Sequence record: OQ828465.1
Length of the DNA: 64,000 nucleotides
Reading direction: 5' to 3' (one strand)
The position numbers and the translations under genes are program-made. Below, in pieces: positions 1 to 64,000 of the stretch (position 1 is the stretch's first letter; the number at the start of each line of letters is the position of its first letter). The notes under the pieces were generated by a model, which made no database searches, was not told where the DNA came from, and was given only the letters and a program-made list of their open reading frames with translations.

Positions 1-390
1 ATGTCTTTTTATCTACCGAAATACACCGATCCAATTGAAGCAATCGAATGGAAAAAGAACGGTGATATACCTGGTGATGGCGTTATCAATAATATCAACC
101 AAGGTGCTATTGTTGGTTATGCTATACCTACTAAAGAGTCTACTCTTAGTAATGCGATTTGCCCATTATGTAATCTAACTGAATCTAGTCATGGTATTTT
201 ACGTGTAGGCCCAGATAAAGATAAAATTGTCTGTCCGGGTGATTTTATTATTTTAATTCGTAAAAATAATGGGCGTATACTAGATTACAAATTAATGCGT
301 CAACGTGAATTTAATAAACTTTATCAACTGGTAACAAAAGAGGAAGCTAAACAATGGGTAATGATGTTGGATCCAGAAAAGAAGGACTAA
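1..390 (+). CDS. Hypothetical protein (phiKZ gp1-like), CxxC-containing
   Basis: ORF 129 aa, CPLC motif; first gene of a tightly packed operon leading to DHFR. Confidence 0.75.
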   Translation: MSFYLPKYTDPIEAIEWKKNGDIPGDGVINNINQGAIVGYAIPTKESTLSNAICPLCNLTESSHGILRVGPDKDKIVCPGDFIILIRKNNGRILDYKLMRQREFNKLYQLVTKEEAKQWVMMLDPEKKD

Positions 391-938
391 AGTTATATGA
401 AGCTTTAGTTGAGGATATAATCATCACCAATGATCTTGGTACTGGTCTTCGACCATCTCTTAATATAACCACTAATGATGGTGTAACTAGGAATGTTACA
501 TTTGATCAACTTGAGAATTTTATTAAAGTTATAAAAGCCACGCATGATACGCAAACTGTTGGCACTCCATTACAATGGTGTATTTACAGGTATGCTCCTA
601 ATTTAGTTAAAGCTCGGTATATTGCAACTAGTTGGAAAATAACTGTAGACCATGTTAAAAAGACTTTGAATTTTCAAGGTACTTTAAACCACGAAGGTAC
701 TGTAGTTGATCATCCTAACTATGATCCAGATATTACCGCAAGAGAACTAATGTTCGATGAAACTATTACTGATTTTAGTCGATTTGAACAAATTGCTCTG
801 TCTGGAAATATCGCTAACTTTAAAGAAGAATTCAAAATGATGAAATATAGTTTTGACTTTAGTTACATTATTGAAGTTAGTAATGGCATGACTAGACTCA
901 AGGAGTTAGCTAATGATCAAACTGGATTATCAGATTAA
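354..938 (+). CDS. Probable ChmB-like phage-nucleus shell-associated protein (gp2 position)
   Basis: 194-aa ORF at the syntenic gp2 position two genes before DHFR; function assigned by synteny only. Confidence 0.45.
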   Translation: MGNDVGSRKEGLKLYEALVEDIIITNDLGTGLRPSLNITTNDGVTRNVTFDQLENFIKVIKATHDTQTVGTPLQWCIYRYAPNLVKARYIATSWKITVDHVKKTLNFQGTLNHEGTVVDHPNYDPDITARELMFDETITDFSRFEQIALSGNIANFKEEFKMMKYSFDFSYIIEVSNGMTRLKELANDQTGLSD

Positions 939-1419
939 ATCAGAAGTCAATCATCTATTAAATAGATTATTAGTTAAAAACTTAGATGGCACTGTTTATT
1001 TTAGAACAACTATTAAAGAAGACGATTTAAAAGACTTACCTGTTAATCTGATTAGCCTACAAGTACTTATAAATCTATTGATAGGTTATGAAGGACTAGA
1101 TATTACAACTAGTATTGAGGAATTCACACAACAGATTAGTCTGATTCTTTGGGACATGCCTATACTAGAAAAAGGCGAAGTGGAATACCTCTATATTGAA
1201 CAAGATATTAAGTTGAATGAATTAGTTATTAAACATAAAAGACCTGGTGTATTGATTGATGAGAAAGTATATGGTGAATTAACGCTATTACAAATGGCTC
1301 AAATTAATTACCTATTAGCGTCTACATTTAAGTTTAAAACTAATTTCACTTGCTGTAGTTGGGCTATTGAATTTAAAGATAATGAAGTATCTTGTAAATT
1401 CTGGCCTAAGGAAAATTAA
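913..1419 (+). CDS. Hypothetical protein (gp3-like)
   Basis: 168-aa ORF coupled to both neighbours (TAATG overlap with DHFR). Confidence 0.75.
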   Translation: MIKLDYQIKSEVNHLLNRLLVKNLDGTVYFRTTIKEDDLKDLPVNLISLQVLINLLIGYEGLDITTSIEEFTQQISLILWDMPILEKGEVEYLYIEQDIKLNELVIKHKRPGVLIDEKVYGELTLLQMAQINYLLASTFKFKTNFTCCSWAIEFKDNEVSCKFWPKEN

Positions 1420-1940
1420 TGGCTATTAAATTAATCGTTGCCCATGACCTAAATGGTGTCATTGGATATAATAATCTATTACCTTGGCATATACCTGAGG
1501 ATTTAGCTTTCTTTAAAGAAATGACAACTGGTTGCTGTGTTATCATGGGTAAAAATACTTTCTTATCCTTAGGTAGTAAACCGTTACCTAATCGTAATAA
1601 CATTGTTGTATCATCAAGTTTATATCGTAACGGTAATTATCCAGTAGCCTATGATAATAAATTAGGTGTACTCCCTAATCTAAGTGCAGCTATTGTTTAT
1701 GCCACTCATTTCAATAAAGAAACTGGAAAGGATGTATGGATCATTGGCGGTTCTCAACTTTATAAAGAAGTCATTGAAAAGGATATTTTAGACGAAATGT
1801 ACATTACTACTGTCAAGATGGAAATAGATAATAGTAGTTGTGTTTATTTCCCTAAAGAAATCATTAAATGGGATAAATGGAAATCAACCATTATTAAAGA
1901 AACTGACCTATGTACATATACCCATTGGATTAAAACATAA
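1419..1940 (+). CDS. folA: Dihydrofolate reductase (gp4)
   Basis: Canonical DHFR motifs LIVAHDLNGVIG, LPWHIPEDLAFFKEMT, VIMGKNTF, PLPNRNNIVVS, IIGGSQLY. Confidence 0.97.
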   Translation: MAIKLIVAHDLNGVIGYNNLLPWHIPEDLAFFKEMTTGCCVIMGKNTFLSLGSKPLPNRNNIVVSSSLYRNGNYPVAYDNKLGVLPNLSAAIVYATHFNKETGKDVWIIGGSQLYKEVIEKDILDEMYITTVKMEIDNSSCVYFPKEIIKWDKWKSTIIKETDLCTYTHWIKT

Positions 1941-1944
1941 TAAT

Positions 1945-1970
1945 AGCCTTCCCCCAGGGGAAGGCTTTAT
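1945..1970 (+). terminator. Intrinsic terminator after DHFR operon
   Basis: AGCCTTCCC/GGGAAGGCT stem followed by TTATG. Confidence 0.8.
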
Positions 1971-1977
1971 GTCATGT

Positions 1978-2005
1978 ATTCAAACATATTTAAACAGTAT
2001 ATTAC
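1978..2005 (+). promoter_or_regulatory. Early (virion RNAP) promoter cassette copy 1
   Basis: ATTCAAACATATTTAAACAGTATATTAC; TATATTAC is the phiKZ early promoter consensus. Confidence 0.8.
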
Positions 2006-2047
2006 AAAGGTGAATTAAATATAGATTATTCTATTTATTATTGAGGA

Positions 2048-2461
2048 GTGCAGTCCATGAAAAACTCTAAGAAAACAACTTATAATGCAATCGATCTAAG
2101 TAAATTAAGTAAAGATATGTTCAGTGGTGGTAGAACCTGGGCAGCGGTTGAGTTTGCAATAAATTGTGCAAATGAGTTAATGGAGTTAAATAGTAAAGGA
2201 AATACTATTTTATTTGATGACGATATTGTCGACAAAGTTGAATTTGAACTTAAGATCTATGATTGGTGTGATGCACCACATGGCTGTTATCTTTATAGAT
2301 CTTTATGGAAGAATACTCAGGAAATTGTCTTTGGTGATAATGTAAATAAAGATGGAAGACTTGTATTGACTAAAGAAGAAGTACGTGAATACTTTTCAAG
2401 ATTCAAAATTTTCCGTAGTGTCATGTACTTATCCAACAGTATTAAAAAGTTAAAAGGGTAA
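2048..2461 (+). CDS. Hypothetical early protein
   Basis: 137-aa ORF, GAGGA RBS, behind early promoter (true start may be ATG 2057). Confidence 0.75.
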   Translation: MQSMKNSKKTTYNAIDLSKLSKDMFSGGRTWAAVEFAINCANELMELNSKGNTILFDDDIVDKVEFELKIYDWCDAPHGCYLYRSLWKNTQEIVFGDNVNKDGRLVLTKEEVREYFSRFKIFRSVMYLSNSIKKLKG

Positions 2462-2480
2462 CCCTCCCCTACCGATAATA

Positions 2481-2545
2481 CATTCAAACCATTTTAAACA
2501 GTATATTACTAACTTGATATTTAACCTTCAATTAATGTAAAAAGG
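2481..2545 (+). promoter_or_regulatory. Early promoter/leader cassette copy 2
   Basis: TATATTAC at 2502-2509; 2493-2545 identical to 4344-4396; ends in GTAAAAAGG RBS. Confidence 0.8.
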
Positions 2546-2555
2546 AATCTATACC

Positions 2556-3071
2556 ATGTTCGAAATTAAATTTTCTAAAAAAGAACAATTCCCTGGCCGT
2601 GGTCACTGCATCGAACTTTATGGTGATTATGTCACCGAGCGTGTATGGCATGCAGTGAAACAAATGGTTGAATGTAACATTACCAATCACGAGTTTTATA
2701 AGGCAAAAGAAGGTTTCTGTGTATTCTTCCAAGGTGGGCATGATAACCCTCATGGGAAATGGATCCTTCTGGAATTCTGGGTAGACGACATCGAGAAGAC
2801 TCGTGAGTTCGTTCGTCTCTTGACCATCACTATTAATCGAGTATTGACGGAGCGTTTTACTCAAATCTGCGTTAACCCTAATCAAATGGGTTATGCAGAT
2901 GGGGCAGGTGCATATACTGTACTTGGCGAAATCCATAAAGAAACTGGATGTCGTGTTAATTGGGGTAGTCCGACTACACCCATTACCTTCTATCCAGAAA
3001 ATAACTTGGAACATCGTAAAGTACTCGACTTGTGTGAAACCTTCGAACTCCCAGTAACTAAATGGGTATAA
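2556..3071 (+). CDS. Hypothetical early protein
   Basis: 171-aa ORF behind cassette 2 with AAGGA RBS. Confidence 0.8.
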   Translation: MFEIKFSKKEQFPGRGHCIELYGDYVTERVWHAVKQMVECNITNHEFYKAKEGFCVFFQGGHDNPHGKWILLEFWVDDIEKTREFVRLLTITINRVLTERFTQICVNPNQMGYADGAGAYTVLGEIHKETGCRVNWGSPTTPITFYPENNLEHRKVLDLCETFELPVTKWV

Positions 3072-3088
3072 TTAGAGGATAAAGTACC

Positions 3089-3325
3089 ATGTACATCGTT
3101 ATCCACAGAGACGAGTCTGAAAGACATGAATTGACTGTAGGTGATCCTAAAGATCTTATCGCGATCTTAGTCATTCTGGAGAATAGTGATAAAGTCATTG
3201 AATATAAGGTTATCGATTCGGATGTTGGTGTAATCAAGGACTTTAGATACTCATTTGGTTGGGGTAACGGGTTCTTCACTAAAAATGCAAAAGATAATTT
3301 TAACTGGAATCAATCGAGGAAATAA
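3089..3325 (+). CDS. Small hypothetical protein
   Basis: 78 aa, GAGGA RBS. Confidence 0.7.
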   Translation: MYIVIHRDESERHELTVGDPKDLIAILVILENSDKVIEYKVIDSDVGVIKDFRYSFGWGNGFFTKNAKDNFNWNQSRK

Positions 3326-3327
3326 TA

Positions 3328-3540
3328 ATGGCTAATAGTAAAATCAGTGGCGAAGCTGTAATGAAATATCTACGTTCTCGAAATGACCACGTGGATTTTA
3401 TGCGAGATAAACTGTCGGTTTACATTGAAAATGATGAAGTGGTAGTTAAGATTATAGATACTACTTCAGGTGGTTCTGCAACACACCACTCAGGTTATGA
3501 TGTAAACAACTTTGAAAGAACGTATGGTCAAACTAACTAA
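3328..3540 (+). CDS. Small hypothetical protein
   Basis: 70 aa, GAGGA RBS. Confidence 0.7.
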   Translation: MANSKISGEAVMKYLRSRNDHVDFMRDKLSVYIENDEVVVKIIDTTSGGSATHHSGYDVNNFERTYGQTN

Positions 3541-3571
3541 ATAAATTAGTAACACTTATTGGCGACATACA

Positions 3572-3598
3572 CCCTCCCTTCGGGGAGGGCTTTATTTT
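3572..3598 (+). terminator. Intrinsic terminator (UUCG loop)
   Basis: CCCTCCC-TTCG-GGGAGGG then TTTATTTT. Confidence 0.85.
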
Positions 3599-3641
3599 CA
3601 ATATAGACATATTTTTTTAATACATTAGTTGGAGTTTAAAA

Positions 3642-3974
3642 ATGTTTAATAAAAATTTTATCAATGGTATTCAAATTTTTGTTGCCGCAACTACTGTTGC
3701 TACAACTATTGTTAAGTTAGTCGAATCATACAACAAATTAAATGAAGAAAAATCGGCTAACGATGTATGTAAGAAAATCCATATGGAAATCCATAAATTA
3801 ACTAGCCTGTTTATCGAACAAGATATACCTAATGAAGAACGCTGTGTTAGGTTACGTAAAACTGTTGATACATTAGTTAATAAACACTGCTCTAAATTAA
3901 CTGGCCGGCGGCGACTCAGGGCTGTTGCAGAAATCACTCGACATGTAGATGACTATTGTCGTCTGTGGAAATGA
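3642..3974 (+). CDS. Hypothetical protein with N-terminal hydrophobic helix
   Basis: 110 aa, GGAG RBS, IQIFVAATTVATTIV segment. Confidence 0.7.
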   Translation: MFNKNFINGIQIFVAATTVATTIVKLVESYNKLNEEKSANDVCKKIHMEIHKLTSLFIEQDIPNEERCVRLRKTVDTLVNKHCSKLTGRRRLRAVAEITRHVDDYCRLWK

Positions 3975-3977
3975 AAT

Positions 3978-4048
3978 AATACATTCAAACCATTTTAACC
4001 AGTATATCACAACAGTGTAATTAAACCTATTAAATCAGTAAAAAGGAA
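3978..4048 (+). promoter_or_regulatory. Early promoter cassette copy 3 (variant TATATCAC)
   Basis: ATAATACATTCAAACCATTTTAA shared with copy 2; TATATCAC 4003-4010; GTAAAAAGGAATC leader. Confidence 0.7.
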
Positions 4049-4055
4049 TCAAACT

Positions 4056-4316
4056 ATGACAACTTTCCTGACTTTTAAATCTGACGAAGACTTGGAGAAA
4101 GAAGCAATCCGTCGTGCACGTGCTATCATGGGTTTCCGTGGTGACCGTGATGCAGCTACTCGTCAGGTATGCATCAATCCTGTACGAGGTAAGGATTACC
4201 GTAACTGGTTATCCCATAGCGCTACCTGGAAAGATGGTAACATTGTTGTTGATGAAGATAGTCTCATTGAGCTAGCCCGTGCCATCATTGATGAGACCTA
4301 CCTGCACGATATGTAA
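4056..4316 (+). CDS. Hypothetical early protein
   Basis: 86 aa behind cassette 3. Confidence 0.75.
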   Translation: MTTFLTFKSDEDLEKEAIRRARAIMGFRGDRDAATRQVCINPVRGKDYRNWLSHSATWKDGNIVVDEDSLIELARAIIDETYLHDM

Positions 4317-4332
4317 TAACTACTACTCCCTT

Positions 4333-4396
4333 ATTCAAACATATTTAAACAGTATATTACTAACTTGATATTTAACCTTCAATTAATGTAAAAAGG
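4333..4396 (+). promoter_or_regulatory. Early promoter cassette copy 4
   Basis: 4333-4360 identical to copy 1; 4344-4396 identical to copy 2. Confidence 0.8.
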
Positions 4397-4406
4397 GACT
4401 TTAAAA

Positions 4407-4556
4407 ATGAAAGCATTCGCACTAGTGGTTATTGGTTTGACTTTTGGTGGACTGTTTGTAAACGCTAAGTTTGAAGAGCAAACTATTTCTAATGAAACTG
4501 TTATCCTCGGTCATCGTATCGGTCCCAATGGTCAAGAAATGCTCGTAACTAAATAG
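4407..4556 (+). CDS. Small membrane/secreted protein (49 aa, not in ORF track)
   Basis: MKAFALVVIGLTFGGLFVNAKFEEQ...; directly behind promoter cassette 4 and its RBS. Confidence 0.7.
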   Translation: MKAFALVVIGLTFGGLFVNAKFEEQTISNETVILGHRIGPNGQEMLVTK

Positions 4557-4566
4557 AGAAATAAAA

Positions 4567-4908
4567 ATGGAAAAGTCCGTAGCAGTTAAAGTAATCGACA
4601 ACATGTGCCGTCCGAATATCGTTGCTCGCATGAATGGTAAACTGGTCTACCATGCTCGTAATGTAAAAATAGTAGAAGGTAAGGATCTATGGCCGAACCG
4701 CACTGACGTAGATGATGTTCGTGTACTGGTCGGTGAAGCCTTCCGTAACGGTGAATGGGTACCCATGCGCAGTTCTAGCCTGGTTAACGTAGATGCTGTT
4801 ACCGGTGTATACGAAACCCTCAACTCTGTTTACATTGCTCCGGATCTTCTGGGAAGTCTCTCGGTGGGTCCTGATATCTTCAATGATGATGCAACTTTGA
4901 AAGGATAA
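4567..4908 (+). CDS. Hypothetical early protein
   Basis: 113 aa, operonic. Confidence 0.75.
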   Translation: MEKSVAVKVIDNMCRPNIVARMNGKLVYHARNVKIVEGKDLWPNRTDVDDVRVLVGEAFRNGEWVPMRSSSLVNVDAVTGVYETLNSVYIAPDLLGSLSVGPDIFNDDATLKG

Positions 4909-4913
4909 TCAAT

Positions 4914-5306
4914 ATGAACTTCATCAAAGAAAACGCACTTGGTCTTATTGCACTGGCAGTTGGCGCAACAGCCGTTGCTGCCATCCTCGCGGTCAAAGCT
5001 ACCGTAAAGGAAGACGGTCAGGCTGTAGCCGAACAGATCGAAAGCGGTATCTCTGATATTCTTATCGATAAGATCTCCACCTACCGCAACAGCGAACAAC
5101 ATCGCAAGCTGGTAAGTCGTATTCGTCGTGATCGAAATATCACAACGGAAGAGTTCATCAGCCGTATCCAGTTGGATATCGCCATGAACGTCCTGCCGGA
5201 AGTAGAAGTACTTCTGGAATCGCATCGTGACCAGGTAACCGAAGAAGAATTCGAACGCCTGGTAGCCAACCTTCAACACTTCGTACAACGGATCATTGCC
5301 AAATGA
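4914..5306 (+). CDS. Hypothetical protein with N-terminal TM helix
   Basis: ALGLIALAVGATAVAAILAV; AAGGA RBS. Confidence 0.75.
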   Translation: MNFIKENALGLIALAVGATAVAAILAVKATVKEDGQAVAEQIESGISDILIDKISTYRNSEQHRKLVSRIRRDRNITTEEFISRIQLDIAMNVLPEVEVLLESHRDQVTEEEFERLVANLQHFVQRIIAK

Positions 5307-5479
5307 AAGTAAAGATCGGAATGGGATTCATTGCAGTACTGATGGGTATCGCTGCCGCAGGTGGTGAGTTCTATTACGATCTCACTAAACCTGAGGGCAA
5401 GGTATCTAAAGAGTGGTGCCAACACCCGGCTAAGCCGAAATGTACCATGTATGCATTCAACGTCAAAGAGGACAAGTAA
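5303..5479 (+). CDS. Small membrane-anchored protein with Cys pair (58 aa, not in ORF track)
   Basis: MKVKIGMGFIAVLMGIAAAGGEFYY...WCQHPAKPKC; ATGA overlap upstream, abuts next ATG. Confidence 0.7.
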   Translation: MKVKIGMGFIAVLMGIAAAGGEFYYDLTKPEGKVSKEWCQHPAKPKCTMYAFNVKEDK

Positions 5480-6082
5480 ATGGAACAGCGTCTCCTGAAA
5501 GCTTTCAAGAACATAGATCCCGTGTTCACGCAGAAACAGCACAACGAGTTGATCGATCGACGCGGTGCCGACATGGGTTTGACTGTCAAGGTCGACGCCA
5601 TGCTACTGTTGATCAAGAACGACCCGGTCAAGTACAAAGACCTGGAAACCAAGATCATCGAAGACGCCATCGCCTTCATAAAAGGTGAGCGTTCCTCCGA
5701 TATCGCCCTGGGCCTGTTCAACAAGATGGTTTATCAGGACAACGGTCCCGATGCCGTCGGCCTGCTGGAATACGCCAAGGTTTCCGAGTACAAGAACATC
5801 CACGTGGATGAGTCCTGTGCTTGGGTCAACGTCTACCGTGGCAAGCTGAAGACCTTCATGGTTACATTCATCTCCCAATGTGCCGGTAACGCTCTGGTAC
5901 GTTCGGAACTGAAGACTCTTCAACATCAGCGTTACAATATCGCTAAGCAGAACTTCCGCGACATGAACAAACCTGTGCCTGAAGGTACTGTGAAAGAACT
6001 GGCCAAAATGTACGGTAAATCCATCTCGGAAATCCGTCGCATGAAAGCCGAAGGTCGTCTTGGGGAACTGACCCAAGAATAA
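5480..6082 (+). CDS. Hypothetical protein; C-terminal HTH-like segment
   Basis: 200 aa; TVKELAKMYGKSISEIRRM resembles a helix-turn-helix. Confidence 0.75.
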   Translation: MEQRLLKAFKNIDPVFTQKQHNELIDRRGADMGLTVKVDAMLLLIKNDPVKYKDLETKIIEDAIAFIKGERSSDIALGLFNKMVYQDNGPDAVGLLEYAKVSEYKNIHVDESCAWVNVYRGKLKTFMVTFISQCAGNALVRSELKTLQHQRYNIAKQNFRDMNKPVPEGTVKELAKMYGKSISEIRRMKAEGRLGELTQE

Positions 6083-6176
6083 TAGATGGGTCTCTTCGGA
6101 GACCCCATCTCAATGCGTCTTGAAAAGGATGCATTGAGATGTACTCAACCCAATCAATCGTAAAAAGGAAATTACC

Positions 6177-7289
6177 ATGAAACAGTATCGTGAACCCGTA
6201 ACCCGTCTGACCAAAGAAAAACTGGAATGGGTTATCAGCCGTCGTAAAGAAAGAAAGGCCGAACAACCTTTCGGTCGTGCCCATTTCCCTGCCGGTACTC
6301 GTGCTATCTTCGAATCCTGCTCCCTTCGTTACCTGGATGAGAATGAACGTGTGTATCCTGGACAGCGCTACGAGACATTCGAAGCTACTGTTCTCGGCGT
6401 TGTGGCCAATGGTCATAACAGTTATGTCGCTATTCTGGACATGCCCTGTGATCTTACTGAAAGCCGTAACAAGGCAATCAACGTCAGTTGGTGCCGTGGT
6501 ATTGTATCGCGCGGTGAAGGTAATTTCACCTGGTTCAAAGAAGAGTCAACCGAGTATGATCGCAATCATGGTTGGAACATCCGTGAGAAACATCCGACTG
6601 TTCGTTGGGCAGAAGGTCCTCGTCCTACTAAAGTACGTAGCCTTACCTGGGCAGAGGAATTCGATTATAACCGCGCAGTAGATCCGGTATACATCGAAAT
6701 CAACAAACATCACAGTCAGTACTATATCACTGACATGCGTTCGTTTGTGATGTTCACTCTTCGGGAACATCCTGCTTATGCAAACTCGTTTAAAGATCAT
6801 CTGCACAAACTGGACAAGCTAGTCATGGCGCTGTACTCCGATCCGACTATCAAAGCAGCTGAAGTAAAGCTGTCTCGCTACTCTGTTAGCTGGTTGATCA
6901 GCAAGAAGAAGTTCCATAAAGTCCTGCAACGCCTGCTTCCGTTCTACAAGACTTCTCGTCGTAAGGCGCAAGAAGAAGACGATAAAGCAATTAGCGAGAT
7001 GTATGAGGCTGAACTGGACCGTGACCTCAGTGAACAGTATGGTGAGTCTGATGATACCTCGGATGAATCAAGCTATTCATGGAATGACAGCACGCCCCTG
7101 GATGATGATGATCTGAATGTGTTTGATATGTACGACGACTCGGCATGCTCGCGTGAAATCAGTGATGATGTTCAACCCAAAACTATTGGTGAACTCCTGC
7201 GTGAAGCAATGGGGAACCCTGAAGAAGAGAAATCCAAATTAGTTATTGGAAGTATGGAAACTCTTTCTAAAGCGGTTATCATCAAATAG
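6177..7289 (+). CDS. Early protein, probable phiKZ gp14-like ribosome-associated factor
   Basis: 370 aa with acidic disordered C-terminal tail; position in early block; identity from recall/synteny only. Confidence 0.5.
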   Translation: MKQYREPVTRLTKEKLEWVISRRKERKAEQPFGRAHFPAGTRAIFESCSLRYLDENERVYPGQRYETFEATVLGVVANGHNSYVAILDMPCDLTESRNKAINVSWCRGIVSRGEGNFTWFKEESTEYDRNHGWNIREKHPTVRWAEGPRPTKVRSLTWAEEFDYNRAVDPVYIEINKHHSQYYITDMRSFVMFTLREHPAYANSFKDHLHKLDKLVMALYSDPTIKAAEVKLSRYSVSWLISKKKFHKVLQRLLPFYKTSRRKAQEEDDKAISEMYEAELDRDLSEQYGESDDTSDESSYSWNDSTPLDDDDLNVFDMYDDSACSREISDDVQPKTIGELLREAMGNPEEEKSKLVIGSMETLSKAVIIK

Positions 7290-7304
7290 ATTACACGCAA
7301 TAAT

Positions 7305-7331
7305 GGGAGTCTTCGGACTCCCTTTTATTTT
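7305..7331 (+). terminator. Intrinsic terminator (UUCG loop)
   Basis: GGGAGTC-TTCG-GACTCCC-TTTTATTTT. Confidence 0.9.
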
Positions 7332-7393
7332 CTACATCGTAATATTTTTTTATTTAGCAATATATTCATAAACTGTAAAAAGGAAGATATCTC

Positions 7394-8395
7394 ATGATCA
7401 TCAATGCAACCATCACTCGCGCAATGTTGAGTGCTCAAACTACAGAATCATCGCTTCTGTTTATTCTGACACACCTACATGGCAGTCCAGATGCTACTTC
7501 GTCGGATATGAACGACACCAAGCGCATTCTCGCCTCTAACGATCCTCTAAGTACCCTGTGGCAATGTGGTTGCCATTTGGTCGTATCGGAAGACGAACGC
7601 TGGTTCATTTCTCCATTCGGTGATACTGTACGCCTGGCATACCAGCACAAAGTACGTGGTAGCTGGATTACTTTCGGCATAGACCTGTTCGATCCGGAAG
7701 AATCCGAATCGGTACTATTGGCTATCCGTAGGCGGCTCCGCACCGGTTTCCCAGCAGATGAACTTGAAGTTAACTGTGGTATCAAAGGTTACCTCGAAGA
7801 AAGTTACGAGGTCAACGGGACCGGTTTGTGGAGCGTAGGTCGGATCATTCTGGCTCTGCATCCCACCAGCCCTTTCCGTTTTGCTGCTCTGGAACGTTTG
7901 TACGAGATTGCTAAGTTCCATAAGAACTACGCTGACATCGTGGATAATGTCGGGATCAATCATGATCGTAATTACCTGAATAACATCGTTGATGGAAAAT
8001 GGGTGGTCGAAGAGAAAGATGCTCAAGCTGTATTGAACAGCTACTTCACTTCGATGCTGAAGTTATTCCTCGACCGTGGTTTCTACTATCAGGATACTAT
8101 CGATGGCGGCAGGATCGATGTTCGTAGCAATGAAGGATCGTACTACCTCATTGGTGGTAATGCCACTGTAAATACCATCAATATCACTTACCTCAGTGCT
8201 AACAAAATAGAGATTCGTGATGGTGAATGGGAGTTCGCTTGGGACTGCAACAACACTGAATACTTCTTCGCTGAACATCCAGTAGATGCACTGCTTGCAT
8301 ATCACAAGCGTGTTGATCAGGAACATTCTTACAAAGCCACTGGTCTTGGTCATAGCCTGGAAGACATCCACAAGGTTCAACATATTCTAAAATGA
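7394..8395 (+). CDS. Hypothetical early protein
   Basis: 333-aa ORF, GTAAAAAGGA leader. Confidence 0.85.
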   Translation: MIINATITRAMLSAQTTESSLLFILTHLHGSPDATSSDMNDTKRILASNDPLSTLWQCGCHLVVSEDERWFISPFGDTVRLAYQHKVRGSWITFGIDLFDPEESESVLLAIRRRLRTGFPADELEVNCGIKGYLEESYEVNGTGLWSVGRIILALHPTSPFRFAALERLYEIAKFHKNYADIVDNVGINHDRNYLNNIVDGKWVVEEKDAQAVLNSYFTSMLKLFLDRGFYYQDTIDGGRIDVRSNEGSYYLIGGNATVNTINITYLSANKIEIRDGEWEFAWDCNNTEYFFAEHPVDALLAYHKRVDQEHSYKATGLGHSLEDIHKVQHILK

Positions 8396-8407
8396 GGAAG
8401 ATTAATT

Positions 8408-8887
8408 ATGTCGTATAACCTAGGCATTGTCACTCGCAATAAGTCGGCACTGATTGTCACCAATGATTACAAATATGATGAGTTCGTTCTACTAAAACCG
8501 ACCAGTGGTCTCAAGGTAGAAGGTCAGTTGGTGCAATTGGTCTGTATCTGTTTCGGTGACAAGGAAAAGCGTTCTCTGACTCACAAGATCATGACCAATG
8601 TTGAACAAGCAGATTACACCAAGGAAGACATCCTGGCTATGATGAAGGAACACGGTGTAGAACTTCGAGTGATCACTGATAAGGCAGTTCATGTATTTCA
8701 GTACATTCGTGATGTGGCTATCCATGGTGTGGTTGATTCCAATAACACCACCTTCTGGTTCGGCGACACGGAACACCGAAAATTGTTTTATCCGTATTGC
8801 GGTATTGAAGGTAAATCTTTTCATCATGCCCATCGTGATAAAGAATTGTGTCGGGTATTTGAGTTTGTCGCTGTAATCAATTGGTAA
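8408..8887 (+). CDS. Hypothetical protein
   Basis: 159 aa, GAGGA RBS. Confidence 0.8.
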   Translation: MSYNLGIVTRNKSALIVTNDYKYDEFVLLKPTSGLKVEGQLVQLVCICFGDKEKRSLTHKIMTNVEQADYTKEDILAMMKEHGVELRVITDKAVHVFQYIRDVAIHGVVDSNNTTFWFGDTEHRKLFYPYCGIEGKSFHHAHRDKELCRVFEFVAVINW

Positions 8888-8893
8888 CGATAT

Positions 8894-8925
8894 AAATACC
8901 CTCCTTCGGGAGGGTATTTATTTTG
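8894..8925 (+). terminator. Intrinsic terminator (UUCG loop)
   Basis: AAATACCCTCC-TTCG-GGAGGGTATTT. Confidence 0.9.
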
Positions 8926-8943
8926 TGATTAGAGGAATAAAAA

Positions 8944-9087
8944 ATGGTAGGTTATCGTATTATTGCTTTTAATGGTACTCAGTGGGAATCTCCGAGTGGG
9001 TACACCATTCAGCAAGCGGTGAATGAGTTCCTAAAGAAATATGATTTACATGAATTAGATATTCGCAGTATTACCGCATTACACTAA
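8944..9087 (+). CDS. Small hypothetical protein (47 aa, not in ORF track)
   Basis: GAGGA RBS, MVGYRIIAFNGTQWESPSG... Confidence 0.6.
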   Translation: MVGYRIIAFNGTQWESPSGYTIQQAVNEFLKKYDLHELDIRSITALH

Positions 9088-9115
9088 ATCCAATTTTAAA
9101 TAGGAATACGTATTA

Positions 9116-9508
9116 ATGAATTATAATGCAGAGAAATATGCCGCACTGCTAGTTTCAATTGCAGCAAACATTGACACTGTAAATAAACTCACCAAAGAAA
9201 TTTTATCGTCTTCTGATAATAGGGATTTTCTCTATGATGTGCATCAAATGACTGACATGTCCCTCGCCAGTCTTCATACGCATCTAACTAAAGAAGTCGA
9301 AAAGTTGGTAGAAACAATGGATCTAGTTAAAGATGGTCTATATGTCCAGGATGTTGAACTCATTAAGGGTAAGGGAAACTGGCGACATATCGCGGATAAT
9401 GAACCTACCATCAACGCTATTAAAGCACTGCGTAAACACATTGGCGAAATCAGTGCATTAGAAGCTAGAACTGTTGTTAAAGGTTACAAGGCAGGTGTCT
9501 TAAAATAA
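9116..9508 (+). CDS. Protein with C-terminal ribosomal bL12-CTD-like motif
   Basis: INAIKALRKHIGEISALEARTVVKG resembles the bL12 KI.VIK.VR..TG.LGLKEAK..VE motif. Confidence 0.55.
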   Translation: MNYNAEKYAALLVSIAANIDTVNKLTKEILSSSDNRDFLYDVHQMTDMSLASLHTHLTKEVEKLVETMDLVKDGLYVQDVELIKGKGNWRHIADNEPTINAIKALRKHIGEISALEARTVVKGYKAGVLK

Positions 9509-9570
9509 CATCGAATAGTATTAAGTCTATCTTCTAGGAGGTATACTTAATAAATCATGAGGAAAATATA

Positions 9571-9900
9571 ATGTCCAATATGAAAAAATCTAGTTTGAAA
9601 GAATTCTTCGAACATATCACTCAGGCTGATCCATTTAATCCTTATTCCTTCATCTACTCCAGACCTATACAATACATTGGTGAAGATAGCGAGTACGCAC
9701 TACATGTTACGTATGTGCATGGTGCAGCTTACATTGAAGGTCTTGTTGGCCATGAAGGAATCAGAATCAATGTATTCTACAATAAACTCCAAGGTATTCA
9801 ACTTTGGACATACTTTGATAACGAACCTCGTGTTGATTCATGGCCGTATTATCAAGTTGATGCAGCTTTAGAAGAAATCATCCGCCTAACTAAACTATAA
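9571..9900 (+). CDS. Hypothetical protein
   Basis: 109 aa, GAGGA RBS. Confidence 0.75.
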   Translation: MSNMKKSSLKEFFEHITQADPFNPYSFIYSRPIQYIGEDSEYALHVTYVHGAAYIEGLVGHEGIRINVFYNKLQGIQLWTYFDNEPRVDSWPYYQVDAALEEIIRLTKL

Positions 9901-9920
9901 ACTCTATTTATAAAAAATAG

Positions 9921-10139
9921 GTGAAGAAAATGATCTATCTGGGATGGTTTACCATTATCTTTGTTACAATGAGTCTATGTCTGTTTTATGTATTTTGTCA
10001 CCGTAGTATTCGTGAATCACACCCAGGTGTAATAGAAAAACAGACTACTCGAAAAATTGTTATTTGGGCTGGTATTCTATTGGCACTCGCTTACTTAAAT
10101 GAAATCAGCCGAGTCTATATAGAGCAGATGGTAACCTAA
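9921..10139 (+). CDS. Small two-TM membrane protein
   Basis: Two hydrophobic segments (IYLGWFTIIFVTMSLCLFYVF; IVIWAGILLALAYL). Confidence 0.65.
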   Translation: MKKMIYLGWFTIIFVTMSLCLFYVFCHRSIRESHPGVIEKQTTRKIVIWAGILLALAYLNEISRVYIEQMVT

Positions 10140-10196
10140 ATATTCAATAACTCCGAAATAATCAAAACTATTTAATATATCAAAAGGAATATTTCA

Positions 10197-10484
10197 ATGT
10201 TCGAAACTCAAGTCGCTCTTACTGATGAACTCAAACAGACTTTTGATCAGATGACTCAAGAATTCATCCGTGAAAAAGGTTACATCACTTGTGAATTCTC
10301 GATTCAACAAAAATACCTCGTGGCAGCGCACGACTACGTTTATGTGAAAAACCGCGAGCTGCCTTCGTATGGAATGTGGCGTATCTTCAAATGCGAGGCA
10401 TGTATCAGCCATAATGTGGATCATCCTTATCATGTCGAAATCTTGGCACTGGCGGCCATCGATACGAAGGAACACAATATCTAA
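10197..10484 (+). CDS. Hypothetical protein
   Basis: 95 aa, AAGGA RBS; its 5' 35 nt recur at 11293-11327. Confidence 0.75.
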   Translation: MFETQVALTDELKQTFDQMTQEFIREKGYITCEFSIQQKYLVAAHDYVYVKNRELPSYGMWRIFKCEACISHNVDHPYHVEILALAAIDTKEHNI

Positions 10485-10534
10485 CAACTGGAAGATAATC
10501 ATAATGTCCAACATACTAAATGTGAGCCCACCGT

Positions 10535-10840
10535 GTGGGAACAAGAGAAGTGATTAACATTAATCATGATCTACCTATCTGGATATTACTACTGTTAAGT
10601 ACAGCTACATCATTCATCTACGCCTTTGTAAAAACCTTTCAACAAAGAAACATCTTTCATGGGTACAAAAAAGCTGCTTTCTTCACCTCATGGGGTATCA
10701 GTACCCTTGAGTTGACCACCATTGGACTATTTGTAATAGTGGGTCTTCCTGCTATCATATCCAGCGGTCTAGGTGGTTCGATAGGCGTCGTGTTGGCAAT
10801 GACGTTCCATGATAAGATTTTTCGTAAAACAACAGAATAG
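10535..10840 (+). CDS. Small multi-TM membrane protein
   Basis: Three hydrophobic helices incl. GLGGSIGVVLAM; start uncertain. Confidence 0.7.
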   Translation: MGTREVININHDLPIWILLLLSTATSFIYAFVKTFQQRNIFHGYKKAAFFTSWGISTLELTTIGLFVIVGLPAIISSGLGGSIGVVLAMTFHDKIFRKTTE

Positions 10841-10851
10841 GAAAAAACATA

Positions 10852-11190
10852 ATGTCTAGGAAACTTGGAAAGAAACATCCTCGCAATCATCACGAAGATG
10901 CAAAGAAATACGAAACTCGGCTACGTACCGAGAAAGCTGAGTTGGCTAACTGCCGGCTTGGTCAACTGTACTCGGTTCGAATCCTGAATGATAACTGCTT
11001 CTTGCGTAATCGATTCATGTGTCAGGAACAAGATATGTTCGATCCTCTTCGCTTGACCCGTGCTAAACGAGAACGTTATTTCAAAGGGGAGCGTTACTGG
11101 CTAAATGCCAACGGCGCTAAGTTCATCCGTTCCGATTATGAAAAGAACTGGGCCAAAAACAAACGTAAGGAGATGGCCAATGAGCAGTAG
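10852..11190 (+). CDS. Basic (K/R-rich) hypothetical protein
   Basis: 112 aa, AGGA RBS. Confidence 0.75.
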   Translation: MSRKLGKKHPRNHHEDAKKYETRLRTEKAELANCRLGQLYSVRILNDNCFLRNRFMCQEQDMFDPLRLTRAKRERYFKGERYWLNANGAKFIRSDYEKNWAKNKRKEMANEQ

Positions 11191-11320
11191 TTATAATCCA
11201 CCGGTGGACACCGTTGATGTCCTCCATATCGACTGCGAGTATGAAAAGTTCTCGTTTGGCAAGTTGTTCCAACGAATGATCGATCATTTCGGTGTTCGAA
11301 ACTCAAGGCGTTCTTACTGA
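11180..11320 (+). pseudogene. Truncated paralog of 13120-13404 fused to a fragment of the 10197 gene
   Basis: First 38 codons align to the 13120 ORF; remainder matches 10198-10232 out of frame; AGGAG RBS. Confidence 0.65.
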
Positions 11321-11577
11321 TGAACTCTAACAAGCTACGAGGGATACTGACTGACCTCGGTATACTCCCACCTCGCTTTGTTGAGAGCACCGATATCCGT
11401 GTCGGCAACTTCCGATTTCAGCGCTGGAAAACCCAGGTCCTCAAACCTGCTGCTCCTGGTTATCGGAAGTGGATTGACGTGGGTAGGTTAGAATGGGTGG
11501 AGGTTAAATACCACCTCAACAAATTACTTAAAGAGAATAATCTCAATATCCAAGAAGAAAGTAATCGGTCTGGATAA
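11320..11577 (+). CDS. Hypothetical protein
   Basis: 85 aa, TGATG coupling. Confidence 0.7.
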   Translation: MNSNKLRGILTDLGILPPRFVESTDIRVGNFRFQRWKTQVLKPAAPGYRKWIDVGRLEWVEVKYHLNKLLKENNLNIQEESNRSG

Positions 11578-11671
11578 CCTCCGGAAGCTCCTGTCAGATC
11601 AACTCAACCCGCCACGTCAGTTAACAGACGCTGTACGCGAGAAAAATCTTCACAGCAAGTAACGATATAAG

Positions 11672-11700
11672 GCCCCTCCCTTCGGGTAGGGGTTGTCTAT
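11672..11700 (+). terminator. Intrinsic terminator (UUCG loop)
   Basis: GCCCCTCCC-TTCG-GGTAGGGGT. Confidence 0.7.
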
Positions 11701-11723
11701 TCATTTCTTAACAGGAAATTCTA

Positions 11724-12059
11724 ATGGAAGACTTCAAAGAAATCGAGATTTACAGTATGACGTTCATCGACCATTCGGAAAATGCTTCTCGTGTAGTGAT
11801 TGCACAGATCACTACTCTGGATGATCGTACTGTTTACGGGGTAATGGAGGTCAATGGTTTCGGCGGCCAGGACAACACCAACCTGCGTCGGTTCGAACAG
11901 AACCGTCAGTACGCTCGTTACTTCTTCACCAAGTCGATAGCCACTGCTTACGCCGAGGCTTACGTCAAGTACCTGAATAACGACATGGTCGAACAAGACT
12001 ACCTCGATATGAATACCGGCTACAACTACACCGACTTCATGAATATGGTAAATATCTGA
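11724..12059 (+). CDS. Hypothetical protein
   Basis: 111 aa, AGGA RBS. Confidence 0.8.
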   Translation: MEDFKEIEIYSMTFIDHSENASRVVIAQITTLDDRTVYGVMEVNGFGGQDNTNLRRFEQNRQYARYFFTKSIATAYAEAYVKYLNNDMVEQDYLDMNTGYNYTDFMNMVNI

Positions 12060-12087
12060 GGTCATCATGGTACTGGAGGATGTATAA

Positions 12088-12330
12088 GTGAAGAAGTTCT
12101 ATGTAACTAAAGAACAGGTTGAAATGGTATTGGCACACCAATATACCCAAGATGACTATACTCGTGAAGTCGGTCCACATAAAACCACTTACAATATCAT
12201 CAACAACCACCCAGAATACCAAGAGGCGTTCTGGCAAACAGCAGTTGCATTGGAGGCGTTCGAGCGTCAGAAGCTGGGTAACTTCGACGCAATCCATCTT
12301 CCTGATCTGATGAAACACCTGGAGGTATAA
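12088..12330 (+). CDS. Hypothetical protein
   Basis: 80 aa, GGAGG RBS, GTG start. Confidence 0.7.
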   Translation: MKKFYVTKEQVEMVLAHQYTQDDYTREVGPHKTTYNIINNHPEYQEAFWQTAVALEAFERQKLGNFDAIHLPDLMKHLEV

Positions 12331-12348
12331 ATCATGGATATGTAAAAA

Positions 12349-12852
12349 TTGTTTGATATGATTGAACGAGTGTCAGATCGTTCCGATGCATTGAATACGC
12401 CGAATCTCAAAGAAATCCTTCATTGGATTCGTTATTCTGGTCTGAGCGATGTGATCTATGATGGTGGAAAAGCTGACAAGATTATTGATCAATTGCGTAC
12501 AGCCTCACCAAATACATGGTTCGAAATTCGTGATCTACGATATTCTCTGATTCGTCATATTGTAGCTGTTATCTGTGAAGATGAAGGGATGGATCTGGTA
12601 TACCGTTTTCCAAATTCAGATAGGTCATTACATGTAAATTTGGTTGTTCGCGAAACGCATACAGGTAATGAAGCGGTCTACGGCATCTTTAATAATGATC
12701 CCTCGTGTCCAGATGAATCTGTGTGGGAATATGTATCCGTTAATTGTTCGCGACTGTTTGATGCGATTCGGTGGCGTAAACGTGATCCTAAATGCGTCAG
12801 TATTTATGGTTGGAGCGATCCAATTAACATCAATCAACCATCCGATTACTAA
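12349..12852 (+). CDS. Hypothetical protein
   Basis: 167 aa. Confidence 0.75.
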   Translation: MFDMIERVSDRSDALNTPNLKEILHWIRYSGLSDVIYDGGKADKIIDQLRTASPNTWFEIRDLRYSLIRHIVAVICEDEGMDLVYRFPNSDRSLHVNLVVRETHTGNEAVYGIFNNDPSCPDESVWEYVSVNCSRLFDAIRWRKRDPKCVSIYGWSDPININQPSDY

Positions 12853-13082
12853 TGAAAGAATCAACCATGACAACGAAAATGTATAATGGCCCTTATGGTA
12901 ATTATAAGGCTGGTACTTATGGAGCTGTATTAAATGCATTAGCCGAACAAGAAGGTCGACCACTGACGTGGATCGATCAACATGTACTTGGTCAAGGTAA
13001 GTTGTTGAAGCGAAGTGATGAATCTATCGTTGTGGCCACTTGGGAATGGCACGATAATGAAATCATTTTCAATTTTTCCTAA
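12852..13082 (+). CDS. Hypothetical protein
   Basis: 76 aa, TAATG coupling. Confidence 0.7.
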   Translation: MKESTMTTKMYNGPYGNYKAGTYGAVLNALAEQEGRPLTWIDQHVLGQGKLLKRSDESIVVATWEWHDNEIIFNFS

Positions 13083-13119
13083 ACTCAGTTAAATCGAAAT
13101 AAACACAAGGAGATGACAA

Positions 13120-13404
13120 ATGGGTAATAGTTATAATTCACCAGTGGACACTGTTGATGTCCTCCACATTGACTGCGAGTACGAAACTTTCTCATTCGGT
13201 AAGTTATTCCAACGTATGGTCGATCACTTCGGTAGCGATATCAAGCTGAATGATTTCGAAATCGAAGCAACCAAGATCAAAGTACGTGGTTGCAAATGTT
13301 GTTCGAGCCTGGATGACTACACGGATTATATTCGTGTAACTCGTTTGACTCAACCTGCAACTGATACCGAGACCCTAACGATTCAGGGTCTTATTGCCAA
13401 ATGA
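13120..13404 (+). CDS. Hypothetical protein with GCKCC motif
   Basis: 94 aa, AAGGAG RBS; full-length paralog of 11180 fragment. Confidence 0.8.
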   Translation: MGNSYNSPVDTVDVLHIDCEYETFSFGKLFQRMVDHFGSDIKLNDFEIEATKIKVRGCKCCSSLDDYTDYIRVTRLTQPATDTETLTIQGLIAK

Positions 13405-13527
13405 CGGTATAAAGGAATTCCCATTAGTTATTAAACTAATGGGATTCTAAACTAATTTACATCATTAAATAGAACTTACGAGATAGCTATCGTAAATCAT
13501 AATAATAACGTAAGTTCTGAAAAAGAT

Positions 13528-13560
13528 TAGCCCTCCTGGTGCAACAGGAGGGCTATATGT
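13528..13560 (+). terminator. Intrinsic terminator (GCAA loop)
   Basis: AGCCCTCCTG-GTGCAA-CAGGAGGGCT. Confidence 0.8.
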
Positions 13561-13620
13561 CGTCAAGTTTAAGCTTGACATTTTTGCCCAAAATGGGCTT
13601 TCTTGCAGAGGAGACTTCGA

Positions 13621-13887
13621 ATGAAAGTCTTTGAAACAAGTTCCAGACCTGATCCAATTTATGGATACATGTCTGGTTTAGAAGTAACAGCATTCAATGG
13701 TAAGCCACTAGTCTACGGACGAAATGAGCTAATCAAAATTGCTGTATATGATAATAAAACTTTCCTAGGTTACATTGGCGATGGTCAGCTTGTAAACAAG
13801 ATTTCCGATGCTAAATGGATTGACGGATCGTCTAACTATCATATTAATTCTAACTCCAGTAATCTTTTGTTCGCTAGAGTTGCTTAA
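13621..13887 (+). CDS. Hypothetical protein
   Basis: ATG after GAGGAG RBS (track start 13603 is a TTG upstream). Confidence 0.7.
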   Translation: MKVFETSSRPDPIYGYMSGLEVTAFNGKPLVYGRNELIKIAVYDNKTFLGYIGDGQLVNKISDAKWIDGSSNYHINSNSSNLLFARVA

Positions 13888-13894
13888 CTTCAAA

Positions 13895-13940
13895 TACCCT
13901 CTTCATTGCGAAGAGGGTAACGTATTATTATTTTTTTTTG
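13895..13940. terminator. Terminator between convergent genes
   Basis: TACCCTCTTC/GAAGAGGGTA stem plus T-tract. Confidence 0.75.
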
Positions 13941-13941
13941 T

Positions 13942-16095
13942 TTAATACCAACTATTTCTAGAATATCTGTTAATACGCACTCTACGTGTACGCTCTGCAC
14001 GAGCTTGATTTAACATGGCATCAATACCTACACCACTGCTATCATCAATATTAACACGTTTAGACAATTGTTTCAAACGCATTTCTAATTTAGCTGCAAT
14101 CATCGGGTTCTTTTCACCGCGAAGCTGCTCAATTATCTCTTCAAATTCTTTGCGACCTTGCTGTTCTTTCTCTTCATGATATTTTTCAAGTTGACTTGGT
14201 TCTTTATCACGTAATTTTGATTTACCTAAGATGGGAACATTGATACCATAATAAGATAAATTCTTACCTTGTATTAATAACCAATGGGCTAATAATAATG
14301 ATACCACTAAGTCATCATGGTTCCCCTTAGCATGGTCAATTCTACCATTACGGATAGTAAGTGCTAATAACTCCGTGCTAAGTGGTTTATCATAGATGGT
14401 CCTTACCCCATAATGCATTGCTGATGGTAATGCCACCTTAAATAGATTATCACGAGAATACTCGCCAGTACCTGACGTTGCATAGCCAAAATAACGTTTA
14501 AACCTATCATAGAACGATGGTTGTCTTGCTGATAACGGAGTTTGAATGTCTCTGAAATCATTTTCTCTTTCTGATGATTCATTGACAATTCTGTTAAAGA
14601 TACGCCGGAATGGATCTACTCCTTTAGTATGTAGAATCAAGATAACATGGTCAATTAACGATATACCTATTGATTTACGTTCTGGTATCCAAAGAATATT
14701 AGGATATCTCAATAGCATTGTTGCAAAGAAATTACCCATTGATGGCACTGATGATTCATTGTATCTGCCAACACACATAACCTCATGTGTTTCTACGTCA
14801 ACTACAACTGTGCCAGTGGCGTCATTATCTTCACCAAGAAGTTCAGATGGGTCGGTACCCATAACGAACCTACCCTTCATCATCCGTGAGGCTACTTCAT
14901 CTTTTGGTATATACCAACGAAGTGTATAACCATCATCAGTGATTTCTGTCCAGCTTGGCTCACGCATATTGTTTTTAAGTTTATCTTTCTCATCTGATGA
15001 TAAGGGTGAACCTTCACCACCAACTGTCCAGATATTGAAGAAGTCCCTATCGGCAATTTCACCGAATGAACCTGATTCACGAAGTGTGTTATATAACCAC
15101 TCATCGGTACGTCCTAATTGACGGTGGTTAAATGCACCATAAACTAGAGGTTTCTTTCCAGTAGTGCCTTTTTCTACAACACGATGTAGAGTTTTCTGAT
15201 CTGGTAGATCAAAGAATTCCTCTGACCATGGGCAACCACCTGTTAAGAAGTGATATGCAAATTCACCATCACGGGTAGTGATGTTACCAGCTGTAGTTGT
15301 ATAGATGTTACCATAAGGCTGGTTCTCACGGCGAGCTTCATCACGAGCTGCTGAACCTGACGCAAGTGCAACAGGTAGTGAAACACCAATTAAGTTAATA
15401 TAGGCAAGTTCGTCAAAGTGCATATTTGGTACAGTAAGACCACGACCTAATTTATCAGCTGCGTTAACATCATTTCGACCAACAGCTGTTAGATACCTAT
15501 TACCTAATCTAATACATGTCATCAATTCGGAGTTATCCGCATCTAATGGATCAGTATAGTGGATATACTCTGGTAACAAATCACGCATTACTTTTAGACG
15601 CTCGATGTTAGCATTACGTAGTTTGTTATCTTTAGTAATAAGATTAATCTTAGTGTTCTCACCCCAGATATACATCATGCCTGTATTGAGCACGTCAGTT
15701 GATACGGACTTACCTGTCTGACGAGGCTGTAATAAACCAAAATCTACGTGATTGAAATAACACCAGAATAAAGCAATATTACCACGGTTAGCTTGGAATG
15801 GAATTGGGTTATTACCCGAGTTAGGGGGGATTCTTGCCACTTCCCTAAAAAAATACCAAGGATTATATTTGCATTCCATGTTAATACGGAACTTCATTTC
15901 TTCGCTAAGATTAGGGTCATATGGATCCACCCCAATTAAACCTTGGTCCAATATAGCTAGTATAAATTTGTAATTTTTAATACCCATCTTTTTATAAGTC
16001 AAGGCTAACTTTATAAAAGATTTATTTTTAGTAGTAAGATCAACACTAGCGCTGTAGTATTTATCCCAATCACTATTGAAAAGTATAACGTCCAT
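13942..16095 (-). CDS. terL: Terminase large subunit (gp25)
   Basis: Walker A LQPRQTGKS, Walker B MHFDELAY, nuclease VMGTDPS and HDDLVVS motifs. Confidence 0.93.
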   Translation of the reverse strand: MDVILFNSDWDKYYSASVDLTTKNKSFIKLALTYKKMGIKNYKFILAILDQGLIGVDPYDPNLSEEMKFRINMECKYNPWYFFREVARIPPNSGNNPIPFQANRGNIALFWCYFNHVDFGLLQPRQTGKSVSTDVLNTGMMYIWGENTKINLITKDNKLRNANIERLKVMRDLLPEYIHYTDPLDADNSELMTCIRLGNRYLTAVGRNDVNAADKLGRGLTVPNMHFDELAYINLIGVSLPVALASGSAARDEARRENQPYGNIYTTTAGNITTRDGEFAYHFLTGGCPWSEEFFDLPDQKTLHRVVEKGTTGKKPLVYGAFNHRQLGRTDEWLYNTLRESGSFGEIADRDFFNIWTVGGEGSPLSSDEKDKLKNNMREPSWTEITDDGYTLRWYIPKDEVASRMMKGRFVMGTDPSELLGEDNDATGTVVVDVETHEVMCVGRYNESSVPSMGNFFATMLLRYPNILWIPERKSIGISLIDHVILILHTKGVDPFRRIFNRIVNESSERENDFRDIQTPLSARQPSFYDRFKRYFGYATSGTGEYSRDNLFKVALPSAMHYGVRTIYDKPLSTELLALTIRNGRIDHAKGNHDDLVVSLLLAHWLLIQGKNLSYYGINVPILGKSKLRDKEPSQLEKYHEEKEQQGRKEFEEIIEQLRGEKNPMIAAKLEMRLKQLSKRVNIDDSSGVGIDAMLNQARAERTRRVRINRYSRNSWY

Positions 16096-16234
16096 ACACT
16101 GCCCTTTAAGGTACTTATTTTAATGTGCCATAATAAAGCCGTATTGAACGGCAATTGTAAAGTATAGTCTCATATGGATAATGTGTTAAAAGACGTTATA
16201 AAGCCCCCTAGGTGGTTCCTAGGGGGCAGTATAT

Positions 16235-23781
<7,547 letters not shown>

Positions 23782-23809
23782 GTGGGTGGCTTTCAGAATG
23801 AGGAAAAGT

Positions 23810-24693
<884 letters not shown>

Positions 24694-24694
<1 letters not shown>

Positions 24695-24876
24695 TGGCAA
24701 AAGTATATCCGATGGTCCCACCTGGGAAGACTCGCAACCAAGATCAGAACTTTGATATCAATGCATTCTTTTCTCCCGATGTAGTTGCGGCTGGCAATGG
24801 TCTGGTTAGTCAACTTCGGCGAAATGCTCAAACTGAAAAGAATGAGCAGACTGTCGGTACTAACCAAAAAAGCTAA
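24694..24876 (+). CDS. Small protein coupled to tail tube
   Basis: 60 aa, TAATG overlap, inside the same terminator-bounded unit. Confidence 0.6.
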
Positions 24877-24878
24877 AG

Positions 24879-24908
24879 CATATCGCCTCCCTTCGGGGAG
24901 GCTTTATG
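24879..24908 (+). terminator. Intrinsic terminator, CATA...TATG family
   Basis: CATATC-GCCTCCC-TTCG-GGGAGGC-TTTATG. Confidence 0.85.
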
Positions 24909-24935
24909 TTGTTAAAAACTATGCTAAAAAATAAT

Positions 24936-24950
24936 TAAGATATATATTAC
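24936..24950 (+). promoter_or_regulatory. Early promoter
   Basis: AAGATATATATTAC. Confidence 0.7.
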
Positions 24951-25003
24951 ATGTTTGCTTATTCAATAAGTAAAATTAGATTGTAAATTTTAGAGAGGTT
25001 AAA

Positions 25004-26200
25004 ATGAAAATTAATGAACTTACAAATACTGATTTATTATTAGAAAACCACACTATTAATAAAATTGATTGTTTACTAGGATTACTTTATAAACATAACT
25101 TCGATAAAGAATTTACATCTAAAATTAATTTTGGTATTCTAACGCAAATGACATATCAGAAGGATGATGTCAGTTTCGTAGTGAAGCCTAGCTTTGAACA
25201 AGGTTTTATTAATATCACTTTTAGTAATGATACATCATGGAATGTTAATTTTGCACTCATCGATGGTAAACCTAAATACATTGGTTATACTGATCAAGAA
25301 GTGACAATTGAAGAGCCGCATAGCAGGGAATATTACACTCTAACAAGTGAGAGTATTCGGCAATTAACAATTCAAGTATTAATTAATACATGGTATCAAG
25401 TAAATAATATTCCAAGCGAAGTATACGAGTATCAACATCACTGGAAACTGGATAAAAATATTCTTAACGATGATGATATTATTCGATACTATTATCGTTT
25501 CATTTTAGCTACCTATTGGGGAATGCCAACACCTGATAGACAAGCTACATTTGAAAAGTGGTTAGAAAATGACATTGCAAATGGGGAAGGTGATGACACA
25601 ACTAATAGTCATTTAAAATGGCTATTCAAACAGGATCATTCTAATATTACTGAAACAACTAATGTTAGAGATGAAATTAATGCATGTAGCATCCACCACA
25701 TTTATCCGTCAGGCAATATTACGTGTGTTTTAACTGATAATAAGAAACCCACACGTTGGCGAGAATATGTAATGCATGCCTTCTATAAAACCATTGGGTA
25801 TACTTGGGTTAATCCAATTGAACTATATTGGCATAAAGGTACTTCTGTGGAGTATGTTAGTTTAGAAACGGTTAATGCCAACCTTTTACTAGCTGCAAAT
25901 ATTTTCACTGTATACAGTAATTGGAATATTACGGAAAATAGCCATACTTCAGATAACTCTGTATCTATCCCAGCTATTAACCTATTTTGCATCAATAGTG
26001 AAAATAGTCAATATGCAGTATCCTTTAAGAATAAAAATAATAACTCTTATGAATTATTTGATTCATTATCCTTAAGTGGAAATCAAATAATTTCATACAC
26101 TGAAACCGCTATTGAGAAATCTAATTGTTCTGGTCCATTGAAATTTGTAAGTGATCACGTTATCAAGTTTATTTGTAAGGAACTAACAACGTGTCGATGA
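25004..26200 (+). CDS. Hypothetical protein (gp31-like)
   Basis: 398 aa, GAGG RBS, AT-rich. Confidence 0.85.
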   Translation: MKINELTNTDLLLENHTINKIDCLLGLLYKHNFDKEFTSKINFGILTQMTYQKDDVSFVVKPSFEQGFINITFSNDTSWNVNFALIDGKPKYIGYTDQEVTIEEPHSREYYTLTSESIRQLTIQVLINTWYQVNNIPSEVYEYQHHWKLDKNILNDDDIIRYYYRFILATYWGMPTPDRQATFEKWLENDIANGEGDDTTNSHLKWLFKQDHSNITETTNVRDEINACSIHHIYPSGNITCVLTDNKKPTRWREYVMHAFYKTIGYTWVNPIELYWHKGTSVEYVSLETVNANLLLAANIFTVYSNWNITENSHTSDNSVSIPAINLFCINSENSQYAVSFKNKNNNSYELFDSLSLSGNQIISYTETAIEKSNCSGPLKFVSDHVIKFICKELTTCR

Positions 26201-26553
26201 AGAATGAAATTGATAGTTTAACTAAAATTATTAATGATTTATTAAAAGAGCACTTTACTAATCGTAAAGAATTTATTACGAAGATTGGTAATAAACGTAT
26301 AGTCGTTCCGGGTGCTCTAGTTTTCTTCAAAAAGTTACGTGGAGAAATTACGGCTAAGGTTTATGCAAAGCGTAAAGTAGATGGTGGCTATCATGAGCCA
26401 GCTATTAGCACTGTATGCATTAGTAATACAAATGTATCATGGGGTGGATTCAGTGGTACCCCGCGTAAGGAAATTAAAGATAGTTTAACTATTTTTACTT
26501 ATGTGGCTATTTACGATGCTCTGAAAAATTTATGTAATGATCAATCTAGCTAA
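26197..26553 (+). CDS. Hypothetical protein
   Basis: ATG overlapping upstream stop; track start 26191. Confidence 0.7.
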   Translation: MKNEIDSLTKIINDLLKEHFTNRKEFITKIGNKRIVVPGALVFFKKLRGEITAKVYAKRKVDGGYHEPAISTVCISNTNVSWGGFSGTPRKEIKDSLTIFTYVAIYDALKNLCNDQSS

Positions 26554-26565
26554 TGTTACTTAACA

Positions 26566-26599
26566 GCATAAGCCCTCCCATTGCGGGAGGGCATTATGT
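26566..26599. terminator. Terminator at convergent junction, CATA...TATG family
   Basis: 33/34 identical to 36269-36302; GCAA loop on - strand. Confidence 0.85.
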
Positions 26600-27874
26600 T
26601 TATTTTGTTTTTGTATAGTAATTCTTAGTCATAGCACGTAGAATTAAATACAACATCAACCCAGTCCTAGTTGCTGCGATATATGCAGGTACCCTAGAAT
26701 TAGTCGCATCCCTAACTAACTTCTCACCTTCTTCACGCATGAAAATAACTTGAGCATTTTCTGTTTTAGATGCCATTATCTTTGCTCGTATTTTTACAAG
26801 CAATGTTTGTAGATCATTATTTCTAGCAACCATTGTACGGAGTGATTGCATATAATCGAAAGCATACAATAAGCACTCATCTACGAGTTTCTCAAGCTTT
26901 TGTGCCCTAGGTTGACCGATGTTACGGGAAAGGTGTCTAAGTGTCGCCATGAACATTTCTGGTGGCATTGTGGGCATTATCTTTTCAATAATACCGACTA
27001 ACTCAGGTCTAATGAAATTTTGTTCTTGTTGCGCAACTTGATGGATATAAGTAAGATATGAGCGATACCCAGTAGACTTATCGCGTAGAATCTGCTCACC
27101 ATCAGAATTAATAGCCATGTCTGATGAAATAACTAATTTACCACCTGATTGCAGTGTTCTGATATAAACATCATAGTACTTGTTGATTAATTCACGTAGA
27201 CGTGTTTGAGTATCAGATACTACACGACCAGACCAATAATCCAGTTCTTGTGTTTTACCAGTTAAGAAAGGTGCATAAATAGAATCAGGTGCAATGATAC
27301 CTTCAGCCCGTTGCCTAAATAGTTTCTCCCATGACCCAATTGTCTTAATGTCAAATCGATAATTGAGTGCGGCGAATGCAGCTTCGGCTACTTCTTTACG
27401 TGCAGGATATTTAAAGCGTGGTACAAGTAAAGATGTTAGATATTTAAAATGCAACACCATGAAACAACTAACCATTGCTTCATGTCTAATATTCAAAGGA
27501 ACATTAGTTGTTTTTAAAAGCCTAGAACAAATATAGGCAGGAAGATGATTGAATACATCTGACATTACACGATGGTTAGGGTCAATGAATTCAACTGACT
27601 TAAAATCTTGGACTAACAGCGCTTCATCAATTCGTAAAACATCATCATACCAAATCTCACGATCCGTATCGAAGAATTTAACTTGTTGTACACCTAGTAA
27701 TACACCACCAAAGAAAGCAGAGTGATCAGCATTCCTATTCATAAAACTGATAGTAAAGTCAATAATTCTTTTACATAAATCGCGATCAAATTGAACATCC
27801 TTAAAATTTCTATCAAGGACTTCTTTAATAGTTGCCATTGGGAAAACCTCCTGGAGAATCAAATCATAAGTCAT
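26600..27874 (-). CDS. Conserved virion structural protein (gp32-like)
   Basis: 424 aa; conserved jumbo-phage core motif HSAFFGGVLLGVQ. Confidence 0.7.
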   Translation of the reverse strand: MTYDLILQEVFPMATIKEVLDRNFKDVQFDRDLCKRIIDFTISFMNRNADHSAFFGGVLLGVQQVKFFDTDREIWYDDVLRIDEALLVQDFKSVEFIDPNHRVMSDVFNHLPAYICSRLLKTTNVPLNIRHEAMVSCFMVLHFKYLTSLLVPRFKYPARKEVAEAAFAALNYRFDIKTIGSWEKLFRQRAEGIIAPDSIYAPFLTGKTQELDYWSGRVVSDTQTRLRELINKYYDVYIRTLQSGGKLVISSDMAINSDGEQILRDKSTGYRSYLTYIHQVAQQEQNFIRPELVGIIEKIMPTMPPEMFMATLRHLSRNIGQPRAQKLEKLVDECLLYAFDYMQSLRTMVARNNDLQTLLVKIRAKIMASKTENAQVIFMREEGEKLVRDATNSRVPAYIAATRTGLMLYLILRAMTKNYYTKTK

Positions 27875-27928
27875 AAAAGTACTTATGTTATTTATTCCAT
27901 GTAATTACATAAATTAGAGGATAATAAA

Positions 27929-28798
27929 ATGGTTTATAAAATGATTAGTTTATTAAACCTAGCTAACCCTAGTTTAATTCAGCAATTAAGTCAATCGGTA
28001 TCTAATGAAAAAGATCTAGAAAATCTTAGAACTAGTGGTTGGCTAAAAGATGATCTTAACAATAATGTGTTTTTCATTTATTCTAAAACATCTTCTGATA
28101 TTCTAGCTAGTCTAAGGATTAATTTAACTATTGACCCATGGATAGATAGTGATAATCCCTATCAGAAACTAGATGTTGGTCAAGTTAGTCGATACATGAC
28201 AACTGCACTTGCTTGTACTAATAATGATTATGAAGTTAATGTTATTAAAACTATTTCTAAACTATTATTATCGTTTATTAATAATCAGATATGTTCAGTT
28301 AATAATATTAAGTTTAACAATAGTGGTAATGAAACTCAACTATCAGTTGGATTAATACATAACTCTTATACCCTGGACATAGATTTAAATATTGGAATGA
28401 AATCATTTATTGATAATAAAACTATTATTGATAAATATAAATTATTTGAAACATCGTTGAGTAAAACTAAGAGTGAATTTAATTTTTCTATAGTCACTAA
28501 TGACAAAGTTAATAAAGTTGCATCCATATACAAGACCGCATCTACATGTGAATATGATGATGCAATTCTATTTAACAAAGATTCGCTAGTAAGTATAAAA
28601 CCATTTATTGATGGTCATTCACTTATTACTACTGATCTTATTGAATCACTTATCAAAGAAATTCAAAATAAAGAAACTAAAAAATTAAAGTTAATCAAAG
28701 TTATGTGTTCCAACCATTATCAGAGAACTCATGGAGATTTAATCACAATTGTCTTATGCAGCCCTGTTAATATTTGGTCCATAACTATCTATGTATAG
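27929..28798 (+). CDS. Hypothetical protein (gp33-like)
   Basis: 289 aa, GAGGA RBS. Confidence 0.8.
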   Translation: MVYKMISLLNLANPSLIQQLSQSVSNEKDLENLRTSGWLKDDLNNNVFFIYSKTSSDILASLRINLTIDPWIDSDNPYQKLDVGQVSRYMTTALACTNNDYEVNVIKTISKLLLSFINNQICSVNNIKFNNSGNETQLSVGLIHNSYTLDIDLNIGMKSFIDNKTIIDKYKLFETSLSKTKSEFNFSIVTNDKVNKVASIYKTASTCEYDDAILFNKDSLVSIKPFIDGHSLITTDLIESLIKEIQNKETKKLKLIKVMCSNHYQRTHGDLITIVLCSPVNIWSITIYV

Positions 28799-28805
28799 GT
28801 AACAT

Positions 28806-29009
28806 ATGGATTTAAATCCTCATGACATCGATAATCAAGCAATATTTAATTATTTAGAAATGTTGCCATCTACTTTTAAGATAACTGAATCTACTTTTGT
28901 TGCTGCTGATTTTGATAGTAATGGCGATGTCATCATACAACTAGAGCAATCATTAATTTATACTGGTTGCCCTTTATCTAAATTTAATGCGTGTTTTAAC
29001 ACTATGTAA
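28806..29009 (+). CDS. Small hypothetical protein
   Basis: 67 aa, AGGT RBS, followed by terminator 29017-29038. Confidence 0.6.
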   Translation: MDLNPHDIDNQAIFNYLEMLPSTFKITESTFVAADFDSNGDVIIQLEQSLIYTGCPLSKFNACFNTM

Positions 29010-29095
29010 ATATAATGCCCTCTCCTTATGGAGAGGGCTTATGATGTATTTTCTCTTTTATCATCTGTAGTACAATAACTCAAATATAATTGTAG

Positions 29096-29875
<780 letters not shown>

Positions 29876-29884
29876 GGTACAACC

Positions 29885-30700
29885 ATGGCTAAACGAAAAG
29901 CTCGCGCAGTAAGTGCACCGGTAACATTATCAGAAATTAGTGAAATCCCTAATGAAGTAACTAATGCAGAGGATAGTGTCAATGAACTTGAAACCACTCC
30001 TACTGAAATTGTTTCTACTGAATCAAGTGAAAATGAAAATACCACTGCCGATTCAGAAAACACAGCCACAACTGACTCGACAACAGATGAAGAATCAGAA
30101 GACACGTCTTCTACTGAAGCAAATGGAGATGGGGAATCAGAAGAGCCCGATCTATCGGAGAATCAGGAAGATCCGAAGGAGCCTATAGAAACGCCTGAGG
30201 AGCCCGTTGAAGATGATGATGGTTCAAGTGACCCTGATGGTGGCACATCTGAAGAAAAGCCAACAGAAGGCGATCCAGAGGATCCTGAAGAGCCTACTGA
30301 ACCTACTGGCCCTGAAGAACCCACTGATCCAATTGATCCGGTGGAACCGCCGCCTGAAGAACCTAAAGCATTCCAATTAAACCTAGCTACAGTGAAATCA
30401 CAGTTTGGTGATTTACCAACGTATTGGGCTATTGAGTTAATTAAACGTTATTTCAGTGCGCCACCTGGTATCTATATCCCAGATGTAGTCGATAACCCTG
30501 ATTTCAAAATAATGGTTCAACAAGTGAAATTCTTTGGTAATGGTCTACGTCCGATATATAACTCTAAGAACATGATTACTTTCACCACTATGTTAGAAGG
30601 TGCAAGTGAAGCAACAATCTTAGAGGATATGAAGAAACAACAACCGGCACTACTAAGTTTATTACCTTGGTATGATCCAAACGCTGAAATAGATAAATGA
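29885..30700 (+). CDS. Acidic Glu/Pro/Thr-rich virion protein (gp35-like capsid decoration)
   Basis: Long E/D/P/T low-complexity region then ~110-aa globular C-terminus; synteny. Confidence 0.6.
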   Translation: MAKRKARAVSAPVTLSEISEIPNEVTNAEDSVNELETTPTEIVSTESSENENTTADSENTATTDSTTDEESEDTSSTEANGDGESEEPDLSENQEDPKEPIETPEEPVEDDDGSSDPDGGTSEEKPTEGDPEDPEEPTEPTGPEEPTDPIDPVEPPPEEPKAFQLNLATVKSQFGDLPTYWAIELIKRYFSAPPGIYIPDVVDNPDFKIMVQQVKFFGNGLRPIYNSKNMITFTTMLEGASEATILEDMKKQQPALLSLLPWYDPNAEIDK

Positions 30701-30730
30701 ACATATCGCCTCCCCTAGGGGAGGCTTTAT
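30701..30730 (+). terminator. Intrinsic terminator, CATA...TATG family
   Basis: CATATC-GCCTCCC-CTAG-GGGAGGC-TTTATG; same as 24879-24908 except loop. Confidence 0.85.
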
Positions 30731-30748
30731 GCTGAGTTAAAAAAAGTT

Positions 30749-30763
30749 TAAGATCTATATTAC
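30749..30763 (+). promoter_or_regulatory. Early promoter
   Basis: AAGATCTATATTAC. Confidence 0.75.
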
Positions 30764-30803
30764 TAATTTGCAATAATAAACAATATTCAAATAGGTATCT
30801 ATA

Positions 30804-31619
30804 ATGACTGAATCAACTACTTTTAGTTTTACCCCTAATCCACATCTAAAAGAAATATACGATAATTTTAAAAATAAATATCCTAAAAACAGTGTAATCT
30901 ACGGTTGGATAAATAAAGAAAATAATAAATGGGGAATTACCGGTAATACGAAATATAATTCAATTACCGGTACTGGCCATAATGTTCAATACATTAATCA
31001 TCTAATTTCTAGACTACTAGAAGAAGAACAACATTTTGAGAATACACGTATTGAAAGAGCATGGCTTAATTTAATTGAGTCATATGAAGACAGTTATAAA
31101 AGCGATGTATCTCACTATACTAATCTGCCATTAAAAGCCACCTTACCAATTGGTAAGCTCAATGTATTTCAAATCGGAAGAGCACACTCAGATGAACTAG
31201 GTATGATTACACTAAAATCTGCCAATGTATCAGAAATCATTATTGAGTCTAAATCAGCTCTTGATGAAGCTCTTAATTCTATTGATTGCATTATTCATGA
31301 AAACATTAAAACTGATTTTAAAGTACTCATGCATGAATTTTATAAAAATGAACCATATAGGCCTGATTGGTTAAAAGAAAATGGTACATGCAAATTTATT
31401 CAATCAACCTTTAACATTGGTTCATCATTTGATTTAATTTACTATGGATGGAAGTGGGAAGGTGTAACCAGAATTAAAACAAGTGATCGAGATGCAGCTG
31501 ATATGCTGTATTCTGGTATTATTATTAATACATCAAAATTAGTTAATGATCCAGATAATGAACCGTTATTTGAACAATTAGTTAATGTATGTGAAGTATC
31601 AACTGCTAAAGTAAAATAA
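30804..31619 (+). CDS. Hypothetical early protein (gp36-like)
   Basis: 271 aa behind early promoter. Confidence 0.8.
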   Translation: MTESTTFSFTPNPHLKEIYDNFKNKYPKNSVIYGWINKENNKWGITGNTKYNSITGTGHNVQYINHLISRLLEEEQHFENTRIERAWLNLIESYEDSYKSDVSHYTNLPLKATLPIGKLNVFQIGRAHSDELGMITLKSANVSEIIIESKSALDEALNSIDCIIHENIKTDFKVLMHEFYKNEPYRPDWLKENGTCKFIQSTFNIGSSFDLIYYGWKWEGVTRIKTSDRDAADMLYSGIIINTSKLVNDPDNEPLFEQLVNVCEVSTAKVK

Positions 31620-31655
31620 GTGTATTATTTTTAATAAATGAAGAGGTTAGAAAAA

Positions 31656-32477
31656 ATGACTCAATTTAACATCACCTGGGAAGAACAACTCCAAGCCCTA
31701 TCTAAGCTAGATGGTTTACATCATCCACATAAATTAGAGGATATCTCCGTTCATTGGGTATTTAATCCAGTAGATATTTCAGTTTTTGTTACATGTGCGA
31801 CCATGAGTAGTCATAACACCCACTATACTTTTAAACCGCAGTCAAGTCCAGATGATGCCATGGTGCGAGAATATGTACTATCTCGCATTATTGCCGATAA
31901 TCTGAAATATGTTGATAATTTATATCTAGCGGCTGGTGCCGTTATTTGCGGTAATGACGAATACATTAGTGATGGTAATGTGATTGGAATTCATATCGCT
32001 GACGGCGTAGGAGGTAACAAGCTTATTCTACCAGTCATTGAATTTATGCCAGGCGTTCATGTTGATGATATCAGTGATGAACTAATCGAGTCGTCATCTT
32101 ATCAAGGTATTTTCAAAACAGATAACCTTGAAGAGTTTGAATTCCTTGTTGATAAGAAGAATGCAATTAATGTAAAAGAATTAATTCTAGCCCATACTGA
32201 TTATTTCGCTAATAAGCTGGCCTTTAAAGATCCAGCTGAACCAGCTGTAGAAATGTATCAGTTTATTGATCGGACTGAAGTATATTTTAGTTTCGAAGGA
32301 TGTCATTCAGATGTTGAAGAAGTTCTATTTACTATTAAGATCACACGTTATAATCAACCGCTCAATTCAACCGCGATGCAAGTATTTTTGAAAAACCCGC
32401 TATTACCGCACATCCGGACCATCGTCCGGCAGGCCAATCCGACGCAACGGACGCGCGGTGTACTATTTAATTTTTGA
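31656..32477 (+). CDS. dip: Dip, RNA degradosome (RNase E) interacting/inhibiting protein (gp37)
   Basis: MTQFNITWEEQLQALSKLDGLHHPHKLEDISVHWVFNP matches recalled phiKZ Dip; two genes before PhuZ. Confidence 0.85.
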   Translation: MTQFNITWEEQLQALSKLDGLHHPHKLEDISVHWVFNPVDISVFVTCATMSSHNTHYTFKPQSSPDDAMVREYVLSRIIADNLKYVDNLYLAAGAVICGNDEYISDGNVIGIHIADGVGGNKLILPVIEFMPGVHVDDISDELIESSSYQGIFKTDNLEEFEFLVDKKNAINVKELILAHTDYFANKLAFKDPAEPAVEMYQFIDRTEVYFSFEGCHSDVEEVLFTIKITRYNQPLNSTAMQVFLKNPLLPHIRTIVRQANPTQRTRGVLFNF

Positions 32478-32724
32478 GAAATTCATTACTTTAATAGACT
32501 GTATTTCTCTTATTTATCTCTTTTCTTCTAAAAAGAAAATTATATAAATAGTATATTATGTGGGGGGGACCCTTTGGGGGGGTCCCATATAATATTCCTT
32601 ATTATTAGAGAAGGGGTATAACCCATCCTTAGTTCGAGAATCTATTACTTTTAGTAATAAGGGATTGGCTATAAAAAGCCAATACCGTTTAATTTGAAAA
32701 TAGAAAAATTGGAAAAAATGAAAA

Positions 32725-33237
32725 ATGACTGAACAGAAAGATTACACTCTAGTACGTACTCCACTAACTCATGATGAACTAAAGAAAGCATTTAAAGAAG
32801 ATAACATTCATGCATCTGATGTTCAACTAGATAGGTTAGTTAAGTTATCTGAAGAAGTATGCAGTGTTAAAGGTAATTATAACATTCGTCCTTTAGCTAA
32901 CTCAAAAGGAATGGTATTTGAATTCACCAACAAAGATGGTGAGATCATTGCATTAATTCCTTTTGATATTTCTAAAGAACGTAAAAATGCCAAAATCCCA
33001 AAAACGAAATGGCTTACTGAACTTCTAAGTATCTACCGTTATAAAGTCAGTAAGATTGAAGTTAAGAATGTACTAAACATGATTATTGATTGTGTTAAGT
33101 CAGGTGGCACTTGGCAAACCTATATGTGTCGAGATAAGCTTGCAATTGAATTTAAATCAGATATTGGTAAAGTGGTTAATGAATTAATTGTTCATCAAGA
33201 ACGAACTCATGAAGAGATCGTTACTTTTAAGCACTAA
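32725..33237 (+). CDS. Hypothetical protein (gp38-like)
   Basis: 170 aa before phuZ. Confidence 0.8.
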   Translation: MTEQKDYTLVRTPLTHDELKKAFKEDNIHASDVQLDRLVKLSEEVCSVKGNYNIRPLANSKGMVFEFTNKDGEIIALIPFDISKERKNAKIPKTKWLTELLSIYRYKVSKIEVKNVLNMIIDCVKSGGTWQTYMCRDKLAIEFKSDIGKVVNELIVHQERTHEEIVTFKH

Positions 33238-33287
33238 TACCATTTACAAGTTGGTATATGAATTTATATTAAACACAATGAGGTGTA

Positions 33288-34271
33288 ATGATGTCTAAAG
33301 TAAAAACTCGAATTTACTTTTGTGGTGGTGCTGGTTTCCGTATTGGTGAACTATTCCATGGCTATCATGAGGATGTTTGCTACATTGATACCAGTGTACA
33401 AAATAAACACAAACATAATACTGATGATAATACGATCATTATTGAAGCAGACACCAAGCTAGCTGACCAGACTGCACGTAAACGTGCTATCGGTATGGGT
33501 AAAGATCGTAAGGCAGCCGCAGAACTAATCTCCGCGCATATTCCTGCCATTGCCCATCATTTCCCAGCAGGGGATACTAACATCGTAGTGTACTCAATGG
33601 GTGGTGCATCTGGTTCAACTATTGGTCCTTCTCTTGTTAGTCATCTACAACAACAAGGCGAGGTAGTTGTAAGTGTGGTCATTGGATCTTACGACAGTGA
33701 TATTAGTCTTCGAAATAGCAGTGGTAGCCTTAAGACTTTTGAAGGGGTTTCCTCTGTCAGTAAAGTTCCGATGATTATTAACTATCATGAGAATGTTGAA
33801 GGTGTACCGCAGTCAATGGTGAACCAAAACATTCTTGAAGTACTAAATGCACTAGTAATTCTATTTAATCAAGAACACCAAAGTCTTGATCTAATGGATA
33901 TCACTAACTGGGCACACTTCCATAAACACCATGATGTACCTGTACAGACTGTGCAATTACACGTGTGTTTCGATCGTCAAGAAGCTCAGGCTATTCTGGA
34001 TCCAATTTCTATTGCTTCACTATACACTGATCCTGATCGTGACGTATCTATTAGTACAGTTCTAACTCGTACTACTGGTTATGCTGATCCTGAAAAATAT
34101 GATTTCGATCAAATGCATTTTGTGATCAATGGCCTATCTATTGAAGATATTCGTAAACGATTAGAAGAACGTCGTGAAATGATGAATCGAGCCAAAGCTA
34201 ATATGCGTAAGCGTCAGTCTACTTTAGATGTGGATGACCAAGCAACTAGTAGTGGTCTTGTATTCGATTAA
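33288..34271 (+). CDS. phuZ: PhuZ phage tubulin (gp39)
   Basis: YFCGGAG, IDTS, G-box SMGGASGSTIG, acidic C-terminal DDQATSSGLVFD. Confidence 0.95.
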   Translation: MMSKVKTRIYFCGGAGFRIGELFHGYHEDVCYIDTSVQNKHKHNTDDNTIIIEADTKLADQTARKRAIGMGKDRKAAAELISAHIPAIAHHFPAGDTNIVVYSMGGASGSTIGPSLVSHLQQQGEVVVSVVIGSYDSDISLRNSSGSLKTFEGVSSVSKVPMIINYHENVEGVPQSMVNQNILEVLNALVILFNQEHQSLDLMDITNWAHFHKHHDVPVQTVQLHVCFDRQEAQAILDPISIASLYTDPDRDVSISTVLTRTTGYADPEKYDFDQMHFVINGLSIEDIRKRLEERREMMNRAKANMRKRQSTLDVDDQATSSGLVFD

Positions 34272-34279
34272 CTTATACT

Positions 34280-34310
34280 GGAGCCCTTCGGGGCTCCTTT
34301 TATTTTTTTT
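34280..34310 (+). terminator. Intrinsic terminator
   Basis: GGAGCCC-TTCG-GGCTCC followed by T-tract. Confidence 0.85.
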
Positions 34311-34325
34311 GTAACGAGGTGTAAT

Positions 34326-34808
34326 ATGAAACCAGTAAATACAGTTACTTATATTCCTTTGCATGTAGCTGAATCATTTTATTCCCCTAGAAATATGATC
34401 TGTCTACTGGAGAAAGGTAGAGTCCCACTTTATTCAGCAAAACATCTTAATTATTTACGTATCAATGTTGATGACATTGAGGATTATGTTGATTCTTCTT
34501 ATGATCTATTTGATCATCGGCATGCACAACGTATTATTTCCTTCTGTGAAGCTCTTGGTAAGGGTCAACACCTATTCGTACACTGTGAGGCAGGTATTAG
34601 CCGATCGGCTGCTGTAGCTAAGTTTCTGTGCGATAAAATGGGATTCATTCATGTACCGCATAATCCATCTTTATTTAATTTTGATGGTTACAATGGTCAC
34701 ATTTATGGAGTTCTATGTAATGCTAAAGCAGGGAAGCTTTATTATGACGATAGAGCCGATGGTATTTTTATGGGTAAAGTAAATCAGAATTTTGCAGATA
34801 TTAAATAA
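34326..34808 (+). CDS. Cys-based (PTP/dual-specificity) phosphatase
   Basis: P-loop VHCEAGISRSAAV (HCX5R). Confidence 0.85.
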   Translation: MKPVNTVTYIPLHVAESFYSPRNMICLLEKGRVPLYSAKHLNYLRINVDDIEDYVDSSYDLFDHRHAQRIISFCEALGKGQHLFVHCEAGISRSAAVAKFLCDKMGFIHVPHNPSLFNFDGYNGHIYGVLCNAKAGKLYYDDRADGIFMGKVNQNFADIK

Positions 34809-34847
34809 CTAGCGATAATTAATAATCTGTATATTAGGAGATAACCG

Positions 34848-35321
34848 ATGGCAAAGAACACTGCTAAAAAGCTCGACGAGCAAATGGCAGCTGAACTTGA
34901 TCTGACGTTATCTCCGTTTACTATGGTTCTGAAACACGTAGTTCGTCTCCCCAACATAGTTGAGGGATTTATCTTTGTAATGGTTAAGGATGGAATTATT
35001 AGCTATGACCGGGTAGACAAATGGGCTGAAGTAAACGGGATGCGTTTGCGAGTTCCTCGTTTCAAATCGCATTCGGTTATTGAGAAGCGGTTAAACGATA
35101 AGCTGTATAGGCGTTGGTATGTTTGGGGGAATGGTATTTTATATCCATTGCAAACATCCAAGGTTGAAGATTTAAAAGATAATTTCTATTTCAAGATTGA
35201 CAGTAACCCCCACTGTTGTACCATCCACATTCCAAATATTGATGCAGATAGTATACGAAATAATACATTACCATTTTTCGAAAGAGTCCACCCTGGATGG
35301 GGTGTTATATTAACTGATTGA
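34848..35321 (+). CDS. Hypothetical protein
   Basis: 157 aa, AGGAG RBS. Confidence 0.8.
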   Translation: MAKNTAKKLDEQMAAELDLTLSPFTMVLKHVVRLPNIVEGFIFVMVKDGIISYDRVDKWAEVNGMRLRVPRFKSHSVIEKRLNDKLYRRWYVWGNGILYPLQTSKVEDLKDNFYFKIDSNPHCCTIHIPNIDADSIRNNTLPFFERVHPGWGVILTD

Positions 35322-35650
35322 GATTTACGTATATGCTATTATTGATTGATTATCCTGAGGTTAAGGAACTGGCAGATTATGTAATGTCTGAATTTGAACA
35401 ATATCCTAAATTAGTTAGTGGTTCTATTCTTACACTTGAGCACCACACTAAAGGATCATTTGATTTTATCTGGAGATATGACGGGTGTATTGATATTAGA
35501 TATAAAAATCATATCTGTGGGACTATTACATTTATGGGTTCATATCCAACTTATTTAACTTATAAAAATGTTATTACCATTAATGTCCGAGATATGATTA
35601 GTTCATTAACAGATATCGAGAAATCATTATGTCAACAGTTGCTCAGTTAA
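35318..35650 (+). CDS. Hypothetical protein
   Basis: 110 aa, TTG start overlapping upstream stop. Confidence 0.6.
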   Translation: MRFTYMLLLIDYPEVKELADYVMSEFEQYPKLVSGSILTLEHHTKGSFDFIWRYDGCIDIRYKNHICGTITFMGSYPTYLTYKNVITINVRDMISSLTDIEKSLCQQLLS

Positions 35651-35916
35651 GTATTTATGTAAAACAGTTTGTTCGTCTTAATCTTAAAGATGAGGATGTT
35701 ATTTTAACTGATGGCGAGAAATGGAATATTTTTGTTTTAAATAAAAATAAACTATTGATTCGTGATAGTGATCGAATAGTGGTTACAACTATCGATTATG
35801 ATTCATTCGGTAAGATTATTAAGATTGATCATTCTGATTTTGTCAATAGCTCCATGGCAACCGATAAGGCGTATGAGGTATTGAAAACATATATAGCCCA
35901 TCGCTATGGGGTTTAA
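35629..35916 (+). CDS. Hypothetical protein
   Basis: 95 aa. Confidence 0.65.
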   Translation: MSTVAQLSIYVKQFVRLNLKDEDVILTDGEKWNIFVLNKNKLLIRDSDRIVVTTIDYDSFGKIIKIDHSDFVNSSMATDKAYEVLKTYIAHRYGV

Positions 35917-35983
35917 TAAATATTTAAATACATTTAAAGGCTATATTACAAACATGATAATAATCCATGTTAAAGGAATAATC

Positions 35984-36211
35984 ATGAATAGCCTTGCATA
36001 TAAAACAACTGTTGTATTCGGTAAGACATATCGCGTAACAGGTAACAAAGCATTTATATCCATTCTAGATTCACGTGGTAATATTTGCTTTGAATTAAAT
36101 ATCGTTGAAAAGAAAGCATGTCAACCGTGTAATAACTTTAGACGGTATTGTTCAGGTATTGGTATTGCACCTGGTGACCTCATCAAAAAGATTCTCAACA
36201 GTGTTAATTGA
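35984..36211 (+). CDS. Small hypothetical protein
   Basis: TATATTAC at 35942-35949 and AAGGA RBS favour ATG 35984 over track start 35906. Confidence 0.55.
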   Translation: MNSLAYKTTVVFGKTYRVTGNKAFISILDSRGNICFELNIVEKKACQPCNNFRRYCSGIGIAPGDLIKKILNSVN

Positions 36212-36268
36212 TGATGGGTTATACCAGTATGTTTTTAAATATGGTGTTATTTAGATATTATCTTAATG

Positions 36269-36302
36269 GCATAAGCCCTCCCATTACGGGAGGGCATTAT
36301 GT
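36269..36302. terminator. Terminator at convergent junction, CATA...TATG family
   Basis: Near-identical to 26566-26599; GTAA loop on - strand. Confidence 0.85.
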
Positions 36303-36316
36303 CTTTTTTTTATTTT

Positions 36317-37126
<810 letters not shown>

Positions 37127-37253
37127 CTATAATGCGCTGTACGCGTTTTTTCGATGGAGATAATACCCAACTAAGGTATAATATACATCGGCTTACCACG
37201 AACAGATTTGACTAAAAATATTTTTAGATCTATATCATGTTCCTGAACATTTA

Positions 37254-37682
37254 ATGAGAGATTGTACTGTGACTACTCCCCAAGTAGCTGACCTGTATGT
37301 AATAGATGTAACGAGGGTGATAGCCAAGTTAGTACCAAGATCGCCAAAAGAGCTAATAAATACGCGTTTAGCAATTAGGTGCCAAAGCTTTGGAATACAT
37401 CCAGATGACTATGGTACATTAGAGCATATATTTAAATCAGTAGAGGATAGTTTAATTGATGACTTCTTTAAATACTCTATTGACTCTTTTGAATTCATGT
37501 ATACTACTGGATATAGCCCAATAAATAACACCCCTCAGGAAATCCAATGGTTTCATGATAATCATGAAGCCGCATCTGATCTTTGGGATATATTAAAAAT
37601 TATACCTAGAGTAAATGCAGGTAAGTTTGTAATATTCTATCGATTAAAGAACACAGTTTGGATCGCCATTCCAAAAAATTAA
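37254..37682 (+). CDS. Hypothetical protein
   Basis: 142 aa behind AGATCTATATCAT promoter (37226-37238). Confidence 0.7.
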   Translation: MRDCTVTTPQVADLYVIDVTRVIAKLVPRSPKELINTRLAIRCQSFGIHPDDYGTLEHIFKSVEDSLIDDFFKYSIDSFEFMYTTGYSPINNTPQEIQWFHDNHEAASDLWDILKIIPRVNAGKFVIFYRLKNTVWIAIPKN

Positions 37683-37695
37683 TTGGAGAAATATA

Positions 37696-38769
37696 ATGTC
37701 GAATAAGCTCATTGTACTTGATACACGCCACCAAGAAAAAGCAATATACGATTTACTAGGTCAGATGATAGCTTCAGCTTCAATTGATGAAGCGATTGGG
37801 GTGAAATTGAGTAAAGATGTGGCTCAACAGTTTTTACATCTAATGGTTGAAAATATAGTAGAGAGTTTAGTTTCATATAAAACAGCCAAAGACCAGTATA
37901 CCAATCTTAAGATGGCAGCAGCTATTTTTAATTGTGCTGTAACTGACGTAGATAGTAATAAAGCTACTTGGGTAGAAAATCTAATGAAACTACCTTATCT
38001 AGAAACTATCTATCTAGATATCTATAAGCAAGTAGCAAAATATATCGATAGTGGTACATGGATTCAATGGGATGTAGTTAAAGCTGGTTCAGTTATAACT
38101 TTAATTAGTGGTAAAGATTATCGAATCGCGGAATATGATCGTGTCCATGGGATTGATAATGGTGATGATCACGCAGTGGTATCACTTAACCTATTGAACC
38201 CATTAAACTATTTATTTAGTGAATTCCTCCATACATTCTTCCATGGCTTTGACAAAATTAATTTACAAACATTAGGTTATAGTATCTACGAATCTAGGCG
38301 TAGAACTCAGCTAACTCTTGCTAATGGCGGTAGCTATACTTTAAATAAAGACCACATCACTGCTAACCATGCGTATAACATCGCAGTAGAATATATTCAA
38401 GAACAGTTAACTGCATTACTTATTGGCGTGATTGTTAAACAATATAGTAATATTAAAGTATCTTATCTAATACCTAAGGTTAACCATGATTTCTTTGCAA
38501 GTTTAGGACTTGATAATTTATTACTATTTGAAGAGAAATATATTAGCCCTCTAGTTAGTTCTATTAACATGGCATATTTTTCAACCAGAATTGAGCATGA
38601 CGTTAAGTATGAACTAGAGTATCATAGCTATGTAATTTCTGTATACAAGAATAAGAATGCAACTTATCCTATTGAGAAATTAGTATTTGAATATCAACGT
38701 GGTGATTATTTACCTGATGATCAGCGAGCGCAAGCTGAGCGATACATTTTAGAAAATAATCTATACTAA
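37696..38769 (+). CDS. Hypothetical protein
   Basis: 357 aa, GGAG RBS, terminator 38773-38792. Confidence 0.85.
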   Translation: MSNKLIVLDTRHQEKAIYDLLGQMIASASIDEAIGVKLSKDVAQQFLHLMVENIVESLVSYKTAKDQYTNLKMAAAIFNCAVTDVDSNKATWVENLMKLPYLETIYLDIYKQVAKYIDSGTWIQWDVVKAGSVITLISGKDYRIAEYDRVHGIDNGDDHAVVSLNLLNPLNYLFSEFLHTFFHGFDKINLQTLGYSIYESRRRTQLTLANGGSYTLNKDHITANHAYNIAVEYIQEQLTALLIGVIVKQYSNIKVSYLIPKVNHDFFASLGLDNLLLFEEKYISPLVSSINMAYFSTRIEHDVKYELEYHSYVISVYKNKNATYPIEKLVFEYQRGDYLPDDQRAQAERYILENNLY

Positions 38770-38818
38770 ATAAAGCCCTCCTTATGGGGGGCTTTATACC
38801 GATTATAAGGTTTTTATA

Positions 38819-39208
38819 ATGAACATATCTAATGATAAAAACACATCAATGTGTATCAGAATGGAAGTAAGATCTTTTGTACAAGACCAACATTCTGATA
38901 TTTGGAAGTCTATAAAAAATAGTATTGGTGTAGAATATGCATTAACAATTGTACTGGCAGCGGCATCTGAGAGAGCATCAGGTGGCACATCTAATGATGT
39001 CATAGAACTAATTAATCAGATGTTGGGTTATAGAGATATTTGTGATATTGATTTAACAACTTATCTGTATAATTGTTCTAACCGGGTAGTTCTACCATCA
39101 GCTGGTAACATCCAGTTAAATAGGGTTATTTATGATACTGAGAAACCAGAAGATCTATACGTCACCATTACCCACACAACAACCTCGTTTTTTACTAAGA
39201 GCGACTAA
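38819..39208 (+). CDS. Hypothetical protein
   Basis: 129 aa. Confidence 0.7.
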   Translation: MNISNDKNTSMCIRMEVRSFVQDQHSDIWKSIKNSIGVEYALTIVLAAASERASGGTSNDVIELINQMLGYRDICDIDLTTYLYNCSNRVVLPSAGNIQLNRVIYDTEKPEDLYVTITHTTTSFFTKSD

Positions 39209-39584
39209 AAGTAAACTTATTAAAGATGACAACTATCTAAGATTTGTATTAGACTTTTTGGATATTAGTTATATCGAAGCAATGCATTTGCTTGTCGCAT
39301 TGGCAGAACAGAAGCTTATGCAAATGGTTGTTAAAGAAGAAATGTTCTATGAATATGCTAAAGACATTCATTTCATGCATAAACTAATAGAACTTCTTGA
39401 CGAGGGTGCTGAGCAGATCATGCACCTCATTCCAACAAATACTAAGGAACTGTGGTATGAAACAGAAGCACGAGATGGATTGTACATCGGAGGAAGTACA
39501 ACGTCTGGTATATGCATTGCCAATCGAAGTGGTATTCCCACAATTAATCACATTGATAAAGAAATTTACTTACCTAACAAATAA
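39132..39584 (+). CDS. Hypothetical protein (start uncertain)
   Basis: 150-aa ORF overlapping both neighbours. Confidence 0.55.
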   Translation: MILRNQKIYTSPLPTQQPRFLLRATKSKLIKDDNYLRFVLDFLDISYIEAMHLLVALAEQKLMQMVVKEEMFYEYAKDIHFMHKLIELLDEGAEQIMHLIPTNTKELWYETEARDGLYIGGSTTSGICIANRSGIPTINHIDKEIYLPNK

Positions 39585-39915
39585 AGATGAAGCTACTGTC
39601 ATCACCTTATTAACTCAATGGGTTGTTAAGGTGATGTCTAAATTACAACAAGATAATACGGTTATTCCTTTTGTGGATATACCAATACAACTAGGAAATG
39701 GTCCAGATTGGGATGAGTTCATTAATTTGTTCTATACAACTGGAATCCAATTATTACATAGAACACCGAAGAATTTAATAGACTATAAGTTCATTAGAGT
39801 AATAGATAATAAAGTTGTTCTATTAACTATAGTCACTGGTAAAGAGTGGAGTCAATATGCAATTATTGCTAATTTTGAAACCGCGTTCTTTTACGGAAGA
39901 GCTAGGTGTAGATGA
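39475..39915 (+). CDS. Hypothetical protein
   Basis: Likely start MDCTSEEVQ; track start 39397. Confidence 0.65.
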   Translation: MDCTSEEVQRLVYALPIEVVFPQLITLIKKFTYLTNKDEATVITLLTQWVVKVMSKLQQDNTVIPFVDIPIQLGNGPDWDEFINLFYTTGIQLLHRTPKNLIDYKFIRVIDNKVVLLTIVTGKEWSQYAIIANFETAFFYGRARCR

Positions 39916-40291
39916 ACCGACTGACTTTGTACTGTGGTGTATCAATAGACTTCTAGCAGCATATGTAGAATACTTTAACCACTGGCAGAGATTAGATTGG
40001 CCTACCTTTTTAGAGCAATGGTTAGAAGATTACTTAAGCGATACCTATATAGAACCAGATAGACCGATGAGCATGATGGTATTTGATCATCAGGGAAATC
40101 CTAATACTATCAATTGGCACTTAAGATCTGCTGAAATTATCGAAAGGGTATTGGATTTATTTGGAACTGATTTCTTAGAGATAATCCAAAAACAAGTTAT
40201 TCAAGCAGGTAATCTTATTACTAGTCTTAAATGTATAGAAGTAGATAAATATAAGATGGTAACTAAATTAGTTATGAGGTCTCAAACATGA
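39857..40291 (+). CDS. Hypothetical protein
   Basis: 144 aa, ATGA coupling downstream. Confidence 0.7.
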   Translation: MQLLLILKPRSFTEELGVDEPTDFVLWCINRLLAAYVEYFNHWQRLDWPTFLEQWLEDYLSDTYIEPDRPMSMMVFDHQGNPNTINWHLRSAEIIERVLDLFGTDFLEIIQKQVIQAGNLITSLKCIEVDKYKMVTKLVMRSQT

Positions 40292-40824
40292 TGCATCCAC
40301 TTCTTTATAGACAACAAGAAATGCAGCGGATAAATGATGCTAATAACATAACTCCAGGCCAACAAGGAATGACGAGTTTCGTAGTTATTAACATCAGTGA
40401 TATCTGGCCCATTGTTAATAAAATGGCTGATGTAGTTGTCAATAAGTCTTACAATACTCCTTACCCATATACTGAACACCAATCTATAGAACAGTTATGG
40501 TATCAGGCGATTAATGCATATATTGAATTTCTAGCACAACAGCCTACTCAACCAATTATAGGGGTTGACTATTATTTACAAGAATACTTTCCATCAGTAG
40601 CGCCTGTGATTATGCAAGATAAATATGCATTGAGTATTCTTAATATGTGGTTTGCAGCTGTGTGTAAAACACTGGCTAGTAAACTACAATCTGAAATAGC
40701 GTATCTTTATCAGAATGGATATGGTGTAGAAAGAATCCAATCAATAGCAGTTGATCAACATAATCAAGGTTATATTCTAGAAGGTGAAGACTTTGGTATG
40801 GACTGCTACAATGATGTGGATTAA
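40288..40824 (+). CDS. Hypothetical protein (gp47 position; possibly a nuclear-import factor)
   Basis: 178 aa; numbering counted back from gp50. Confidence 0.7.
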   Translation: MMHPLLYRQQEMQRINDANNITPGQQGMTSFVVINISDIWPIVNKMADVVVNKSYNTPYPYTEHQSIEQLWYQAINAYIEFLAQQPTQPIIGVDYYLQEYFPSVAPVIMQDKYALSILNMWFAAVCKTLASKLQSEIAYLYQNGYGVERIQSIAVDQHNQGYILEGEDFGMDCYNDVD

Positions 40825-40896
40825 GTGACACATATTAACAATTGACGTAAATAGGAAAGCCTATCGGTTCACATAGGCTTCCTACTAGGAACCGAT

Positions 40897-41280
40897 ATGG
40901 AAAAACGAGTATTTATCGTATTTAAATCTAAAGAGTCAGAAATATATTCGCAACATTTGCTTCGTGAATATACAAAACGAATGATATATCCAGATTGTCC
41001 AACACCACTTGATTTATTTGAAGAATCACGTAAGTTAAGTTATATGGATACGCTTAATAATGACATATATATCCATATGCTGATGTATGGACATGACTCA
41101 TTTGATGATCCTGACGAAGATATTGAGTTAGAGAATTATTCTACTAAAGGATATGTTATTGAATATTGTACCGACTTTATCAATAGCTTTAAAGAAAAAT
41201 ATCCAAATGGACATGTATTAATTACAGTGCCAATGGATACAAAAGGTCTGTTTGGTGTAGTTGTATTACTAGATGAGTAA
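40897..41280 (+). CDS. Hypothetical protein (gp48 position)
   Basis: 127 aa, AGGA RBS. Confidence 0.7.
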   Translation: MEKRVFIVFKSKESEIYSQHLLREYTKRMIYPDCPTPLDLFEESRKLSYMDTLNNDIYIHMLMYGHDSFDDPDEDIELENYSTKGYVIEYCTDFINSFKEKYPNGHVLITVPMDTKGLFGVVVLLDE

Positions 41281-41305
41281 TACCCTATGTAACCAACTAT
41301 TTTAG

Positions 41306-41731
<426 letters not shown>

Positions 41732-41931
41732 CTATAAAGGAGCCATTATGGCTCCTTTTATGTTGTATTATTTTTACTTGCTTACATCATCTAATGTGAA
41801 TGTAAGTTGATGTGCTACCTCTCAATTTAGGGTGCCCGTATAGGGTACCCATTCTTTCCTTTTCTTTTTTAGTTAAAGAGAGAGAAATCATTCACTATAA
41901 TTAAAAATAAGTATACTGAGAGATATGTGAA

Positions 41932-44127
41932 ATGACCGCATTTGCCCAACCAAATCCGTTTTTAAAAGATGTCAATGATTACCATCGTGATATTGATATC
42001 ATTAATGCATGTCTTGATGATAATGCCAAATATCTTCAATTAATGACAAAAGATGAATTAAATATTAGTTTAGAAGAATGTAAAGAATTTGTTAAAGAAC
42101 AATTACGTCAAAATGGCGAATATGCACTTCGTAATCCATTAGCAACTATTCTAGATAAAAATAAGTTTGGTGATAGGGAATTAAAGACGGTTTCATTTAT
42201 GGCTTTTCTTAACCGTGTTAAGAAACAGAATCTATTATTATCTCCATCAATGACCGCATATTTACCAGAGTCTGTTAGACAGTCTACGCACTCCATCTAT
42301 ATTGCCGAAGGTGTGAAAAACCGTAAGCGTGTTAAAGGTGAACAGATGCAGGCTGAACGTGAAGCAGCTGCTTTCCTACAGGCCGGCGATAAAGAGAATT
42401 CACAAATTAAAACAGAACTTGCACAAGTACGTAAAGGCGAGCAAGAAAACTTCAAAATTAACAATAACTCATATTCAGGCGGTACTGTATCTGCTGCCAC
42501 TATTCTTTATTATAAGTCCACACACTCTAGTTTAACATCTACCTGTAGAACTGGTACCTCTTATGCTAACTCAAATAATGAAAAATTCATTATGGGTAAT
42601 AGGCATTATTATACTCCAGAAATCACAAAAGCTAATTTAGTAAACACTATTAATGTAGCTGATATGGAGTTAATTCAAAAAGCAGTAACTAATTTTAATC
42701 TACATTGCCCAACGCCAGAAGAAGTAGTTGATATGGTTCTTTATTCAACTAAACACTATTGGCAAAATAAGTACTACACGGCGCAGATTTTAAAACTAGC
42801 TACTGGGATGACACCAGTCGAACGAGCAGCAGTTATGTACGTAGGTGATCTATATCACTTATATAAATACAATAAAGAATTAATCAAGAGCTTTCTAATT
42901 AAATTAAGCCAGGTTGGAACAAAAGAACAAATCATCACTGAAGAAGAATATTCAACTTATGATGGTGATATGGATCTATTGGCTAGCTTTATTTGCTTTG
43001 ATACTGTTAAAGGTCGATCTAAAGCTAAACTAAAAGAGTCAGATCCAGATACATTAAACCAAGTTTATGCCACTGGTCGAAATATCGCTGAAACTCTTAA
43101 TGAATATCGTCTATTGATTGAAGCTTTCTTCTTGACTAAATGTGTACCATCAAGCATTCATGCTTTTCCAACTGTGTATAGACGAGCTGCTGTTATTTCA
43201 GATACTGACTCCACTATGTTTACATTACAATGGTGGGTTGAGGAATTCTTTGGTAAAGTAACTTTTAGCAATGAAGCTAAGCGACTAGTATTCGCACTAG
43301 TGTTTCTAGTGTCTGAAGTAGTTATGCATATCTTGGCGATTCAATCCGCTAATATGGGTGTATCTAAAGATAAGCTTCGTCTATTTGCAATGAAGAACGA
43401 ATATTATTTCGCAGTACTGGCCTTAACTACTCGTTCTAAACATTACTTTGCATCACAGGATGCCCAAGAAGGGGTAATGTTTAATGAGTCACGAATGGAG
43501 ATCAAGGGTGTAGGACTAAGGGATAGTAAAGTACCTAAGAAGATTAATAGTCGTGCTAAAACACTCATGGAAGATATCATTAAAACTGTAAAGACTGAAG
43601 AGAAAATCGACTTGGCTTCAATTCTAAAAGAAGTTGGTGATATCGAAAGAGAAATTATTGAGTCTGTTAGAAGTGGTAAAGCTGAGTATCTGACAAGTGG
43701 TCAAACTAAACGACCTGAGTCTTATAAATCTGAAGATAACTCAACCCATAAAAAGGGATTAGTGTGGAAGACTGTATTTGCTCCATCATTTGGTGACGCT
43801 GGTGATCCACCTTATTCACATGTAAAGATCTCAGTTACTCTTAATAATAAAACTGCGATCAAAGAATGGATTGATGGTATCGAAGATAAGAAATTAGCTG
43901 CTCGTATTCAAGCATGGGTTACTGAAGAAAATAAAACCAGTATTGGTGATTTCCATATCCCGAGTACAGTAGTAGAAACTGGTCGTATTCCAGAAGTTAT
44001 TACGCGTGTTGCTGACGTTAGAACTATCATTGGAAACACTATGGGTGTATTCTATCTAACCTTAGAGTCCCTAGGTATTTTCCTTATTGATAAAAATAAC
44101 GATCGACTCATCTCTGACTTCTATTAA
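41932..44127 (+). CDS. Family B DNA polymerase, polymerase-domain subunit (gp50)
   Basis: KGEQENFKINNNSYSG (motif B), AVISDTDS (motif C), MKNEYYF, EIKGVG; lacks N-terminal exonuclease (split polymerase). Confidence 0.9.
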   Translation: MTAFAQPNPFLKDVNDYHRDIDIINACLDDNAKYLQLMTKDELNISLEECKEFVKEQLRQNGEYALRNPLATILDKNKFGDRELKTVSFMAFLNRVKKQNLLLSPSMTAYLPESVRQSTHSIYIAEGVKNRKRVKGEQMQAEREAAAFLQAGDKENSQIKTELAQVRKGEQENFKINNNSYSGGTVSAATILYYKSTHSSLTSTCRTGTSYANSNNEKFIMGNRHYYTPEITKANLVNTINVADMELIQKAVTNFNLHCPTPEEVVDMVLYSTKHYWQNKYYTAQILKLATGMTPVERAAVMYVGDLYHLYKYNKELIKSFLIKLSQVGTKEQIITEEEYSTYDGDMDLLASFICFDTVKGRSKAKLKESDPDTLNQVYATGRNIAETLNEYRLLIEAFFLTKCVPSSIHAFPTVYRRAAVISDTDSTMFTLQWWVEEFFGKVTFSNEAKRLVFALVFLVSEVVMHILAIQSANMGVSKDKLRLFAMKNEYYFAVLALTTRSKHYFASQDAQEGVMFNESRMEIKGVGLRDSKVPKKINSRAKTLMEDIIKTVKTEEKIDLASILKEVGDIEREIIESVRSGKAEYLTSGQTKRPESYKSEDNSTHKKGLVWKTVFAPSFGDAGDPPYSHVKISVTLNNKTAIKEWIDGIEDKKLAARIQAWVTEENKTSIGDFHIPSTVVETGRIPEVITRVADVRTIIGNTMGVFYLTLESLGIFLIDKNNDRLISDFY

Positions 44128-44225
44128 GAAATATAGCCTCCCCTAGTGGGAGGCTTATATACTAAAAAATAATTAAGATTTATATAGTCTGATTGCCAAT
44201 TACTAACTTAATATGGTTCAATATA

Positions 44226-44402
44226 ATGACAAATCATACCGAATTTAATTTTGACTTAGATCGGATGAAGAAGGCAATTAACAGTGGTACTATCACATTA
44301 CCAACCGCTCCACCTGGGTTAACTCGTGAAGAAAAACGAGCATTTATCCGAAGTTATATTAAAGACAAATTAAAAGAGGTAACTAATGATGAAAGAGAAT
44401 AA
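44226..44402 (+). CDS. Small hypothetical protein
   Basis: MTNHTEFNFDLDRMKKAI...; track start 44193. Confidence 0.55.
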   Translation: MTNHTEFNFDLDRMKKAINSGTITLPTAPPGLTREEKRAFIRSYIKDKLKEVTNDERE

Positions 44403-45108
44403 AGAAGTCCGCGTAATTACCTGGAATGATTATAGTAAATTAGTAAATGATAATCGTATTAGGATCCATGGATTAGCACCTGATGATTCCACCAAAGCAA
44501 CAGCCTATGTTCTTTTGGATGACGGTAGTGAAGAATTAGTATATGTAACTTATACCAACGAATTAAAAGAAGTTGATGTTACTACTGAAACAACTGCAAT
44601 TACTAGTGATAAAAGTTCACTAGATGATGTTCAACCAATTGGTTTAATTACCTCTAGTAACGAACCACCAAAGTTAATGAGTCTAAATGACTATATTGAT
44701 GAATTCAATTGGCACTCAAGTGCTGACAACGATTACAATAATGTCTCACTTGAATTAATGTTAAATACCCATCATACAACTCTTTGGGAATGTGATAATA
44801 TCCTGGTAAAAGACGTAACTATTAAACAAGCTCTTAAAGAAGGTGTTGATAAACAACTTATTAATACCGATAGTTCATTTGATGAACTAGTTACTCATCT
44901 AAGATTGACTGCTAAAGCTATTATGGACCCATTAGATGAAATGGATAATGGAGTTAAAAGCAGTGACCAAGCTGTAGTTGATCAATTACTAAATCATGAC
45001 CGCAAGCCAGGTAAGTTTAGTAATAAAATGCTATTACCAGCTATTCCAGGAATTAACCGAGCTGAACGTAGAAAATTACTTTCTAAAATGAAGAAAGGTA
45101 ATTTCTAA
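44386..45108 (+). CDS. Hypothetical protein (gp51-like)
   Basis: 240 aa acidic, basic NRAERR tail; terminator 45123-45146. Confidence 0.8.
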   Translation: MMKENKEVRVITWNDYSKLVNDNRIRIHGLAPDDSTKATAYVLLDDGSEELVYVTYTNELKEVDVTTETTAITSDKSSLDDVQPIGLITSSNEPPKLMSLNDYIDEFNWHSSADNDYNNVSLELMLNTHHTTLWECDNILVKDVTIKQALKEGVDKQLINTDSSFDELVTHLRLTAKAIMDPLDEMDNGVKSSDQAVVDQLLNHDRKPGKFSNKMLLPAIPGINRAERRKLLSKMKKGNF

Positions 45109-45151
45109 TAAAACGGCATATAACCCCCTCCAATTTAGGAGGGGGTTTATG

Positions 45152-46243
45152 TCACATTTCTTTTCTTTTAAGTGCATCTATCATCCAATCAACTTGTGCC
45201 TGTTGAGCTTTTACAAACTCGCTATTTGCTTGTTGCTTAAATGCTTGATCATTAGATGCTTCTATAAGATCAATTAATACAGCGTTAACAGAAGATTGAT
45301 CATAACCAGTGTTCTTTAAAAGCTGTCCTACAAGATACTTAATGAAGGGTGTGCGAGCCAATACATAAGCCCATTCATTATTCCTATTAATAGGTTCTCG
45401 TGGGAGTCGCATCATATCGAACAAATTAGATTGTACGATAGCTGGTGTTATCCATGATAAACCTTCCATGTCTACACCCTTTAATATGGATTCTCTATTG
45501 ATAGTTGTACATAGTTTATCAATACGTGGATTCATATCAGTGATGTAAAATGGATGCGGTATAGGGAATGTTGGATTTTTAATATCTAAAGCATTCCTTG
45601 CTAACCTGTTAAAGAAAGAAATATCTAAATAAGAGTCAACCATATTTGGCAATACAAATGATCCTATAAACCTATATGTATCTTCAACTTCATCAGGATT
45701 CTTCTCAACTTGCCATCGATACCAGTAACGGTACATCACAAGAAGCATTGGTATATTTACTAGAGTTACACCATAGCCTCTACCCTGCGTGGTATTGTTC
45801 ATGATAGGTAAATTAGTATCAGTACGTGTATGATACAGATACGTAACAGGGGAAAGTTTATACCATGTTTTATTTAGATCTTTTAGATCAAAGCTCTCTG
45901 ATGTGGATACTAAAACTTCTTCAGTCTGAGGGCCAAGTGTAACACCACCTACATGAACCTTACCTTTATTTAAAGATGATGTAATACCAAATGAACGAAT
46001 AATAGCACGTGAACGATCGTCCACGTTCTTTATAAAAGTAGCATCATCACTTAGTAACTCTACGTTAAAATGTCGAATCATTTGTGCTAATATGTTTTTA
46101 GATTCAACATACTTCGGTGCCCGTCTATAATAACTTTTAACGTCCCTAATTTGCTCAGCGTAGATTCGTCGGATATAATGGATGTTAGGATCAACCACCT
46201 GCCCCAATTTACGTGACGGAGCATTCTTAAATAAATTATACAT
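45152..46243 (-). CDS. Conserved virion structural protein (gp52-like)
   Basis: 363 aa core jumbo-phage gene just upstream of chimallin locus. Confidence 0.7.
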   Translation of the reverse strand: MYNLFKNAPSRKLGQVVDPNIHYIRRIYAEQIRDVKSYYRRAPKYVESKNILAQMIRHFNVELLSDDATFIKNVDDRSRAIIRSFGITSSLNKGKVHVGGVTLGPQTEEVLVSTSESFDLKDLNKTWYKLSPVTYLYHTRTDTNLPIMNNTTQGRGYGVTLVNIPMLLVMYRYWYRWQVEKNPDEVEDTYRFIGSFVLPNMVDSYLDISFFNRLARNALDIKNPTFPIPHPFYITDMNPRIDKLCTTINRESILKGVDMEGLSWITPAIVQSNLFDMMRLPREPINRNNEWAYVLARTPFIKYLVGQLLKNTGYDQSSVNAVLIDLIEASNDQAFKQQANSEFVKAQQAQVDWMIDALKRKEM

Positions 46244-46324
46244 GGTTATTATCCGATTAAAAATTAATTGAGATCTATATCATAGTTTGGTAACAACAGT
46301 AGTAATTACAAATAGGAATATACA

Positions 46325-46690
46325 ATGGCTAAAAATAATGTTGAAGATCCGCCACTATATTTAGGTAATAACAAAGATCTTACTGTATACATGACTAGCA
46401 AAGAAATTGTAGTAAACTTTTTCAATGTCGAGCGTAGGATTAAGATAGATCCTAATGATCCCAATCCATTAGCAACTGCTACTAAACTCCATGAGGAATT
46501 AATAAAGGTATTAGTCGCATATCGATTTGGTAGTGTAGTTAAAGTAAATGAAACATCTGCTTCGGCACATTCACCATTTATTGCTAAATTTGATACAACT
46601 GATAATAATAAAGTTGATCCAGTTAGTAAACTATACAAACTGTATCATTCTCTTTTTGGAACAGTTCGTAAGTATATGCGAAGTAAATGA
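46325..46690 (+). CDS. Hypothetical protein (gp53-like)
   Basis: 121 aa behind AGATCTATATCAT (46271-46283). Confidence 0.75.
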   Translation: MAKNNVEDPPLYLGNNKDLTVYMTSKEIVVNFFNVERRIKIDPNDPNPLATATKLHEELIKVLVAYRFGSVVKVNETSASAHSPFIAKFDTTDNNKVDPVSKLYKLYHSLFGTVRKYMRSK

Positions 46691-46915
46691 TAACTGCATT
46701 TTATAAAAATACTGATAGTTATTATTTAATACAGGACTGACGTAAATTAGTTTCTGGATTCAAACTTTATACCCATAAACTCAAAAAAGAAGATATGGAA
46801 ATTGTAAGATGAAAAATAAATAATACTCAGATTGTAATAATATGTAGTGAACATAGTGTTCGTTACGATCTGCTGATAGCAGATTATAGCGTCTATGTTG
46901 TAATGAAAAAAATTT

Positions 46916-46929
46916 GAGATTTATATTAC
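46916..46929 (+). promoter_or_regulatory. Early promoter of chmA
   Basis: GAGATTTATATTAC. Confidence 0.75.
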
Positions 46930-47001
46930 TAAATTGAATCTAGTATACTAAGTACTTAGGTTCTTCTTGATCAAGAAACCATAATCGTAAAGGTATTTAA
47001 A

Positions 47002-48882
47002 ATGGCTGTTAACGAAAACGAAATCGGCACCGTTCAAACTCAAGCTACCACTCCGGCTCCGCAACCCACTGCACAGCGTCAAGCTCAACGTCCTGCTGGC
47101 GCACCTGGGTCAACTACTGGCATTAACCATCTAATGCGTCGCTCTGGGCGGCTAGATGGTTCTGATGCTCGTTCAGCAGATGCCCTACAAGTATTCACTA
47201 AAGTAAAAGAAGAAGCAATCCGCCATCAGGACCTACCTGATGATTTCGATATCCATCGTTTCGATCGCGATGCGCAACAAGTTGGTATGGCTGGTCTACT
47301 AATTGTTAAACTAGCTAAAGATATCAATGGTTCCATGAAGGCATTCGTTCGTACACTAGTACTCGATAACCTACCTGGTACTCGCATCCGTCCCCGTACC
47401 CACAAGATCAACAATGGTCTAACTGACGACATCATTGAAGAGAAGGTACTACCGCGTGATGTATTCACTGCTCAATACTGGAGCAAGATCGGCGAATTCC
47501 TACGGAACCGTTACAACATCCCTGGTCTAGAAGTACTATCTGCCGGTCCCCGTGCAGTGTATGCTGACTTCGACTTCAAAGATGAACTAGCTGTTAAGAA
47601 CCTACTAGTTGAATCTGTTAATATCTGTGAAGATGCTATCGCACGTCGTAACAATGAGACTCCGTTCTCTATTGCGACCCACATCAAAGCAGAAAACGAA
47701 CAGCTTACCTGCAACCTAGACTACAATGGTATTCCGGTTAAAGATAGCTGCGGTAATCCGATTCGTTCTGACCTGGTTATCTCCACTAGCCGTGGTAAGA
47801 AAACCAACGTGCCTGAGAACGAGTTCTATGATACCGATAGCCAGCTAAACCAAGTTAGTCTATTCGTAGATCTACATTGGACTCCGACCACTGGCCAGCA
47901 ACAAGGTATGTTTGGCGTAACTCTACCTGGTGCAGCTCTACCTCCGCAGTTCACTCCTTACATCGTTATCACTGACGTTCGTAAGGCATCCTGGATCCAA
48001 GCATGGACTCTAGAAATGTGGCTGTTCGCACTCGGTAATGCGTATCGTGCAACTGCATCCCAGGCATGGGCTCGTACCCTAATGCCGAAGATCGCTACTA
48101 GCAAGATGCGTGATATTGGTGCACTTGGTTATTACTCAGAGCTAGGTAAAGCGATTGAAACTCGCACCGAAGCATTCATGGCAGACGACAGCAACTTCGT
48201 AATGCTAATGAACAAGATGGTTAACCAGAACCCTGCATTCCAGATCGATATCGATCCGATGGGTGACAACTCTGCTCTTGAGCAAGTAGTCCTAGATGCA
48301 GCTGGTGGCGTAAACCAAGCTCGTGCAGTTAGCCTGATCTTCCAAGCTCTAACTAACCTATATGGCACTGATTTCCGTCAGTTCTATAACCTAGCTGAAG
48401 CTGGTCCGATCATCTTTGACAACCATCATGAAGTAGACCTCGGTCACTACACTGATGAGCATGGCGAACTAAGTGACCGTCGTGATCTTGACGTTCTAGG
48501 TGCCATGAACATGTCTGAAGGTAACGATCAAGAGTGGAAGACCTGGTATGCTACTCAAGTAGGTAATGACCACATTGTGCGTCGTATGAATAACAGTAAA
48601 GGCTTCGACAAGATGTACCTAGGTAACGTTACCTATACTGGTCGTGCTCGTCGTCTAACCTTTAACCCGAAATTCATCACCGCAATGGATGCCGCAGCAG
48701 CAGCAGCTGGTGTAACTGTAACCATGGAAAACCTAATTACCAACTTCGGTCAACAGCGCTTCGCTGGTTACACCGGTATGGGTAACATGGCTGTTTCTGG
48801 TAGTGCACAAGTTGGCATGGCTGGCAGCATGGGTCAAACTTACGGCGCTCCTTCCTATAATGCACCGGGTACCTGGTACTAA
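47002..48882 (+). CDS. chmA: Chimallin, phage nucleus shell protein (gp54)
   Basis: 626 aa, [12 protein letters not shown] start, immediately upstream of nvRNAP beta'; highly biased codon usage; G/M-rich C-terminal segments. Confidence 0.92.
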
Positions 48883-48899
48883 TAGGAAATACCTCGGTA

Positions 48900-49205
48900 G
48901 ATAGGGATGTTAAATAAGTAACATCCCGATTCTAATACTGCGACCCTGGTTCACTTCGGTGATAACGGTTAGGAGTAGGTTCCGTGAAGTAATCGACTAG
49001 TGGACTTAGTCTAGGTCGACCTATCACTACACGAGGATGATAGATCACTTAACCGAAAGGAGTTACTCAAAAGGTAACGTGTGATCAAAAACTACAATGG
49101 ATGGTAAATGAGACTAGTGCCGGTATGCTACAAAGAAGAGCGGAGGTTAAGCTTTGTAGATGACGCTAGGCTCGGGCCAGGCTCCGTTGGTGGTCCATTG
49201 TAAAA
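48900..49205 (+). ncRNA. Candidate structured non-coding RNA downstream of chmA
   Basis: No ORF; many helices with UUCG and GAAA tetraloops; possible pseudoknot; followed by terminator. Confidence 0.6.
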
Positions 49206-49214
49206 ACTGATATA

Positions 49215-49250
49215 GCGGCTCCTTCGGGGGCCGCTTATATCTCCTTTTTT
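49215..49250 (+). terminator. Intrinsic terminator
   Basis: GCGGCTCC-TTCG-GGGGCCGC, downstream T-tract. Confidence 0.85.
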
Positions 49251-49276
49251 TGTTAATCGATAAATAGGAGTTTGGT

Positions 49277-50413
49277 ATGGGTCTTTATGCCAAAGTTGTT
49301 GATCATGATGAAGTACATGATCAATTTACGGGTAAACGTATTTATGCCAATGATTACAATACGAGTAACTCAGATGAGAAAGAAGAATTTGATAGGCATT
49401 TCTATTCTCATTTCCAAGATTCAGAAGCAATTGAAAGTAGCGTAAGTTGTGATTGTCGAGCAATCGAAGACGCACATAAACTCGGAGTAATCTGTGATAT
49501 TTGTAATACTCCAGTTGTCAATACTTCTAGCCGCCCTATCGAACCATCAATGTGGGTTCGTACACCAAAACATGTACGTAGTCTAATTAACCCACGTTTA
49601 ATCATTATGCTAACCGGATATCTAGTAACTAAAGAATTCGATTTCTTAGCATATCTAACTGATACTTCTTATCGATACGATGTGGAATCTATTGGTTCTA
49701 AAGAAACACGCAGAAAAGTAGATAGGCTACTGCATCGAGGATTTGAAAGAGGATTAAATCACTTCATTGATAATTTCAATGAGATCTTCCAATTCCTACT
49801 AGATGCAAATATTATTTCTAATAATAAATCCGAATTCGCTCAATTCGTTGCTCAGAATAAAGATAAGTTATTCCCTAAATATTTACCAGTTCCTTCTAAA
49901 CTCTGTTTCGTAGCAGAATCAACCACATCTGGTACTTACTTAGATAAACCAATTGAAGCAGCAATTGATGCTACCTTAACCTTCGCTAGTATTGATGCAT
50001 CATCTGTACCACTTAGTCCAATTAAAGCTCAGAATAGGACTATGCGAGGACTAAGACTATATGGCCAGTTCTACGAGATCTACGCAAAATCACGAATTGC
50101 TCAAAAGCCTGGTCTTGCTCGGCGTCACATGTTTGGTGCTCGTCTCAACGCTACGGCACGTGCAGTAATCACTTCTATTAGTGACCCGCATGATTATGAT
50201 GAATTACATATCCCTTGGGGAGTAGGTTGTCAATTATTAAAGTATCATCTAACTAACAAGTTAAAAGCTAAGTTTAACATGACAACTCGTGAAGCATTCT
50301 CATTTGTATATGAGAATGTACTTCAATATAACCAAATCATCGCTGATCTATTTAAAGAGTTAATTGCAGAGGCCGCACCATATAAAGGAATGGGTTGCAC
50401 TTTTCACCGAAAT
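49277..50413 (+). CDS. nvRNAP beta'-like subunit (gp55), exon 1
   Basis: Zn-binding CDC..CDIC, RRHMFGARLNATARAVITS; ends at FHRN just before intron 1. Confidence 0.9.
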
Positions 50414-50718
50414 TAATTTGTATATTAATACTAAATGGTTTCCTTGTAATAGAAATATTACTCGACAAAACTCCTTTAATTGCTGGGACATCTCAATGAG
50501 ACAATCAGCAGCGAAGCTTTCCAGAAATGGATTGAACGTTCAACGACTATCGAAAGGCACGAAAGTGAACCGAGTAGAGTAGAGTCAAGTGACTCGAAAT
50601 GGGGAGCACCTTACTGGGTAATGCCAAAGGTGAAGATATAGTCTGGTCTGCATGGTGACATGCAGCTGTCTATTATTAATAGACGGGATAAGCTTAACGA
50701 ACTTATCTGAACACAACG
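50414..50718 (+). ncRNA. Group I intron 1 (305 nt, no ORF)
   Basis: Exon ends in U, intron ends in G; P1 GAAAU/GUUUC with U.G; P AATTGCTGGGA, Q AATCAGCAG, R TTCAACGACTA, S AAGATATAGTC. Confidence 0.9.
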
Positions 50719-50826
50719 CCGACCCTTCAACGTGGATCTACTCAACAATTCTTTATTACTAAAGTAAAAGATGACATTAATGATAATTCAATCAGCATGT
50801 CAGTATTATGCCTTAAAGCGCCTAAT
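50719..50826 (+). CDS. nvRNAP beta'-like subunit, exon 2 (36 codons)
   Basis: PTLQRGSTQQFFITKVKDDINDNSISMSVLCLKAPN; restores HRN-PTL and PN-ADFDGD in frame. Confidence 0.9.
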
Positions 50827-51319
50827 GGACAACTAACTAAATAAGGTAAAAACAATGGAACAAAACGGAGTAGTGTCCGTCTTTGATCCGGCTTCATTTA
50901 AAATTGAATATGAAGTGCTTGATAAATACCTTATTAAGTTAATCAAGTCTAGTTCCCCCAGTGAGTAATCATTGGGGTGAGTTCTCTCTAATTGCTGGGA
51001 TATCCTGTTAAACTAATCTACCACTGCGAGTCGAAAGACAAAGCCAAGGTTTGAAAAAGATTAGGTAGGGCCAATCAGCAGCCAAGCTCCGTAACATTCC
51101 ATTTAGGAATAGGAGAAGGTTCAACGACTATTACGGTATCAGGTGCACCGGTCCTAGAAATAGGATGTAGGGTCAAGTGACTCGAAATGGGAGACACCCC
51201 ACTCCGAAAGGAAGGGTGAAGATATAGTCTGGTCTGCATGGCGACATGCAGCAGGTGGTAATTATCATGTGGTAATTATACTACCGGGTATGGATTAACG
51301 ACCCATACTGAACATAACG
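50827..51319 (+). ncRNA. Group I intron 2 (493 nt) inside the catalytic NADFDGD motif
   Basis: P1 U/GGACA...UGUCC-G; same P, Q, R, S elements as intron 1; terminal G. Confidence 0.9.
50855..50968 (+). pseudogene. 37-codon ORF in intron 2, probable homing-endonuclease remnant
   Basis: TAAGGT RBS + ATG in P1 loop; MEQNGVVSVFDPASFKIEYEVLDKYLIKLIKSSSPSE*. Confidence 0.5.
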
Positions 51320-51538
51320 GCGGATTTTGACGGCGATCAATTGAATTTAACGTTAATGCCTGATGTGTATTTAACCAAAGCAACTGAACGCATTGCTCCA
51401 CATACATGGGTTCTATCTATTGATGAACCACATGAAATCTCAGGTAACCTTGAATTACAGGGTCCTGTTGTAGAAACAATTATTAACTGGGCGCATGAGA
51501 AGTATTTACCGCCATTAGAAGAATGGTTGAAGTCGTAA
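51320..51538 (+). CDS. nvRNAP beta'-like subunit, exon 3 (gp56.1-like)
   Basis: ADFDGDQLNLTLMPD...; spliced product 487 aa. Confidence 0.92.
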   Translation, partial: ADFDGDQLNLTLMPDVYLTKATERIAPHTWVLSIDEPHEISGNLELQGPVVETIINWAHEKYLPPLEEWLKS

Positions 51539-51679
51539 TAATAAACTTACCCCTACTATTTATGTAGTAGGGGGCTTTATTTCCTGTTATGGCGGCGACT
51601 AACCATGGATGTAAAGTTCCACTGGATTTAATTTCAGATTTATATCACTAAGATGCAATAGTGATAAGGGGAATACCCA

Positions 51680-51868
51680 ATGTCTAATATTCGTGAAATT
51701 ATTCGACGTAACCCGGAATGTTTATCACAAGTCGAATGAGATGAACGTGAAGCCAGATCGGTAGCCGTATTCACTAAGAGATATATTACTTGCGGGAATG
51801 GTGATGTAGTGGTAAACAGAAGGTTTGTCGATGCATATGTCGAAATGATCTCTAAGCTTAATGATTAA
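51680..51868 (+). pseudogene. 62-codon ORF interrupted by a single in-frame TGA (51737-51739)
   Basis: Promoter TATATCAC 51641-51648, AAGGGG RBS; frame stays open 42 codons past the TGA. Confidence 0.55.
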
Positions 51869-51927
51869 AAGCAAAATAAATTAATAGGGGAGTTTGAATC
51901 CCCTATTAATTCTTTGAGGCTAGTAGT

Positions 51928-52311
51928 ATGCATGATTTAGTTATCTATTGGAAAGCTCATGATGGTTACTACATACAAGATGAATATGGCGAACATCCTG
52001 TAACTTTCCAATTCGCAGAAATTAATTGGAATTTCACTGGGGCGTATGTATACGGTGGTTCTGAATTAATTGATGACCACTTAAGATTCGGTATAGATTT
52101 CAAAGTACGTGATATTGAATGGCAAATTAGGTTTGATTTAGACGGTAAATTTACTCTGTACAATATGTCAAATAATGATCGGGATGATACGTTTGTAATT
52201 CCAGTTACTTCAAAATTTGCCCAATTCTTTAAAAAGACAGGCAAACATGTAGTTACTAATGAAGTTATCACTATCCCAGTTAATTGCTCTTTTGATAAGC
52301 AAATTTATTAA
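51928..52311 (+). CDS. Hypothetical protein (gp57-like)
   Basis: 127 aa. Confidence 0.75.
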   Translation: MHDLVIYWKAHDGYYIQDEYGEHPVTFQFAEINWNFTGAYVYGGSELIDDHLRFGIDFKVRDIEWQIRFDLDGKFTLYNMSNNDRDDTFVIPVTSKFAQFFKKTGKHVVTNEVITIPVNCSFDKQIY

Positions 52312-52323
52312 AGGTAAATAAGG

Positions 52324-52749
52324 ATGAATAGTAAATGTAATGAATGCACTAAGCAAATCGATAATTCCCACGATATGCCAAAAACACTTGGTGTCTGCCA
52401 TAAGCATTATCGGTTCAATGTATTTGGGGATAATGATTTACTTAAAGATTCTGATAAACTGGTTACATTTGAACTTAATAAAGAAACTAATCTATTTGAA
52501 TGTATTCTAGAAAATACTAAAGGTGAATATACTGGATTCCATCATCCTAAGTTTGGATTCCGTATTAAACATGATGATCCAATCACTATTGTGGTGACTG
52601 CACCTGAACATGATATCTATGTTGAATTAACTGTAACTGTTGAAGGTGTTACAAAAGCTGTCAATTGGTGCGGTCAGGAACTAGACACATTTAATTTACC
52701 TATGCAACATCCGTTTAATCTATGCTGGTCATATACGGCCAATAACTGA
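52324..52749 (+). CDS. Hypothetical protein with N-terminal CxxC...CxxH (gp58-like)
   Basis: CNEC...VCHKH putative Zn site. Confidence 0.75.
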   Translation: MNSKCNECTKQIDNSHDMPKTLGVCHKHYRFNVFGDNDLLKDSDKLVTFELNKETNLFECILENTKGEYTGFHHPKFGFRIKHDDPITIVVTAPEHDIYVELTVTVEGVTKAVNWCGQELDTFNLPMQHPFNLCWSYTANN

Positions 52750-52757
52750 GGTGTATA

Positions 52758-53369
52758 ATGATTGTAGATGCACATGGTGTAGACCTCTTGGACATCTGTG
52801 CAGGTGGCCATCTTACACAGCAAACAACTCAATGGTTGGGTGAGCGTAGTCAGGCACTTCGTTCAACTATGTCAACTGCTGCTGCTAGCTTTTTTAATAC
52901 TGCTCAAAATATGTACAGTATGATTAGTGAATCAGCTGCTGTTCAAGCACTGCGGAATCTGACCACAAAGAAAGATAACTTATGGCAGTCGAACAACATT
53001 GTGTATCTTGAGACATTAGCTGAACTACAAACAGCTGGTCCAATTATGCAACGTTGGGTTATGGCGCATGAGCGTCTAAGAACTATGTATCTTAATAATG
53101 AAGTTGATGGATATGGTGGTTCTTATAATAACATCCAAGGTGATGCTGTAGGTGAACGACAGTTTGATTATCGCCGCGTGATGGATGGAGTTATGTATAC
53201 CGATAAGAAAGAATTCGGTTATAAAAACTATCACGAAGATATCAAGAGCGATCGTAAACTTAGTCTGCACGAGAAAGTTGACATCATCCGTATGTGGAAT
53301 GCTATTGATGAACATCTGGACGCAGGTGAAGAAGATCCAACTTCAGTCGTAGGTAATCTTCTAGGTTAA
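52758..53369 (+). CDS. Conserved Chimalliviridae core protein (gp59-like; possibly an import factor)
   Basis: 203 aa, DYRRVMDG, EDPTS motifs; GAGGTG RBS. Confidence 0.65.
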   Translation: MIVDAHGVDLLDICAGGHLTQQTTQWLGERSQALRSTMSTAAASFFNTAQNMYSMISESAAVQALRNLTTKKDNLWQSNNIVYLETLAELQTAGPIMQRWVMAHERLRTMYLNNEVDGYGGSYNNIQGDAVGERQFDYRRVMDGVMYTDKKEFGYKNYHEDIKSDRKLSLHEKVDIIRMWNAIDEHLDAGEEDPTSVVGNLLG

Positions 53370-53420
53370 ATAAATGAGAGTCCCTACATGGGGCTCTCTT
53401 CTATCGTTTAGGAGAGATCT

Positions 53421-53756
53421 ATGTCAATTGATCTACTCGTACCAAATAAACTAAAGATGTTTCAAAAAAGTCCAGATGGTACGGGATATATGTACTTTAA
53501 TAGTACAGATGGAATAGAACTTAAATACGATAATCAAACACGACTATTGTATCTTCCCGATAATGACTATGTAACTGGTGATTATGTTTCACCTGATACT
53601 AAATTTATTTTCACAGTCATTGAAGGTGAAGTGGTCTCTATTAAATTAGATACTGGCGAGGAAATACATAGTTATAGTTTTTGTGATGAGAGTCCATTGT
53701 GGAACCATCCACATATTGCTTTTTACGTTAAGGAAAATACCGATGCTATTAATTAA
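53421..53756 (+). CDS. Hypothetical protein (gp60-like)
   Basis: 111 aa, AGGAG RBS. Confidence 0.75.
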   Translation: MSIDLLVPNKLKMFQKSPDGTGYMYFNSTDGIELKYDNQTRLLYLPDNDYVTGDYVSPDTKFIFTVIEGEVVSIKLDTGEEIHSYSFCDESPLWNHPHIAFYVKENTDAIN

Positions 53757-54207
53757 GAATAATAACTCATCAAGGCCACTACACCCTATTCTTAAATTAA
53801 CTACTGCTGTGGTTGATTCAATTCGTTTTAATTTTGAAGAATATTCTTATCTTAAAGAAGCATTTAAGAATGGCGCTCTACGTATCTATGTAACTGGATA
53901 TGACTATGCTTACCCATCTGAAGATGGTCATCTTGTTATTAAAGACGACCATCCTAATGTTTCTAGCAGGCCACCATTTGTACATGTTGGTAGGGATCCA
54001 AATGGGTTAGTTGATGATACCCAGTTATATGTAGCTACAACTCATTTTTCAGGGACAAGTAGTGAAATTACTACCAAACCCATTAGTGTACATGCATGTG
54101 TTACTGAACACGATATCGTTTTAACAAGCACACTCAAGAAAAAAGAAGGTGCTGTTATCGTATATCACATTGAATTAATTGCAAGTAAATATTTATATGC
54201 TAGTTAA
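53743..54207 (+). CDS. Hypothetical protein (gp61-like)
   Basis: ATG after AAGGA; track start 53683. Confidence 0.7.
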   Translation: MLLIKNNNSSRPLHPILKLTTAVVDSIRFNFEEYSYLKEAFKNGALRIYVTGYDYAYPSEDGHLVIKDDHPNVSSRPPFVHVGRDPNGLVDDTQLYVATTHFSGTSSEITTKPISVHACVTEHDIVLTSTLKKKEGAVIVYHIELIASKYLYAS

Positions 54208-54273
54208 TGTAAGTATTTAACTGTATGTATCAAGCAATATAAAGGGAGCCATTTGGCTCCCATCTTAACTTAA

Positions 54274-54711
<438 letters not shown>

Positions 54712-55269
54712 ATGACTAGTGAAGTTGAGAAAAATGAAAGCGAAGCTATGAACTCCATGCTATTAAAACGAATTCATATGCTAGAAGTAACAGTTAGGAA
54801 TCTAACAAAACATGCTAATGTTGTAGATGAGGCTTTCCAACAATTGGTAAAAGCTAAAGCTGAAGAAACTGCAACATTTAATATTCGCGTTAGTCGAGTT
54901 CTTGCAGATATTCTTTGCAATATGGGTGAAAGTATTCGGCATGAAGTTGATGACGCATTGCGAGCTATCCATGGTGATACTAAACCAGTATTCTCACTAG
55001 CTGAAGTAGATGGGGTTAATCAGAAAGAACATATGGAATCAGTCATTGTTCGTAAGGGCGGTGATAAAGGTTATATGTTTGCTACTGTTGGAACGCCTAA
55101 TAAGTTCACTACTGAAAACTGCGATGCGTTGATTGATTACCTAAATAGTAATCCTCAACTAATGGAAAATAAAGAAGAAGCTCGTTTTAATATCATCACT
55201 ACTCTGACTAAACAACAGATTGAACAAGTTATGGGTAAAGAAGATGGCAACTCCGGAACCGAACACTAG
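54712..55269 (+). CDS. Hypothetical protein with coiled coil (gp63-like)
   Basis: 185 aa abutting upstream stop. Confidence 0.8.
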   Translation: MTSEVEKNESEAMNSMLLKRIHMLEVTVRNLTKHANVVDEAFQQLVKAKAEETATFNIRVSRVLADILCNMGESIRHEVDDALRAIHGDTKPVFSLAEVDGVNQKEHMESVIVRKGGDKGYMFATVGTPNKFTTENCDALIDYLNSNPQLMENKEEARFNIITTLTKQQIEQVMGKEDGNSGTEH

Positions 55270-55852
55270 AGTTACAGATAGCGATAACATGATCATGGAT
55301 GCAATGCAAGCCATGGTTAACATTCATCAGAAAGAGACACCTATTGTTCATGAGGACGTTTTTGTAAAGAATATATTACCGTTACTTGAATGTCCATGGG
55401 CACCTGGTGCATTAGATGAATATCGTAAATATGTTCGTGAGCTATCAAATCCGTTACGCGTAGCAAGTGTAAATACCAAAGAAGCAGTTGTGCTTTTTAC
55501 AGTTCCAGCACTCTATCCTCGTCCAAGTGTTGCAATCTCATCTGGTGAGAATGTTGCTAGCATTTCTAACGTAATGGATTATTATAATAAAGAACATAAC
55601 CGTAATCCACGTGGTGGGTTTGCTAAAGAAGCGGCTCAATTCCTAGAGCGGTGTATTTATAATGAACCATTAGAAAAACAACTTCTACAAGTGTTAATCC
55701 AAATCTTAGCAGCATATGGTCGGGTATTAAAAAATACTGATGGTACTCCGTTATATGAGTTACCGAATGCATCTTCATCTAAATCTGGAGGTGTGCAAGT
55801 AGATACACCTGAGAATGATGAATGTGTTTACGGTGACGAATATGAAGACTGA
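55244..55852 (+). CDS. Hypothetical protein (gp64-like)
   Basis: MATPEPN start; track start 55220. Confidence 0.8.
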   Translation: MATPEPNTRVTDSDNMIMDAMQAMVNIHQKETPIVHEDVFVKNILPLLECPWAPGALDEYRKYVRELSNPLRVASVNTKEAVVLFTVPALYPRPSVAISSGENVASISNVMDYYNKEHNRNPRGGFAKEAAQFLERCIYNEPLEKQLLQVLIQILAAYGRVLKNTDGTPLYELPNASSSKSGGVQVDTPENDECVYGDEYED

Positions 55853-56981
55853 TAAAACAAAGAAACCTGGCATATTTCGATATTTAACAGTAGGCGATGT
55901 CCATATGGGGCATCGCCAAACCCCTACTGAATTAATCATCAATAACTTTTGGAAAACTGTCCCTGATACAATTTTAAAAGATATTGATATGTTGATTATT
56001 ACAGGGGATTTATTTGATCGCCAATTAAACAATGGTGATCCAGCTGCATACGCAATTGATAGATTTATTACAATACTTCTCTACAAATGTGAAATGTATA
56101 ATGTAATGATCCGTATTGTTGAAGGGACTCCATCACACGATCGTGGGCAAATGCAGTTTTTCGTAGAACAAAAGAATAATGCTAATATTAAAGTTGATTT
56201 GCATTATTCAAAGATTCTCGATATCGAGTATATTGAGAAACTAGATGCATATTTCCTTTATGTCCCTGATAAATGGAATCCATCCACATCAGAGACTTTA
56301 AATCAAGTAAAAGATTTAATGCATAAGAAAGGTATATCTCAAGTTGACTTTACTATTTTACATGGTGCATTTAAACACCAGCTACCTAGCATTGTTGAAG
56401 AGCCAACACATGATCCAGATGAATATTTAGCATTAACTAAATATATGATCAATGGTGGACATGTTCATGAGATGTCTATCTATGAACGCATTTTAGCTGC
56501 CGGTGGATTTGACCGATTAAGTCACAACGATGAAATTCCAAAAGGATTATTTGATGTTGTGGTGAAAGAAAATGGCGAATGGACTGCTACATTCCTTGAG
56601 AATAAGGGTGCGCGTAGATATGATACTTTGAATGTCCATGGAATGGATACTAAGCAACTTAATTACACTGTTAAAGAACATATCAAGACACTACCAACTA
56701 ACTCTGCAATTAGGTTAAGATGTAATCCAGGTGATGTAGCTACTGGTGATCTCGATACATTTCAAAATGAATATCCTAATTTTTCATGGAGTATCTTAAT
56801 TGAAAAAGTTACTACAAAGAAAAATACTGTGTCAGATAGCCTAAAGAATTTTGATTTATCAGAATTTTTGGATATAACTCCAGAAAGTATTTCTGATTTA
56901 ATTATTCCAGATATTGAAAAATTTACAGCGGACGCTGCTCAGATCCAGCGGGTATTGGGATTATTGACAGAGTTCAAATAA
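55842..56981 (+). CDS. sbcD: SbcD/Mre11-like metallophosphoesterase nuclease (gp65)
   Basis: GDVHMGH, ITGDLFD, EGTPSHD, LHGAF, GGHVH motifs. Confidence 0.9.
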   Translation: MKTDKTKKPGIFRYLTVGDVHMGHRQTPTELIINNFWKTVPDTILKDIDMLIITGDLFDRQLNNGDPAAYAIDRFITILLYKCEMYNVMIRIVEGTPSHDRGQMQFFVEQKNNANIKVDLHYSKILDIEYIEKLDAYFLYVPDKWNPSTSETLNQVKDLMHKKGISQVDFTILHGAFKHQLPSIVEEPTHDPDEYLALTKYMINGGHVHEMSIYERILAAGGFDRLSHNDEIPKGLFDVVVKENGEWTATFLENKGARRYDTLNVHGMDTKQLNYTVKEHIKTLPTNSAIRLRCNPGDVATGDLDTFQNEYPNFSWSILIEKVTTKKNTVSDSLKNFDLSEFLDITPESISDLIIPDIEKFTADAAQIQRVLGLLTEFK

Positions 56982-56993
56982 AAGGCAATAATA

Positions 56994-57824
56994 ATGGATA
57001 TTATCGAGAGAGATGTAGGTGCTAATATTCCGATTAGCATTGGAACTTCTTTTGCTCTCGAAGGGCTTATAGGAACACATCCACAAAAGCCTAGACAACC
57101 AACTGATGTTAAGTCTATTAAAGAAATATGGATTAATGTCCGTACTCTTGCAAGAAATATGTGGCAGGCTATGAAGTCTGAACAACAAACTAATATTAAC
57201 TTGGTTGCAGCAGTCGATGTTTTATTTCAAGAAGCACAAACAATCCCGGTTGCTTTACGGCAATCGGGGATAAAAGCAACTGTAAAATATTACATTACTG
57301 GTCGAGATGCAGTGAAGTGGTTATTCCCTAAAGCTACATTTAAAGTATCACGAACACCGCAACAATTAGCTTATGATGTTTATGAACGATTTGTATCAAT
57401 TGAACTATACCAGAAGTTAAAAGATACAGATTTAACTACAATGGAAATATCTAATAAACCTCCAAAGGTTGAAGGTACTGTTTTACTATTAACCCATTTC
57501 CCACATGAACTATTATGGAAACCCCATTTTAATAGACTTCTTTTATTGGAATCCCATACGGGTAAAATAAAGACATACAACATGTGGTATACTAAACTAA
57601 ATGGTTTAAAAGAAGATACTCCATTTCCTTTTACATCATTTGCTATACAGATATTTGGCGATAAACAATTACTTGAACCACAAGACAAAGCTATTCGTGC
57701 GCAATTAAAACAATTGGCACAATCTAGAAAATGGACAGGATTAACAACACCAGATAAAGTTCATCATGACATTACTGCTTATGGTTCTAAAGAGTTAAAA
57801 GAAGCATACAAGAAATTCAAATAG
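56994..57824 (+). CDS. Conserved core hypothetical protein (gp66-like)
   Basis: 276 aa, ISIGTSFALEGL, LLLESHTG. Confidence 0.8.
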   Translation: MDIIERDVGANIPISIGTSFALEGLIGTHPQKPRQPTDVKSIKEIWINVRTLARNMWQAMKSEQQTNINLVAAVDVLFQEAQTIPVALRQSGIKATVKYYITGRDAVKWLFPKATFKVSRTPQQLAYDVYERFVSIELYQKLKDTDLTTMEISNKPPKVEGTVLLLTHFPHELLWKPHFNRLLLLESHTGKIKTYNMWYTKLNGLKEDTPFPFTSFAIQIFGDKQLLEPQDKAIRAQLKQLAQSRKWTGLTTPDKVHHDITAYGSKELKEAYKKFK

Positions 57825-57910
57825 AAGAAATACTTGTTGCGATAATATTACGTAGAAATCATTTCCCATCTAGTTAAAAGAATCTAGTTTTAATTTGGAG
57901 TTATCACATC

Positions 57911-58651
57911 ATGTCACAACAGCAGCCTAATGCACCCGTAGTTAACCCTTTTAACGTAATGAATACTTGGCTACATGCCAAACCATGTGAGGGTTCTCAA
58001 AAACGACCGACGCTACGATTTGGTCTGTTTAAAAACCAACCACGGGTTACTGTTCGTACTAATGTACCTGGTGATAAAGACCATGGTAAAATTGAGTTCA
58101 ATACTGACCTAGCAACCTTTGCATGTTTCATTAAGTTTGCAATGGACTTAATTGAAGGTAAAACTGAAGATACTGAACGCGTCTTTGTTTACCGCAATAA
58201 CTTCGTAGCTGGTAAGAAGCGTGATAATTTTATTGAGCTTTCTAAGCTACATGTTGGCCGTGCACAAGATGGTCGAATTTACATCGCAGTGCTAAGCACT
58301 CAACCTGATCGTCCAAAGATCAAATTCTTCTTTGGCCCATCCCAATTCCATGATATCCGCAAAGCAGATGGTAGTCAGCTATCACCTAAGGAAATGTCTG
58401 ATGCTTATGCATACGGTTTCCTAGACCCCGCATATAAACTAGTAATGCATCTTCTAGTAACTGAATTCGATCCAGATGCTAAAGGTGTATCTAACCCTGC
58501 TAATTTCAATCAGGGTAATGGTAATAGCGGTGGTTACAATAACGGTGGTCAGCGCAATAACTATAACAAAGGTGGCAATAATAGTTATGCTAAGCCGGCT
58601 AATAATAGTTATAATGACTCAGCTTTTGATGAGGATATGCCTTCCTTCTAA
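57911..58651 (+). CDS. chmC: ChmC, phage-nucleus RNA-binding protein (gp67)
   Basis: 246 aa, beta-rich core plus N/G-rich disordered tail; immediately upstream of gp68. Confidence 0.7.
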   Translation: MSQQQPNAPVVNPFNVMNTWLHAKPCEGSQKRPTLRFGLFKNQPRVTVRTNVPGDKDHGKIEFNTDLATFACFIKFAMDLIEGKTEDTERVFVYRNNFVAGKKRDNFIELSKLHVGRAQDGRIYIAVLSTQPDRPKIKFFFGPSQFHDIRKADGSQLSPKEMSDAYAYGFLDPAYKLVMHLLVTEFDPDAKGVSNPANFNQGNGNSGGYNNGGQRNNYNKGGNNSYAKPANNSYNDSAFDEDMPSF

Positions 58652-58730
58652 AACATATTTCGGTGCTTACTCTCGAAGTAGGCACCGATATGCCCTCAGC
58701 ACTAAATACCGTTATACTAAAAAAAATTTG

Positions 58731-58743
58731 AGATCTATATTAC
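58731..58743 (+). promoter_or_regulatory. Early promoter of gp68-gp70 operon
   Basis: AGATCTATATTAC. Confidence 0.75.
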
Positions 58744-58776
58744 TAACATGTATCTACATTGGTAAAAGAGGTTAAA

Positions 58777-60342
58777 ATGCAAATCATCGTTACAGGAGTT
58801 CAAGGTACTGGTTTTACTGAAGTGGCTACAGAACACAATGGTAAACGTTTAACTTGGACAACTACGGCTTATAGTAAAATCCGTGTACAAGATCAACAAC
58901 GCGTATTCCAAGAAATCAATGATTATTGGAGTGGCCTAAGTGCTGAGACACAACAACATATCTGGAATTGTTATGTAGAAATTCGTAAGATCATGGATAT
59001 GGCTATGGATCCGATGAGGATTGCAATGAGTCTATCCTATTACATCAAAGAGATGTATAAAGCCATGCCGATGAACAGTTTTCGGCGATGGCTACTAACT
59101 ATTGGTAAACTTTATATTCCAGTAGATATTGAAGAAGTTATCACTGATGATTCACGATATAATCGACCAGATCAAACATATCTGAAACATGACTATATTA
59201 ACCTTGCATCTGTATCACTAGCTCTTCGTCCTTTAGTACCTATTTGGGGCGAGTTTATTGATCAGGGCACTTCTCAGGAAATGCATAAAGAGTGTGAAGT
59301 AATTAGTCTCATCTCGGATTGTGAGGTTAACCATTGGCCTGTTGATGAAATATCAATTGATGGAACTCCAGTAGAAACAGCTTATGATAAGCTAAGTGCA
59401 TATGTTAAGTTTTGTGTAGAAGATGAAGCACCCACCTTAGCCAACCTTTATAGAGGTATGAGTTCAGCTGAAGTGCCGGATATCTTACAGGCTAAAGTTA
59501 TGGTTAGGCGATTAACCATCCTACCATTAAACGATGCCACCTCACATTCCATCGTTTCAAATATGTTTAGATATGTTAAGTCAAATCTAAACCCTGCTGA
59601 ACGATCAACTGCTGACCGGGTTAATGATAAACGGCCAGATAAAGGTGGTATTGATGATGATGATAAAACATCATTTATCGAATCGCATAAAACTAAACAG
59701 CGAGTTACTCCTGGTGATATCGTAGCTTATAACTTAGATGCTCTTGATGTAGTTAAACTGGTTCACAAAATCGATGACACTGTCCCAGTAGAGTTAATTC
59801 AGGAATGTCTAGATTGCGTTGCAGTTACAGCTACTAAAGATATCTATCCACACCAGATATTACTTGCACAATGGGTGATGCACAAAGCTTTCCCTGCAAG
59901 AGCATTCAGCCACATTAATAAAAATGCAGTTAACCATTTGTTGGCAGCAGCTCAGTCACTAATGTGGCATTGGGGTTTCCAACAAGTTGCTGTATTTATG
60001 CAAGTAGAATTGTATTATAGTGGTGATCATGCAATGTCCATTCAACCACGTAATAGTACACGTATTCAAATTAAATATAAGGATGTGATGGATGAACTTT
60101 ATCCACATCAGCGACAACAACGAGCTATTAACGGTGTTCCAGTAGCACCTGTAAATATTGCGGGCATTGCTGTGCAATCTGCACATGCATCCATTAGATC
60201 TAGTAACTGGATCTATCATGGACCCGATCGTTTATTCAAAGAAGCAGAACAGGTAACTCAGAATAAAGTCCTTGTTGTACCGGCCACAATTAAGTCGGTG
60301 ATCACCGAACTGGTAATTCATCTGGGTAAACTTAATCAGTAA
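58777..60342 (+). CDS. nvRNAP promoter-specificity (sigma-like) subunit (gp68)
   Basis: MQIIVTGVQG...; size and synteny between chmC and picA; GAGG RBS. Confidence 0.8.
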   Translation: MQIIVTGVQGTGFTEVATEHNGKRLTWTTTAYSKIRVQDQQRVFQEINDYWSGLSAETQQHIWNCYVEIRKIMDMAMDPMRIAMSLSYYIKEMYKAMPMNSFRRWLLTIGKLYIPVDIEEVITDDSRYNRPDQTYLKHDYINLASVSLALRPLVPIWGEFIDQGTSQEMHKECEVISLISDCEVNHWPVDEISIDGTPVETAYDKLSAYVKFCVEDEAPTLANLYRGMSSAEVPDILQAKVMVRRLTILPLNDATSHSIVSNMFRYVKSNLNPAERSTADRVNDKRPDKGGIDDDDKTSFIESHKTKQRVTPGDIVAYNLDALDVVKLVHKIDDTVPVELIQECLDCVAVTATKDIYPHQILLAQWVMHKAFPARAFSHINKNAVNHLLAAAQSLMWHWGFQQVAVFMQVELYYSGDHAMSIQPRNSTRIQIKYKDVMDELYPHQRQQRAINGVPVAPVNIAGIAVQSAHASIRSSNWIYHGPDRLFKEAEQVTQNKVLVVPATIKSVITELVIHLGKLNQ

Positions 60343-60358
60343 TAATTGAGGTAGTTCT

Positions 60359-62032
60359 ATGTTAGGTTTTAATAATTCAGCAATGGGTGGTAATACTGAA
60401 GTACAGATTGAATCATTCATTCTAGTACAGACTGGTACTTATCAACCTGAGCATGTTCGACCATTTACGGTAGAGGTCACTGAGAACTCTATTGAACGTT
60501 TAAAAGAAGCAACTAATGATGGTCGTAATCTAGGTGTTGCAGCTGTACAGCAAATTGCAGCTGATGTGATCGCACCACGTGCTCAAACTCAAGGCGAAGT
60601 CCCTATCGTCAATGGTTGGGGTGAACGCCGGTTTAGGTTCATGATGAAAGTATGGGAGAATAACCGTTTCTTTGGTAATACCCGTACTTGCCGGATTCTA
60701 TTTGGTTGCTCTGACCATTGCTCTATTAGTCCGCTTAGCAATAGTCTAGATCCTAACATGCGTATCTATTTTAATAGTGAAACTGTTATTGTAGAGCGTC
60801 AACGACCAACTGAGTTTGGTGTGGTTAAACAAGCACATATCCTAGGTTCTAACCAGATCCTTGCACCCGTCGATATCATGAGTGATATTACTATCCCTCA
60901 GAACGGGTTTAGCATGTATACTGGAACTTCATCATATCTCCAACGGCCAGAAGATGTTTTCCAGATTCAGCAAACGATGCAAGTAGCTAAACGCATTGAA
61001 TCAACTGGACTACATCAAGGTGTATTTGACCGGATCATTGATCAACGTTCCAGTGTTGGTGAAGCAGGTACTTTCCAATATTCAAATCGCCGTGATACTT
61101 CTCCTACTCGTTATCTATCTAGTACTCTTAATGCATGGCAGCATTCTGTTAAAGAAGCTGAGATGGCTAATAATGATAACGATAATATCTTTGGAGGTGT
61201 CTCTGATGAAGTGATGCTAGGCGATGCATCTGCTGTACTTCGAAATCAAGATATCCATTCCAATATGTTCATGCGCATTCTAAAAGAACGCTGCAATTAC
61301 ATGGAACGTGGCTTTGTTACACTGGCTGACCTACAACGAGTATTCCCTGAACTACTGGTTGATGGTGTAGTTAAAGCTGGTATGGATAATGGTAATTCTC
61401 AACGCTTCGTTAACCGAGCAGAGCATTCCATGCATTGGGGTGGTGCAGATCATCACACTGTTGCAGCATCTCTACTTGCACAAGTAGTTCCAGCAATCAT
61501 GATGGATAACTATTTCCGGGTAACCTCCTTTGCAATTACAAATGGACATGGAGCGAATAACTATCTATTCGAAATGCATCCAAATGGTACCAGGAGTATC
61601 ATGGATGGAATTGATATGACTCCACAGATTAATGACTTTGAACGTCGTCTTATTACCGATGCGATTAACAGTATCTCTTATGGTAACCAGATTCCGTTTA
61701 AAATTTCCATGCACTCTGACTTAGCTGGTGATACTGTTATTGATATCAGTCTAAATCATGAATCGGTAGAACGATTCATCGCACCGACCTTCATTGATAG
61801 TCTGTTTAGTCCAGTCATTACTCGGGATGCATCTGCACCGGCTATGATCTCTAATGACCTTACCTATCTTGTTAAGAATGTTATCCCAACTAAGACTCAA
61901 CAAAACATTCTAAACAGTAGTGGTCAGCCGGTTAACATGCAACCGTATCAACATCCTGTAGCTCAACCTGCTCAAATCAATCCTAAATTTGGTGATAACA
62001 ATGCCTACGATTTCTCTTTCCAAGTTCTATAG
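60359..62032 (+). CDS. picA: PicA/Imp1 nuclear import factor (gp69)
   Basis: 557 aa directly after gp68; conserved TGTYQ..HVRPF, IVNGWGERRFRF. Confidence 0.8.
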   Translation: MLGFNNSAMGGNTEVQIESFILVQTGTYQPEHVRPFTVEVTENSIERLKEATNDGRNLGVAAVQQIAADVIAPRAQTQGEVPIVNGWGERRFRFMMKVWENNRFFGNTRTCRILFGCSDHCSISPLSNSLDPNMRIYFNSETVIVERQRPTEFGVVKQAHILGSNQILAPVDIMSDITIPQNGFSMYTGTSSYLQRPEDVFQIQQTMQVAKRIESTGLHQGVFDRIIDQRSSVGEAGTFQYSNRRDTSPTRYLSSTLNAWQHSVKEAEMANNDNDNIFGGVSDEVMLGDASAVLRNQDIHSNMFMRILKERCNYMERGFVTLADLQRVFPELLVDGVVKAGMDNGNSQRFVNRAEHSMHWGGADHHTVAASLLAQVVPAIMMDNYFRVTSFAITNGHGANNYLFEMHPNGTRSIMDGIDMTPQINDFERRLITDAINSISYGNQIPFKISMHSDLAGDTVIDISLNHESVERFIAPTFIDSLFSPVITRDASAPAMISNDLTYLVKNVIPTKTQQNILNSSGQPVNMQPYQHPVAQPAQINPKFGDNNAYDFSFQVL

Positions 62033-63380
62033 TGATCAAGTATTACCTGCTTTCCGATACAAAGTAGGTGAAGAGGATATGATCAGTATTCTCGATCCAC
62101 TTGGTCGACCTGCACCTGCAAAGGTAGATGGTAAGCGACTAGTGGTACCTACTAAAGATTGGCTTCGTAAAGGGCTAGGCGATGATTACATCGCCTTCCA
62201 CCCGCTATCTGAAAAGATCTCTCGGCTAGGTACTTCTCAAGTACTACAGCATATGCAGCGTCAAGTTAAGGCTAATCTAATGTTTACTGTGAAGTATCTT
62301 ACTTCACGTATTTTAGAAGTAGCTGCCGACTCCACTCTGCATAAAGACATTCCACCAGAATGTTCAGACTTCCTAAAGAAACTATCCGGTGCTAAGCCAG
62401 ATACCATTGAGTGGTTTAATAAGGTTGTCAAAGCTGCTGAAAAACGTTCACGTTTTGTAAGCGTGTATCTAAAAGCAAATGGTAAATTTGATGGGAAGAC
62501 AGTTAACCGTATCTGCGTTATTCGGTTCCCTATCGTAGAGGATCTTTATTCTAAAGATGATATCCTTGGAGTAAATGTACCTAAGAAACAGCGGCCAGTT
62601 CTAATCGAACTATTTAAACTAGTTGTACCATTTGGTGATTCACCAACTGAATATTCAGCAGGAACAGTTGAGCGGGTAGCACCTTATTTTGTATGTCTTA
62701 TCCAGGCATTTAACAAAATCACTACTCAACTAAATAGTGTTATTGATAAGTATCGCCTGATCTTCGATGATGCTATTCAACCTTATTCAAAAGTTGATGA
62801 GAAGGTGATTGCTGATTTTGCAAAGATGCAACGTGAGATCCCCTCTCTTGATGGTAATGAAGGAGTCAGCAATGAAGTAGAAGAAGAAGCTTCTGAAACT
62901 GTAAACCCAGTTGCCCAAATTCCTGTCCAGAAAAAGGATAGTGTAGTTAAAGTGGGTAATACTGCTAAAGAACAAACTACTTCTACACGTGTACCAGTAG
63001 GCACAACTGTGAATGTTAATCCATCTATGAGTCAAGCTGTAGCAATGACTCAGGCACCTCAACGTCCCGCACAACAAGTTCAAACTAGCAATAAAGCATC
63101 TATCCAAGATCTTCTAAACGCTGGGCAGAAAAACCAATTTGCTCAACCCGGAATGATGCAACAACCTGTTATGATGAACAATAACTTTGCAATGCCTGGG
63201 ATGATGCAGCCACAGCAACCAATGATGGCTAATATGCATCCGCAAATGATGCAACTCATGGGCAATCAAATGCCGATGGGTGGTGGATTTGCACAAGCAC
63301 TAAACCCCGCTCTAGCTGGTAATGGTAACACCGCGATGATGAATCTAGGTGGAAACCAAATGATGGGTCGTCTACTGTAA
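62001..63380 (+). CDS. Conserved core protein gp70-like with Met/Gln/Pro-rich tail
   Basis: MPTISLSKFY start; folded N-terminus (AFHPLSE) plus low-complexity C-terminus. Confidence 0.8.
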   Translation: MPTISLSKFYSDQVLPAFRYKVGEEDMISILDPLGRPAPAKVDGKRLVVPTKDWLRKGLGDDYIAFHPLSEKISRLGTSQVLQHMQRQVKANLMFTVKYLTSRILEVAADSTLHKDIPPECSDFLKKLSGAKPDTIEWFNKVVKAAEKRSRFVSVYLKANGKFDGKTVNRICVIRFPIVEDLYSKDDILGVNVPKKQRPVLIELFKLVVPFGDSPTEYSAGTVERVAPYFVCLIQAFNKITTQLNSVIDKYRLIFDDAIQPYSKVDEKVIADFAKMQREIPSLDGNEGVSNEVEEEASETVNPVAQIPVQKKDSVVKVGNTAKEQTTSTRVPVGTTVNVNPSMSQAVAMTQAPQRPAQQVQTSNKASIQDLLNAGQKNQFAQPGMMQQPVMMNNNFAMPGMMQPQQPMMANMHPQMMQLMGNQMPMGGGFAQALNPALAGNGNTAMMNLGGNQMMGRLL

Positions 63381-63390
63381 CACGGCATAA

Positions 63391-63414
63391 ACCAGGGGGC
63401 CTAAGGGTCCCCTG
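63391..63414. terminator. Terminator at convergent junction
   Basis: CCAGGGG/CCCCTGG stem. Confidence 0.7.
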
Positions 63415-63421
63415 GCTTGCT

Positions 63422-63796
63422 TTAAAACTTTTTAGTTTGATATAAGCTAACGAGGTGTTGAATCATGTCGTTATTCGGTATGATTAAATAGCTGGTGTAA
63501 TCATTAGCTGAAGGATCCCTTAGAACTTTACCAAAATCATAAGGGCTAACTAAACCATTAACACGCATTTGAATCCACCACATATCAGGATTGACACGGC
63601 GTTCTGCCATGTATCCATAAAAGTTTCCTTCGAACTGGTAATACAGTTCAGGTGGAATCTGAATACGTGTGGATCTGACATTACGTAAGATATTCAAATG
63701 AGTCTCAATAATTAATCTGAACCCTGGTTCATAATAAACAGATTCACCTGAATCTGGCTGATTAGCTAACAGTGTGAATGCCATAATAAATTCCAA
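63422..63796 (-). CDS. Conserved hypothetical, possibly LysM/baseplate gp53-like
   Basis: 124 aa; PDMWWIQMRVNGLVSPYDF resembles the YW..L..N.I.DP.D pattern. Confidence 0.55.
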   Translation of the reverse strand: MEFIMAFTLLANQPDSGESVYYEPGFRLIIETHLNILRNVRSTRIQIPPELYYQFEGNFYGYMAERRVNPDMWWIQMRVNGLVSPYDFGKVLRDPSANDYTSYLIIPNNDMIQHLVSLYQTKKF

Positions 63797-63848
63797 TAAA
63801 TTTTATTTAAGATCTATATCATTGATTTGTAATTAGTAAACAGGAGGT

Positions 63849-63968
63849 ATGAGATTGGTGATACCAGACATTGAAGTCTTACAAAAGGCTATATCTAAAA
63901 ACAGCGCAAATAAGAAATATAGTAGTACTGCATCTTGTCTAATTAATGGTGATAAACAAAATGGCTGA
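63849..63968 (+). CDS. 39-aa ORF overlapping the start of gp71
   Basis: AGGAGG RBS, behind AAGATCTATATCAT (63809-63822); TGA overlaps gp71 ATG. Confidence 0.55.
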   Translation: MRLVIPDIEVLQKAISKNSANKKYSSTASCLINGDKQNG

Positions 63969-64000
63969 ACTAGGTAAACGTGAAATTGATCTAACCCTAT
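63961..64000 (+). CDS. 5' end of nvRNAP beta-like subunit (gp71), truncated by window edge
   Basis: MAELGKREIDLTL resembles recalled phiKZ gp71 N-terminus; follows gp70. Confidence 0.7.
   Translation, partial: MAELGKREIDLTL

Follow-up and report, generated by a model that had tools for sequence, protein, structure and literature searches.

A predicted multi-domain folded RNA between the shell-protein gene chmA and the polymerase-subunit gene gp55 of phiKZ-type jumbo phages

The chmA–gp55 locus

The window, that is the whole stretch of 64,000 nucleotides (64 kb) analysed from sequence record OQ828465.1, belongs to a phiKZ-type Pseudomonas aeruginosa jumbo phage. Among nucleus-forming phages phiKZ serves as the model, and its hallmark gene, chmA, is essential and is expressed very early and very abundantly. 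Positions 48600–49500 share 100% identity with Pseudomonas phages PA_ZH1, PaZh_1, Churi and others. The element described below is identical to positions 47529–47886 of phiKZ (AF399011), and the surrounding stretch 48860–49260 is 100% identical to AF399011 47506–47906. By its sequence, the structured gap behind chmA is the PHIKZ054–PHIKZ055 intergenic region of phiKZ itself. The genes and features of the locus are as follows:

47002–48882, + strand: chmA (PHIKZ054), the nuclear shell protein gene (ORF list; Pfam PF25677 Chimallin_Phikzvirus, E=0, full length)
48893–49035, + strand: domain A, predicted four-way junction (RNAalifold consensus; compensatory changes in the closing helix, arm 1 and arm 3)
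49043–49086, + strand: domain B1, predicted three-way junction (RNAalifold consensus)
49095–49200, + strand: domain B2, predicted three-way junction (RNAalifold consensus; compensatory changes)
49209–49251, + strand: intrinsic-terminator-like hairpin (49209–12/49238–41 and 49214–22/49227–35, UUCG loop; RNAalifold consensus)
49277–50415, + strand: exon 1 of gp55, the nvRNAP β′ gene (ORF list; tblastn with the uninterrupted HPP-Temi homologue)

The chmA frame ends at a TAA that is followed by TAG, and an early-promoter-like sequence, TATATTAC, is located about 75 nt upstream of its start codon. An earlier note on this DNA had described the gap behind chmA as ORF-less and GC-elevated, and both descriptions hold. 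No frame of the ORF list exceeds 38 aa in 48883–49250 and, among the variants compared, none in the gap keeps the same start across clades. The GC content of 0.42–0.47 is similar to that of chmA and higher than that of the neighbouring genes (about 0.32–0.40), with a positive GC skew. The gap is closed by the terminator-like hairpin, whose 13 bp are capped by a UUCG loop and followed by UCC and seven U (49245–51); a consensus scan missed this hairpin because the T run begins 3 nt past the stem rather than 0–2 nt past it. The hairpin is 83–100% identical across Phikzvirus, Pawinskivirus and PhiPA3, a similar one is found 3′ of chmA in Psa21, D6, Noxifer, 201phi2-1, Viktualia and Phabio, and it is kept in every relative examined. 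The gp55 start lies 25 nt after the U run, downstream of both the element and the terminator, and the gene carries two group I introns (Rfam RF00028) at 50416–50665 (88.9 bits) and 50931–51251 (75.6 bits). These introns sit 1.2–2 kb downstream of the element. As the earlier note had proposed, the element probably belongs to the chmA transcription unit: its co-transcription with chmA is suggested because it is positioned between the stop codon and the terminator-like hairpin conserved in all relatives, and because no terminator-like hairpin precedes it, the terminator following chmA directly in the relatives that have no element.

Architecture of the predicted RNA

The gap 48883–49250 folds into three multi-helix domains, A, B1 and B2, followed by the terminator-like hairpin. 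Domain A is closed by helix 48893–96/49032–35 and displays three arms, arm 1 (48898–48934), arm 2 (48936–48977, with a UUCG-capped tip) and arm 3 (48984–49027), while the invariant GGUUC (48978–82) lies in its junction. Most of the helices proposed in the earlier note recur in this consensus. Helix 48904–12/48919–27 covaries and the UUCG hairpin 48951–54/48959–62 is invariant in the alignment, while for helix 48993–98/49014–19 it is the outer part that finds support, through one compensatory change. In contrast, the CTATCA/TGATAG hairpin drawn at 49021–43 is not conserved in Pawinskivirus and was abandoned. Its bases pair over a long range instead, in 48984–89/49021–27 and 48893–96/49032–35, both with compensatory changes, and these long-range helices close arm 3 and domain A, respectively, which converts the 5′ half of the element into a four-way junction.

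Domain B1 is made up of stem 49043–48/49081–86, a GAAA-capped 2-bp stem (49053–54/49059–60) and a 6-bp hairpin (49062–67/49073–78). This stem had already been recognised as enclosing CC-GAAA-GG and the 49062–67/49073–78 hairpin, and the helices covary, more so when PhiPA3 is included. B1 is the only part that the four element types (those of phiKZ, Pawinskivirus, phiHQ and PhiPA3) have in common, and seven of its pairs change on both sides once PhiPA3 and a weak Phabio candidate are added, in a model-fitted alignment that leans towards the model. Domain B2 is closed by the 8-bp helix 49095–102/49193–200, the long-range helix of the earlier note, which covaries. Its long arm comprises 49110–19/49164–73 (10 bp) and 49128–35/49152–59 (8 bp), the latter foreseen previously and confirmed by the consensus fold, and its second branch is the 5-bp hairpin 49176–80/49187–91. 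The two apical loops of B2 can pair through 5 bp, 49141–45 (CGGAG) with 49182–86 (CTCCG), in a predicted loop-loop contact, put forward as a pseudoknot in the earlier note, that displays no covariation because both strands are invariant. Helices 49110–19/49164–73, 49176–80/49187–91, 48898–901/48931–34 and 48936–45/48967–77 are additions to those first noticed. An alternative pairing between B1 and B2, CUUAACC/GGUUAAG (49048–54/49145–51), is invariant and has a 5-nt core in PhiPA3, which constitutes weak evidence; it clashes with the B1 helices and was kept out of the fold.

Evidence for a fold under selection

The segment 48883–49245, terminator included, has a predicted folding energy of −123.4 kcal/mol (z = −4.68), a stability reached by none of 100 shuffles, and the minus strand of the gap is less stable (−105.6 kcal/mol). 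Without the terminator the z-score of the element is −2.5, while three length-matched coding controls lie between −0.9 and −1.6, so that folding energy alone provides only moderate evidence and the case for an RNA stands on comparison. Ten distinct sequences from two genera were aligned, six from Phikzvirus (the window, 124.01, SL2, T2P, W10-2 and Brmt) and four from Pawinskivirus (HPP-Temi, PA1C, HHBS36_1 and BRkr). The RNAalifold consensus of these ten, together with the proposed loop-loop pairing, contains 110 pairs, and 99.5% of the pair cells are paired. Eight pairs, spread over 8 of the 16 helices, change on both sides, in a narrow set of Pseudomonas jumbo phages where most covarying cells reflect the single phiKZ/Pawinskivirus split. 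None of 500 column shuffles reached these pairing and double-change values, and sliding the partners by 1–3 columns left at most one pair with a double change. Variation falls on 15% of the paired columns versus 31% of the unpaired ones. The many conserved G-U pairs and the weaker minus-strand fold place the RNA on the + strand.

Conservation extends beyond the helices. The 16-nt apical loop 49136–51 and GCUCCG (49181–86) are invariant in all ten variants, as are GGUAAA and GGUUC, while the other loops and linkers vary freely. Such invariant loops would not be expected of generic stabilising hairpins. Taken as a whole, the comparison argues that the gap encodes a real, strand-specific, multi-domain folded RNA of about 320 nt between the chmA stop and the terminator. 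The suggestion of the earlier note that a structured non-coding RNA is present here, with more structure than a terminator needs, is borne out by the three junction domains, the covariation and the G-U pairs conserved on the + strand. The collection of homologs that it had recommended yielded the covariation described above, and the fold is conserved across the ten sequences.

Conservation between genera and mosaic history

The element is 83–89% identical between phiKZ and Pawinskivirus, versus 48.6% for the ChmA protein, 53–56% for the last 300 nt of chmA and 62–63% for the first 280 nt of gp55. Similarly, in 40-nt windows the identity between phiKZ and Pawinskivirus is 25–70% in the coding flanks and 75–100% inside the element. 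On these alignments, the element is better conserved between the genera than the essential genes that flank it. Recent transfer, instead of strong constraint, could account for the high identity across genera. By its ChmA, Pawinskivirus groups with PhiPA3 (66% aa); its RNA, however, is phiKZ-like from arm 2 onward (90–100%), arm 1 alone being PhiPA3-like (83%). The flanks differ little within Phikzvirus (identity of at least 97.8%), while domain B is 91–92.5% identical to that of phiKZ in SL2, T2P, W10-2, Brmt and PA7, and the variant states of this divergent domain B, among them a compensatory pair of the 10-bp helix, recur in Pawinskivirus. In phiHQ, the flanks and B1 plus B2 are those of Pawinskivirus and domain A is swapped for a different structured module of about 310 nt. 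These patterns argue that jumbo phages infecting P. aeruginosa have exchanged the element, either entire or piecemeal. Recombination between co-infecting phages would occur here because the RNA and the terminator are the only locally similar stretch. Co-conversion from homing of the gp55 introns was considered as a source of the mosaic and rejected, the intervening gp55 sequence not being converted.

PhiPA3 holds a diverged copy of the element. Its homologue of domain A was recovered at E=1e-10 (model R2); by eye, the closing helix, arm 1 and arm 2 are all preserved with a different sequence, and B1 is preserved as well. Many compensatory differences separate this copy from the phiKZ type, B2 has diverged, and arm 3 carries an expansion of about 130 nt, giving a domain A of 284 nt versus 154 nt (by eye). 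A diverged copy with the same architecture and compensatory differences points, therefore, to an old family kept by selection on its fold.

The same site in other phages

Across the Pseudomonas chimalliviruses examined, chmA, the terminator hairpin and the RNA polymerase gene follow each other in the same order, in some with a small ORF between them. In D6 and Noxifer the chmA stop is directly followed by the terminator, with no insert. The stretch from stop to terminator measures about 160–235 nt in 201phi2-1, Viktualia and Phabio and about 370 nt in Psa21. A structured insert thus occupies the site in 8 of the 10 Pseudomonas chimallivirus lineages examined, with unrelated sequences, and the inserts of the relatives fold better than their shuffles (z −1.6 to −4.7). 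The comparison indicates that the element is accessory, since some relatives (D6, Noxifer) dispense with it. The module that replaces domain A in phiHQ matches a portion of the insert of Psa21 at 73% identity and, at 82%, an intergenic segment of Ralstonia phage RP13 that stops about 10 nt short of a tRNA-Leu gene. A stem shared by phiHQ, Psa21 and RP13 displays compensatory changes. As the RP13 copy lies beside tRNA-Leu, at least one module of the site also occurs in a stable-RNA context unrelated to chmA.

A BLAST search of 50,697 phage records located the element only in P. aeruginosa jumbo phages, with one copy per genome: about 47 Phikzvirus records match at 95–100% and the Pawinskivirus group at 83–84%, while phiHQ matches in the 3′ half only and PhiPA3 in pieces. 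Beyond a partial match in PhiPA3 and the weak Phabio candidate, covariance models of domains A and B retrieved no homologue: Psa21, 201phi2-1, Viktualia, D6, Noxifer and RP13 were all negative, and the 64-kb window yielded no copy other than the one described. A scan of IMG/VR and the JGI metagenomes for the B1 motif returned only the PA7 and PhiPA3 copies, the rest being chance matches without the flanking helix, and the 69 stretches that carry the 15-nt arm-1 motif were likewise chance matches except for the PA7 and PhiPA3 copies. The domain A pattern had no match in 185,579 bacterial and archaeal genomes (one per species), and the element is therefore neither a mimic, by sequence, of a host RNA nor a prophage element. 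The pattern of the phiHQ/Psa21/RP13 module matched only Psa21 in IMG/VR and nothing in the bacterial and archaeal genomes.

Comparison with known RNA families

An Rfam search had also been recommended in the earlier note. Rfam 15, applied to the window at the gathering threshold and to 48600–49500 at E≤10, gave no family match in the gap, and at E≤1 no match fell on the element in the related loci, including PhiPA3, HPP-Temi and phiHQ. Such searches do work in these loci, since they recovered both gp55 introns and the twister-sister ribozyme of Ralstonia phage RP13. None of the self-cleaving ribozymes of Rfam 15 (hammerhead, twister, twister-sister, pistol, hatchet, HDV-like and others) was matched, nor was any of its riboswitches and cis-regulatory leaders in the gap; a catalytic role would call for a new ribozyme class. 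ARAGORN reported no tRNA or tmRNA in 48000–52000 or in eight related loci, except for the two annotated tRNAs of RP13. The element is apparently a structured RNA family absent from Rfam 15 and undescribed in a much-studied phage. The main texts of the phiKZ dRNA-seq, Grad-seq and ONT-cappable-seq papers name no RNA at the chmA–gp55 site, and a 2026 jumbo-phage review does not mention one there.

Several candidate identities were tried and set aside. A group I intron, for which at least 50 bits and a P3–P9 core were taken as the criterion, is resembled in size, in the presence of several domains, in the possible pseudoknot and in the phage setting. RF00028 had no match in 48600–49500 at E≤10, the P3/P7 topology is not that predicted for the element, and the gp55 introns, in contrast, score 76–89 bits. 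In addition, the element follows the chmA stop codons, where the ChmA of relatives ends with or without an insert, and because of this location it has no reading frame to restore. A blastn search of the element against the rest of the 64-kb window found no match, and the element is thus unrelated to the gp55 introns. By inspection, an RsmA/CsrA sponge was rejected on the unconserved GGA motifs, a CRISPR-repeat mimic on a match of only 7 nt to the type I-F repeat, and a hammerhead-like core on junction strands that do not fit.

GOLLD and ROOL are complex multi-domain RNAs of phages and prophages, of about 600–800 nt, often located beside tRNA genes and of unknown function, and both are Rfam families. 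The element resembles them only in kind, as a multi-domain phage RNA, and the phiHQ/Psa21 module adjoins a tRNA-Leu gene in RP13. In contrast to these Rfam families of 600–800 nt, the element measures about 320 nt and has no Rfam match, the GOLLD and ROOL models included. Intercistronic and 3′ stabilising hairpins share with it a place between two genes of a presumed operon, before a terminator and behind the more highly expressed gene. They are simple and without conserved loops, whereas the element displays three junction domains and invariant unpaired stretches. Processed RNAs derived from 3′ UTRs have precedents in virulent P. aeruginosa phages, namely ncRNA1 and ncRNA2 of PAK_P3 and the phiKZ ncRNA from the PHIKZ298/297 intergenic region, which lie downstream of a coding gene, have no transcription start of their own, accumulate as processed species and are of unknown function (PMC10914365, PMC8545117). 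The element shares with them the setting of a non-coding RNA behind a coding gene of a virulent P. aeruginosa phage. They differ in being shorter (about 100–210 nt) and known as transcripts, the element being known from sequence alone, and no sequence or structure relation between the two is known.

Proposed function and alternative explanations

We tentatively propose, at somewhat less than even confidence, that the chmA 3′ UTR hosts an accessory non-coding RNA with a specific fold, which a partner recognises, possibly in the form of a stable 3′ fragment. The element would be transcribed whenever chmA is, and its RNA would fold into A (four-way), B1 (three-way) and B2 (three-way with the loop-loop contact). 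The folded RNA would then be recognised by a specific partner, a protein or another RNA, and a stable 3′ fragment may be left after decay of the coding part of the mRNA, with its structure and the terminator hairpin shielding it. That the element is co-transcribed and processed, acts in trans and has a partner is in each case inferred from sequence. A role beyond that of a generic stabiliser is suggested by the invariant long loops, the complexity of the junctions, the conservation across genera, the dispensability for chmA expression in D6 and Noxifer and the tRNA-adjacent sister module. A bolder version of the partner-recognised RNA, which we regard as unlikely, is a new RNA class exchanged by P. 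aeruginosa jumbo phages, expressed very early and abundantly via the chmA transcript and acting in trans in conflict. It might, for instance, decoy or inhibit an RNA- or ribosome-directed host defence, serve as a tool of phage-phage competition or be a new ribozyme. If that were true, the chmA 3′ UTR would be a general docking site for RNA modules across Chimalliviridae, and the phiHQ/Psa21/RP13 module and the inserts of 201phi2-1, Phabio and Viktualia would be further RNA classes.

The main rival of a partner-binding RNA is a stabiliser or attenuator acting in cis at the 3′ end, with no function of its own, that shields the chmA message from 3′-to-5′ exonucleases and sets a high ChmA-to-gp55 ratio inside a single operon. 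Structured inserts of unrelated sequence occupy this exact site in eight of ten lineages, which suggests that structure itself is what matters there. With only 25 nt between the U run and its start, gp55 may depend on read-through, and the placement of PHIKZ054 in a six-gene operon (Wicke et al., PMC8244752) was counted in the same direction. D6 and Noxifer manage with the terminator alone, in RP13 the replacement module adjoins a tRNA gene at a distance from any chmA, and the invariant long loops, junction strands and three multi-helix junctions exceed what an exonuclease barrier needs, so a purely stabilising role appears possible but rather unlikely. Every related insert lies between the chmA stop and the terminator, a position just as compatible with an action in cis on the chmA mRNA. 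A localisation or export signal, one of the functions floated in the earlier note, is disfavoured as a universal feature of chmA mRNA because D6 and Noxifer have no insert and other relatives carry unrelated replacements. In the eCLIP of ChmC in PhiPA3, which was analysed over annotated genes only, phage mRNAs were reportedly bound with little discrimination, and the peaks lay close to start codons (PMC11077065).

Control of gp55 rather than of chmA is conceivable from the position of the element directly upstream of a strong terminator-like hairpin and an essential polymerase-subunit gene, and from the aptamer-like three-way junction of B2 with its possible loop-loop contact. A ligand- or polymerase-sensing leader, riboswitch-like or put/EAR-like, would govern read-through of the terminator. 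On inspection, which was non-exhaustive, no rival pairing for the bases of the 13-bp UUCG-capped terminator stem came to light, none of the known families of riboswitches and antiterminators was matched, and D6 and Noxifer have the same gene order and terminator without the element; such a leader is thus quite improbable. The patchy distribution, the mosaicism, the phylogenetic incongruence and a neighbourhood rich in mobile RNA, with two group I introns in gp55, would each suit a selfish or relict RNA, such as the remnant of a mobile intron-like RNA or ribozyme, settled at a tolerant and highly transcribed site and spread through recombination of co-infecting phages, without benefit to the phage. 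Yet the element bears no similarity to the gp55 introns or to the rest of the window, has no Rfam intron or ribozyme match at E≤10 and is accompanied by no endonuclease or other mobility gene, while its pairing is kept by compensatory change over the phiKZ–PhiPA3 divergence, as expected from selection on the fold; we consider a selfish origin improbable. That the gap holds no RNA element at all, but a small protein gene overlooked so far or a signal at the DNA level, is the remotest of the readings considered. Some GenBank records annotate hypothetical proteins of 35–62 aa across the element and one frame of 20–31 aa is open in all ten variants, but starts are not conserved, differences within the variable stretches are non-conservative and indels of 1–2 nt separate the variants, and the conserved G-U pairs and compensatory changes are strand-specific signatures of RNA. 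A small ORF behind the SD-like GGAGGU of the invariant loop was also rejected, its ATG being missing in SL2, PA1C and others.

Significance for nucleus-forming phages

The chmA transcript would thus carry a three-junction RNA that has so far gone unannotated and that appears to be shuffled between co-infecting phages, while automatic annotators call spurious small proteins across it. If the RNA does bind a partner, an RNA layer would be added to the biology of nucleus-forming phages and to phage-phage and phage-host conflict. If it acts only as a stabiliser, it would explain boosted chmA expression and be relevant to engineering of the locus. Cas13-based editing, antisense oligomers and transposon sequencing are all available for phiKZ. 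In a phage TnSeq preprint, whose data are per gene only, chmA and orf55 are both reported as essential (PMC12676376). The architectures of D6 and Noxifer offer a natural picture of a clean deletion of the element.

Structured RNA modules and chmA 3' inserts in other phages

Two Pseudomonas chimalliviruses and one Ralstonia jumbo phage have in common a second structured RNA module, which is conserved, with compensatory changes in its terminal stem. The copies are located as follows (coordinates of the extracted loci, L):

phiHQ, L004 2343-2500, chmA 3' UTR
Psa21, L006 4410-4554, chmA 3' UTR
Ralstonia phage RP13, L117 2501-2588, ending ~10 nt upstream of tRNA-Leu

The module has no match in Rfam, and additional copies were not found in IMG/VR or the genome collection. 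The RP13 jumbo phage also contains an intergenic twister-sister ribozyme match at L117 89-164 (LC554890, about 139392-139467), scoring 36 bits against a gathering score of 34 (E=1.6e-4).

Different structured inserts lie in the interval between chmA stop and terminator in three further phages, with folding z of -3.1 to -4.6:

201phi2-1, L007 4259-4420
Phabio, L008 4253-4487
Viktualia, L010 4262-4454

A GAAA-capped GGGAUC/GGUCCC hairpin starts both the 201phi2-1 and Phabio inserts, and the motif CCUAAAU..CUGG..CUAAA..GGU is common to those of 201phi2-1 and Viktualia. The three-way junction of the phiKZ element (B1) matches Phabio 4409-4482 weakly (E about 0.2-0.3).

Shine-Dalgarno-like motifs and annotated ORFs in the element

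Three Shine-Dalgarno-like motifs lie within the element, none of which has a conserved start codon downstream:

48972-48976, AGGAG, arm 2
49057-49062, AAGGAG, B1
49143-49148, GGAGGU, invariant 16-nt loop

Since ~1.25 GGAG are expected by chance in 320 nt, the excess in the element is not significant. In two phages, GenBank annotates hypothetical proteins of 35 aa and 62 aa, whose ORFs span the element and its terminator:

HPP-Temi, L001 2499-2606 and 2752-2940
HHBS36_1, L087 299-406 and 551-739

None of these ORFs is conserved, and they are probably artefacts of gene calling.

Flanking features of the chmA region

The downstream nvRNAP beta' gene, gp55, is interrupted by two group I introns without ORFs:

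50416-50665, plus strand, intron 1 (Rfam, 88.9 bits)
50931-51251, plus strand, intron 2 (Rfam, 75.6 bits)

A tblastn search with the uninterrupted HPP-Temi protein places gp55 in three exons, at ~49277-50415, 50707-50829 and 51317-51529. The annotated length of gp55 varies from 1140 to 1314 nt among Phikzvirus strains, which suggests intron polymorphism. For gp56, gp72 and gp179, introns were predicted and splicing was not seen (Putzeys et al.).

Upstream of chmA, an early-promoter-like TATATTAC (46922-46929) is accompanied by an AT-rich stretch (46940-46960). Early-type and middle-type start sites have both been reported for PHIKZ054, the chmA gene (PMC8244752), and these two upstream features are consistent with that.

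Follow-up and report, generated by a model that had tools for sequence, protein, structure and literature searches.

Introns around gp56, gp72 and gp179 of phage phiKZ were predicted as early as 2002 (Mesyanzhinov et al., as cited in PMC10914365 and PMC11512511). In the polymerase purified from infected cells, native gp55 has a size of 56 kDa (PMC4666361), and the catalytic motif of phiKZ gp55 is DFDGD at positions 417-421 (PMC8287921). However, a long-read study of the phiKZ transcriptome presented no evidence of splicing at gp56, gp72 or gp179 under its conditions (PMC10914365), and this negative result conflicts with the gp55 protein data. Other phages offer related cases. The td intron of T4 (class IA2, encoding I-TevI) likewise interrupts a conserved gene for an enzyme in a lytic phage. 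In PhiPA3, a group I intron with an HNH gene adjoins the catalytic aspartates encoded by gp210, the virion RNA polymerase beta gene (PMC11620839), and its endonuclease harms the co-infecting intron-less relative phiKZ (Birkholz et al. 2024, PMC11620839). Several introns in one gene are also on record: Twort orf142 carries three group I introns and provides a precedent for exon skipping (Landthaler and Shub 1999, as cited in PMC11620839), and the DNA polymerase genes of the Bastillevirinae contain two or three (PMC11878797). Moreover, the predicted HNH endonuclease genes of KTN4 are not the same as those of phiKZ (PMC4908380).

We describe here the gp55 homologue of Pseudomonas phage PA_ZH1 (OQ828465.1, Phikzvirus), the first 64 kb of which constitute the window analysed (the query region was 100% identical to the record, with the same coordinates). 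We estimate at roughly 90% the probability that this gene is split by two group I introns, decayed mobile elements that would both have to be spliced out to produce the 487-aa catalytic subunit, a reading drawn from sequence and structure comparisons. The second intron occupies the same gene and the same point (N415/A416) as the phiKZ gp55/gp56/gp56.1 intron and is 97-99% identical to it outside the gp56 body. However, the phiKZ intron carries a full 334-aa gp56 of NUMOD4-HNH-NUMOD1 architecture, whereas only a 37-codon stump is left in PA_ZH1, and the 3' modules (P9 to P9.2) are different variants. In addition, site 1, which is empty in phiKZ, is filled in PA_ZH1. Like the td intron, those of PA_ZH1 have P7.1/P7.2 between P7 and the 3' strand of P3, but the host gene differs, and the td endonuclease is a GIY-YIG protein encoded in P6a whereas the PA_ZH1-type ORFs are HNH genes in the P1 loop. 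PhiPA3 gp210 belongs to the virion polymerase, encodes another subunit and has an active endonuclease, whereas the two PA_ZH1 introns are in the non-virion polymerase (nvRNAP) and neither is predicted to encode an active one. In contrast to Twort and the Bastillevirinae, the gp55 sites are packed within 43 codons of the catalytic-loop region, with exons of 18 to 6 nt in relatives. The PA_ZH1 pair are decayed and immobile representatives of a well-known kind, the phage IA2 introns found in essential genes, and the wider intron pattern in relatives is the more interesting part of the finding. A search of the literature found no paper on site-1 or site-3 introns, stacked arrangements or micro-exons in phages.

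Results and Discussion

The split gene follows the nuclear-shell protein gene (47002-48882), and the order is the same in phiKZ, where the next gene is gp55. In OQ828465, 49277-50416 and 51356-51538 are annotated as hypothetical proteins and 50855-50968 as "HNH homing endonuclease". The features that we recognize are summarized in Table 1. Exon 1 ends in TTT CAC CGA AAT (last base T50413), directly followed by an in-frame TAA (50414-50416). Exon 2 starts with CCG ACC CTT (PTL) and ends with GCG CCT AAT (LKAPN) at 50826, and the first codons of exon 3 are GCG GAT TTT GAC GGC GAT (ADFDGD). Two ORFs of 54 and 72 aa overlapping intron 1 were without support and were taken as chance. A scan for sigma-70 promoters gave fewer matches than in shuffled sequences and was uninformative, which is no surprise in a phage that encodes its own polymerases.

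Table 1. Coordinates of the gp55 homologue of PA_ZH1 and of its intervening sequences (positions in the window; a slash between residues marks an insertion point).
Feature	Position	Strand	Details
Exon 1, gp55 homologue (non-virion RNA polymerase beta'-N subunit)	49277..50413	+	379 codons, ends ..CTFHRN
Intron 1 (site 1, N379/P380)	50414..50718	+	ORF-less group I, 305 nt; in-frame TAA first, G50718 last
P1 of intron 1	50409..50443	+	exon GAAAU pairs with guide GUUUC; wobble U50413.G50438; small terminal loop
Landmarks of intron 1			P2 50446-50461; P7 50545-50550 with 50638-50643; P7.1/P7.2 in 50551-50598 insert; P9 50648-50665
Exon 2	50719..50826	+	108 nt = 36 codons, PTLQRGSTQQFFITKVKDDINDNSISMSVLCLKAPN
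Intron 2 (site 2, N415/A416)	50827..51319	+	group I, 493 nt, ends G51319
Extended P1 of intron 2	50824..50954	+	exon part A50824-U50954, A50825-U50953, U50826.G50952; A50951 bulged
HNH homing endonuclease gene stump	50855..50968	+	37 codons, in intron 2 P1 loop
Landmarks of intron 2			P2 50956-50977; P7 51126-51131 with 51224-51229; P9 51234-51251
Exon 3	51320..51538	+	72 codons plus stop; begins ADFDGD, catalytic Mg-binding motif

The joined exons encode 487 aa (55.6 kDa) and read HRN/PTLQRG and KAPN/ADFDGD across the junctions. To place the junctions on the protein, the three exon translations were searched separately against chain A of 7OGP (phiKZ gp55, deposited as PHIKZ055 plus PHIKZ056.1). 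They tiled it at 21-399, 400-435 and 436-506 with zero gap or overlap, and the aligned residues amounted to 379/379, 36/36 and 71/71 for exons 1, 2 and 3, respectively. The orthologues of PhiPA3 (488 aa), 201phi2-1 (487 aa) and Noxifer (490 aa) are uninterrupted and aligned without gaps across both junctions, so that a conserved continuous reading frame is restored once both introns are removed. The DFDGD numbering of the phiKZ structure matched that of the joined PA_ZH1 product exactly, and the unspliced phiKZ ORF has a predicted mass of 47.9 kDa as against 55.6 kDa for the joined product. A previous sequence-only reading of this DNA had drawn the limits of both introns and of exon 2 as in Table 1, which reading the sequence confirmed. 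It had also proposed that their removal gives an in-frame protein of 487 aa and that intron 2 splits the catalytic NADFDGD, and both claims are borne out by the 7OGP_A tiling and the intron-free orthologues. The intron 2 junction can also be drawn one base to the right (G/G) with an identical mRNA; we placed the 5' splice site after the U because the intron starts with C in the relatives T2P, KEN49 and MKR2. Within the 25-member Phikzvirus protein cluster, no 487-aa form (from a spliced cDNA or an intron-free allele) was found, and the cluster held only 379-, 419-423- and 437-aa forms plus exon 3 pieces.

It could be argued that no joining of the pieces takes place in the RNA, the fragments being made separately or the gene being broken, with a polymerase assembled from fragments. 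This would agree with the annotation of the pieces in GenBank as separate hypothetical proteins, and in this polymerase family the enzyme is already divided among several polypeptides (PMC4666361). However, exon 2 has neither a start codon nor a ribosome-binding site of its own, and native gp55 has the size of the joined product. Furthermore, the interruptions are full-length group I ribozymes with the correct bases at the splice sites, and the intron-free orthologues are collinear. We regard unjoined fragments as very improbable indeed, and removal of the two introns from the RNA is the reading followed below.

The two intervening sequences were the only ones in the 64-kb window to match an Rfam family, RF00028, at 50416-50665 (88.9 bits, E 2e-21) and 50931-51251 (75.6 bits, E 2e-17). 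Both matches covered the whole model (1-253) and exceeded its gathering score of 50, which settles in the affirmative the covariance-model check proposed in the sequence-only reading. The Rfam alignment places P3, P4-P6, P8, J8/7 and P9, and the helices of intron 1 follow the order P1, P2, P3, P4-P6, P7, P8, P9 and then two more 3' hairpins. In the same alignment, inserts of 48 nt (intron 1) and 55 nt (intron 2) separate P7 from the 3' strand of P3 and fold as P7.1/P7.2 hairpins with compensatory changes. Both folds were more stable than every shuffled sequence (z -2.9 for intron 1 and -5.0 for intron 2). By BLAST, intron 1 shares 76-78% identity with the td intron of T4-like phages over its 3' 140 nt; the td comparison rests on BLAST because the RB3 td locus gave no Rfam match at the gathering threshold, probably owing to its large ORF insert. 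On the basis of the P7.1/P7.2 inserts and of this kinship, both introns can be classified as IA2-like and close to the T4 td intron, in keeping with the earlier proposal of an IA-like architecture with extra helices between P7 and P3'.

P1 of intron 1 was recovered both by a duplex search and in the unconstrained minimum free energy fold, and the helix extends into the intron around the small loop. The GGUUUCC guide is kept in all the site-1 variants, including those of two metagenome phages (L021 and L022), and the stems closing the P1 loop differ in sequence among these variants yet still pair. We also folded six introns, taken from site 1 and from the gp71-73 homologue (see below), with RNAalifold. 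Of 67 pairs, 23 had changes on both sides, as compared with 1-4 when the partners were slid by 1-3 columns and with at most 15 in 500 column shuffles, a contrast that is somewhat inflated since the structure was derived from the same alignment. In this alignment 93% of the cells were paired, and P7 was invariant and hence uninformative on covariation. Concerning the splice sites, an exon-final U and an intron-final G were present in all 23 introns of the 13 Phikzvirus genomes that we mapped and in six more from metagenome phages. Together with G50718, G51319 and the comparative guides, this agrees with what had been read from the letters alone, namely that both 5' exons end in a U paired in a U.G wobble in P1 and both introns end in G. 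Inspection by eye disclosed no convincing P10 pairing for either intron.

The core of intron 2 follows the plan of intron 1, with a larger P5 extension, and its P7.1 and P7.2 show compensatory changes with respect to phage 2PS. Its 5' 130 nt form a single long hairpin with a mini-ORF in the loop. Beyond the exon pairs, the extended P1 is built by GGAC(50827-30)/GUCU(50947-50), then UAACU/AGUUA and then AAUAAGGU(50840-47)/ACCUUAUU, and this last stem covers the ribosome-binding site of the mini-ORF. The guide GUU(C), at 50952-50955, lies between the long hairpin and P2. Each of the four diverged site-2 introns has a GUUC guide separating the loop stem from P2. Three of them come from metagenome phages, in which loop stems and P2 are wholly different in sequence and still paired, and a fourth exon-guide pair is gained in those site-2 introns with exon GAAU. 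The exon part of P1 has only 3 bp, the same length as the exon-guide pairing of the Azoarcus intron. An alternative P1, in which the exon CCUAAU pairs with 50971-50976 (50969-50976) and places a U-A pair at the splice site, was also considered. In constrained folds it reached -38.6 kcal/mol versus -47.5 kcal/mol, and the pairing is absent in the metagenome phage L022, so that it survives as a caveat only. We favour the P1 of Table 1 because it is 9 kcal/mol better and because the position of GUUC is kept in the diverged introns.

BLASTP analysis revealed that the mini-ORF is a remnant of gp56. Residues 1-19 of the 37-aa product correspond to the N-terminus of phiKZ gp56 and residues 21-37 to its last 17 (318-334), fused in frame, while about 890 nt with the HNH and NUMOD domains are missing; neither a Pfam domain nor an HNH motif was detected in it. 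The stop codon of the stump falls within the loop of P2. The last 17 codons of the stump coincide with the 3' strand of P1, the guide and P2, an overlap with ribozyme helices that accounts for the survival of this 3' end. The deletion junction is different in Wadjak1, which indicates at least two independent losses of gp56. By contrast with intron 1, which has no notable ORF, intron 2 is therefore not devoid of endonuclease sequence, and the earlier description of both as endonuclease-free holds for the former only. At site 1, the P1 loop of PA_ZH1 is reduced to a 12-nt hairpin, and that of GUMS, ANB1, fMGyn, SL2 and OMKO1 holds an HNH gene of 273-277 aa in two alleles 73% identical. Intact HNH genes at site 1 or 2 are present in GUMS, ANB1, SL2, OMKO1 and phiKZ, and the site-2 ORF of ANB1 has already lost the HNH domain. 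No functional endonuclease was found in intron 1 or intron 2, and both are immobile derivatives of mobile introns, considering that relatives encode HNH_3 proteins at the same sites.

We believe that these observations fit the following pathway. Unspliced RNA would be translated only in part, since intron 1 opens with a TAA codon and intron 2 has a stop five codons in. In each intron, the guide sequence would pair with the last bases of the upstream exon, leaving a U.G wobble at the cut site, where free guanosine would attack; the freed exon would then attack after the last G of the intron. Only the removal of both introns would yield the mRNA for a 487-aa protein with the NADFDGD catalytic loop, and splicing would presumably be autocatalytic in vivo. 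Both introns descend from mobile ancestors with an HNH endonuclease gene in the P1 loop, a gene that intron 1 has lost wholly and of which intron 2 has retained the two ends, fused in frame.

An ORF-less intron is also present in the gp71-73 homologue (65144-65447 of the record, just beyond the window), where it splits FHGGN/KGVICK. The production of the nvRNAP, for which two splicing events had been postulated before, would thus require three in PA_ZH1. Three events for one enzyme might be taken to mean that splicing is a gate rather than a purely autocatalytic and constitutive step, its efficiency or a phage or host RNA chaperone timing the active nvRNAP and the switch from early to middle transcription. 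The absence of spliced phiKZ reads in the long-read study points in the same direction, as does the dependence of T4 intron splicing on growth state (Sandegren and Sjoberg 2007, as cited in PMC10914365). In addition, the legend of a Western blot in PMC10612078 reports Gp55 as two bands; one may speculate that these could correspond to a full-length and a truncated product. However, intron 1 is missing from many close relatives, and none of these introns occurs in PhiPA3, 201phi2-1 or Noxifer, phages with the same gene order and life style, which argues that no conserved regulatory role is needed. We consider such a gate improbable and keep to splicing by the ribozymes themselves. The claim that phiKZ gp55 is spliced, put forward as established in the sequence-only reading, stands on the protein side (the 56-kDa native subunit and DFDGD at 417-421), whereas the long-read RNA study reported no splicing (PMC10914365).

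The two introns share long, nearly identical blocks, as had been noticed from the letters alone: one of 41 nt at 95% identity, another of 37 nt at 84% and three of 17-19 nt at 89-94%. P7-P9 is 95% identical, and the last 12 nt differ at one position. When other introns were included in the comparison, the core of intron 1 was 83% identical to that of the gp71-73 intron (with an exact block of 75 nt spanning P3 to P7), 77% to that of intron 2 and 74% to that of the other site-1 allele. The term paralogous, applied earlier to introns 1 and 2, is therefore right inasmuch as they are related, but the closest paralogue of intron 1 is the gp71-73 intron. P9-P9.1 modules are combined differently among the site-1 and site-2 introns. 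Taken together, the introns belong to a single family with recombining parts. It is also reasonable to suppose that the shared cores may carry a risk of exon-2 skipping, a proposal consistent with the similarity of the introns.

To investigate how these sites are occupied within the genus, we mapped 13 Phikzvirus genomes base by base and classed the 40 best records by span, the span classes fitting the summed component lengths exactly. Among these 40 best records, site 1 was empty in 24 and held an ORF-less intron in nine and an endonuclease-bearing one in seven. Exons 1 and 2 are contiguous in phiKZ, T2P, Wadjak1, MKR2 and 30-1. Site 2 was empty in one of the 40 (OMKO1), with a stump or ORF-less intron in 16 and an endonuclease-sized one in 23. 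A third site (D421/Q422) was filled in OMKO1, in KEN49, where the gene has three introns, and, judging from its 437-aa ORF, in PA7 (JX233784). No allele with all the sites empty existed among the 40 best records, in which site 2 or the adjacent site 3 was always filled. The two-intron layout of PA_ZH1 is common to seven isolates among the 40, and the gene must work, since seven isolated and propagated phages share exactly this layout. The differences in the exons of the 13 genomes were all synonymous, and haplotype blocks switched at the intron sites, which is the pattern that co-conversion during homing would leave.

These distributions bear on why ORF-less introns persist. The earlier proposal was that they do so because a filled site destroys the target of competitors, and it is plausible that a filled site would shield the phage from the intact endonucleases that its relatives carry at the same sites. 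Alternatively, persistence might be neutral. Once a site is filled, the endonuclease would be unselected and decay, and the ribozyme would stay, as an imprecise deletion in the catalytic loop would be lethal and an empty allele would be required as recombination partner for a clean loss; persistence would then call for no immunity benefit. All the stages of the homing cycle coexist at sites 1 and 2 in the 40 best records, as this predicts, and the decay of the site-2 ORF of ANB1 and the repeated gp56 deletions fit as well. Moreover, the ORF ends that are kept overlap ribozyme helices, so that structure alone would explain the limits of the deletions. The same observations are, however, compatible with a benefit too. 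The host is shared with phages that carry intact endonucleases at both sites, and empty sites should therefore be cut; and yet site 2 or 3 was filled in 40/40 of the best records, with none all-empty. We give neutral persistence a little under an even chance. The main reading, two decayed group I introns that would both be spliced out, is the one carried on below.

The search was extended beyond the genus with the protein encoded by exon 1, which retrieved 102 homologue clusters. The ORF lengths peaked near 380, 415-430 and 487 aa, and roughly half of the clusters appear to end at one of the insertion sites. Four contigs were checked (L021, L022, L023 and L024), and in every case the upstream exon ended in U, the intron in G, and the joined frame read NADFDGDQLN. 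In the ocean phage L021 (48% protein identity), site 1 is occupied by an ORF-less intron that shares the guide and has a compensated P2; it scores 44.6 bits, just below the Rfam threshold. In L022 there are three endonuclease-bearing introns, and a 15-nt exon encodes ADFDG. The site-1 core of this phage is 84% identical to that of intron 1 of PA_ZH1, and its exon 1 DNA is only 61% identical. L023 carries three ORF-less introns inside N/AD/FDGD/Q, with exons of 6 and 12 nt, and its site-2 intron still begins with the same endonuclease stump. Finally, the site-2 intron of L024 combines an HNH gene with a core of the site-1 type. Since the L022 core outmatches its exon in identity and L024 has a site-1-type core at site 2, cores move between phages and between sites. 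Further insertion points in other phages were D417/F418, G420/D421 and D421/Q422, leaving exons of 18, 15, 12 and 6 nt.

These results could suggest a more general picture, which we advance tentatively and hold to be rather unlikely. The 43 codons around NADFDGD of the chimallivirus nvRNAP would be a contested landing strip for endonucleases, with at least five insertion points, introns stacked up to three deep, exons down to 6 nt and ribozyme cores hopping among sites and among phages. ORF-less introns would be kept there by selection, since a filled site is uncuttable, and transcription in a ribosome-free compartment may permit endonuclease ORFs to run through the guide and P2.

Conclusions

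For the annotation of these phages, the true product of the gene would be the 487-aa catalytic subunit, and the joined sequence would be needed for knock-downs, antibodies and expression constructs in phages that are therapeutic candidates. The gp55 gene would be a compact natural system in which to test whether filled sites protect against the endonucleases of competitors, and it would also suit tests of how group I introns recognize very short exons and of exon skipping between related neighbours. At these sites, close relatives that share a host span all stages from the invasion by an intron to its decay, and in PA_ZH1 an indispensable phage enzyme would rely on three ribozymes, including that of the gp71-73 intron.

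Introns in the catalytic loop of gp55 homologues

Up to three group I introns were found within or near the catalytic loop of gp55 homologues, the non-virion RNA polymerase catalytic subunit, at or beyond the two sites occupied in PA_ZH1 (site 1, N379/P380; site 2, N415/A416). In phage KEN49, which is also interrupted at site 3 (after D421), the exon at L010 3969-3986 is of 18 nt and codes for ADFDGD and nothing else. The distant contig L023 has two micro-exons, GCGGAT (6 nt) and another of 12 nt; L022 has one of 15 nt, and all three of its introns carry HNH genes. These two contigs revealed two extra insertion points, D417/F418 and G420/D421. The P9.1 region of intron 2 in PA_ZH1 (window 51252-51279) displays a tandem duplication of 14 nt (CAGGTGGTAATTAT / CATGTGGTAATTAT), whereas T2P, a related phage, has a single copy of this unit.

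In OMKO1, site 2 is empty and seven synonymous changes cluster in the surrounding 30 nt (L013 3483-3513). This cluster may be either a co-conversion tract from a site-3 donor or an escape from a site-2 endonuclease.

Features located in the window, in the adjoining record stretch (L014) and in related phages
Feature	Location	Description
Nuclear-shell protein gene (chimallin, phiKZ gp54 homologue)	window 47002-48882	626-aa ORF
Terminator-like hairpin, strong	window 51550-51573	within 341-nt insert
Small ORF	window 51681-51740	within 341-nt insert
gp71-73 (beta-like subunit) homologue	window 63961-64000	start in final 40 nt, continuing beyond
gp71-73 intron	L014 3144-3447 (record 65144-65447)	group I, ORF-less, 304 nt; Rfam 84 bits
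gp55 homologue, KEN49 (PP456877)	L010 2138-4374	3 group I introns, sites 1, 2, 3 (Rfam)
Catalytic loop, distant chimallivirus (ENA ERZ28615128 scaffold_23)	L023 5240-6414	3 introns
Catalytic loop, distant chimallivirus (JGI 3300038437)	L022 9132-13467	3 introns

Surroundings of the gp55 gene

Compared with phiKZ, the window carries a 341-nt insert (51539-51870) starting within the final two codons of exon 3, so that the protein ends in ..WLKS and not ..WLKAK. The small ORF in this insert is shortened by a CGA to TGA change with respect to its 62-aa GUMS counterpart. Upstream, the chimallin ORF is annotated only as hypothetical in OQ828465.1; a nuclear-shell protein gene also precedes the gp55 homologue in all the distant contigs.

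The gp71-73 intron and the ribozyme cores

The gp71-73 intron splits the coding sequence at FHGGN/KGVICK, the position at which phiKZ, in contrast to the ORF-less state of PA_ZH1, bears the HNH gene gp72. Its 5' junction, AAU/UAAU (L014 3144-3146), is also that of the site-1 intron (window 50414-50416); therefore, the first intron codon is an in-frame stop in both, and unspliced RNA would yield a cleanly truncated protein. The P3-P7 sequence of this intron is identical to that of intron 1. The site-2 intron of the distant contig L024 (3419-4547) shows 80% identity to the site-1 core of the window versus 71% to its site-2 core, and the L022 site-1 core (9132-10710) is 84% identical to that of the window, versus 61% for the flanking exon. 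The ribozyme cores are not tied to their sites or hosts.
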